NCBI GenBank assembly: GCA_033762295.1
Contig: JANRLW010000001.1
Coordinates: forward strand, 1-40,726
Source: Capsulimonadales bacterium
Lineage (GTDB): Bacteria > Armatimonadota > Armatimonadia > Armatimonadales > Armatimonadaceae
Direction: 5' to 3'
Length of the DNA: 40,726 bases
Shown: in pieces, positions 1-40,726 of the stretch
Position numbering within the stretch: position 1 is the first letter of the stretch
Layout of the letters: each line of letters begins with the position of its first letter
Program-made: the position numbers and the translations under genes
Notes under the pieces: model-generated
What the model was told of the DNA's origin: nothing
The model's database searches: none
What the model saw: only the letters and a program-made list of their open reading frames with translations

Positions 1-1
1 C

Positions 2-130
2 ACCCTCCTGATTTTGACCGGGCTGCTCGAACCGCTCGGCATTCCCTTCGTCGGCGCCATCAACGCGATGGGCTATCTCCTCTGGTCGATCTGGGTGATC
101 GTCCTCGGGTTCTCTCTTCGTCGGTCCTGA
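2..130 (+). CDS. 3' end of a membrane protein, truncated by the window edge (resembles a DUF4386-type C-terminus)
   Basis: Manual translation TLLILTGLLEPLGIPFVGAINAMGYLLWSIWVIVLGFSLRRS*, with two hydrophobic helices and a TGA at 128-130. Confidence 0.6.
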   Translation, partial: TLLILTGLLEPLGIPFVGAINAMGYLLWSIWVIVLGFSLRRS

Positions 131-159
131 TTCTCCTCCTATCCGGAAAGGTTTGTACC

Positions 160-678
160 ATGTCTACCCTGTTTTCCCTCGTGACCCTTCGTCGCGCCTT
201 TTTTGTCTCTATCGCAACTATCGCTATTTTCCGTCCGACCGTGGCCCTCGCACAGGAGGCGGAACCGACCGACAAGGTCGCACCGCGACCGCTACGGACG
301 CTCTACGTCAACGGGTTCCGTGCTCCGTCGATTGGCCTTGAATACCGTGAAAACGCGTTCAGCGTCCACTCCGGTTTCTACACGACCATCCTTTCGAAAA
401 CCGATTCTAAGGAGAAACGCTCGACGAACTTTATCAAAACCGGGGTAACCTACTACTTCGCCGGGAACCGGGCCAGAGAGATGTACCTCTCCGTCGCTCA
501 CGTACGTGGTCTCACCGACGGATGGAAAAAAGATGGGGCATTCTTCGAGTACGGCACCCGGTGGCAAATCGGGAAGCGGTTGGAGTTCCGTCTGGGCGCG
601 GGCGTGCTTGCCGTGCCGGGGCGTTCGGCTCGACTGAACCCGACCCCGGGTCTCTCTTTTGCCCTGCCTTTGAATTAG
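160..678 (+). CDS. Secreted protein, probably a small outer-membrane beta-barrel
   Basis: Signal peptide ending ALA-QE, followed by amphipathic Gly/aromatic beta-strands (SIGLEYR, FIKTGVTYYF, FFEYGTRW, LEFRLGAGV). Confidence 0.6.
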   Translation: MSTLFSLVTLRRAFFVSIATIAIFRPTVALAQEAEPTDKVAPRPLRTLYVNGFRAPSIGLEYRENAFSVHSGFYTTILSKTDSKEKRSTNFIKTGVTYYFAGNRAREMYLSVAHVRGLTDGWKKDGAFFEYGTRWQIGKRLEFRLGAGVLAVPGRSARLNPTPGLSFALPLN

Positions 679-757
679 GGAAGAAAACGCGTTGCGATTC
701 GGGAAGGCGTGTGGGACGCCTTCCGCAACACGAGGGATCGCCGGAGGGTCGACGCCT

Positions 758-1333
758 TTATTCGTCCTCGCGTCCGGCGACCTCGATCACATCCTCGGCC
801 ATGTAGATCGGCGAGCGGGTTCGAAGCGCCAGAGCGATGGCGTCGGAGGGTCGCGCGTCGATATCGATGGTCTGGTTATCCTTGAGGGTAATGGTAATTC
901 GGGCGTAAAAGGTGCTCTGCCAGAGGTCGTCGATCGTCACTCGTTCGACCTTACCGCCCATTCGTTCGATCACATTGCGCAACAGATCATGGGTCAGCGG
1001 CCGTTCCGGCGACTTCTCCTCGATCGCCATCTGAATCGCCACCGTCTCGAACGGGCCAATGAAGATGGGCGCTTTCCGCCCACGGTTATCGCGCAAAAGG
1101 ACGAAGGTCTGTTTCGGCGGGCTGTCCGGGTCCTTGGGGTCGTGCGCTCCCCAGATGCCGAGGACCCGCACTTCCTTCTCGTTCAGGGCGCGCGGAACCC
1201 TGTTCTCGGTCTCGGAGGAACTCTCGTACGGGTTTTCGCCGGACCCACTCTCGCCCCGCTTCGGGCGTTCCTCCGAAGGCTGCCAGTCGCGAAACAGGTC
1301 GCCCAGGTTCAAATCGCGGAAATCGTCCGCCAT
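758..1333 (-). CDS. Bifunctional nuclease family protein (DUF151/BFN)
   Basis: Family motifs PIFIGPFE, RPLTHDL, TFYARI and DARPSDAIALALR. Confidence 0.9.
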   Translation of the reverse strand: MADDFRDLNLGDLFRDWQPSEERPKRGESGSGENPYESSSETENRVPRALNEKEVRVLGIWGAHDPKDPDSPPKQTFVLLRDNRGRKAPIFIGPFETVAIQMAIEEKSPERPLTHDLLRNVIERMGGKVERVTIDDLWQSTFYARITITLKDNQTIDIDARPSDAIALALRTRSPIYMAEDVIEVAGREDE

Positions 1334-1448
1334 TCAAAACTCCTCGCTTTCCCTACGAACACTGCGTCACCGGTTCCATTGTACGGCAGGAACGTTCGAA
1401 AGAAAAACGTTCCTGCCGTCCGTAAGGGTCATTCGGGCTTCTTCCTCA

Positions 1449-3215
1449 TCATTCTTCGGACTTGGCGGAGCGGTTGACCATACCGATGAAGTCCTTGTTG
1501 GACTTGGTCGCTTCCAGGCGATTGATCAGCAGTTCCGTCGATTCCTTGGTCCCGAGTCCGGCCAGAACGCGATGCAGCTGCCAGATCTTCTTCAGATCCT
1601 CCTCCGAGTAGAGCAGTTCGTCATGCCGGGTTCCGGACGCCTTGATGTCAATGGCCGGATAGATCCGCTGTTCCGCCAGAGAGCGGTCCAGCTTCAGTTC
1701 CATGTTGCCGGTCCCCTTGAACTCCTCGAAGATGATGTCGTCCATACGCGAGCCGGTCTCGACGAGGGCCGTCGCGATAATCGTCAGCGACCCGCCGTTT
1801 TCAATATTACGGGCCGCGCCGAAAAATCGTTTCGGGCGATAAATGGCTGCCGGGTCCAAACCGCCCTGAAGAGTACGCCCGGACGGCGTGACGGTCAGGT
1901 TCGACGCACGGGATAACCGGGTGATCGAGTCGAGCAGCAGGACGACATCGCGTCCCATTTCCACCAGTCGCTTCGCTTTTTCCAGCACCATATCCGCGAC
2001 ACGCATATGGTTTTCGGGCGGTTCGTCGAAGGTCGATGCCACGACCTCCCCCTTGACCGACCGCCGGATATCGGTCACCTCCTCCGGACGCTCATCGATC
2101 AGGAGGACCATGAGGGTAATTTCCGGATGGTTGGTCGTAATCGAGTTGGCGATATCCTTGAGCAGAATGGTTTTACCGGCCTTGGGCGGAGCGACAATCA
2201 GTCCGCGCTGTCCCTTGCCGATCGGAGCGACCAGATCGATGAATCGGGTCGGGATCTTTTTCGGGTCGGTCTCCAGAATCAGGCGTTCGTTCGGATAGAT
2301 CGGTGTCAGTTCGTCGAACTGGGGCCGACTTCGGGCGACATCGGGTTCAACATTGTTGACCTGTTCCACCCGCAGCAGTCCGAAGAACTTCTCGGACTCT
2401 TTGGGCGGACGGATCTGACCGACGATCGTATCGCCGGTTTTGAGTCCGAACCGCTTGATCTGCGTCTGGGAGACGTAGATATCATCGGAGTTGGCGGCGA
2501 AGTTGTTATGTCGAAGAAAACCAAACCCTTCGGACGTGATCTCCAGAACGCCCGTCCCGGTGATCTGATCTTCCGTGTCCCCTTCGAAATCGGCCTCCAT
2601 ACGCGCCTGGCGCTCCATTCGTTCGCGGCGGTCACGGGGCGGGGCGAACGGGTTCTGTCCGCGCGCCGGGCGCATCTCGTACCCCGGCCGGTCGGAGCGA
2701 TCGTTCCGGTCGTTCCGGTCATTTCGATCCGACCGGTCGCCACGATCATTTCGATCGGAGCGATCATTCCGATCCGATCGGTCACCACGATCATTTCGTT
2801 CGCCACGATCGTTCCGGTCGGAGCGGTCATTTCGATCCGACCGGTCGACCTTCAATCGGTCGGTGCGTGCCGGTCGGGGTTCCGGTTCGCTGCGTTCGAT
2901 CGGTTCGATACGGGGCGGCAGCGGCAGATCGAACCGTACGGGTTCGGGCGCGGGGGGTTCGGCGACCGGCGACAGTTCGGCGACCGGGAGGGCGGGCGCG
3001 ACCGGTTCCGTTTCGGGAGTTTTCTCCGCCGTCGCTCGGGAGGCGCGGGAGGCGCGCACCGTTTTCTCGGCCGCCGCTTCGGCGACGCGGGTGGCACGGG
3101 TGACGGTTCGTCGTCGGGTCGGACGGGGGGTTTCGACGCCGTCCGCACCCGGCGTTTCGACGGGGGCAGCGGTTTCGGCGCCTGCGGGCACTTCGATTGT
3201 TTCGGGGGATTCCAT
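1449..3215 (-). CDS. rho: Transcription termination factor Rho with a long low-complexity N-terminal region
   Basis: RNA-binding GFGFLR and DIYVS motifs, [19 protein letters not shown] (Walker A), [20 protein letters not shown] and [10 protein letters not shown]. Start placed at MESPET (3215). Confidence 0.97.
2685..2846 (-). repeat. Coding tandem repeat in rho: 18 copies of a 9-bp unit encoding (D/E)R(S/N/G/P)
   Basis: Translation [54 protein letters not shown]. Confidence 0.95.
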
Positions 3216-3720
3216 ACGTAAAATTTCCTGTGGGTATTGGTGAACTCTTCCCGGACGACTCATGCGGATGGGAAAGAGAGGATCCGAAGGTCGGTGTGCC
3301 GCCACCGGCACCACCGGGTATGAGCGATTGTCAAAGCCTCGGCTGTTTGGAAAATCTCAACGCGGGCAGTCTTATCCGGTCTCTGTTTTCTCCGGATGCA
3401 GTGAGCGATCGTGACGGAAGATGGACTGTGTCGGTACCGCGATCCCGGTAGACCCGCGGCAAATTCCTCATGCTCCGGCCCATCCGGCCCGGGAACGGTT
3501 CCCCGCCGGATAGTTGTCTTACCCTTTTACCGTAACGCTAAGGAACGGCACCGGGTTTCATGCATCTCATCGTCCGACGGAAAACGGGCATTCGCGCAGA
3601 TGCCGCACTCAGGAATCTTCCGACGGGAGATCAAACGCCGCGGGACTGCCGAACGGGAAAAGAAAGTAGAGAAACGGGAGATGTTTTGGGAAACATCTCT
3701 GTACCCCGCATTCCATCCTC

Positions 3721-3748
3721 AGTATACCACACGGAGAACGGTTTCAAA
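3721..3748 (-). promoter_or_regulatory. Candidate sigma70 promoter upstream of rho
   Basis: Minus strand TTGAAA-N15-TATACT with an extended -10 (TGG-TATACT), about 500 nt upstream of the rho start. Confidence 0.5.
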
Positions 3749-3809
3749 CGCTCCCGCTCTTTACATCGGCATAAATTTCCGTCTACTGAAGACCGGCCGC
3801 CAGCGTTTT

Positions 3810-4376
3810 TTATCCACCGCCGTAAATTACCGGCTTCAACACCCCGATATAGGGCAACGAACGATATCGACCGAGATAATCCAGTCCGTAACCCACCACA
3901 TACTCCTCTTCCACGATAAAACCGCAGTAGTCCGGCCCGACTCCGCCGACAATCCGACGACGGGAGGGCTTGTCCAGAAGCGTGCAGACCTTGACCGAGG
4001 CCGCTCGACGCGAACGAAGATTATCCAGCAGATACGAAAGTCGCAGCGACATGCGCGGGTCCATCACATCCTCGATGACCAGAACATGGCGGCTCTCCAC
4101 CGGTTCATCCAGATCCTTCAGAATCCGCACGACGCCCGACGACCGCGTTTCCCTGCCATAGGAACCGATCGCCACAAAATCGAAGGAGAGCGGGATTTCG
4201 ATATGACGCACCAGGTCCGCCAGAAAAAGGGTCGCGCCCTTCAATACGCCGACCAGATACAGATCCTTGCCCTCGTAATCGCGGGAAATCTCCGCCCCCA
4301 GAGCGGCCACCCGCTCCTGAATCTGTTTCTCCGTAATACGGATCGTCTCGATGTCCGAATGAGGAAAATGTGCCAT
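3810..4376 (-). CDS. hpt: Hypoxanthine phosphoribosyltransferase with an atypical PRPP-binding loop
   Basis: Motifs GVLKGA, SYG, VLVIEDV, LLDKPSRR and VVGYGLDY..RYRSLPYI. Confidence 0.88.
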   Translation of the reverse strand: MAHFPHSDIETIRITEKQIQERVAALGAEISRDYEGKDLYLVGVLKGATLFLADLVRHIEIPLSFDFVAIGSYGRETRSSGVVRILKDLDEPVESRHVLVIEDVMDPRMSLRLSYLLDNLRSRRAASVKVCTLLDKPSRRRIVGGVGPDYCGFIVEEEYVVGYGLDYLGRYRSLPYIGVLKPVIYGGG

Positions 4377-4436
4377 AGACTACGTTTGTCGGGCAGACTC
4401 CGACCTTCCCGTCCGGACGGGGAGACCGCCCCCTCC

Positions 4437-5384
4437 TTAGATTGAACCCTGATCCGTCCACGACTCCGATGCCATCCGATCGGTTCGACCGAACCGACGA
4501 AGCAGAAAGTCGCCGACCGCCCACAAAACGACCCGGCGACGTCGCCGGTCGCCGCGAACCGCCGAACTTGCCGCCAGCCGCAGCGCCTCCGCCAGTCCTC
4601 GCCCGATCGCCCGCCAGGGCGGCCTTCCGTGCGTCGCCAGGTACAGCAACGCGTTTCGCCGCATGTAGTACAGCGTCGTCAGGGAATCCGTTCCCGTCGA
4701 TCGTGAGACCTTATGCCACAAACGCCCCTTCGGCTGATGGACGACCCGCCAGCCCTGACGCCGCGCGCGGGCGCAAAGATCGGACTCCTCATAATACAGG
4801 AAATACCGCTCGTCGAACAGACCGACCTGCTCCCAGACGACGCGTTTCGCCAGCAGACCGCACCCGACGATAAAATCCCGCTCCTCCGGCAAACACGGCA
4901 ACTCCTCGACCCGACAACCCTGCCCGATCATCCGGGACTCAGCCCCCGGTCCCATCGCGCCGCCCGCCGACCAGACGATCGCCGGTTCGGCAGAGTACAG
5001 CATCACCGGCCCGACAATCCCGATACGCGGGTCGCTTTCCGCCAGCGATACCAGCGGTTCCAGCAGACCGGGATCGACCGTCGTATCGTTATTCAGCAGA
5101 AACACATACGCCGCGCCATCCGACAACGCCCGGCGGATTCCGACGTTGTTACCGCCCGCGAACCCGTTGTTCGTCGGATTCTCGATCACGCACACTTCGG
5201 GAAACGCCGCGCGCACCGCCTCCGGCGTACCGTCCCGCCGCCCGTCTCCCGGTCCGAACGGCTGATCGATCAGATAGGTCCGAAACGCCGGGTAGGTCAG
5301 TCGCCGCAGCGACGCGAGACACTCGAGCGTGTCCTCGCGCCCGCGATAATTGATCAGGACGATGGCGACGACGGGGTTCGGCAT
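4437..5384 (-). CDS. Glycosyltransferase family 2 (WbbL/rhamnosyltransferase-like)
   Basis: Motifs IVLINY, NNGFAGGNN, LLNNDT and FDERYFLYYEESDLC. Start at MPNPVV. Confidence 0.9.
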   Translation of the reverse strand: MPNPVVAIVLINYRGREDTLECLASLRRLTYPAFRTYLIDQPFGPGDGRRDGTPEAVRAAFPEVCVIENPTNNGFAGGNNVGIRRALSDGAAYVFLLNNDTTVDPGLLEPLVSLAESDPRIGIVGPVMLYSAEPAIVWSAGGAMGPGAESRMIGQGCRVEELPCLPEERDFIVGCGLLAKRVVWEQVGLFDERYFLYYEESDLCARARRQGWRVVHQPKGRLWHKVSRSTGTDSLTTLYYMRRNALLYLATHGRPPWRAIGRGLAEALRLAASSAVRGDRRRRRVVLWAVGDFLLRRFGRTDRMASESWTDQGSI

Positions 5385-5917
5385 AATCGGTAGACGACCG
5401 CCGGATCCGCAAACCCCGGCAGGAGACGCTCGCATTCGAACCGGAGTCCGATCTTTTCCATGACCCGACGGGAAGCGAGATTGGTCGCCAGCGTGATGGC
5501 CGCCACGCAGGCCGTCTCCCGCGCCTCGAACGCATGATCTCGCAACCTCGCCGCGCCCTCGGTTCCCAGTCCCCTGCCCCAGCAGAACCGCATCAGGCGA
5601 TAGCCGACCTCGGTATCATCCGCCGTAAACCCGACCTCCTGCGCGAACCGAAAATGGAGACCGGGGCGCAGCAAAAACCAGCCAAGAAACGCGCCGGTGA
5701 CCTTCTCCTCGGCCACGAAAAAGCCGTAGCCGGGATTCTCCGCGTAGTACGGCAGAACCCGCTCCTCCAGGGCGCGACGCGCGGCCTCCGGGTCGGTCAT
5801 CACCGGGCCAAGGTAGCGCATCACCTCCGGGTCGGAATCCAGGGCGAACATCGCCGGAGCGTCACTCCTTCGGAATTCGCGCAGTCCCAGACGTTCGGTT
5901 TCGAGGAAGTAAGCCAT
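5354..5917 (-). CDS. GNAT N-acetyltransferase (RimJ/RimL family)
   Basis: Motifs LETERLGLR, EVGYRL, WGRGLGTE and NLASRRVMEKIG. An alternative start exists at 5986. Overlaps the start of the GT2 gene. Confidence 0.88.
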   Translation of the reverse strand: MAYFLETERLGLREFRRSDAPAMFALDSDPEVMRYLGPVMTDPEAARRALEERVLPYYAENPGYGFFVAEEKVTGAFLGWFLLRPGLHFRFAQEVGFTADDTEVGYRLMRFCWGRGLGTEGAARLRDHAFEARETACVAAITLATNLASRRVMEKIGLRFECERLLPGFADPAVVYRLCRTPSSPSS

Positions 5918-6001
5918 TTCGCCGGACGATGATACCGATTTCGGAGGCGTTTGACAAGGGTCGGCGTCCGATCCTCTCGTTTCCATCCCGTTATCCCGTT
6001 T

Positions 6002-8131
6002 CTATTTTGGCGGTTTCGGCTCCCCGAAATAGATTCCCCGGCCATTCGTTCCGATAAAGACGCGCCCGAAGGTCTGCCAGGAGGCGGCCATGCTGTTCGG
6101 ATCGTCGCCGACCGGTATCGCCGGGTCCTGAATCGTCTGCCAGGAGACGCCGCCGTCGGTCGATCGGTAGATCCCGTCCCGTCCCTTCGCCGGGCGTCCG
6201 TACAGGTAAAGCGTCGGTTCGGTCGCGCCCGGCGCGGCCTTTCCGACCGCGAAAAGGTGCGAACCGGCGACCGACACAACCGGCGCGAACGTCGTCCCGC
6301 CGTCCGTCGACCGGTGCAAACCGCCCTCCCCGACCGAGAGATAGACCCGCCCCGCCTGGCCGGGTACGGTGACGAGGGCCGGATTGCCTCCCTTCGGCAG
6401 TCCGGTCGCCGCCGGCACGAAACGCGTCCCGCCGTCCTCGGATCGGAAGAGAGTCCCCTCGTGATAGGCGTAGAAGGTCGCCGGTTTCGCGCCGTCCGCC
6501 GCCAGCGGTTGTGTCCAGTTCCAGGTATCGTGCACCCGGACCCCGTCCAGTCCCTCGACCGGCTGCCACGATTTACCGCCGTCCCTGGTCGACAGCCCGC
6601 CGTCCGCGCCCAGTTTCAGGACGACGAGATTGGCCGGATCGGTCGCCGAGATCGCGATTCGCGCGGGCACGGTTTTTTCGTCCCATTGTCCGAATCCGCG
6701 CCAGGTTCTGCCGCCATCATCGGAGGTCGCCCCGCCGCCGGTTCCGTTCCAGCGCCGCCCGCCGACCCGGGCCATCGACAGCGGACGGGTCGCGCACCAG
6801 GCGATCTGCAGACAGTCGCCGAACGTCGGTCCCGTTCCGCCGTAGTAGTCCCCGAACCCCTTCGTCGGAAATTCGGTCAGGCTCTCGTGCGGGAAGCCGT
6901 CGACATCCGCCACTCCGGAGAGCAGCGGCAGACCGACCGGCGGCGCGGCCAGGGAGAAGACGACCACCTCCTCGTGCCCGCGTTCGTCGCTGGCAAACGT
7001 CACCGTCGGGGCGTCGATATCCTCCGTGCGGTAGGTCGCGTACCAGTCCGTCAGCCAGACCCGATTCGGAACCGCGGCGTCGAAGGCGAGACCGGCGACG
7101 TATTGTATCTGACGCATTCCGCCGGAGTACCAGGGGACGGAACTCCGGGTTTCGGTAACCACTCTCTTCCACGTTGCGCCCCGGTCACGCGAACGGAAAA
7201 GCCGCAGTTCGCCCGACTGCCCTGTCACCAGTAGATCCTTCGGATCGCGCGGATGGACCGAGAGACCTCCGAAACCGCCGCTCTCGCCGGGCGGAGTGAT
7301 CTCCGTCCACCGCTGACCGTCCCAGCGGGCAACCCCTTTGCCATGGGTCGCATACAGATGACCGTCCGCGCCCGCCGCGAGTCGTTCGGCGTCGGCCGGC
7401 CCGTTTTCCAGCCGGCGCCAGCGTTCGCCCAGGTCGTCCGAGGCGAATATCCCGTCTCCGAAGACCGACGCAAAGATCGTTCCGCCCGCCGTCGGGACGC
7501 AGGCCAGAGCGTTGATCCCGATCCCTTCCTTTCCTCTGGCCGGCAGGCCGTTCAAACGGGTCCAGGTTTTCCCGTCGTCGCGTGAGCGGAACAGTCCGTC
7601 GTGACGCGAACCGAAAAACAGGACGGGCGGTCCCGCCGCCGTCAGCACCAGACGCGGTCCGCCCCACCGGTGGTCCTCGTTTCCGCCCATCCTGACCGCC
7701 AGAGAAAGCGGTCGCCATGTCCGGCCCCGGTCGGTCGAGCGGAAAAGACGGCCCGGAAGTTCGCTCCATCCGTACTTCCCCGCCGCCACGAACACGACAT
7801 TCGGCCGACGCGGATCGATCGCCAGTCCCTCCCCTCCGTAGTAGTTGCTCTCCTCCCGGCGAAAACCGTCGCTCAGCGAAATCCACTGCCTGCCGGAGGC
7901 GTTCCATCGGAAGAAGCCGCCGACATCGGTTCGAATGTAGACAAGATCCTTCTCCCCGGGATGCGTGACAACGTCGGTCACATATCCGCCGCCGCCGATC
8001 ACGACGTTTTTCCATACATAAGCGGTTGCATTCGGCGTCTGCGCGGCGGATATCCGCCCGCTCAGGAGCAGCAGACCGCCGATCAAACCGAGAATCTCCG
8101 GGAGCGAAGCCGTTCGTGCCTGGTTTTTCAT
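6002..8131 (-). CDS. Secreted GH74-like (xyloglucanase-type) double beta-propeller with BNR/Asp-box repeats
   Basis: Signal peptide, WKNVVIGGGGYV, RTDVGG and GVADVDG (candidate catalytic Asp pair), many SxDxGxTW boxes, and terminal FIGTNGRGIYFG. Confidence 0.85.
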   Translation of the reverse strand: MKNQARTASLPEILGLIGGLLLLSGRISAAQTPNATAYVWKNVVIGGGGYVTDVVTHPGEKDLVYIRTDVGGFFRWNASGRQWISLSDGFRREESNYYGGEGLAIDPRRPNVVFVAAGKYGWSELPGRLFRSTDRGRTWRPLSLAVRMGGNEDHRWGGPRLVLTAAGPPVLFFGSRHDGLFRSRDDGKTWTRLNGLPARGKEGIGINALACVPTAGGTIFASVFGDGIFASDDLGERWRRLENGPADAERLAAGADGHLYATHGKGVARWDGQRWTEITPPGESGGFGGLSVHPRDPKDLLVTGQSGELRLFRSRDRGATWKRVVTETRSSVPWYSGGMRQIQYVAGLAFDAAVPNRVWLTDWYATYRTEDIDAPTVTFASDERGHEEVVVFSLAAPPVGLPLLSGVADVDGFPHESLTEFPTKGFGDYYGGTGPTFGDCLQIAWCATRPLSMARVGGRRWNGTGGGATSDDGGRTWRGFGQWDEKTVPARIAISATDPANLVVLKLGADGGLSTRDGGKSWQPVEGLDGVRVHDTWNWTQPLAADGAKPATFYAYHEGTLFRSEDGGTRFVPAATGLPKGGNPALVTVPGQAGRVYLSVGEGGLHRSTDGGTTFAPVVSVAGSHLFAVGKAAPGATEPTLYLYGRPAKGRDGIYRSTDGGVSWQTIQDPAIPVGDDPNSMAASWQTFGRVFIGTNGRGIYFGEPKPPK

Positions 8132-8270
8132 CGAATTACCTTATATTCTTTATCCAAGAAATAAACTTTACTTCTTTGTGGACGATCGATACACTGTCGG
8201 GTAGTTAGTGGCCGTGCGTCCGCGGCAGATGGTTGCCTCGTGTCACGCCGGTTGATGAGGAAGAATATCC

Positions 8271-9095
8271 ATGGCAACGACGATCATCAAACAGGGGCAA
8301 CCCGGCAGCAAAGCATGGTTCAAGGACAGTTTTCTGCTGCATAAGCTTCACTCCCTCAGCGGAGTTATGCCGATCGGCTTCTTCATGATCTTCCACCTTA
8401 CCGCAAACTCCTACAGTTTGCGCGGAGCGACGGAGTTCAATACCGCGGTCAAGGCGATTTCCTATGCGCCGTTCGTGATTCTGCTCGAAATCTTTGTCAT
8501 CGCGATCCCGATCCTGTTCCACGCGATCTACGGCATCTTCATCGCCATGGAGATGCAGGGGCCGGGGGGCAATACCTCCTACTACGGTTATCAGCGGAAC
8601 TGGCTCTATGTCCTGCAACGCTGGTCGGGGGTCGTCGCCTTCGCCTATATCCTCTGGCACACATGGGATACCACCTTTTTCAAGTACGGGTATGAACTGA
8701 CTCAGGGCGAGGCGGGTCACGAACTCGGTTTCCGGGCGATCTCGTACGATGCCATGGCCTGGCGCATGGCGCAGCCGTGGTACCTGGCGATGCAGATCAC
8801 CGGCGTAACGGCGGCGGCGTTTCATCTGGGCAACGGCGTTCTGAACTTCGCGATTCGCTGGGGCATCGCGATCGGACGGGACGCACAGCGGATCGCCGCC
8901 GGGATCGGCTGGCTGCTGGGTCTCGGCCTCACCGGTCTCGGCGTTCTGATCGCTGTGAACTTTGCCATCAACGGCCAGAAACTGCATCAGACCTATCCGA
9001 CGCTGGACTCTTTGATCCGGACGCAGATCGAGCAGCAGAAGGCCGTCTCGCAGACTCCGTCGTCGTCCTCGCACACGGTCGTCCGCGCGAATTAA
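8271..9095 (+). CDS. sdhC: Succinate dehydrogenase cytochrome b558 subunit
   Basis: Heme-ligand His motifs KLHSLSG, FHL, LFHAIYG, LQRWSG and AFHLGNG; five TM helices; directly upstream of sdhA. Confidence 0.93.
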   Translation: MATTIIKQGQPGSKAWFKDSFLLHKLHSLSGVMPIGFFMIFHLTANSYSLRGATEFNTAVKAISYAPFVILLEIFVIAIPILFHAIYGIFIAMEMQGPGGNTSYYGYQRNWLYVLQRWSGVVAFAYILWHTWDTTFFKYGYELTQGEAGHELGFRAISYDAMAWRMAQPWYLAMQITGVTAAAFHLGNGVLNFAIRWGIAIGRDAQRIAAGIGWLLGLGLTGLGVLIAVNFAINGQKLHQTYPTLDSLIRTQIEQQKAVSQTPSSSSHTVVRAN

Positions 9096-9102
9096 TCCGT
9101 TC

Positions 9103-9147
9103 GAAGTGATCGTAGAAGTGGTAGAAGTGATCGTAGAAGCGATCGTA
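9103..9147 (+). repeat. Intergenic tandem repeat of about four GAAGTGATCGTA units between sdhC and sdhA
   Basis: GAAGTGATCGTA / GAAGTGGTA / GAAGTGATCGTA / GAAGCGATCGTA. Confidence 0.85.
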
Positions 9148-9164
9148 TTGGAAAGGCAATCGGA

Positions 9165-11324
9165 ATGGCAGCACCAACGAAAGCAAGAGTGATCGTGGTC
9201 GGCGGCGGTCTGGCCGGTCTCATGACCACCGTCAAGGTTGCGGAAGCGGGGGGAACGGTCGATCTGTTCTCCATGGTTCCGGTGAAACGGTCGCACTCCG
9301 TCTGCGCCCAGGGCGGGATCAACGGCGCGGTCAACACCAAGGGAGAGGGCGACTCTCCGGCGATTCACCTCGACGATACCGTTTACGGCGGCGACTTTCT
9401 GGCCAACCAGTCGCTGGTGAAAACCATGTGCGACGCTGCGCCGGGGATCATCTATCTGCTCGACCGGATGGGCGTCATGTTCAACCGGACCCCGGAAGGC
9501 ATGCTCGACTTCCGACGCTTCGGCGGAACGCTGCATCACCGCACCGCCTACGCCGGCGCGACCACCGGCCAGCAGCTTCTCTACGCGCTCGACGAGCAGA
9601 CCCGCCGCTGGGAAGTGGAGGGCAAGGTCAAAAAGTTCGAGTTCTGGGAGTTTCTCGGGATCGTCCGCGATGAGGGCGGCTCCGGCAAGTGCATCGGCAT
9701 CATCGCCCAGGACCTCCGATCGATGGAGATCAAAGGGTTCGCGGCGGACGCCGTCGTGCTGGCGACCGGCGGCCCCGGTATCGTCTTCGGCAAGTCCACC
9801 AACTCGACCATCAACACCGGCGCGGCGGCCGGCGCGGTCTACGAACAGGGCGCCTGGTTCGCCAACGGCGAGTTCGTTCAGGTCCACCCGACGGCGGTTC
9901 CCGGCGAGGACAAGCTCCGCCTGATCTCCGAGTCCGTGCGCGGCGAGGGCGGGCGTGTCTGGGTGCCGAAGAAACCCAACGATCCCCGACCCGGTCAGGA
10001 CATCCCGGAGGCCGAACGCGAATACTTCCTCGAGGAGAAGTACCCGAAATACGGCAACCTCGTGCCGCGGGACATCGCGACCCGCGAGATCTTCGCCAAG
10101 TGCGTCGATGAAAAGAAAGGCGTCTACGGCCAGAATCAGGTCTACCTCGACGTCACGCACATCGACCGGCGGCAGCTGGACCTCAAGCTGCGCGGCGTCC
10201 TGGAGATTTACGAGAAGTTCGTCGGCGACGACCCGCGCCACGTTCCGATGCGGATCTTCCCGGCCGTCCACTACTCCATGGGCGGTCTCTGGATCAACGA
10301 CGGTACGAATCCGGACAGCGTCCCGTACCATATGACCAATATCCCCGGCCTGTTCGCCGTCGGTGAGTGCGACTACCAGTACCATGGCGCGAACCGTCTC
10401 GGAGCGAACTCGCTCCTCTCCTGCCTTACCTCCGGCCAGATCGCCGGTCCCGCGGTCTGCAAGTACTCCGACGGCCTGGACAAACACCCCGACACGACCA
10501 ACCCGGAGTTCGCCGCCCAGACCCGCTACCGGACCGAGCAGTACGAACGGGTGAAAAACATGCGCGGCAAGGAGAATCCGTTCGATCTCTGGCGTGAACT
10601 CGGCAACAGCATGACCGAGAACATGACCGTCGTTCGCTACAACGACCGACTGGAAAAGCAGATCGAGCGCATCCGCGACCTGAAAGCGCGGTATGCGAAT
10701 ATCGGTGTCTCCGACGTCTCAGGATGGACGAACCAGGTGCTGCCGTTCACCCGCCAGCTGTGGTACATGCTCGAACTGGCCGAAGTCATGACGATGGGCG
10801 CCCTGCTCCGCAACGAGTCGCGCGGAGCGCATTACAAGCCGGAATTCCCGGATCGGGACGACGCCAACTTCCTGAAGACGACCGTCGCGGAGTACTCGCC
10901 GGATGCCCCGAAGATCTCCTACGAGAAGGTGGATGTCTCCCTGGTCAAGCCGCGACCGCGCAAGTACACGAGCGACGCCCCGGCCAAACCGGCCACGGAA
11001 CCGGCGAAATCGGGGACTTCGGTCAACGGGGTCCATGGTGTGAACGGCGTCAACGGCGTCAACGGCGTTAACGGCGTTAACGGTCATGCGAACGGAGTTC
11101 ACCCGCTCGGAACGGGCGATCAGGTGACCGGGTATACCAACGGCAAGGTTCCGGTCGCGATTCCGGGCGAGAACACGGTAACCGGCGGTGCGGGGAAGAA
11201 CGATCCGCTCTCGACCGCGCCTGCCGCCAACTTCCCGCGCGACGCCGGTTCGGGTACCGAGGGCGCTCAGTCCTCGCCGAACATGGCGAAGATCGAACCC
11301 GGCACCGGCGGCCAGAACAACTGA
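9165..11324 (+). CDS. sdhA: Succinate dehydrogenase flavoprotein subunit with a C-terminal low-complexity extension
   Basis: Motifs VVGGGLAG, RSHSVCAQGG (FAD-attachment His), QVHPT, SESVRGEG, HYSMGG, HGANRLGANSL and ESRGAH. Confidence 0.97.
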   Translation: MAAPTKARVIVVGGGLAGLMTTVKVAEAGGTVDLFSMVPVKRSHSVCAQGGINGAVNTKGEGDSPAIHLDDTVYGGDFLANQSLVKTMCDAAPGIIYLLDRMGVMFNRTPEGMLDFRRFGGTLHHRTAYAGATTGQQLLYALDEQTRRWEVEGKVKKFEFWEFLGIVRDEGGSGKCIGIIAQDLRSMEIKGFAADAVVLATGGPGIVFGKSTNSTINTGAAAGAVYEQGAWFANGEFVQVHPTAVPGEDKLRLISESVRGEGGRVWVPKKPNDPRPGQDIPEAEREYFLEEKYPKYGNLVPRDIATREIFAKCVDEKKGVYGQNQVYLDVTHIDRRQLDLKLRGVLEIYEKFVGDDPRHVPMRIFPAVHYSMGGLWINDGTNPDSVPYHMTNIPGLFAVGECDYQYHGANRLGANSLLSCLTSGQIAGPAVCKYSDGLDKHPDTTNPEFAAQTRYRTEQYERVKNMRGKENPFDLWRELGNSMTENMTVVRYNDRLEKQIERIRDLKARYANIGVSDVSGWTNQVLPFTRQLWYMLELAEVMTMGALLRNESRGAHYKPEFPDRDDANFLKTTVAEYSPDAPKISYEKVDVSLVKPRPRKYTSDAPAKPATEPAKSGTSVNGVHGVNGVNGVNGVNGVNGHANGVHPLGTGDQVTGYTNGKVPVAIPGENTVTGGAGKNDPLSTAPAANFPRDAGSGTEGAQSSPNMAKIEPGTGGQNN
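11022..11084 (+). repeat. Coding tandem repeat in the sdhA tail: seven 9-bp units encoding V(N/H)G
   Basis: VNG VHG VNG VNG VNG VNG VNG, followed by HANGVH. Confidence 0.95.
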
Positions 11325-11350
11325 TCGACGGATCGCATTCTTCGGAACGC

Positions 11351-11392
11351 GGAGCGGGCCTTCCTCCTCTCGGAACGCCCGCTCTTCCGTTT
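11351..11392. terminator. Hairpin between the convergent sdhA and dioxygenase genes
   Basis: GAGCGGGC...GCCCGCTC stem followed by a T-rich run. Confidence 0.45.
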
Positions 11393-12097
11393 TCAGGCCA
11401 GTCCTTTGAACCGGGCGTCGGCCCAGCGCTGGGCGTACTGTAACTGCATCAGGTATCGCGTCCGGTCGGAACGGTTCGGTCTGCCCCGATGCCAGGTCTG
11501 ATGGTTGAACAGGTAGACGTCTCCCGCTCGGCAGAGCATGGCCTCGGGTTCGCGCCCCTCGAATGTCGGCGGGTCTTCCGGCGGCGGCCTGCGCCCGGAG
11601 TAGTGGCTTCCCGGCACGAACTCGGTCGGTCCGTGGTCGAGCGTGTCGATATCGCTCAGGGCTACCTGCACGGTCAGCCAGAGAACCGGCATCCGTATTC
11701 GCGGATCGAACCGGGGAATCTCCGGAGGCAACGGGAACTCCACCAGATCGTCCACGTGCCAGGTCGAGATCGCCTGTCCGGGTCCGTTCCGCAGGATGTT
11801 CATCGCATTGAACCGGATTCCGGTCGTCAGGATCGGCGCGAGCAGCCCGAGCACCGTCTCCTTCTCGGTCGCGGCGGCGAACACCGGGTCAAGTTCGTGA
11901 CAGCGACGCAACACGAACGTGTCGCCGACATAGGAGAGATGCTTCGCCGCCGTCGCCGGGTCCGCCGCATGACGGTCCGTGCGTTCCCGCAGTTCGGTCA
12001 CCTCCCCGGCCGAGAAAACACCGGGAACGCAGACGCACCCGTTCCTGAAAAATGTCTCGTAGATCGCCTCCCTGTTGACTTCCTTGCCATCGATCAT
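11393..12097 (-). CDS. Phytanoyl-CoA dioxygenase family Fe(II)/2-oxoglutarate oxygenase
   Basis: WHVD (HxD), GPTEFVPGSH, AGDVYLF, WHRG and a distal Arg (RTRY). Confidence 0.9.
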   Translation of the reverse strand: MIDGKEVNREAIYETFFRNGCVCVPGVFSAGEVTELRERTDRHAADPATAAKHLSYVGDTFVLRRCHELDPVFAAATEKETVLGLLAPILTTGIRFNAMNILRNGPGQAISTWHVDDLVEFPLPPEIPRFDPRIRMPVLWLTVQVALSDIDTLDHGPTEFVPGSHYSGRRPPPEDPPTFEGREPEAMLCRAGDVYLFNHQTWHRGRPNRSDRTRYLMQLQYAQRWADARFKGLA

Positions 12098-12198
12098 ATT
12101 CCTGACCTCGTCTGCCGGATGGTAACGGAATGCCCGTACCGTTGCAGGGAGAATACCTCGCGCCGTGGCCGATCCGGCAGATCGGGCAGGGTCACTCC

Positions 12199-13191
12199 CT
12201 ATTTATGCCGCCAGCGGTCTTTCGGCTCCAGCACCGACCGTGCGCCGTCGCCGTCGAGCCATGCCTTCGCACCGGCGTCACCCCGAAGGTAGGCGTCCCA
12301 GAAGGCCGTGCTCAACGCCAAAATCGCGCGATGATGGTTCGGGTTGCGCGTCTCCCGGTCGCCGGGGAGCGCCCGATCGGTGAACGCCGAATGCTCCGCT
12401 TTCTCCAGCACCAGTTCGTACTTGCCCCCGGGCGGCAGCGCGGGATAGACCGAAAGGCGCGATGCCATGTCGATGTTGCCGATCGGTGCGGTATCGTTGG
12501 TTCCCGTCATCAGCATCCAGGGGAGTTTCACGCCTCCGAAAGCCCCGTCCGCCGTTCCGCCGTTCCGGGGACCGCTCGGACTGAAGGCGATCGCCGCCTT
12601 GATTCGCGGATCGGTGACGGAGAGACGGCCGAAGTTCTGTCCGCTGACCGCCTGGGTGGTGATCGCGCCGAACGAGTGTCCGGACATCCCCACCCGGGCG
12701 AGATCGAGCCGGCCCGCCACCGGATGACCCGACGTTTTCTGCCAGCGTTCCAGCTGGTCGAGGACCGCGGGAACATCCTTTACCCGCAGCATGAAGTTCC
12801 GCCCGTTCGCCGCCTGATTCATCGCGTTCATCCGCCGGGACGCCGGTTTGCCCTGCCAGACCGACGTATCGCTGCCGGGATGCTGCAGAAAGACGGCGAC
12901 ATAGCCGCGCGCCGACCAGTGTCGCCCCAGGTATTCGTTGCCTTTTGCGGAACCGCCCAGACCATGACTGAACAGCACGACCGGCGCGGTTGATCCGGTC
13001 GTCGGAAGATAGATACGCACCGGAATCTCCCGGTTACGGGCGGCATCCCGGACGGTCAGATCGATCGGCGCCGTCCGGTTCGGCTCCGCGATCTTCAGAG
13101 GATCATACGTCTCCTCGCGCGCCGAAACCCGTGCGCAGGACACAAAACCGGATAAAATCAAGCAGCCAAGAATAGGGTAAATCGTTTTCAT
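12199..13191 (-). CDS. Secreted or lipoprotein alpha/beta hydrolase (predicted dienelactone hydrolase/PAF-AH-like)
   Basis: FSHGLGG, nucleophile elbow GHSFG, TGTND and AEHSAF; N-terminal signal containing a Cys. Confidence 0.88.
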   Translation of the reverse strand: MKTIYPILGCLILSGFVSCARVSAREETYDPLKIAEPNRTAPIDLTVRDAARNREIPVRIYLPTTGSTAPVVLFSHGLGGSAKGNEYLGRHWSARGYVAVFLQHPGSDTSVWQGKPASRRMNAMNQAANGRNFMLRVKDVPAVLDQLERWQKTSGHPVAGRLDLARVGMSGHSFGAITTQAVSGQNFGRLSVTDPRIKAAIAFSPSGPRNGGTADGAFGGVKLPWMLMTGTNDTAPIGNIDMASRLSVYPALPPGGKYELVLEKAEHSAFTDRALPGDRETRNPNHHRAILALSTAFWDAYLRGDAGAKAWLDGDGARSVLEPKDRWRHK

Positions 13192-13356
13192 CGCCTGAAC
13201 TCCTTCAATTCACGAAGCTTACCTTACGGACGCAGGCATGACTCCCCGGTTCAGGTGAAAAACGCCATAGGCGAGACGGCCCCTTTTGGCAAAGACATCG
13301 CGCTTACTGATATCCATTAGCAAAATAAACGGTTTCCCTTCTTTTTCAACGGCGGG

Positions 13357-13362
13357 TATACT
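13357..13362 (+). promoter_or_regulatory. Candidate -10 box for a separate sdhB promoter
   Basis: TATACT in the AT-rich spacer between the divergent hydrolase gene and sdhB. Confidence 0.45.
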
Positions 13363-13449
13363 TTGTCATGGACCCTGTCCGCTGTGATGGCACGGTCGGG
13401 CCGTCGTTCGCCGACCCCGGCGTTTTGTCTTCTAGAAACGGAAGGAAGA

Positions 13450-14280
13450 ATGTTCGCTTTACCGATGTTAACCAGTGCGACCGCTCATTCCGACGGCTCC
13501 TCGTCGGGCGCCGGCACGGGCGGAACGATCGAAGTGACCGTCGTTCGACGGAAGGACGCCGACGCGCAGCCGTACGAAGAGACGTTCCTCGTCCCTTACC
13601 GCCCGCGCATGAACGTTATCTCCGTTCTGATGGAGATCCAGCGAAATCCGGTCAATAGCAAAGGCGAGAAAGTGGCGCCGGTTGCCTGGGAACAGGCCTG
13701 TCTGGAAGAGGTTTGCGGGTCGTGTACGGTTCGCGTCAACGGACGCGTTCGTCAGGCTTGCTCGTCGCTGATCGACCGTGTCGCCCCGGTGCAGGGGAAC
13801 GTTCATAAGCTGCATCTCGCGCCGATGAGCAAGTTTCCGGTCGTGCGCGACCTCGTGGTCGACCGTTCCCGTATGTTCGAGAACCTGAAGCAGATTCAGG
13901 GATGGATTCCGATCGACGGTACGTACGATCTCGGACCCGGCCCGCGCATGAGTCAGAAGGAGCAGCAGCTTGCCTATGACTTCTCCCGCTGCATGACCTG
14001 CGGTTCGTGTCTGGAAGCCTGCCCGCAGATTAACGAACACTCCAACTTCATCGGTCCCGCCGCCCTCGGACAGGTCCGCCTGTTCAACTCGCACCCGACC
14101 GGTAAACTGAACGGCGACGATCGTCTGGAAGCGATCACCGGCGACGACGGTATCGCGTCGTGCGGCAATGCCCAGAACTGTGTTCAGGTCTGCCCGAAGG
14201 AGATTCCGCTCACCCGCGCCATCGCCGAACTGCACCGCGATACCACCTGGTACCGCATCAAAAAATGGCTCGGCAAGTAG
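13450..14280 (+). CDS. sdhB: Succinate dehydrogenase iron-sulfur subunit
   Basis: Cys clusters CLEEVCGSC, CMTCGSCLEACP and CGNAQNCVQVCP. GAAGGA RBS precedes the ATG at 13450. Confidence 0.96.
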   Translation: MFALPMLTSATAHSDGSSSGAGTGGTIEVTVVRRKDADAQPYEETFLVPYRPRMNVISVLMEIQRNPVNSKGEKVAPVAWEQACLEEVCGSCTVRVNGRVRQACSSLIDRVAPVQGNVHKLHLAPMSKFPVVRDLVVDRSRMFENLKQIQGWIPIDGTYDLGPGPRMSQKEQQLAYDFSRCMTCGSCLEACPQINEHSNFIGPAALGQVRLFNSHPTGKLNGDDRLEAITGDDGIASCGNAQNCVQVCPKEIPLTRAIAELHRDTTWYRIKKWLGK

Positions 14281-14302
14281 ACCGCGCCTGACCGGCTCGA
14301 AT

Positions 14303-14333
14303 GAACGCCCGTCCCCCGTCCGGACGGGCGTTC
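14303..14333. terminator. Hairpin between the convergent sdhB and Mn catalase genes
   Basis: 12-bp stem GAACGCCCGTCC / GGACGGGCGTTC. Confidence 0.65.
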
Positions 14334-14350
14334 GCCGTTACTCGGTCCCC

Positions 14351-15283
14351 TCAGTTTCCCGCCTGATAGTAGCTGCGGGCCTGGCTGTAGACATCCTGGC
14401 CGAACAGTTTCTTCGCGATATCGGCCATCATCTCCGGATCGGCGGCCGGGGAGTCCAGCTGCGGTTCCGCCGGCAGGTCGGGCGGAGGCGCACCCTCCGG
14501 AATGCCGTCCACCACCACCAGTTCCTGTCCGTCCTCCGGATGCGGCCCGTTCCAGATATGCGCCATCTGGGTGTAGTCCTCCGGGCTGAAACGGAACAGT
14601 TTGGTATGGAGCCCCTTTGCCTGGTACTCCGCCGCCTCGGGGAACTGCTTGTTCGACGTATCGGGAATCGGCAGCAGTTTCCCGACCGCCACGCCCGAAA
14701 GCTTTTCCAGCGCCTTCGCATAGGCGACGATATGTACGCCGCCCCTCACCAGCAGGTAGCCGACCATGCGACGGGCGACCGGGTCGTCGACCATCTCGTA
14801 AACCCGCATCTTATTGGCCCGTGCGCCGCACTCCAGAAAGAAGTTGTGCAGCAGGTCCAGTTTCAGGTTTCCGGAGGAGAAGACATTGAATCCGGTCCAG
14901 GGATTGCCCATCGAATCGATTGGCAGCGCCGTTTGCCCCGACGCGATGAAATGGTAGGAGTTCCGGGCGTCCGTCGCTTCCTTGAGCGGAGTGGTCACCG
15001 GGTTCGGGTCTCGCCGGGTCGTCCCGGTGAGCAGAAGGTTGATCGTGTAGGAGACCAGTTCGATATGGCTGTACTCCTCCGCCGCGATATTGGCGATCAG
15101 GTCGTAAAACGGACGCATGGTATCGCGACCGCGAAAGTTGAACGACTGGAACGTGTAGTTCATCAGCGTCGACATTTCGCCGAATTTGCCGCCCATCAGT
15201 TCCTGGACCGCCGCCGCGCTGTTCGGAGAGGGGTTCTCCGGATAGGGGAGTTCGATCGCCAGTTTGTCGATGCGTAAGATCAT
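14351..15283 (-). CDS. Manganese catalase family protein
   Basis: Motifs QELMGGKFGEMSTLMNY, AEEYSHIELV, FFLECGAR and VRGGVHIVAY. Confidence 0.93.
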   Translation of the reverse strand: MILRIDKLAIELPYPENPSPNSAAAVQELMGGKFGEMSTLMNYTFQSFNFRGRDTMRPFYDLIANIAAEEYSHIELVSYTINLLLTGTTRRDPNPVTTPLKEATDARNSYHFIASGQTALPIDSMGNPWTGFNVFSSGNLKLDLLHNFFLECGARANKMRVYEMVDDPVARRMVGYLLVRGGVHIVAYAKALEKLSGVAVGKLLPIPDTSNKQFPEAAEYQAKGLHTKLFRFSPEDYTQMAHIWNGPHPEDGQELVVVDGIPEGAPPPDLPAEPQLDSPAADPEMMADIAKKLFGQDVYSQARSYYQAGN

Positions 15284-15406
15284 GTGAGGGCGCTTCCTTT
15301 GCCGTCGTCTCCGAACGGAAGGATTTTCCGTTCGACGCAGGTCTTCCCTGCAGTGACAGGCACAGGACGCGCCCCCTGCCGTCCGGGGTTTCGCCGAATC
15401 GCTCGG

Positions 15407-15802
15407 TCAATCCGTCATGACGTTCATATCGGGTTCCGGTTCCTCCGACGCTTCCTTTCCGTCGTTCCGGAATTGCCGGACCGCGTCCATCGCCTTCGCG
15501 CCGTACATCAACGACGGACCGCCGCCCATCAGGACCGCCACGCCGATACATTCGGCGATTTCCTCGTCGGTCGCGCCACAGGCCAGAGCCTCGTGGACGT
15601 GGAACGAGATACAGGCATCGCAACGGTCGGCGATCGCGATTCCCAGAGCGATCAGTTCTTTCACCTTCCCGGTCAGCGCGCCCGCCCCCATCGTGGCCTC
15701 GTGCAGTCCGTTGAACGCCTTCACCGTCGCCGGCCCTTTTTTCGAAAGAGCGTTCGTCTGTTTCTTCAGCAATAACCGCAGTTCGGGATAGTTCTCCGTC
15801 AT
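15407..15802 (-). CDS. Carboxymuconolactone decarboxylase / AhpD family protein
   Basis: KVKELIALGIA, CxxC motif (RCDACISFH), GATDEEIAE and MGGGP. Confidence 0.92.
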   Translation of the reverse strand: MTENYPELRLLLKKQTNALSKKGPATVKAFNGLHEATMGAGALTGKVKELIALGIAIADRCDACISFHVHEALACGATDEEIAECIGVAVLMGGGPSLMYGAKAMDAVRQFRNDGKEASEEPEPDMNVMTD

Positions 15803-15899
15803 CTGGTACCTCCGTTAGTTCGCACTCCTCCGTGCTTCAACGAAAGGATACCGCCACGACATGAGGGAATCTTCCGCCGAACGGCGTACTATTCAGGGC

Positions 15900-16856
15900 A
15901 TGAGCGATTCCCTTTCCCGTTTGCCGTCCGATTTCGTTCAAACCGTCCTCGGCCTGTGCGGTGAGGACGGCCGTCACTGGCTCCGAACCCTTCCGGATCG
16001 GTTGAACGATCTGGCCGAACGCTGGTCGCTGACGATCCTGCCGCCGTTCGATCTGTCCTTTCACTATGTCGCTCCCGCCCTACGCTCGGACGGAACGCCG
16101 GTCGTGGTGAAGCTCGGCCGCCCCGATGACGAGTTCGCGCGGGAGATGGCCGCCCTTCGCCGCTACGACGGCAACGGTATGGTCCGGGTGCTCGACGCCT
16201 GGCCGGAGCGGAACGCGCTGCTACTCGAACGTATTGTGCCGGGCACGATGTTGACCGATCTGGTTCTCGCCGGACGGGACGATGAAGCGACCGCGTTTCT
16301 GGCCGATACGATGGTTCGCATCCGCCGATCCGCGCCGACCGGCGAAGATGCCGCTCCGTTTCCGACCGCCGCCGAATGGGGCATCGGCATCCACCGGCTA
16401 CGGGAACGCTTCGACGGCGGCACCGGTCCGTTTCCCGTCGCCCTTGTCGAAGAGGCGGAGGCCCACTGGCGCGATCTGATCGCATCGACCGGGGAGCCGG
16501 CCTTTGTCCACGGTGACCTGCACCACTTCAATCTCCTTCGGACGGCGGACGGCGAGTACATCGCCATCGACCCGAAGGGCCTGATCGCCGATCCCTGCTA
16601 CGAGGTCGGTCCGCTGTTCCATAACCCGAACCCCTATTACGCGAACCATCCGGACGCCCGCAAAATGGCGGCACGACGGATCGCGATCCTTTCCGAGCGC
16701 ACCGGTTTCTCCCGCGAGCGGGTCCGCGCTTGGGCCATCGCGCAGACGGTCCTTTCCGCCTGGTGGTACATCGAGGACAGCGACGCCGACTTCGATCTCG
16801 ACCGGTTACGGGAACCGCTGCTCTGCGCCGAACATGTCGCCGCCACCGACCTCTGA
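15900..16856 (+). CDS. Aminoglycoside/hydroxyurea phosphotransferase (APH(6)-like) family kinase
   Basis: Motifs VVVKLG, LLLERI, HGDLHHFN and AIDPKG. Confidence 0.88.
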   Translation: MSDSLSRLPSDFVQTVLGLCGEDGRHWLRTLPDRLNDLAERWSLTILPPFDLSFHYVAPALRSDGTPVVVKLGRPDDEFAREMAALRRYDGNGMVRVLDAWPERNALLLERIVPGTMLTDLVLAGRDDEATAFLADTMVRIRRSAPTGEDAAPFPTAAEWGIGIHRLRERFDGGTGPFPVALVEEAEAHWRDLIASTGEPAFVHGDLHHFNLLRTADGEYIAIDPKGLIADPCYEVGPLFHNPNPYYANHPDARKMAARRIAILSERTGFSRERVRAWAIAQTVLSAWWYIEDSDADFDLDRLREPLLCAEHVAATDL

Positions 16857-17969
16857 CTCCCCGAGCGCACACAGGGCGGCGCGCAGATCGATATTGCCGT
16901 TAGGCCAGTCGAGGGGTGGCGTCTGCATCGTCCCGGCGCGACAGATCCGGCTGACCCCCGACCATTCGACCGCCTTCCGCTCCTCCGCCGCCAGTTCTCC
17001 GGCAACGCCGACACAGGAGAGCGCCCCGCGCAACGGCCGTAAAACCGCGGTCGTTTCGGTCCGGAGGTCGGCGACCGGGATCAGGTGGACGACTCCGTAT
17101 CCGGTCGGCGGAGGCAGCGGCACCGTCCCCGGATACTCGATCACCGTCCAGCGCAGTTCGTGATCCCCATAAACCCGCGCCCCGGCGAAGAGAGCCATAT
17201 CCCGAGCGTTCCGAACGGCCGCCGCGACGGCCGGATCGGTGCGCGGCGGCACGTCCCATCGGTCCGCGCCTTTTTTCAATGATTCGGTCAGCCTCGCGGC
17301 CACACCGGCGGTTCCCCCTTCACAGATCACGGACTGCAGCGACAGGCACCCTCCCTGGTCGTAGAGAAGCACATCACTAGCGAAATCTCCGGCCATCGTT
17401 TCCCCGTTGGCGGTCGCGATTCCGACACTGACGCTGTGCCCGAAGCCGAAGAACGGCACCCGGGCGGGCGTGACCGTCCGGAGTCGTTCGATCGTCGCGT
17501 CACTGCCGTAAGCGATCACGGCATCGGCCGACCGGACGAGTTCCGCCGTTCGGGGATCATCGCCCGGCCAGACATGGAGGGCGATCCGCGCCGCGACCGC
17601 CGGGGCGACTTCGGCCAGCGACTCGACAAAAAGGCGCGGCCAGAGCGTTTCGTCCCGGCTCATCTTCACCCGAACGGAAAACCCGGCGAGGAGACAGGCG
17701 CAGAGCGGCGCCCAGGACATCAGCGGCGTGTTTCCGGCCGGAATCAGCGCGGCGGTGCGTTCCTTGCGGCCCCCGGCAGCGGAGGACAAGCCGACCCCTG
17801 CGGAACGGAGTCCCGGTATCAGCGCGGCCAGGGATAGACGGACCTGGGTCCAGGGAAACGCGCTTCCGGGGGGCGGCGCCCACCCCGTGGCGAGCCGTTG
17901 TTCCCAGACCTCGCCCACCGAAGCCAGCGTGCCGATAATGTCATTTAAGGATGTTCCCGGCTGCGCCAA
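16806..17969 (-). CDS. LuxC-like acyl-CoA/acyl-protein reductase (ALDH superfamily)
   Basis: AGNTP, VKMS, VIAYGSD, GFGHSVS, catalytic DQGGCLS and SRICRAGTMQTPPLDW. Overlaps the 3' end of the convergent kinase gene by 51 bp. Confidence 0.82.
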   Translation of the reverse strand: MAQPGTSLNDIIGTLASVGEVWEQRLATGWAPPPGSAFPWTQVRLSLAALIPGLRSAGVGLSSAAGGRKERTAALIPAGNTPLMSWAPLCACLLAGFSVRVKMSRDETLWPRLFVESLAEVAPAVAARIALHVWPGDDPRTAELVRSADAVIAYGSDATIERLRTVTPARVPFFGFGHSVSVGIATANGETMAGDFASDVLLYDQGGCLSLQSVICEGGTAGVAARLTESLKKGADRWDVPPRTDPAVAAAVRNARDMALFAGARVYGDHELRWTVIEYPGTVPLPPPTGYGVVHLIPVADLRTETTAVLRPLRGALSCVGVAGELAAEERKAVEWSGVSRICRAGTMQTPPLDWPNGNIDLRAALCALGESEVGGGDMFGAEQRFP

Positions 17970-18016
17970 TCGATTTCACTGCTCCTATGGGCGGTTCCGC
18001 ACGGTGGCGACAGCGG

Positions 18017-18022
18017 TATAAT
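18017..18022 (+). promoter_or_regulatory. Candidate -10 box upstream of the ARC ATPase gene
   Basis: Perfect TATAAT in the divergent spacer. Confidence 0.5.
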
Positions 18023-18149
18023 ACGGCACAAGGGTTGCGGGAACCACGTTCCGATAGACGGGCGTACAGCCAGCGTACCATTTCTCCCCGGCGGATGAGA
18101 GGGTACGTCTTTTGGTGTCCCCCCCTCCTGAAGGAAAGCGCATTAACGC

Positions 18150-19919
18150 ATGGCAAGACGAGAAAATCAATCGGACCGACGGGATCGCGCCGGACGCGGC
18201 GATTACGATCGTGAAACGCCGCGCAGTCTTGAAGACGAAGATCGCCCGATGTACGAAACATCGATTCGCGCCCTGGCGGTCGTCGATGAGCTGCTCGCCA
18301 TGACCTCGCCGTCCGACCAGAAATACCAGTACCTGCTCCTGCTCCGCCATCAACTGGAAGTGGACGAACGGCAGATGCAGGACGCCCAGAAGGTCATCGC
18401 CGAGTACGACGAGGCCTATACCAAGCTGACGTCCCCGGCGAACAAACTGGCGACCTTCCTCGGGACGATCGAGGATGAGGACACGGTCCTGATCGCGCTG
18501 GGCGACCAGGAGTTTGTCGCCAACGTCGATCCCAAAGTGGACACGACGACCGCGATCGAGCCGGGAGATCGAGTCCGGGTGAACGATGCCTATGCCGTGC
18601 TCAAGGGAATGGGACCGCATCCCGCCGGTCAGATCGTCAAGATCGCCGAAGTGCTGGCGGACGGACGGCTCCGTGTGTCCATGGACGCTCAGGGCATGAA
18701 CAGCCGCATCGTCGGACGGGCCGAACGCCTGAAAGACTCCCCGCTCAAGAACGGGGATGAGGTCCGTATGGACCCGTCGTACAAGCTCGCCCTCGAACAT
18801 TTCGCCGCCAAGGAGAATCGGGACTACTTCCTGGAAACCGTTCCGCAGATTCCGTGGAGCAAGGTCGGCGGACAGGACGAGGTCATCAGCGTGATTCGGG
18901 ACGCCATCGAGCTGCCGCTGGTCTACCCGGAACTGTACGAGCGGTTCGGCAAGCGTCCGATGAAGGGCATTCTGCTCTACGGGCCTCCGGGCTGCGGCAA
19001 AACCCTGATCGGAAAAGCGACCGCCTACAACCTGACCCGTGAGTATAACGAGCGCACCGGCCAGCAGGTCCAGGAGTACTTCATGTACATCAACGGTCCG
19101 AAGATCCTGAACATGTGGCTTGGCGAATCCGAGCGGCAGGTCCGGGAGATTTTCGCGACCGCGCGGGAAAAGGCGAAAGAGGGCTATCTGGTCTTCATCT
19201 TTATCGATGAGGCCGAGTCGATCCTTCGCACCCGAAACAGCGGACGGTTCACCAATATCTCGAACACGGTCGTGCCGCAGTTCTGCGCCGAAATGGACGG
19301 ACTGGTCTCGTCGGAAAACGTCGTCGTCATGCTGACGTCCAACCGGCCCGATTACATCGACCCGGCCATTCTCCGACCGGAGCGGATCGACCGCCGTGTC
19401 CGCGTCAAGCGGCCGGATCGCAAGGCGGCCCGCGATATTCTGTCGATCTATCTGAACGAGAACGTTCCTCTGGATGCCGAGGAAGTGTCGAAGCAGGACG
19501 GTGACCGGAAAGCTACCGCCCAGGCGCTGGTGGACGCGACGATCGCCTACCTGTGGCGTAAGGATGCCGAAACCGAGTTTCTCGATGTTTTCCATCGCAA
19601 CGGCGGCACCGAGCGGCTCTACTGGAAAGACCTGGTTTCCGGTGCGCTGCTGTCGTCGCTGGTCGAGCGGGCGAAGGATTTCGCGATCAAACGGGCCATC
19701 GAAAATAAGGACTTCGAGAGCGCCGGGATTACCCAGGCGGACCTGAACCGCGCCGTCGCCATGGAGTACAAGGAGAACGAGATCTTCCCCAAGTCGGATG
19801 CGGTGGAGGACTGGCTGATGCTCCTCGACCAGGCGCCGGAGAACGTTGCCGACGTCAAGCCGATTCGTCAGGAAACGCGGGGCCGCGGCACCGCCAAAAC
19901 GCCGTCGGGCGTCATTTAA
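18150..19919 (+). CDS. arc: Proteasome-associated AAA+ ATPase, ARC/Mpa family
   Basis: N-terminal coiled coil ending KLTSPAN, two OB-like domains, LLYGPPGCGKTLIGKA, FIFIDE, SNRPDYIDPAILRPERID, LVSGA and EYKENEIFP..EDW, as in Mpa/ARC. Confidence 0.88.
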   Translation: MARRENQSDRRDRAGRGDYDRETPRSLEDEDRPMYETSIRALAVVDELLAMTSPSDQKYQYLLLLRHQLEVDERQMQDAQKVIAEYDEAYTKLTSPANKLATFLGTIEDEDTVLIALGDQEFVANVDPKVDTTTAIEPGDRVRVNDAYAVLKGMGPHPAGQIVKIAEVLADGRLRVSMDAQGMNSRIVGRAERLKDSPLKNGDEVRMDPSYKLALEHFAAKENRDYFLETVPQIPWSKVGGQDEVISVIRDAIELPLVYPELYERFGKRPMKGILLYGPPGCGKTLIGKATAYNLTREYNERTGQQVQEYFMYINGPKILNMWLGESERQVREIFATAREKAKEGYLVFIFIDEAESILRTRNSGRFTNISNTVVPQFCAEMDGLVSSENVVVMLTSNRPDYIDPAILRPERIDRRVRVKRPDRKAARDILSIYLNENVPLDAEEVSKQDGDRKATAQALVDATIAYLWRKDAETEFLDVFHRNGGTERLYWKDLVSGALLSSLVERAKDFAIKRAIENKDFESAGITQADLNRAVAMEYKENEIFPKSDAVEDWLMLLDQAPENVADVKPIRQETRGRGTAKTPSGVI

Positions 19920-19945
19920 GCGACCGGAACGCTTCGAGAAAACGG

Positions 19946-19976
19946 AACGCCCTCCCCGGATCGGGAGGGCGTTTTG
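19946..19976 (+). terminator. Intrinsic terminator after arc
   Basis: 11-bp stem AACGCCCTCCC / GGGAGGGCGTT followed by Ts. Confidence 0.75.
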
Positions 19977-19978
19977 CT

Positions 19979-20245
19979 TCAGAACCGCTTCAGCGTAAAT
20001 CGTCGACCGGGCGGATCGCTATGCTCGGGTTCCGTCCAGCGCCACAACTCACGCGATTGTCGAACCGGATCACGATCCGGCCAGGGACGTCCCAAGTCCG
20101 TCGGCCTCATCGGTCCGGAGGGCAGAATCAGAACCGTGTCGGTCCGTTTCCGATTCGGATTTTCCGAGGTTTGTTGGGCCTGAAGCGGAGCAAACATCGT
20201 CAACCCCAGCAGTCCGACCCATCCCATCCATTTTTGTCGTGTCAT
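19979..20245 (-). CDS. Small secreted hypothetical protein
   Basis: Signal peptide ending LQA-QQ and a purine-rich RBS; follows nth on the same strand. Confidence 0.55.
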   Translation of the reverse strand: MTRQKWMGWVGLLGLTMFAPLQAQQTSENPNRKRTDTVLILPSGPMRPTDLGRPWPDRDPVRQSRELWRWTEPEHSDPPGRRFTLKRF

Positions 20246-20275
20246 CTTTCCTTTTCTTCCCTTTCTCCGTTCACC

Positions 20276-20944
20276 CTACCCCCGCAAGTCGTCGTTATCC
20301 CCCTTCAGGGTTCCCCGACCGCAGGCACAGTCCGATCGCACCGGACAGTCGGAGCATTTCGGGCGAGACGGAGTGCAGAGCGTGCGGCCATGTTGCAGGA
20401 ACAGACGATTGCTCCCCTGCCAGAGGTCGCGCGGCAGGACCGCCGCCAGCGCTTTTTCGGTCCGGTCCGGCGTTCGAGTCTCCACCCAGCCCAGACGATT
20501 GACGATCCGGTGCATATGGATATCGACACAGAGTGCGTCCTTTCGAAAGGCATAGATCAAAACGCAGTTCGCGGTCTTGCGTCCGACACCGGGCAGCGCC
20601 ATCAGCGCGTCGACATCGTCCGGCACCTGACCGTCGTGCCGTTCGACGAGTTGTTTCGCCATCGCGATCAGGCGCGGAGCTTTGTCTTCCCGGTACTCGC
20701 TGCCCTTCAACAGATCGTACAGTTCCGTGACCTCCGCCCCGGCCAGGGACCGGATATCGGGATAACGGACGAAGACGCGCGAGGAGACCGCCGTCGTCCG
20801 CTCCTCGCGCGTTCGCTGCGATATGACCGTGGCGACCAGAACCTTATACGGGTCGCCCAGTTCGACCGCTCCCCGGCCATGGTAGGTCTCGGCGAGGACA
20901 TCCATTACCCGTCGAACGCTTTCCGGCGACGTTTCGTTCTCCAT
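20276..20944 (-). CDS. nth: Endonuclease III (HhH-GPD glycosylase, 4Fe-4S)
   Basis: LVATVISQRT, LPGVGRKTAN, VDIHMHR and CTPSRPKCSDCPVRSDC. Confidence 0.93.
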   Translation of the reverse strand: MENETSPESVRRVMDVLAETYHGRGAVELGDPYKVLVATVISQRTREERTTAVSSRVFVRYPDIRSLAGAEVTELYDLLKGSEYREDKAPRLIAMAKQLVERHDGQVPDDVDALMALPGVGRKTANCVLIYAFRKDALCVDIHMHRIVNRLGWVETRTPDRTEKALAAVLPRDLWQGSNRLFLQHGRTLCTPSRPKCSDCPVRSDCACGRGTLKGDNDDLRG

Positions 20945-20963
20945 TACGTTTTTCCCTGCGGCC

Positions 20964-21791
20964 TCACGGGCCGACGACCGGCTTCACACAACGGAAGCCG
21001 GTATCCCGTCAGGTGGCTTTCGCGCCCTCGATGCCGCGTTCGTAGGTGCGACAGGCGCGTTCCCCGTAACCGACCGCGCCACCCCGGAGAATCCGCTGCT
21101 CCGGGTTTCCGTGGTACAGCCCCTGTACCCACTCCCAGGCGTTTCCGGCCATATCGAGGCAGCCGTAGGGACTGGCGCCGGCGAGAGCGGAGCCGACCGG
21201 ACGTACCCGCGACGGCGTCAGCGCGCACCGGTTCGCCGCTTTCTCCATCAGAACCGGCGTCACCTTTTTCTCCGAAGTTCGCTGCCGTGCGGCCACGCGT
21301 CGTTCCTCCCAGTCGTTTCCCCACGGGTAACGGCGTCCGTCCGTTCCACGGGCCGCCTTCTCCCACTCGTCCTCGGTCGGCAGCCGTTTCCCGGCCCACC
21401 GTGCGTACGCGTCCGCCTCGTCGTAGGTGACGTTGGTGACGGGCAGATCGTCCTCGCCCGTCGGATAGGCATGCTCCGGGCGGAAGCGCCGGTAGTCCCG
21501 GTTGGTTACCTCGGTTCGGTCGATATAGAAGGATGGGAGAAAGACGCGTCGTTCCGGCTTTACGTCGTCGTCCGCGTCCTCCTCCTCCGACCCGATCCGG
21601 CACCAGCCCCCGGGCACATACACCATCCCGGTCGGGGTCGCCGCGCGTTCCCCGGCCAGGACGGACGGGGCAGGCGGACGGGGCTGCGACAGAACGGCGA
21701 ACACCACGACGGCCGTTCCGACCGTTCCGACCGTCACGGCCATTCCCGTCCTTCCCGCCCTCGTTCTTATCCATTGGAATCGTTCGTTCAA
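20964..21791 (-). CDS. Membrane-anchored FGE/SUMF1/EgtB/PvdO-family protein with an in-frame UGA (candidate selenocysteine at 21009-21011)
   Basis: Motifs FYIDRTEVTN, LPVTNVT, KRLPTEDEWEKAARG, DMAGNAWEW and RGG. After the TGA the same frame continues RDTGFRCVKPVVGP* to 20964. TTG start with a GGAGG RBS. Confidence 0.85.
20967..21008 (-). promoter_or_regulatory. Candidate bacterial SECIS element
   Basis: UGA-CGGGAU-ACCGGCUUC-[CGUUGUGU]-GAAGCCGGU-CGUCGG-CCCG: a perfect 9-bp upper stem with G at loop position 2. Confidence 0.65.
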
Positions 21792-21927
21792 ACGTCGTTT
21801 CCTCCCGTCAGGAATACGAGCGATGCCCTGCCAATGGTTCGACCGGTAAAAAACCTCGGCAGGGCACGTGTGATTTTCCCGGAAATCGCGAATAATGGAG
21901 ATGCATCATTTAGAAAGGAACAGGCAC

Positions 21928-22431
21928 ATGGAAACCATGCCACCGAACGCGGAGCGGGTCGCCGGCGAACTGATCGCCCTTGGCCGATCCGGCGTCGTCC
22001 TCGGAGTTTTCGTGACGGAACAGGCCGGTCTGCGCGCGACCTATGCCCTGGTCAGCGGAATGCTGCCGGACGGCGCGTTGCGCGTCGGCGACTGGGACGT
22101 GACCCCGATCAGCGCCCAATCGCCGATCGGTCGCCGTCTTCAGGAAGCGCAGATTGCCGAAGAGGTCGTGATCCGTACCCCGAACGGCGACATCGCTCTG
22201 GAAGTGATCTCGGTCAACGGCTGTCCGCTGATCTCGCCCCAGGAGCGTTTGCGCCTGCGGAAACTGCGCGAGGAAGAGCGCCAGACAGCGCTCGCCGCCC
22301 GCTGGGCCGCCGAACAGGAAGCCCATCGCCGCCGGGTTCGCCAGCAGAAGGAACAGGCGGAACTGGCCGAATTGAAACTCCGCCGCAAGGAACGCGATCG
22401 CAATTGGCGGCACGGGTTGACCGGGCGGTAA
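21928..22431 (+). CDS. Protein with a GreA/GreB C-terminal-like domain followed by a charged helical tail
   Basis: ISAQSPIGRRL..AQIAEEVVIRTPNG..LEVISV matches the Gre CTD pattern. GAAAGGA RBS precedes ATG 21928. Confidence 0.65.
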   Translation: METMPPNAERVAGELIALGRSGVVLGVFVTEQAGLRATYALVSGMLPDGALRVGDWDVTPISAQSPIGRRLQEAQIAEEVVIRTPNGDIALEVISVNGCPLISPQERLRLRKLREEERQTALAARWAAEQEAHRRRVRQQKEQAELAELKLRRKERDRNWRHGLTGR

Positions 22432-22487
22432 TCGGCGGTCATCGTTCCGGAACCGCTCCTGCCGAATATTCGAGGTACAATGCGACG

Positions 22488-23144
22488 ATGCTGCGCTTTA
22501 TTCCGCTGCCGCCCGGAGTGCCCGAGTTTCTTCTTCTCCTGGTCATCGTCGGTGCGATCCTGTTCGTGGCCCGACGGGTCGCCCGCCGACGGGCGTTCGC
22601 CCGGAAGGAAGCGGACGTGCCTCTGCCGGCCCTGACCACCGATCTTCGGGTGCGCGGGATCGTTCGCAAGGTGTACCGTGACCCGCAACAGGGCGTCTGG
22701 CTGATGGAACTGAGCATCGCCCGACGCCGCTTCGTTCTGTGCCTGACCGACGCTTCCGAACGCCTCACCGAATATCAGGCGATGGTCGGAAAAGAGGCCG
22801 ATATCGCCCTGTTCGGACTGGCGACCCTGGCCCCCGGCGGGGCGGAGGCCATTCGCGATCAGATCACGGATATCGACTCGGTGGATCTGTCGACCAACCC
22901 GGTGCGCCTGATACCGGGTGGACAGTTTGCCAACGATTACGTGGTGATCGGTCGGGTCCTCTCCCACCGTGAGGAGGAGATGGACGGCCTTCGACTGATC
23001 GTTTATCGTATGCAGGTCGCCCGTTCGGACGAACTGACACTGGTTCTGGAACTGGCCGTCGAACTTTCCCCCGATTTCCCTCCCTATCCGGAGGACAGCA
23101 TGGTCCATGGTTCCGCCCGTCTGTACGGTAAAGCGGGCGTCTGA
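22488..23144 (+). CDS. Hypothetical single-pass membrane protein with two beta-rich (OB-like) domains
   Basis: TM helix FLLLLVIVGAILFVA followed by a basic stop-transfer segment; genome-like codon usage; forms the 3' part of the 677-aa ORF. Confidence 0.7.
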   Translation: MLRFIPLPPGVPEFLLLLVIVGAILFVARRVARRRAFARKEADVPLPALTTDLRVRGIVRKVYRDPQQGVWLMELSIARRRFVLCLTDASERLTEYQAMVGKEADIALFGLATLAPGGAEAIRDQITDIDSVDLSTNPVRLIPGGQFANDYVVIGRVLSHREEEMDGLRLIVYRMQVARSDELTLVLELAVELSPDFPPYPEDSMVHGSARLYGKAGV

Positions 23145-23187
23145 CCGCCACGCATTGCACACCTGCGGGTTTTTCCCCCGCCTCCTC

Positions 23188-23252
23188 TTGACAGAACGTT
23201 CAAAATTCCATAATTTTGATTGACGTTTGTTGATTTCAATTAACGAATCAAC
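23188..23252 (+). promoter_or_regulatory. Sigma70-like promoter with two overlapping or adjacent inverted repeats
   Basis: TTGACA (23188)-N17-TAATTT, with palindrome TCAAAATT-N4-AATTTTGA (23200-23219) and GTTGATT...AATCAAC (23229-23252). Confidence 0.55.
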
Positions 23253-23267
23253 ACGCAGGAGGACCGC

Positions 23268-24590
23268 TTGATGAATCGTCGTCGCCTCATGACCGTGATC
23301 GGTGTTTTCGTGCTGGCCTGGAGCGTGCCCCCCGCTCAGGCCCAGATTCCCGCCCTCAGCAGCCGCGCCGGTGCGGCCTACACGCTCTATCTCAACTTCG
23401 GAGGCTTTAACTTCAACGGCAACTGGGGCAATACCGGCCTCGCCCCCGGTTCGACCGGCGCCTTCGGTACGTCCGACCAGATCCGTGAGATCTGGGCGCG
23501 AACGGCGGAAAAGTATTCGGCGTTCAATGTGAACGTGACCACCGTCGATCCGGCGGTCGCCGCCGGTCAGGCGAGTTCGGACGCCCAGCGCCAGTTATTC
23601 TATGACAACTCCTCCCGCCTGATGCATACCGTCATCGGCAGCGGCACCTGGTTTGGCGCGGCGGGCGGCGTCTCCTATATCGGCGTGGCCCCCTTCTCCT
23701 ACAGCGGTATCGGCACCACGAACGGTTTCCACACCAACTGGGTCTTTACCAACTTCCTGGCGAACGGCAGTAAATTCATCGCCGAAGCGACCGCCCACGA
23801 AAACGGACACGGACTCAACCTCGATCATCAGAGCGATTTCCAGGTCAACGGCAACATCAACAACGAGTACAGCAGTAACGGAGGCGCGTCCGGCAACGGT
23901 TCCTATGCGCCGATCATGGGCAACTCCTACGGCTCTCAGCGCGGCACCTGGCGGACCGGCACCTACAGCAACGGGACCGTTCAGAACGACGTGGCGACGC
24001 TGCTCTCCAACAGCGGGTTTTCGCTGGTCGATGACGGCATCGGCCATTCGTTTGCCACCGCGACCAACCTGCCGTTAACCGGCACCCTGGTCGACTCCAC
24101 CCTGGCTCAGGGCGTCATCACGCCCCTCACGGGTCAGACTCCGAATGCCATCGGAATCGACAACTATACGAAGGACTATTTCCGGTTCACGATGGGCCAG
24201 ACCGGCGAAGTCACGCTGACCGTCACCAACGGCGGCGACTGGCTTACTCCCGGCGTGGCCTCCGTCGGCGCGACACTCCGCTCCCGCCTGAGCATCTTCC
24301 GCGCCAGCGACCTGCTCAATGCGTTCGGAACCGGGGTTGAAGCGGCGAACACGCTTTCCACCACCTTCACCGGCGTCCTGACGGCGGGCACGTACTACGC
24401 GCGCATCTCCAGCTTCGGCGGCCAGACGTCCTCGTTCGACGGCACCGCCCAGTATTTTGACATGGGCTCCTACATCCTGAGCGGTTCGGGCATTCTCCCC
24501 GGCATCGGCGCGGCGGCTCCCGAACCCGGCACCTTCGCGCTCCTCGGTCTCGGTCTGATCGGTCTCGTCCGCTACCGACGCCGGAAATAA
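23268..24590 (+). CDS. PEP-CTERM secreted zinc metalloprotease (metzincin-like) with a PPC-like domain
   Basis: Signal peptide, AHENGHGLNLDH zinc motif, Met-turn APIMG, DYFRF..GTYYARI, and C-terminal APEPGT-TM-RRRK. Confidence 0.85.
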   Translation: MMNRRRLMTVIGVFVLAWSVPPAQAQIPALSSRAGAAYTLYLNFGGFNFNGNWGNTGLAPGSTGAFGTSDQIREIWARTAEKYSAFNVNVTTVDPAVAAGQASSDAQRQLFYDNSSRLMHTVIGSGTWFGAAGGVSYIGVAPFSYSGIGTTNGFHTNWVFTNFLANGSKFIAEATAHENGHGLNLDHQSDFQVNGNINNEYSSNGGASGNGSYAPIMGNSYGSQRGTWRTGTYSNGTVQNDVATLLSNSGFSLVDDGIGHSFATATNLPLTGTLVDSTLAQGVITPLTGQTPNAIGIDNYTKDYFRFTMGQTGEVTLTVTNGGDWLTPGVASVGATLRSRLSIFRASDLLNAFGTGVEAANTLSTTFTGVLTAGTYYARISSFGGQTSSFDGTAQYFDMGSYILSGSGILPGIGAAAPEPGTFALLGLGLIGLVRYRRRK

Positions 24591-24780
24591 ACCTCGGACG
24601 GAACCGCTGCCGGACTTCCGATTCGTGCAGCGGTTTCCCTTCGGCAACGATTATCGGCGACATCTCCGCCGACGGACGGATACGACCGTCCGTCGGCGGA
24701 AATCATCTTTCCCGCCTCCGATGAGAGTGCGCTCCCTTCGGCGCACAGACACCGAACAGCAATACCCCGCCGCGAAATTC

Positions 24781-24810
24781 TTGCAATTTTGTATAGTTTT
24801 GTGCTACTCT
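24781..24810 (+). promoter_or_regulatory. Candidate promoter for the second PEP-CTERM gene
   Basis: TTGCAA-N18-TACTCT with a TGn extension, in an AT-rich patch. Confidence 0.4.
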
Positions 24811-24905
24811 CCGTACTGGAAAATGCCGCAAAAGGAACTCCGTTCGGTGAATTCCGGTCGTCATTCATCCGTGCTCCCAATCCCGGAGCGTCAGGAAGGG
24901 AAGAT

Positions 24906-27383
24906 ATGCTTCGCTTGCCAGTCCATTCTCGTCCCCTGGCCGTTACACTCGGCCTCTGCTTCCTTCTCACAAGCGTGTCGCGAACGGTTCAGGCGCAGGA
25001 CCTTTTCGTCACTTCCGATCGGACGATCCTTCTGGGCAACCCGATCAACGGCGACTTCTCCTCGGTTATCGTCGGCACGGACCTCGATACGAACCCGTTT
25101 CCGAACGTCACTGCGGATTTCACCGGTGGTACGGTCACCAACGGAATCGCCGCGTACAACGCCGCCAATGTGACCATTCTGGATGGCGTGATCGGTGCCG
25201 TCCCCGCAGACTTTACCGCCAGCACCGCTCTCGGCGTTTTTCAGGGCAGTACGGTCACGATGACCGGCGGTACCTTGCTCTCTCATGTTCAAGTCGGAAA
25301 CTGGGCGTTTAACGACGGAACCTTCAGTACCTTCACGCTCTCCGGCGGTTCGGCGGCCTATCTATTCAACGGCTACGGCGGCGTGACGAACATCACGGGC
25401 GGCAGCATCCTCGGCATTCCGGGCAACGACGTCTACCCGTTCGGAATCGTTCAAAACGACAACGACGGGGTGTTGAATATCACGGGCGGCGTCATACAGG
25501 GCATTTTCGGCTCCAACTTCGAGGGTGGGATCATCAACTTCGGCGGGACCGCCCTTGCCGACCGCCTGACCCTGTCGTCCTTCGGCAACAATCAAACGGC
25601 GAACATCACAGGCGGAACCCTGGGCGGGTTGCTGGTCGGCAGCATCGGCGTCGCCAATATCTCCGGCGGCACGATCGGAGGCGATGGCATCCGGATTACG
25701 GAAAGTGGGATCGTGAATCTCACCGGCAGCGGCCTGACCGTTAACGTCACCGGCGTCGAAGGATCGTTCGACGGCAGTCTGGGAGTGAATCTGGTCATCA
25801 CCAACTACTCCCTGACCGGGACATTGAGCGACGGTACGGCAATCGACGCCACGATTCGCGCCAGCGGTGACTACCTGAACGACGGCACCTCCGCCACCTT
25901 TAACGGTTACGGGTCCGCGATCGCCCCCGATCTCTTCGTGCAAACCGATACCACTGCGACCGGTGTCTACAACAACGTCCATATCGGCATCGATGAAACG
26001 CTCTCCGTCCCCTCGAATCCGACCGTCACGATCGCGGACGGTATGGATACCGTTTTCCTGACCACCTATGCCGACAGCGCTACCGTTATGACCGGCGGCA
26101 TCGTCCGCGGCAATGCTTCCGTCACACAACAAAGCGCGTTCACCCTGCAGGGCGGGATGATCGAAGGTTTTCTGCTGATCGGCGACCAGGGCGCGGCGAC
26201 GGTGTCCGGCGGCAGCTTCGGAGATGTCCGTCTGAACGGTGGAACTCTGACCATTCAAGGAAGCGGGCTGACCGGGACCGGAAGCGCGGGCACCTTTTGG
26301 GACGGCACCAATAACTATCTTCTGGCCGGCCAGTTCACCGTCACGGGGACACTTTCCGATGGCACGGCCTTCGACCGCACGATTCTGGCCGGCAGCGTCA
26401 GCGGCGACGGTTCGCAGCAAACTCTCGTCGCCGCGCAGGTCGCGCCGAATGTGTTTCAAACCGCCGACGGAACCGTGAGCGGTTTCCTGAATCGGGTGAC
26501 GATCGGACAGGATGAGACCGGCGTCGTCAATACCTCACCGACCGTCGCTCTGGCGGACGGCAGCGATGTCGGCAATGTCGACGTCCGCAACGCCAGCCAG
26601 TTGACCATCGAGGGTGGCATCGTTCGTGGCGGGGTCACGGTCGATCCAAACGCCGCCGTTGTGATCAATGACGGAACGATCGAGCGGGTTACCGGCCCCG
26701 GCAGCGTGACCGTGAACGGAGGCAGTGTCACCTCGATCAACGCCCTGGGACGGACCGAGATTCTCGATGGCATGATCGACAGCCTGAACGGTAACGGCGC
26801 GAATGCCCGCATCGGCGTCCGGGGCGGCAGCCTGCGGATACTGACCCTGTTCGGAGCGCCCGCCGAGATCACCGGCGGCGACATCGACACGGTCCGGATC
26901 CTTAACCGGGGGCGGGCCGACATCCGGGGCGGAACGGTCGACCGGCTTCGCGTTTCGCTGAGCGGGACTGCCAATATTTTCGGCGGCACGGTTCTCGATG
27001 TCTGGGGCGAAGGGGGCATCGTCAACCTCTACGGCGGAACGATCGGTTCGGATACGCTGCTCAATATCGGTTTGCAGCAGAGCGTCTTCAACGTCTACGG
27101 TATCGGACTCCAACTGACCAACGGGACAATCGGCACCTATACCAACGATTTCGGTCAGGTGTTTGACGGGGTCTGGTGGGATGTTACCGGCCTGCTCCAA
27201 AACGGCACGACTCTCAACACCCGGTATTTCGAACGGAACGGCGCCATCGGCGGTGCGAACGGGTTGCGCCTTCTGGCCGCCGCCCCGGAACCGGGGACGC
27301 TGCTCCTGCTGATGGCGGGCATCCCGATGATGGCCGCCGTCCGTCGTCGTCCCCGAGCGGTCCGCCGGTCCTCCGAATCGTAA
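24906..27383 (+). CDS. PEP-CTERM surface protein with Gly-rich beta-helix repeats
   Basis: Signal peptide ending VQA-QD, many xxxGG repeats, and C-terminal APEPGT-TM-RRR. Confidence 0.85.
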   Translation: MLRLPVHSRPLAVTLGLCFLLTSVSRTVQAQDLFVTSDRTILLGNPINGDFSSVIVGTDLDTNPFPNVTADFTGGTVTNGIAAYNAANVTILDGVIGAVPADFTASTALGVFQGSTVTMTGGTLLSHVQVGNWAFNDGTFSTFTLSGGSAAYLFNGYGGVTNITGGSILGIPGNDVYPFGIVQNDNDGVLNITGGVIQGIFGSNFEGGIINFGGTALADRLTLSSFGNNQTANITGGTLGGLLVGSIGVANISGGTIGGDGIRITESGIVNLTGSGLTVNVTGVEGSFDGSLGVNLVITNYSLTGTLSDGTAIDATIRASGDYLNDGTSATFNGYGSAIAPDLFVQTDTTATGVYNNVHIGIDETLSVPSNPTVTIADGMDTVFLTTYADSATVMTGGIVRGNASVTQQSAFTLQGGMIEGFLLIGDQGAATVSGGSFGDVRLNGGTLTIQGSGLTGTGSAGTFWDGTNNYLLAGQFTVTGTLSDGTAFDRTILAGSVSGDGSQQTLVAAQVAPNVFQTADGTVSGFLNRVTIGQDETGVVNTSPTVALADGSDVGNVDVRNASQLTIEGGIVRGGVTVDPNAAVVINDGTIERVTGPGSVTVNGGSVTSINALGRTEILDGMIDSLNGNGANARIGVRGGSLRILTLFGAPAEITGGDIDTVRILNRGRADIRGGTVDRLRVSLSGTANIFGGTVLDVWGEGGIVNLYGGTIGSDTLLNIGLQQSVFNVYGIGLQLTNGTIGTYTNDFGQVFDGVWWDVTGLLQNGTTLNTRYFERNGAIGGANGLRLLAAAPEPGTLLLLMAGIPMMAAVRRRPRAVRRSSES

Positions 27384-27420
27384 ACCCGCCGCGCTCGCCC
27401 TCCGGCGAGCATCGTCCGCA

Positions 27421-27460
27421 GGGCCGGGGAGTCTTCCGAACTTCCCGGCCCTCTCTTTAT
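27421..27460 (+). terminator. Intrinsic terminator
   Basis: GGGCCGGG...CCCGGCCC stem followed by TCTCTTT. Confidence 0.55.
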
Positions 27461-27513
27461 CGGACCGTCCGAAAAGTTGGGCGTCCGGGCAGTTTTTAAG
27501 TATTTATTTTTCC

Positions 27514-27545
27514 ACTATTTTAGTAGACTAATTTAGTAGAATTCA
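27514..27545. promoter_or_regulatory. Tandem operator-like sites resembling Rrf2/IscR-type boxes
   Basis: Two adjacent 13-mers, ACTATTTTAGTAG and ACTAATTTAGTAG, each containing ACTA-N3-TAGT, in a very AT-rich island. Confidence 0.55.
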
Positions 27546-27627
27546 ACGGAACACAGCAGGTAAATTTCCCGTTAAAGCGGTGGAACGGGATCACCGTCCA
27601 ATTCAGACTTCTCGAAAGGTCTCAACG

Positions 27628-28221
27628 ATGAATCGCTCACTGTCCGCTCTTGGGCTAATTGCGACTGTCGCTATTGTCGCTCCGGCTTTCGCCGCGCCGA
27701 CCAACAATGTTCGATTTGGCAATACGATCGTCCGACTGGAATCCGGTTTCCTCGGCGCGATCAGTTCTCTGGGTATTGCGACGAGCAGCGTTACACCTGC
27801 CACGGTGACTACCGATGTCCGGGGCAATGTTCTGGCGACTTTCCCGATCTCGAACGGCGTTATCGATCTTGGTACGGGCAAAGCGGAGATCTCCCATCTG
27901 GGCGGTCTGCGATTCGCCAAAGGGAGCACGGTCGCCGAAATCACCGATTTCCGCATCGACTCTACCGTGGCGCAGCCGGTCATCACCGGTCTGGTGACCG
28001 TCAACGATTCCCTGGTCGGCCGCATTCCGGTCTTCCGTCTGCAGGGTTCGGTCAACTATCCGCTGGTTCCGCAGAACGGGTTTCAGTTGACCGTCACCGG
28101 GATCGAGCTGTCGCTGACCTCGGAAGCGGCGAGCGCACTGAACTCCGTCTTCGGTGTCACCGACCTGGCCGCCGGCGTCCCGGTCGGTGTGGCGGTCACC
28201 TCCACTCTGGTCTTCGAATAA
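27628..28221 (+). CDS. Secreted beta-rich protein (HtaA-like fold suspected), paralog 1
   Basis: Signal peptide ending AFA-AP, FPISNG, ISHLGGLRF, ITDFRID and LTSEAASALN; GAAAGGT RBS. Confidence 0.75.
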   Translation: MNRSLSALGLIATVAIVAPAFAAPTNNVRFGNTIVRLESGFLGAISSLGIATSSVTPATVTTDVRGNVLATFPISNGVIDLGTGKAEISHLGGLRFAKGSTVAEITDFRIDSTVAQPVITGLVTVNDSLVGRIPVFRLQGSVNYPLVPQNGFQLTVTGIELSLTSEAASALNSVFGVTDLAAGVPVGVAVTSTLVFE

Positions 28222-28244
28222 TTTCCCATCGTTCCTGTTGTCTT

Positions 28245-28280
28245 CGGCCCGAAACCCGCCGTCGGTTTCGGGCCGTTTTC
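28245..28280 (+). terminator. Intrinsic terminator after paralog 1
   Basis: 12-bp stem CGGCCCGAAACC / GGTTTCGGGCCG followed by TTTT. Confidence 0.7.
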
Positions 28281-28446
28281 CGTCTCAGGAGCGGTTTCCC
28301 TCTGGCCTGTCCCGTCCGCTCCGTTTTTTCCCGGGAAGTTTTCCCCGCAAACAGCAAAATTACCGGGAACAGAATGAGCGAGTTGCCGGTTGATTGGCAT
28401 GGAACGATCGAACCTCGTTCCGAAACCCTTAACCGAAAGGTTGTCA

Positions 28447-29046
28447 ATGATGAATCGCTCTTTGTCCGCATTTGGTGTTATTGCTACTATCGCTATCGTC
28501 GCTCCCGCTCAGGCCGCCCCCACCCAGATCATCCGGTTCGGTGAGACCGTGGTTCGTCTGGATGCCGGTTTCCTTGGCGCTCTCAATACTCTCGGAGTCG
28601 CACCGAGCAATATCCAGCCGGGCCGTCTTGCCGTCGATCGCCGCGGCAACGTTTTCGCGGGCTTCCCGGTGACCACCGGCGCGATCGACCTTGGCACCGG
28701 CAAGGCCGAGATCTCCCATGTCGGCGGCCTCAGCCTGACCGCAGGCAGCACGGTCGTCGAACTGACCGATTTTGACATCGATTCGTTGCAGCCGTCCCCG
28801 GTCCTTACCGGCCTGGTGACCGTGAATGGCAACCTGGTGGGCCGCCTTCCGCTGTTCAGCCTGATGTCCAAGTCGCCGGTGAATCTGCCGGTCAGCCTGA
28901 ACAATGGCTTTGTTCTGCAGGTTTCCGGCATCAAGCTGGCGTTGACCTCCGAGGCGGCGGGCGCGCTGAACTCGGTCTTCGGCATCAACAACCTGACCGG
29001 TGGCATCCCGATCGGCGTCGCCGCGACCACCGCGTTCGTGTTCTAA
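28447..29046 (+). CDS. Secreted beta-rich protein (HtaA-like fold suspected), paralog 2
   Basis: Colinear with paralog 1 (MNRSLSA, IDLGTGKAEISH.GGL, TGLVTVN, LTSEAA.ALNSVFG). Confidence 0.75.
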   Translation: MMNRSLSAFGVIATIAIVAPAQAAPTQIIRFGETVVRLDAGFLGALNTLGVAPSNIQPGRLAVDRRGNVFAGFPVTTGAIDLGTGKAEISHVGGLSLTAGSTVVELTDFDIDSLQPSPVLTGLVTVNGNLVGRLPLFSLMSKSPVNLPVSLNNGFVLQVSGIKLALTSEAAGALNSVFGINNLTGGIPIGVAATTAFVF

Positions 29047-29067
29047 TTTTCGTTTCCCCGCATACTG

Positions 29068-29098
29068 CGAACCGCGGCAGAGCCTCTGCCGCGGTTCG
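29068..29098. terminator. Hairpin between convergent genes
   Basis: 14-bp stem CGAACCGCGGCAGA / TCTGCCGCGGTTCG. Confidence 0.7.
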
Positions 29099-29136
29099 TT
29101 CGGTTCACCGGCTTCGGGCCGGATCCGGTTCGAGCG

Positions 29137-30138
29137 TTATTCAAGGTTCCAGAGCGACCACGCGGTTCGTCCGTCGCGGGAAAAGTACTCCGGCACACCG
29201 CTGTTTCCGCTACTGGATTGAGCGACCGTGAACGGCGGGTTGGGTGAATCCAGCGAGGTATACTCGCTTTGTGGCGGACACAGGGCGATGAACTGCTCGC
29301 GTTTGATCCATTTTGTGTGTCCATCGACATAGGTCAGGTTAAAGCCGCCCGTGTGCGGAACGCTCCATAAAAAGGGGGGATTCTGCCCGGACCGTTCAGT
29401 TTCTCCCGGTAGACGGAACGCAAACGCCCGCCAATATTCGCGCTGGGCAACCGGATACATGGTCGTCGAAATGAAAGTTGTCGGGGTCACTGCAGTCTGC
29501 GCAGGAACGGTAGAATTATACAGTTCCATCAATAGCAACGTTTCGGCAGGGCGTACTATCCCGGATAGAGTGCCACCCGTCCACGATGGAACACTGAAAT
29601 ACGTGGACAGGGAAAAACCACTATTTCCAACCACGCCGAGTCCGGTCAAGCTGACGTTCAGGCTGTAGGCATTGACGAGGAACCCGTTGCGCTCAAAATC
29701 CGGGAGGGACTCACAGACCTGGTTGTTTCGAGTGCTGGCATTGAGGCAAATTTGTCGGCTGGGGCAGCGGAAAATCGTCAGGTTCTTGACGTAAGGATAA
29801 ACATAGTACCACCATTTCGCACTTTCAACGACGTTGCCTTTGGCTCCTTCCCGGCATCCGCTGGCGGTGGGAATAATCGGGTTCGGTCTGTCGGGTTGTT
29901 CGGGGAAAAGGCAATAAGAAGCATTAGGCCATGTTTCATCATAGTCCTGTGTATAGGAAAGTAATGCCATGCCGAGTTGCCGAACATTGGAAAGGCAGGC
30001 AGTTTGCCTACTTTTCTCGCGGGCCGACCCAAAAATCGGGAATAAAATGGCCGCGAGTAGAGCGATAATTGCTATGACAACGAGCAGTTCGATAAGTGTG
30101 AACGCACGTCGTCTGCGGGCTGTCCGTAGTGAGGGCAT
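29137..30138 (-). CDS. Prepilin-type N-terminal cleavage/methylation protein (DUF1559, H-X9-DG)
   Basis: [36 protein letters not shown] and [13 protein letters not shown]. Confidence 0.9.
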
Positions 30139-30287
30139 CGGGTTGAACCTTTCAGGTTGAGAGCTACAGGTATCAACACGAAATCTTACTTTATCGTTCC
30201 CTTTTGCCCTGCTCCCTAAATCCCGTACGCTCTGCCGCCGCCTTACGCCCCATTGTGCGTCGCCCACCGCCGAAGCCGTAACTCCGC

Positions 30288-30752
30288 CTATGGCTTCGAC
30301 CGGTATTTGGTGGTCGGCGGCGGAAGCCATTGCTTCGGCCGTCGATCCCAGATAAGCCACAACCCGAGTGACGTGAGCGGCAGGCCGACCCCCAGGCCCA
30401 GAAAAAGGACCGGAGAAAAGAAAAGGGTATCGAACGAGTCGATTTCCGCTTCCGTCGGTCGGTCGGGACGAAAGCGCACGGGCACTTGTTGCAAGTAACC
30501 GTATTTGCTACTGGTCGAGATTCTCGATTCAAAGTGGATAACCCTACCTTCCGGCGTCCGGAATTTCACTATGGCACTCGCCTTTGTTGTCCTGAATTTC
30601 CAGGATACCGTTCCATGACCGACCACCTTCCCGACCGCCGGTTGCCAGGTCAGTTTAATGCGGACCCCTTCCGCAAGAAAGAACAGGCCCAAGGCAACAA
30701 GGGCGCCGCAAAAAATCCACCCCAGACCGAAATCCTTAACGAAACGATCCAT
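30288..30752 (-). CDS. DUF3592-like membrane protein
   Basis: TM helix, [29 protein letters not shown], then a second TM helix. Confidence 0.75.
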
Positions 30753-30790
30753 CGGTTGCTCCTTCCGCTCTGCGGGCTACTCCGGGACGA

Positions 30791-31090
30791 TCAGGCGGGT
30801 TCCGTGTTGAGGAGAGCGGTTGCAATGGCGTCCCACTCCTCCTCGAAGCTTCCGGCGGCCACGGGTTGGCCGGCCCGGCGATACCAGTAGGCGGCGTTCG
30901 CCGGGTCCGGTTCCTTGCGGTGCAGGTAGGCATGAACCCAGGAACCGGCGGGGGAGTTATCGTCCTGCAGAAGATCATGGGCTTTGTGCCACTCCCCCTT
31001 CGCCTCCCACCAGAGCGCCTGTAACGGGGTGAGACGGACGGACGGTTCCGGGTCGGTCAACGTCGCCTTGAAAGAATCCAAAGTGTTCAT
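30791..31090 (-). CDS. Conserved hypothetical helical protein
   Basis: Motif G.WHKAH...Q.....WVHAYLHRKE.D..NAAYWY.RAG. Confidence 0.8.
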   Translation of the reverse strand: MNTLDSFKATLTDPEPSVRLTPLQALWWEAKGEWHKAHDLLQDDNSPAGSWVHAYLHRKEPDPANAAYWYRRAGQPVAAGSFEEEWDAIATALLNTEPA

Positions 31091-31135
31091 GCGGTACGGT
31101 TCGGCAGGGAGCGGACTTTACCCTGCGGCGCGAAG

Positions 31136-31522
31136 TTACTCGGCTCCGCTCGGTTTCGTCTCCGGGTGCCGTTCCCGGTAATGGGCGATCTTCTTCCGGA
31201 TCAAGGCAAGATGCTCGCAGAGCGCGGCGATCTGTCCTTCAATGGCTTCCTCGTGCTCCACGAGAATCTCCAGGCGTTCCCGAACCGTGTCGGCACCATC
31301 CTGGGCCTGCCGGACCAGCGCCGTGTACCGCCGGATGCGTGCGATCGGCATCCCCATCGAGCGCAGGCGCGCAACAAAAGCCAGTAGATAGAGGTCGTCC
31401 TCCGTGTAGACGCGGTGACCGCCCGACTCCCGGGAGACCGGCAGGATAAGGCCGATCTCTTCGTAGTAGCGGATCGTCGGGACACTCAGGCCGGTCCGGC
31501 GGGCGGCATCCTGTATCTTCAT
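31136..31522 (-). CDS. MerR family transcriptional regulator (AdhR/NmlR-like)
   Basis: TIRYYEEIGL, GGHRVY, LRSMGMPI and a C-terminal coiled coil. Confidence 0.93.
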   Translation of the reverse strand: MKIQDAARRTGLSVPTIRYYEEIGLILPVSRESGGHRVYTEDDLYLLAFVARLRSMGMPIARIRRYTALVRQAQDGADTVRERLEILVEHEEAIEGQIAALCEHLALIRKKIAHYRERHPETKPSGAE

Positions 31523-31587
31523 GGAATCCACTATACTCCGTCCGGCCCCGCCGTCCAAATTGTCGGGCGGGCCGCTTTCCGAATCGG

Positions 31588-32397
31588 TTACAGACCGGCT
31601 TCATCGTAGGCGGCGGCGACGGCCTCCGGCCAGGTTTTCCCCTCCCGCACAAGGAGTTCGTACACGCGGCGGTTGGTCGCATCCGGAAACACATAGACAT
31701 GATCCGACGACAGGGACGCGAGGGAGGCTTCCGCCACCTCCTCCGCGGACCGGACAAACCGACGGTTCTCCTGTGCGATGCCCCGGTTACGGTATTCGTC
31801 GGTGCTGAAGAACTCCGTTTCGGTAAGTCCGGGAAGGATCGTGCGAACCTGAATGTTCCGGCCCGCCTCGTCCATTTCCCGCTGGAGTGACCGGGAGAAG
31901 CTATTTACGAAGGATTTCGTGGCGCAGTAGACGGCCGTTCCCGCCTGGGCGATATCCGAGACGATCGTGGAGACGTTCAGGATCGCTCCCTCGTCGCGGG
32001 CGATCATCCGGGGCAGGAAGGCATGGGTCAGTTGCATGGTCGCGGTAACGTGGACCGTGATCATGTCGACGGACTTCCGGACATCCACGTCAACGAAACG
32101 ACCGGACGTCCCGAATCCGGCATTATTGACAAGCAGGGAGACGTTGTCATAGGTGTGGGCCAGCGAGGCGATGCGTTCGATATCGTCGGTCCGCGACAGG
32201 TCGGCGACCTGAACATCGGCACGGACCCCATACCGATCGTGGCACTCCGCCGCCAGTTCGCCGAGGCGTTCCGCCCGCCGCGCAACCAGAATGAGGTCGT
32301 ACCGGCGTGCGGCGAGCGCTCGGGCAAAGGCCGCTCCGATACCGCTCGACGCTCCGGTGATCAGCGCGACCCGGGCCTGTTCCGGTAAAGTGGTCAT
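31588..32397 (-). CDS. Short-chain dehydrogenase/reductase
   Basis: TGASSGIG, LVNNAG and YCATK (YxxxK). Confidence 0.93.
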   Translation of the reverse strand: MTTLPEQARVALITGASSGIGAAFARALAARRYDLILVARRAERLGELAAECHDRYGVRADVQVADLSRTDDIERIASLAHTYDNVSLLVNNAGFGTSGRFVDVDVRKSVDMITVHVTATMQLTHAFLPRMIARDEGAILNVSTIVSDIAQAGTAVYCATKSFVNSFSRSLQREMDEAGRNIQVRTILPGLTETEFFSTDEYRNRGIAQENRRFVRSAEEVAEASLASLSSDHVYVFPDATNRRVYELLVREGKTWPEAVAAAYDEAGL

Positions 32398-32449
32398 AGG
32401 TTTTCCAATTTCGATGCGAGGTTTTTATGCCGCCTGGCGGCACGAACGC

Positions 32450-32480
32450 AGTCTACCGCCTCAAGTGCACTTGAGGTCAA
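32450..32480 (-). promoter_or_regulatory. MerR-type promoter with operator
   Basis: TTGACC-19 bp-TAGACT containing the perfect 18-bp palindrome CCTCAAGTGCACTTGAGG (32459-32476). Confidence 0.85.
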
Positions 32481-32597
32481 GGCCGGACGAGAGCCATTTT
32501 GCGCCAATATTCTTCCCCGATCCGGAACTTTTACATGATGTCGTTCGTTTTTCCAGTGGCTTGAATTCAATACTGATAGGAAAGGTTGAGCATTCGT

Positions 32598-33593
32598 ATG
32601 CCCAAAACCCTCGCTCTCGATCGATCTCTCTTCACATCCGAACAAAAATCCGGGACCGGAGCGGCCTCCCGGGCCGGGGCGGCCTCCCGGGTTGGGGCGG
32701 CCTTCACGCTGATCGAACTGCTCGTCGTTATCGCCATTATTGCCATTCTGGCAGCTATCCTTTTCCCGGTCTTTGCTCAGGCGCGCGATAAAGCCCGGCA
32801 GGCGATGTGCCAGTCCAACATGAAACAGCTGGGGATCGCCTTCCTGATGTACGCCTCCGACTATGACGGGAAATTCCCGAATCCGGGCGGGCGGACGGTT
32901 TCGGCCGGTCAGGGTCTGGCGAACTCGTCCCCGCAGACCTCCTGGGTCGCCTGGTTCCGCAACCCCGCCAATGGCAATCGGTGGGAGCAGACCGGCGGAA
33001 TCTGGCCCTATGTCAAGCAGCGGTCGCCGAACAACGCGCAGAACGTCTACGCCTGCCCGCGTGGCAAGGAGTTTACGGGAACCATCGGCGCGGATTCCCG
33101 CTCCTCTCTGATGGGTCAGTCCTACTCGATGAACGATTTCGTCCGCGCGTTCGTCCCGCCGGCCGGCGAAAGCTTCGTCGCTGCTGCCTATGCCGATGGC
33201 ATGCTGCAGGACAGCATGGCTCGTCCGGCGGAGTTGATCCTGCTGTTCGAAACCACCCAGCGCAACGACGGTGGGCCGAATCGTAACGGCTCTCCCTACT
33301 TCACTTCCGGCCCGGCAAGTGTCACCCCGCCGCTTCCGATCGGCGTCCCCCAGAACTGGCACGCTCGCAAGGCCAATTATCTCTTCTGCGATGGTCACGT
33401 CAAGCCGTTCACCTTCGGCGAGACCCTGTCGCCCACCTATGTCGGCAACAACCCGAACAACGTCCCGGCGGCGGACCGCCTGCCGGACGATGTCAAGGCG
33501 CTGTATACCACCCATAATCTGTCGGAGTACCGCCCGTCCGGCGCGACGGACCTCTGGGACCCGCAGAACGGTATCAACTACCCCGCGCGGTAA
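32598..33593 (+). CDS. Prepilin-type N-terminal cleavage/methylation protein (DUF1559, H-X9-DG)
   Basis: [27 protein letters not shown] and [13 protein letters not shown]. Confidence 0.9.
32658..32704 (+). repeat. 18-bp tandem duplication in the prepilin leader
   Basis: GGAGCGGCCTCCCGGGCC / GGGGCGGCCTCCCGGGTT / GGGGCGGCCTT, encoding [16 protein letters not shown]. Confidence 0.85.
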
Positions 33594-33616
33594 TCCCGTT
33601 CCGCCTTCATAAAAAT

Positions 33617-33644
33617 CGGGGAAGGTACCATGGTACCTTCCCCG
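33617..33644. terminator. Perfect 28-bp palindrome between convergent genes, probably a bidirectional terminator
   Basis: CGGGGAAGGTACCATGGTACCTTCCCCG, flanked by an A-run and a T-run. Confidence 0.7.
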
Positions 33645-33675
33645 GTTTGCGATCTCCCCGCCCCTCCCGAGGGCA

Positions 33676-34623
33676 TCACTGGAATTCGGTGACGATACCG
33701 CCGTGCTGTTCCCAGCGGTTCGCCGACGGGTTCCAGTAGGTACCGCTACTCATGATGATCGATTGATTTTGCTTCATGAATTGAAGTTCGTTGTTTAACA
33801 GAGTGTTGGCATGGGACCGCATCATTCCGGCCATTTTCCGCTCCAGGTTCTGCACCATGGTCCGTTCTTCGGCCGTCATATTTTTCCCGCCGGTCATTCG
33901 ATACCGGGCGAGCAGGCGATCCTCCGCGCCCATTCGATTCCACCGCAGTTTCAGGACGGTGGGTTTTCCCTGCATCTCCGATGCGCTACGACGTTTTTCC
34001 ATCGGGAGCGACGGCCAGACCTTCGCCCAGGCCTGGTAGGTCGTCCGCTTCTCGGCGGCGGACATCGGACGTACCCGCTCGCCGGAGGTGATCTCGCGGT
34101 GAAAACGGTCCATCTCCAGGTTGTCATCGACGATGCGGCATGTGAGCGGAATCTCTCCGGCAACCAGCAGTCCGTGCTGTTCGTTCACCAACTCTTCCAG
34201 CCACTTCGATTCCGGATCCCCTTGCCGGGCCGCCTTGCGGATCTCGGGAATGGCTTTTCCGCGCGCCTCCGCAAACACCTGGAGTCGAACGTCCGCCGGG
34301 GTGTTCATGACTTTCCGGTACAGTTGCGCGGCCGTTACCACCGTCCGGATGTTTTCGCTGCGTCCCTGCATCCAGTAGTTTTCAACGAACTTGCGCTGGG
34401 TTTCGCGCTGACTCGCGGAGAGTTTGATATCGAGCAGGTTTCGTGCATAGGCCGAGTACTGTTCGAAAAGCTCCTCGGTCAGTTCGGGAATCTCCTCCGA
34501 CATTATCTCGGACTCGGGCGGCTGAGCGACCGCCATCGTCAGGGGACCGATACCGGGGAGCAGCAGGCATCCCACGGCGATCCCTATCCACCATTTGCGT
34601 CCAAAACGACTCTTTTCGTTCAT
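33676..34623 (-). CDS. Secreted alpha-helical hypothetical protein
   Basis: GGAGG RBS, start MNEKSR, signal peptide ending AVA-QP; forms the 3' part of the 564-aa ORF. Confidence 0.7.
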   Translation of the reverse strand: MNEKSRFGRKWWIGIAVGCLLLPGIGPLTMAVAQPPESEIMSEEIPELTEELFEQYSAYARNLLDIKLSASQRETQRKFVENYWMQGRSENIRTVVTAAQLYRKVMNTPADVRLQVFAEARGKAIPEIRKAARQGDPESKWLEELVNEQHGLLVAGEIPLTCRIVDDNLEMDRFHREITSGERVRPMSAAEKRTTYQAWAKVWPSLPMEKRRSASEMQGKPTVLKLRWNRMGAEDRLLARYRMTGGKNMTAEERTMVQNLERKMAGMMRSHANTLLNNELQFMKQNQSIIMSSGTYWNPSANRWEQHGGIVTEFQ

Positions 34624-34762
34624 TCGGATACCTCCTTCATAACCGACTAATCGACAAAACTGAACTTTCTTATCGGACCGGAATCGTCCGACAAAGGCAA
34701 TGTATCGCGGTGCCGTGAACGGAACGTGAGAGTCGTCGGGGGAAAATCGTGAACGGAAAAAG

Positions 34763-37700
34763 TTACGGCGTGTCCGCCGAAAACGTCGCGGGTTCGAGGG
34801 TAAATCCGAGGGCAAAAGCGCAAGCCTGTTCGAGGGAAAGCGCCGAACCGTATGCCCGAAGTCGGGTAATCGTCGGTTCGTCGGGCGCGTCCCCGCTGCC
34901 GCTCCACTCCGCTTCGATCCGTTGCCGATGAACGGAAGGGGTCGGTATGCCGACCGAACGGCGGATCGCCTCCGCTGCCGCGAACAGAACGATCGCCCGA
35001 CTCCATCGCCGGGAACGCATTTCCAGTCGCGCCAATCCTTCGAGCGAAAGAGCGATATCCGCCTGATACCCCAGTTCCCGGAAACTTCGCAGTCCCTGTC
35101 GGAAGTGATCGGCCGCCCGGTCGCTTTCGCCCCGTTCCATGCACGTGTACCCGAGATTATGAAGGGCATGGGCGGTACCGTAGGTGTCCCCGATCTCACG
35201 GCAGTACCGCAGCGCCATTTCCATATGGTGGTGCGACGACACGATATCGCCGTGGTCGAACGCCGCGAACCCCAGGACCAGATGCGCCCGGCCGATCGCC
35301 CCGGTGTCTCCGAGGTAATGAAACAGGGTGACCGCTTCCTCGAGGAGCGGGACCGCCGTCTTCGCTTCACCCAGGCTCAGAAGCAGATTCCCCAGCGAAC
35401 GGGCCGCCCCGGCCTTGAGGTACCAGTCGCCTACCGCATCGAGGTGAAATATCGATTCCTCCAGCAGCCGACGCGCTTCGGCGGTCTCTCCGGTCGCGAC
35501 ACGCACCGCGCCCGCAGTGAACAGGCAGTGTCCCAGCATCCCGCGATCCGCCGTTCCCCGCGCCAATGCCACCGACTCCGCCAGCCATTCCCGGGCACGG
35601 TCGGTCTCGTTCGCATGGTGCGCCGCCATACCGAGCGTACTCAGACAGAAGGCGGTTCCTCTCCGGTCGCCCTGCCGACGACATAACGCCAATCCCTCCG
35701 TGCTCGCCGCAACCGCCTCGGCGCCCGCATGGATCCGCCAGGCAAGCCAACCGAGCGCGCGTAGCGCTCGGGCGCGAGCGGCGGATTGCGAATCGCGTGT
35801 CCGATCCAGGGCGCGTTTCAGCCAGTCCATCCCTTCCTGATAGAGCCCTCGGATCCGCCAGTAGCGCACCAGAGCCCCGGCACAGGCGACCGCTCCCTCC
35901 GGATCCCCGTGTTCACTGAGTCCGAACGCCAGCGCCGCACGAAAGTTGTCGTGTTCCCGGTCCGCGACCTGCATCCAAATCACCTGATCCGGTCCGCGGA
36001 GACGTTCGTAAAGCTCTTCGGCCAGGTCCCGATAGTAAAGGAAATGCCGCCGTGCCAATGCCTCCCGCTCCGGGTCCTCCGCCAGTTTCTCCCTGGCGAA
36101 CTCTCGCAATGTTTCCAGCATCCGGAAACGCAGGGATGGTTCCTCCACGCCGCCGAGAGCATCGACGATGGCGCCGAACGGGCGATCGTCGGGCGGGCCA
36201 TCATCGGAAACCATCAGTAGCGAACGCTCGCGTAATTCGGTCAGCGCGATCAGCGTCTCCGGTTGTGCGGTGATTCTTTCGGCGGCTTCCAGCGTCCATC
36301 CGCCGTGAAATACGGATAACCGGGGGAAAAAACGCTGCAGTTCGGGGGTTAGCAGATTCCAGCTCCACTCGAACGTGGCGCGGAGCGTCTCCTGCCGGGC
36401 CGGAGTCCCCTCTCTGCGTCCCCTGTCCGAAGTCCGCGGGCTTTGAAGTCGTTCCAGAATTGCGGCCGGTGCCAGTGTCCCGATCCGGGCGGCCGCCAGT
36501 TCGATCGCCAGCGGAATCCCCTCCAGACGCCGACACAGACCGACGACCGACGCCAGGTTTTCCGGGCCAAGCCGGAACTCGGGCCGCGCCATCCGGGCGC
36601 GAGCGATGAACAATTGTACGCTTGGGAACTCCTCGATCCGCTCAGGCGTGCCGGGATACTCCGGCACCGGCAGCGGAGGCACCACAAACTCACGTTCCGG
36701 TTCCAGCAGAAGGCGATGCCGTGACGTGACCAGCAGTGTCAGGCAGGAAAGATCCGCCAGCAAGGCGAGGAGACGATCCGGCATCGCCGGATCATCGACA
36801 ATCTGCTCGAAGTTATCGAGAATCAGAAGGATCGGTTCGTGAAGATGACCGAACGCGGACACCAGTTGCCGATGCGGCGAGATCCCGGCGGCTCCCGTCA
36901 TTCCCAGCGCATGAACGATCGCTTCCGGGACGGATTCGGCCTGCCGTACCTCCGCCAGCGGGACAAAACAGATCCCTCCGTGGAACAGGTCGGTCATCTG
37001 ACGCGCCGTTTCGATGGCCAGACGGGTCTTTCCCGTTCCGCCCGGACCGGTCAGGGTAACCAGGCGCGTCCCCCGGCTATCCAGGAGATCCATCAGCGCG
37101 GAGGTCTCGGATTCCCGCCCGACAAATATCGTCGATTCGGTCGGAAGGCGGAAGATTTGCGGGCCCGAGCGAGGCGTCGCCACCGCGACCCGGTCGGTCT
37201 TCGCGACGACTTCCCGAACCGGCGACGGAAGAATCTCAGACGGATCGTTCGAAATCCGTGCCAGTTCGTCGCGCTGTCGCTGCGCCGCCGTCCGGTCGCC
37301 GATCGCCATCAGGAGACGGATGACCTCGATATGGGCCTCCTGACGCAACGGATCGGCCGCGAGCGCTTTCCGGGCCCATGCCAGAGCCGTTAACAGGTCG
37401 CCGCCTTGCGTGGCCTTCCGGGTCAACTCCTTCAAGACGCCCAGATAAACCTCATTGAGTCGATCACGCTCGGTCATCGCCCAGGTTTCGGAGACCCCTT
37501 GCAGCAACGGTCCCGTATAAAGACCCGCCGCCACGACAAGCCAGTCTTTCCTCTCGTCGTCCGTTCGTTGCGGCAACGCGGCCTGGCGTAAAGCCGATTC
37601 GAAATCGACGACGTCCGTTGTTATCGCCGCCGGATTCAGGCCGACGCGGTCCCGGCGGTCAGCGATCCATGGAGACAGAGCCGGGTTATCCGGGTGGGCT

Positions 37701-37933
37701 AGCTGTCGCCGCAGAAAGGACAGGGCGGCCCGGAGGTTCGTGCGCCCCACCTCCGAATTCGCCTCCGGCCAGAAATGCCCGACCAGTTCCTCGCGATGGT
37801 GCGACCGATGCGAAAAAAGCGCAAGATAGGCGAGAAGCCGTCCGGCCTTTCGCCTTCCGAACCGAATCACGACGGCGTGATCCTGCTCCAGGCGTAATTC
37901 GCCGAAGAGGCACAGACGTCGTTTTGCGTTCAT
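34763..37933 (-). CDS. SARP/AfsR-type STAND regulator (wHTH, BTAD, NB-ARC ATPase, TPR)
   Basis: LLAYLAL..REEL...FWP, GLYTGPLL, LVTLTGPGGTGKTRLA, LILDNFEQ, CRRLEGIPLAIELAAA and TPR helices. Start at MNAK (37933) or MAS (37942). Confidence 0.9.
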   Translation of the reverse strand: MNAKRRLCLFGELRLEQDHAVVIRFGRRKAGRLLAYLALFSHRSHHREELVGHFWPEANSEVGRTNLRAALSFLRRQLAHPDNPALSPWIADRRDRVGLNPAAITTDVVDFESALRQAALPQRTDDERKDWLVVAAGLYTGPLLQGVSETWAMTERDRLNEVYLGVLKELTRKATQGGDLLTALAWARKALAADPLRQEAHIEVIRLLMAIGDRTAAQRQRDELARISNDPSEILPSPVREVVAKTDRVAVATPRSGPQIFRLPTESTIFVGRESETSALMDLLDSRGTRLVTLTGPGGTGKTRLAIETARQMTDLFHGGICFVPLAEVRQAESVPEAIVHALGMTGAAGISPHRQLVSAFGHLHEPILLILDNFEQIVDDPAMPDRLLALLADLSCLTLLVTSRHRLLLEPEREFVVPPLPVPEYPGTPERIEEFPSVQLFIARARMARPEFRLGPENLASVVGLCRRLEGIPLAIELAAARIGTLAPAAILERLQSPRTSDRGRREGTPARQETLRATFEWSWNLLTPELQRFFPRLSVFHGGWTLEAAERITAQPETLIALTELRERSLLMVSDDGPPDDRPFGAIVDALGGVEEPSLRFRMLETLREFAREKLAEDPEREALARRHFLYYRDLAEELYERLRGPDQVIWMQVADREHDNFRAALAFGLSEHGDPEGAVACAGALVRYWRIRGLYQEGMDWLKRALDRTRDSQSAARARALRALGWLAWRIHAGAEAVAASTEGLALCRRQGDRRGTAFCLSTLGMAAHHANETDRAREWLAESVALARGTADRGMLGHCLFTAGAVRVATGETAEARRLLEESIFHLDAVGDWYLKAGAARSLGNLLLSLGEAKTAVPLLEEAVTLFHYLGDTGAIGRAHLVLGFAAFDHGDIVSSHHHMEMALRYCREIGDTYGTAHALHNLGYTCMERGESDRAADHFRQGLRSFRELGYQADIALSLEGLARLEMRSRRWSRAIVLFAAAEAIRRSVGIPTPSVHRQRIEAEWSGSGDAPDEPTITRLRAYGSALSLEQACAFALGFTLEPATFSADTP

Positions 37934-37977
37934 CGACGCCATTCTACCGTTATCGACGCCCGCTTTTCATCCGCTTT

Positions 37978-38349
37978 TCAGCAGGGACGTTTCCGGCTAC
38001 GCTCCTGCAGAAACAGAAACAGCAGGCCGACGATCAGGGGCGGCAGCGCCATCGTCGCGATCAGGAATATCCGTGTGGGCAGCGGGTTGTGGAAGAAGGC
38101 GACGTGCAGGAATGTCAGCGCCGCCCCCTCAACGATCATCAGATAGGCCCCCGGACGCGGCCACCGCCAGGCGAAAAACCCGCTTCCCGCGAACAGCAGC
38201 GTGCCCAGCGCGGCGGCTGAAAGCCCCTGCCAGAGGGGTGCCGTGCTGCCGGGATCGTTCAGCGCCGAGGCGAGAACGAAAAAGGTCCACCAGCCGGACC
38301 ATGCGACCAGGAGGAACCGCGCAAAGACCGAAAGAAGTTGGGCAGACAT
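37978..38349 (-). CDS. Hypothetical four-TM membrane protein
   Basis: Four hydrophobic segments with AWRWP..G and PPLIVG motifs; RBS upstream of MSAQ. Confidence 0.75.
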   Translation of the reverse strand: MSAQLLSVFARFLLVAWSGWWTFFVLASALNDPGSTAPLWQGLSAAALGTLLFAGSGFFAWRWPRPGAYLMIVEGAALTFLHVAFFHNPLPTRIFLIATMALPPLIVGLLFLFLQERSRKRPC

Positions 38350-38450
38350 AAAGCATCGTTCCTTTCCTCTTCCGATTGTTTCGCACCCGAGGAGGGCCGG
38401 CATCCGACCAAAGCCCTATTTTTGCCTCTGCCCGGTCCTCCCCGGTTCCG

Positions 38451-38609
38451 GACCGACTCGGCCTTTCCGCCACCTACGCCCTGAACGAGCGTTACGCGCT
38501 GAATATCGGGTATCGTCGGATGCACGGTTCCAACGGCAAGGGCCGCGTCACACACAATCCGGCCTACGAGGGGCACGGGGTCCAGGTGCAGTTTCTGCTG
38601 GCCCGCTGA
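38451..38609 (+). pseudogene. Orphan 3' remnant of an outer-membrane beta-barrel-like gene
   Basis: DRLGLSATYALNERYALNIGYRRMHG...GHGVQVQFLLAR* shows amphipathic strands and genome-like codons but has no convincing start or signal peptide. Confidence 0.45.
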
Positions 38610-38617
38610 CAAAACGA

Positions 38618-38653
38618 GGCCCGACCCCCCGAATCGTTCGGGAGGGTCGGGCC
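38618..38653. terminator. Terminator hairpin
   Basis: GGCCCGACCC..CCGAA / TTCGG..GGGTCGGGCC stem, with a T-run on the minus strand. Confidence 0.7.
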
Positions 38654-38677
38654 GCAAAGACCGGTCGAGGCGCCGTA

Positions 38678-39439
38678 CTACGGGCCGATGGTGACTCCGC
38701 CCACGCAGATCCGGTCGGCCGCGCCGCCGTAGAATCCGACTTCGCCCGGATTGACCGCCTGCGGATTGATACCCAGGTTGTAGTAGATATAAGCGGCGGT
38801 ATGGTACTTGACGTGTCCGTCCACATAGGAAACCGTGGACCCGCCGGAGGACAGATCGTACCCGTCTCCGGAGCCGTGTCGCGGTCGGACGGTCTCGCAG
38901 GGAAGCGTATAGGGGCTGCCGGACGGCGTATTGGCCCAGGCCACCCGTCCGCGGCGTCGCGCCCGCGCGGTAAAGTCATCGAAGGTGCTGTCGGCCTGCA
39001 TGGCGGTCAGGGACGGCGACGGCACCGAAGCGAGCGTCACCACCGGGCTGCCCGCGTTGACCCAGAGGTAGGTATTCATTCCGTAACCGACCCAGCCAAA
39101 GGTGCCCATAAAGGCGTTCCGCTGCACTTCGGGGATCATTTCCGGGCAGCCGGCGATCTGCTGGTTTCTGACGTACGGCTGGATCGTCACCGCCCACGGC
39201 GCATTGCCGTCGCCGGCCGATCCGAAGCGGGGCGGGAAGGCTTCCTCGTAGTCCTGGCAGTACATCAGGGTTCCGAGGGCCAGCTGTTTGAGGTTCGAAA
39301 TACAGGTCGTCTTCCGTGCCTGGGCGCGGGCGCGAGCGAAAACCGGGAACAGGATAGCGGCGAGAATGGCGATAATCGCGATCACAACGAGCAGTTCGAT
39401 CAGCGTAAACGCGGACCGCGAACGAGTACCGTACGGCAT
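38678..39439 (-). CDS. Prepilin-type N-terminal cleavage/methylation protein (DUF1559)
   Basis: [31 protein letters not shown] and RH...YVDGHVK; GAGGTG RBS. Confidence 0.9.
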   Translation of the reverse strand: MPYGTRSRSAFTLIELLVVIAIIAILAAILFPVFARARAQARKTTCISNLKQLALGTLMYCQDYEEAFPPRFGSAGDGNAPWAVTIQPYVRNQQIAGCPEMIPEVQRNAFMGTFGWVGYGMNTYLWVNAGSPVVTLASVPSPSLTAMQADSTFDDFTARARRRGRVAWANTPSGSPYTLPCETVRPRHGSGDGYDLSSGGSTVSYVDGHVKYHTAAYIYYNLGINPQAVNPGEVGFYGGAADRICVGGVTIGP

Positions 39440-39562
39440 GGATAAGTCCACCTCTTCAATTCGTATCGCTTCGAAAAATATCACTTTCGGATATATCAAG
39501 GAAGCGCTTTCGCATTATATACCGGTTCACCGGGCCGTATGGTTAAGGGAATGTTAAATATG

Positions 39563-40306
39563 TCAGGACTCTTCGTTCTGAGAGGAAGTTCGCAAAAGCG
39601 AGCGACGAAGCTTTCCGAAGAGTCCGAGCAGGATGCCCATCTCGTGCCGGTCCATGTCGAGCCGGCGAAACAGGTTCCGAACCGTACCGGGGACCGGCCG
39701 GGGGGTTCCCTCGCGCACGAACCCGCTCAGACGCATCACCTCGTCCGTCAGTCGGTCCAGCTGCTCCCGGTCGTTCCCGGTCGGCAGGCGTTCCGGCGGC
39801 AGGGGTGGGACCGTCGCCGTCTCGCCCAGCGTCCTCCGGATTTCATACAGGACGATCAGGACCGCCTGCGCCAGATTGAACGAGGACATCTCCTCCGACG
39901 CCGGGATTTGAAGGATATACTGACAGCGATCCAGATGCTCCTGGCGCAGTCCGTTCCCTTCCGAACCGAAGACCAGCGCGGTGACGGGAAGCGGGCGTTC
40001 GGGCAGTTCCGCGCTCCATTGCGGCAGTGTCCGGAACCGGGCGGGGTTCTCGCCCGGTCGACCCGACAGGCCCACAATCGCCCCGGCGTCGGCCAGCGCA
40101 TCGGCCAGCGTCGGGTGGATTTCCAGCCGATCCAGCAGCGGTTCGGCATGGCAGGCGGTGACACGGGCGAGCGACCGATCGTACTTTGCCGGGGTGACGA
40201 GGCGCAAGTACGGGAACCCCAGATTCATCATGGCGCGGGCGACCGACCCGATGTTCAAACTGTTCTCCGGTTCGACCAGCACGACACGGAATCGTTCCCC
40301 GATCAT
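39563..40306 (-). CDS. trmJ: SpoU-family RNA 2'-O-methyltransferase (TrmJ/LasT type)
   Basis: VVLVEP...NIGSVARAM.NLG, ALVFGSEGNGL and SFNLAQAV. Confidence 0.82.
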   Translation of the reverse strand: MIGERFRVVLVEPENSLNIGSVARAMMNLGFPYLRLVTPAKYDRSLARVTACHAEPLLDRLEIHPTLADALADAGAIVGLSGRPGENPARFRTLPQWSAELPERPLPVTALVFGSEGNGLRQEHLDRCQYILQIPASEEMSSFNLAQAVLIVLYEIRRTLGETATVPPLPPERLPTGNDREQLDRLTDEVMRLSGFVREGTPRPVPGTVRNLFRRLDMDRHEMGILLGLFGKLRRSLLRTSSQNEES

Positions 40307-40726
40307 TCGCCGCCTTTGCCACCTTTGTCCGATTTGCCGGAATAGATTCCGCGCACGTACTCATTCATGACGATTCCCGCGCTGACGGCGACGTTGAACG
40401 AGCGCGTGACACCGAACATCGGGATATGCAGTATACGGTGGCAGCGGTCGAGCAGTCGTTCCGGCAGACCGTCATTCTCATGTCCGAAGCAGAAGAGCGT
40501 CTTTTTCTCGTAGTCGAACGATGCGTCCCAGATACTCGTCGAGCGTCCGGGGATATGGTCGCAGCCGATGACCTCGTCGTACTCCCCGAGCATATCCTCG
40601 ATCTGCTCGACGAACTTCAGATGGCGGATCACCGAATAGGCGTACGTGCCGAGGGCGGGGATACGGTTGTACCGTTTGTGTCCGTAGATAATGATATCGT
40701 TCCCCAGCAATCCGGCGTGTGTCCGG
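40303..40726 (-). CDS. SpoU/TrmH-family RNA methyltransferase, 5' end outside the window
   Basis: FCFGHENDGL and HIPMFGVTRSFNVAVSAGIVM; overlaps the next gene by 4 bp. Confidence 0.85.
   Translation of the reverse strand, partial: RTHAGLLGNDIIIYGHKRYNRIPALGTYAYSVIRHLKFVEQIEDMLGEYDEVIGCDHIPGRSTSIWDASFDYEKKTLFCFGHENDGLPERLLDRCHRILHIPMFGVTRSFNVAVSAGIVMNEYVRGIYSGKSDKGGKGGE

Follow-up and report, generated by a model that had tools for sequence, protein, structure and literature searches.

The minus strand of the analysed window, a stretch of 40,726 nucleotides, carries a gene whose in-frame UGA codon, judging from comparative sequence data, is almost certainly read as selenocysteine (Sec). This gene very probably encodes a 275-residue exported selenoprotein that has the fold of the formylglycine-generating enzyme (FGE) and Sec at position 261, and that is not itself a formylglycine-generating enzyme. 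Together with its orthologues, it represents a widespread, uncatalogued family of predicted selenoproteins built on the FGE fold. A preliminary description had put forward a Sec-encoding gene of the FGE family at this place, and the conservation of TGA or Cys among homologues, a hairpin past the UGA and the occurrence of the sel genes and tRNA-Sec in the genome all favour this proposal.

The open reading frame up to its first TGA runs from 21791 to 21009 on the minus strand and ends in ...RGIEGAKAT. Past this UGA, the same frame continues for 14 codons (CGG GAT ACC GGC TTC CGT TGT GTG AAG CCG GTC GTC GGC CCG = RDTGFRCVKPVVGP) up to a second TGA, and an nth-like (endonuclease-III-like) gene with its ATG at 20944 begins 19 nt further downstream. 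The positions initially given for the in-frame TGA, its same-frame tail, the second stop and the distance to nth were all confirmed (Table 1). Gene callers place the start at the ATG at 21743, and the resulting database version counts 244 residues and ends at the UGA. The Pfam FGE-sulfatase profile matches the read-through protein over residues 54-270 (E 3.2e-47; 161.8 bits for a cut-off of 23.3). Since this match extends across the TGA as far as profile position 255 of 255, a product stopping at the first TGA would be devoid of the terminal GFR motif. Indeed, the codons of the D263-C268 motif lie 3' of the UGA and, thus, could be translated only on read-through.

Table 1. Features of the predicted selenoprotein gene, in window coordinates.
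Feature	Position	Strand	Basis or remark
Read-through CDS, 275 codons	20967..21791	-	TTG start at 21791
Hydrophobic N-terminal segment, residues 17-34, preceded by an Arg-rich stretch	21690..21743	-	Read as signal anchor or signal peptide
FGE-sulfatase (PF03781) domain, residues 54-270, extending across the UGA	20982..21632	-	Pfam; fold by Foldseek
Cys189 codon (TGC), candidate Sec partner	21225..21227	-	Orthologue alignment
Tyr242 codon, invariant; aligned with the first copper-binding Cys of FGE (human Cys336)	21066..21068	-	
In-frame UGA, almost certainly read as selenocysteine 261	21009..21011	-	Frame, orthologue codons
SECIS-like hairpin	20977..21002	-	9-bp stem ACCGGCUUC / GAAGCCGGU, 8-nt loop CGUUGUGU
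D263-T-G-F-R-C268 codons, terminal fold motif; also 5' arm of the hairpin	20988..21005	-	
True stop codon TGA	20964..20966	-	

Comparison with orthologues revealed that the codon aligned with the UGA is TGA in 25 of 27 loci, this genome included, and TGC in the other two, with the GFR motif kept downstream, which is the pattern of conserved TGA or Cys predicted for homologues in the preliminary description. Such agreement goes far beyond chance. Among 61 related genomes, 11 carry an orthologue (E <= 1e-40), ten with exactly one in-frame TGA and one with none. An even phylum sample of 401 genomes gave 26 carriers (E <= 1e-70), distributed over four families; 24 of these have one in-frame TGA and two have none. 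The TGA orthologues span different genera and families and share 51-68% protein identity. One TGA locus (L120) runs off its contig and was left out of further counts; in each of the 24 complete TGA loci, no stop interrupts the 11-20 codons past the UGA, which read x-D-[TV]-G-F-R-[C/G/T/V], the final stop being TGA in nine, TAG in nine and TAA in six.

The same alternation is seen in protein databases and in metagenomes. The best 120 of 8000 database proteins scored in a word-indexed search are 54-100% identical; 110 of them, including the 244-residue call of this window's gene, end one residue before the Sec position, and the remaining 10 continue as T-C-x-D-T-G-F-R. No residue other than Cys was found at this position among these best 120 proteins, and the expectation that automated annotation would end the protein at the UGA is borne out by the 110 so called. 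A deep representative search yielded 98,186 superfamily matches, in which the orthogroup appears as one representative ending at the UGA and contributes no C-terminal depth. In metagenomic DNA, the pattern E-G-x3-T-TG[A/C/T]-x-D-x-G-F-R matched 101 stretches; 80 of them were examined, 43 being family members according to their upstream RGG..Y context and 37 being chance matches. The 43 family-like sequences carry TGA in 30 cases and TGC or TGT in 13. A more distant member comes from a Vulcanimicrobiota MAG, picked out of 80 distant loci, 32-42% identical, among the matches listed in the contig scan. It is 42% identical and possesses the TGA, a Cys189 equivalent, Tyr242 and Thr260.

Beyond the orthologues, the Sec position is variable. 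In 73 alignable distant paralogues among the matches listed, it is occupied by Ser (10), Asn (9), Tyr (9), Arg (5), Pro (5), Ala (4), Cys (3) and others, indicating that Sec/Cys is an innovation of this subfamily. The preliminary description had regarded variable residues at this position as a sign of a mutation or a sequencing error. Such residues do occur in distant FGE-sulfatase paralogues but not in orthologues, which have only TGA or Cys; since the paralogues belong to a different subfamily, this objection does not apply.

A SECIS-like element was found past the UGA. In the 23 other complete TGA loci, an 8-bp helix (GNUUUCGC / GCGARNNC) closed by a UGC-type loop begins 10 nt past the UGA; the hairpin of the window, with its 9-bp stem and 8-nt loop, begins 7 nt past the UGA and its register is shifted with respect to the orthologues. 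In the 24-sequence alignment, 97.9% of the cells of the 8-bp helix are paired, compared with 31-64% after a shift of the 3' partners by 1-3 columns. None of 500 shuffles reached the observed percentage of pairing or the covariation score, though this control ignores relatedness. The two-sided covariation is confined to pair 21-37, which is A-U in 14, U-A in six and G-U in two sequences of the same alignment and C-G in the Vulcanimicrobiota member (L026); the six U-A cases probably correspond to one clade. At this pair, each change of the Gly wobble base is accompanied by a matching change in a following codon (Ser UCN, Thr ACN or Ala GCA), which indicates that selection acts on the RNA rather than on the protein. 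The codon choice within the arms is also frozen, with Phe TTT in 23/24, Arg CGC in 22/24 and Ala GCG in 22/22.

Moreover, the hairpin is tied to the TGA forms. Among 40 distinct TGA sequences from genomes and metagenomes, 33 have all eight canonical pairs and 36 have at least seven, whereas among 11 distinct TGY (Cys) sequences none has eight pairs and one has seven. The TGA sequences with fewer than seven canonical pairs are those of L014 (the window), L139, L154 and L188. For three of these four, another helix is available, of 9, 7 and 10 bp; L188, with 5/8 canonical pairs, has no good alternative helix. Since the 5' arm of the hairpin consists of codons of an invariant protein motif, coding accounts for some of its conservation. 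The total folding energy of the 36 nt past the codon does not distinguish TGA forms (mean -10.4 kcal/mol) from TGY forms (mean -8.9 kcal/mol; one-sided Mann-Whitney p 0.18), in a comparison that left out most metagenomic TGA rows. The 81-nt fold around the UGA of the window is not exceptional with respect to shuffles (z -1.42), suggesting that the signal is a specific helix and not overall stability. No Rfam family was matched except for two sub-threshold sRNA matches, and Rfam holds no model able to score such an element. In the same genome, selD, a member of a known selenoprotein family, has a comparable stem-loop past its UGA.

The genome contains all four components of the Sec machinery that had been proposed for inspection, selA, selB, selD and tRNA-Sec. 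SelA was detected with an E of 1.9e-131 and SelB with 318 bits for a cut-off of 242; SelD has one in-frame TGA of its own, and there is one tRNA-SeC(tca). A strong SelA is found in 24 of 25 genomes with a TGA form, namely 10/10 in the set of relatives and 14/15 further ones; the exception is G387, an 86% complete genome in which no SelA was found. The Vulcanimicrobiota genome also has a strong SelA. With regard to the two genomes with a Cys form, one (G010) has only a 32-bit SelA match and the other (G094) has SelA. Since a strong SelA occurs in 37/61 relatives and is therefore common in this group, its co-occurrence with the TGA form is supportive but not decisive. TGA also serves as an ordinary stop: it ends 3 of 16 Pfam-supported ORFs of the window, 1403 of 2832 long open frames genome-wide and the gene itself. 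Hence, a reassigned code is not the explanation.

These data bear on the possibility that the UGA is read as a standard amino acid, by near-cognate insertion of Trp, Cys or Arg or through an alternative genetic code. Stop-codon read-through is known in bacteria, and comparative data establish continued translation without identifying the inserted residue. Nevertheless, we consider it very improbable, given that this genome uses TGA as a normal stop, that the Sec machinery is complete, that the hairpin goes with TGA and is lacking in the TGY forms, and that Cys is the sole alternative at this position, which is the signature of Sec/Cys exchange.

The codons past the UGA provide further evidence for translation of the tail. 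In the 24 TGA loci, the Asp codon is GAT in five cases and GAC in 19 and the Gly of the GFR motif makes use of all four codons, both residues being invariant; the Thr/Val codon also varies while the residue is conserved. The tail peptide of the TGA forms is the same as that of the Cys forms and of the superfamily consensus. This argues against a still less probable explanation, according to which the UGA is a genuine stop that yields a 260-residue protein lacking its last strand, and the downstream conservation reflects an RNA terminator or regulatory hairpin serving the next gene. Such an arrangement would fit the ending of 110/120 homologues at the UGA by gene callers, the stable hairpin 3' of it and, in the window, the short distance from the second stop to the next gene. 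It does not fit with x-D-T codons that, between the UGA and the hairpin, change synonymously and are kept as amino acids, nor with a tail peptide that constitutes the GFR motif at the end of the Pfam domain and is translated in the Cys-form homologues. In addition, the hairpin has no U-tract, the frame is open in all complete loci, and the downstream genes differ among loci, so that there is no shared regulatory target. Finally, a nonsense mutation, a pseudogene or a sequencing or assembly error in this genome has a negligible probability, for although a single window would be insufficient to exclude it, the TGA recurs in 25/27 orthologue loci, in 30 metagenomic contigs and in a second phylum, and the presence of the same TGA in many genomes excludes a sequencing error or a private nonsense mutation.

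The AlphaFold model, computed from an alignment of 36 sequences that includes both read-through and Cys forms (mean pLDDT 84.3, pTM 0.82), comprises a helix at residues 2-34 and an FGE fold, with a pLDDT of 91 at residues 261-270. Its best Foldseek matches are CalU17, pFGE/SUMF2 and the bacterial and human FGE (E 4e-17 to 3e-14, TM ~0.6, probability 1.00); both domain and fold thus assign the protein to the FGE-sulfatase superfamily (PF03781). At their N-termini, orthologues have either a hydrophobic anchor like this one or a lipobox, L-[AVS]-G-C (e.g. ...LLFLAGC), suggesting that the FGE domain is extracytoplasmic. The membrane-anchored, outward-facing topology proposed at the outset is consistent with these lipoboxes and with the predicted N-terminal hydrophobic helix.

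The protein is not a formylglycine-generating enzyme, since it has an invariant Tyr in place of the first catalytic Cys and since a canonical FGE is encoded elsewhere in the genome. The active-site pair of human FGE is Cys336/Cys341, as given in the available text of PMC4505483. In the profile alignment to human FGE, Tyr242 corresponds to Cys336, Cys247 to Cys341 and U261 to Ala358. The Cys pair of FGE, initially reported as absent, is therefore missing as far as its first Cys is concerned, but the second, Cys247, is present here and in 26/36 members of the family. The position of human Cys218, the structural disulfide partner of the GFRC cysteine, is an invariant Ala in the family, and the GFRC cysteine is kept in 32/36 sequences. 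The FGE residues 357-360 are unmentioned in the available text of the human FGE papers PMC4375846 and PMC4505483. The canonical FGE of this genome is a separate lipoprotein encoded on contig C84, with the full LC-x4-C-xRYR motif; a third FGE-fold paralogue is cysteine-less.

No specific NCBIfam model matched the protein, and the EgtB, SenA, OvoA, PvdO, GldK and GldJ models remained far below their cut-offs. EgtB, SenA and OvoA scored 95, 78 and 25 bits for cut-offs of 360, 420 and 400, with only the FGE-like part matched; PorK, GldK and GldJ (T9SS/gliding lipoproteins) scored 78, 35 and 32 bits for cut-offs of 350-458, and both assignments were rejected. In the protein atlas, a natural Cys-form homologue falls only into generic FGE-sulfatase clusters.

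Within the 36-sequence alignment, Sec261 and Cys189 are the only universal (seleno)cysteines: U/C261 is kept in 36/36 sequences and Cys189 in 34/36, the other two having a Cys one residue earlier. Around the site, Y242, E244, R248, E255, T260 and D263 are invariant. Cys189 is located within an insert that FGE and pFGE lack. DSSP assigns isolated bridge residues at 188 and 260 of the model, just before Cys189 and Sec261, and this arrangement is compatible with the two residues being neighbours. That they are the sole universal (seleno)cysteines points to a Cys/Sec redox or metal site, and we tentatively suggest that they could either form a selenenylsulfide couple or serve as the two ligands of a soft metal. 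In this alignment, neither a conserved His nor any other obvious metal ligand was found beside Cys189 and Sec261. As to the Cys/Sec redox pair evoked in the preliminary description, the universal Cys189 is the candidate partner of Sec; the GFRC cysteine and the FGE-type Cys247 were rejected as partners because both are dispensable (kept in 32/36 and 26/36).

The family-specific conserved residues sit in the C-terminal stretch that holds the copper site of FGE. In targets of diversity-generating retroelements that have the FGE fold, the ligand-binding residues lie in the same C-terminal stretch. It is conceivable, though unlikely, that the family constitutes a new type of FGE-fold catalyst in which the Cys189/Sec261 pair replaces the bis-cysteine copper site and acts as a selenolate-thiolate Cu(I) oxidase or as a selenenylsulfide oxidoreductase. 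If so, this catalyst would have a protein or a small molecule as its extracytoplasmic substrate, in a role unrelated to sulfatase maturation, and the strong predominance of Sec forms over Cys forms would imply that the chemistry requires selenium instead of having it as an optional upgrade.

The distribution of Sec and Cys forms was examined on a maximum-likelihood tree of 34 rows, rooted only at midpoint and built without P0032 and P0029, whose last 200 residues are identical to those of L015 and L109. The Cys label needs three changes on this tree (2-3 in the bootstrap), and well-supported branches force at least two; one Cys form and one Sec form group as sisters, supported at 100/99. These changes of label on the midpoint-rooted tree suggest repeated interconversion between Sec and Cys. 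A divergent sister group with Cys only, characterized by [RK]GGA[HF].Y.P.Q.R.SY.GFEG...TCNDVGFRC, is present in metagenomes. No conserved gene neighbour was found among 43 flanking ORFs of 25 loci; the neighbours, which vary by locus, are nth, GreA-C-like, PMT_2, DUF1501, Crp, GntR, MFS, AI-2E transporter and PspA.

In the decoding that we propose, SelB and Sec-tRNA(Sec) would be recruited by the hairpin located a few nt past the UGA at 21011-21009. This hairpin would be composed of the Gly-Phe-Arg codons of the last fold motif and of the next Ala/Val-Lys/Arg-Ser/Thr/Pro codons. Sec would be inserted at position 261, and 14 more codons would then be translated up to the real stop. The predicted product would be exported, membrane- or lipid-anchored, and would adopt the FGE/SUMF1 (C-type-lectin-like) fold. 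Sec261 would be the reactive residue in an active site rebuilt in the C-terminal region where FGE has its copper-binding Cys pair. Its likely partner would be Cys189, the two residues forming a selenenylsulfide redox couple or jointly binding a soft metal, e.g. Cu(I), as its two ligands. With this reading, the substrate would be extracytoplasmic.

Such a family would add to the selenoprotein families a fold never linked to selenocysteine. Table 1 of Zhang et al. (AEM 2026, PMC13188914) lists 119 prokaryotic selenoprotein families and subfamilies with domain identifiers, and none of its entries bears PF03781 or an FGE, SUMF or EgtB name; the comparison with published lists that had been suggested to judge novelty thus finds the FGE-fold family absent from the 2026 catalogue, as far as this table goes. 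Automated annotation cuts selenoproteins short in other families also, as stated in the available text of the preprint of Haft and Gwadz (bioRxiv 10.1101/2022.07.06.499078), which contains no mention of an FGE-fold selenoprotein. In the part available of the planctomycete genome paper PMC4807772, Table S9 gives no FGE-fold selenoprotein candidate. In searches of the openly accessible full-text literature, no description of an FGE-, sulfatase- or SUMF1-type selenoprotein was found. Most public sequences of the family are mis-annotated as cut short, namely the 110 of the best 120 and the sole 50%-identity representative. The family may also illustrate a way to build a bacterial SECIS, in which one arm comes from the invariant Gly-Phe-Arg codons of the last fold motif and the other evolves within the free C-terminal tail; this would explain why Sec could arise at this position.

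The protein resembles the aerobic FGEs (human SUMF1 1Y1E, Thermomonospora curvata 6S07 and Streptomyces coelicolor 2Q17) in its fold and Pfam domain (Foldseek E 1e-14 to 1e-15, TM ~0.6), and some FGE members are extracytoplasmic or secretory too. It differs from them in that Sec261 and Cys189 have no FGE counterpart, the second catalytic Cys is dispensable (26/36), and the partner position of the Cys218-Cys365 disulfide is an invariant Ala. SUMF2/pFGE (1Y4J) is its best solved-structure sequence match (E 9e-22 with a single sequence, 6e-33 with a profile). Like SUMF2/pFGE, PvdO (5HHA) and CalU17 (6VQP), it consists of an FGE domain on its own that is devoid of the catalytic Cys pair, but these proteins have Ser or other residues at the Sec/Cys position and lack the Cys189 insert. 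A further parallel is offered by EgtB, OvoA, SenA and OvsA, which employ an FGE-like domain in sulfur/selenium chemistry and include the best partial NCBIfam matches, EgtB and SenA. For these enzymes, selenium is a substrate, and they are not selenoproteins. Unlike them, the present protein has no DinB-like iron-binding N-terminal domain, its N-terminus consisting of a membrane anchor and a short linker.

As regards decoding, the gene is similar to the bacterial selenoprotein genes with a SECIS in the coding region (fdhF/FdhA, SelD), with which it shares an in-frame UGA, aligned Cys homologues and a hairpin soon 3' of the codon; as with known bacterial selenoprotein genes, its expression would depend on selA, selB, selD and tRNA-Sec. 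In contrast to known selenoproteins, the family has no UxxC or CxxU motif, its Sec is situated 14 residues from the C-terminus, before a structural strand, and its Sec forms outnumber the Cys forms (110 versus 10 among the best 120 homologues). Since the family is mostly Sec-containing, exported and without UxxC or CxxU, it may reveal a chemistry in which sulfur replaces selenium poorly.

A member of the family was found at locus L026, in a MAG labelled Vulcanimicrobiota, with 42% identity and a TGA at the U codon (position 6550). The equivalent of Cys189, the candidate partner of Sec261, is present in L026, as is the 8-bp hairpin 3' of the UGA, whose covarying pair is here C-G, and the genome carrying this locus (G409) contains SelA. 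The Sec form of the family thus spans at least two phyla. As a positive control, we used selD of the window's own genome, which is a selenoprotein gene as well (...RCAG-UGA-ASKIG...) and has a stem-loop 3' of its UGA. The same genome carries two more FGE-sulfatase genes; one of them encodes a canonical FGE, a lipoprotein that has the catalytic Cys pair, and the other a cysteine-less paralogue with the C-terminus ...HGFRPV.

Metagenome contigs also contain a divergent group that is sister to the family (L124, L129, L135, L142, L144, L147, L175, L177, L196 and L198). These ten loci retain E-G-x3-T-C-N-D-V-G-F-R, and the codon at the U position is Cys (TGC/TGT) throughout. Their upstream motif, [RK]GGA[HF].Y.P.Q.R.SY.GFEG, is unlike that of the family. 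The hairpin is absent from all ten Cys loci.

Concerning the genomic surroundings, the 178-aa ORF of the window, which ends in a long charged coiled tail, is not conserved beside the selenoprotein orthologues, and no connection of the phosphotransferase or LuxC-like genes to the selenoprotein gene was seen. In the f8 lineage, a divergent PspA/IM30 gene lies upstream of the selenoprotein gene in three loci (L113, L115 and L117). Downstream of the selenoprotein gene, L113 and L114 carry an AI-2E-family transporter. These arrangements may reflect no more than lineage synteny.

Features of the window and of other contigs of the same genome
Feature	Location	Strand	Remarks
APH(6)/hydroxyurea-kinase-family phosphotransferase	window 15861-16856	+	few kb from selenoprotein gene
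LuxC-like acyl-CoA reductase	window 16806-17969	-	few kb from selenoprotein gene
589-aa AAA+ protein	window 18150-19919	+	both proteasomal-ATPase OB domains (Prot_ATP_ID_OB_N/C) and AAA domain
178-aa ORF	window 21895-22431	+	divergent to selenoprotein gene; weak hit (28 bits) to GreA/GreB C-terminal domain
selD (L003)	C128:21777-22718
FGE-sulfatase gene (L222)	C84:63954-64838
FGE-sulfatase gene (L224)	C22:4110-5000

The 589-aa AAA+ protein is an Mpa/ARC-like ATPase. Its genome also contains DUF1559 genes with an N-terminal methylation motif and PEP-CTERM genes, which look planctomycete-like.
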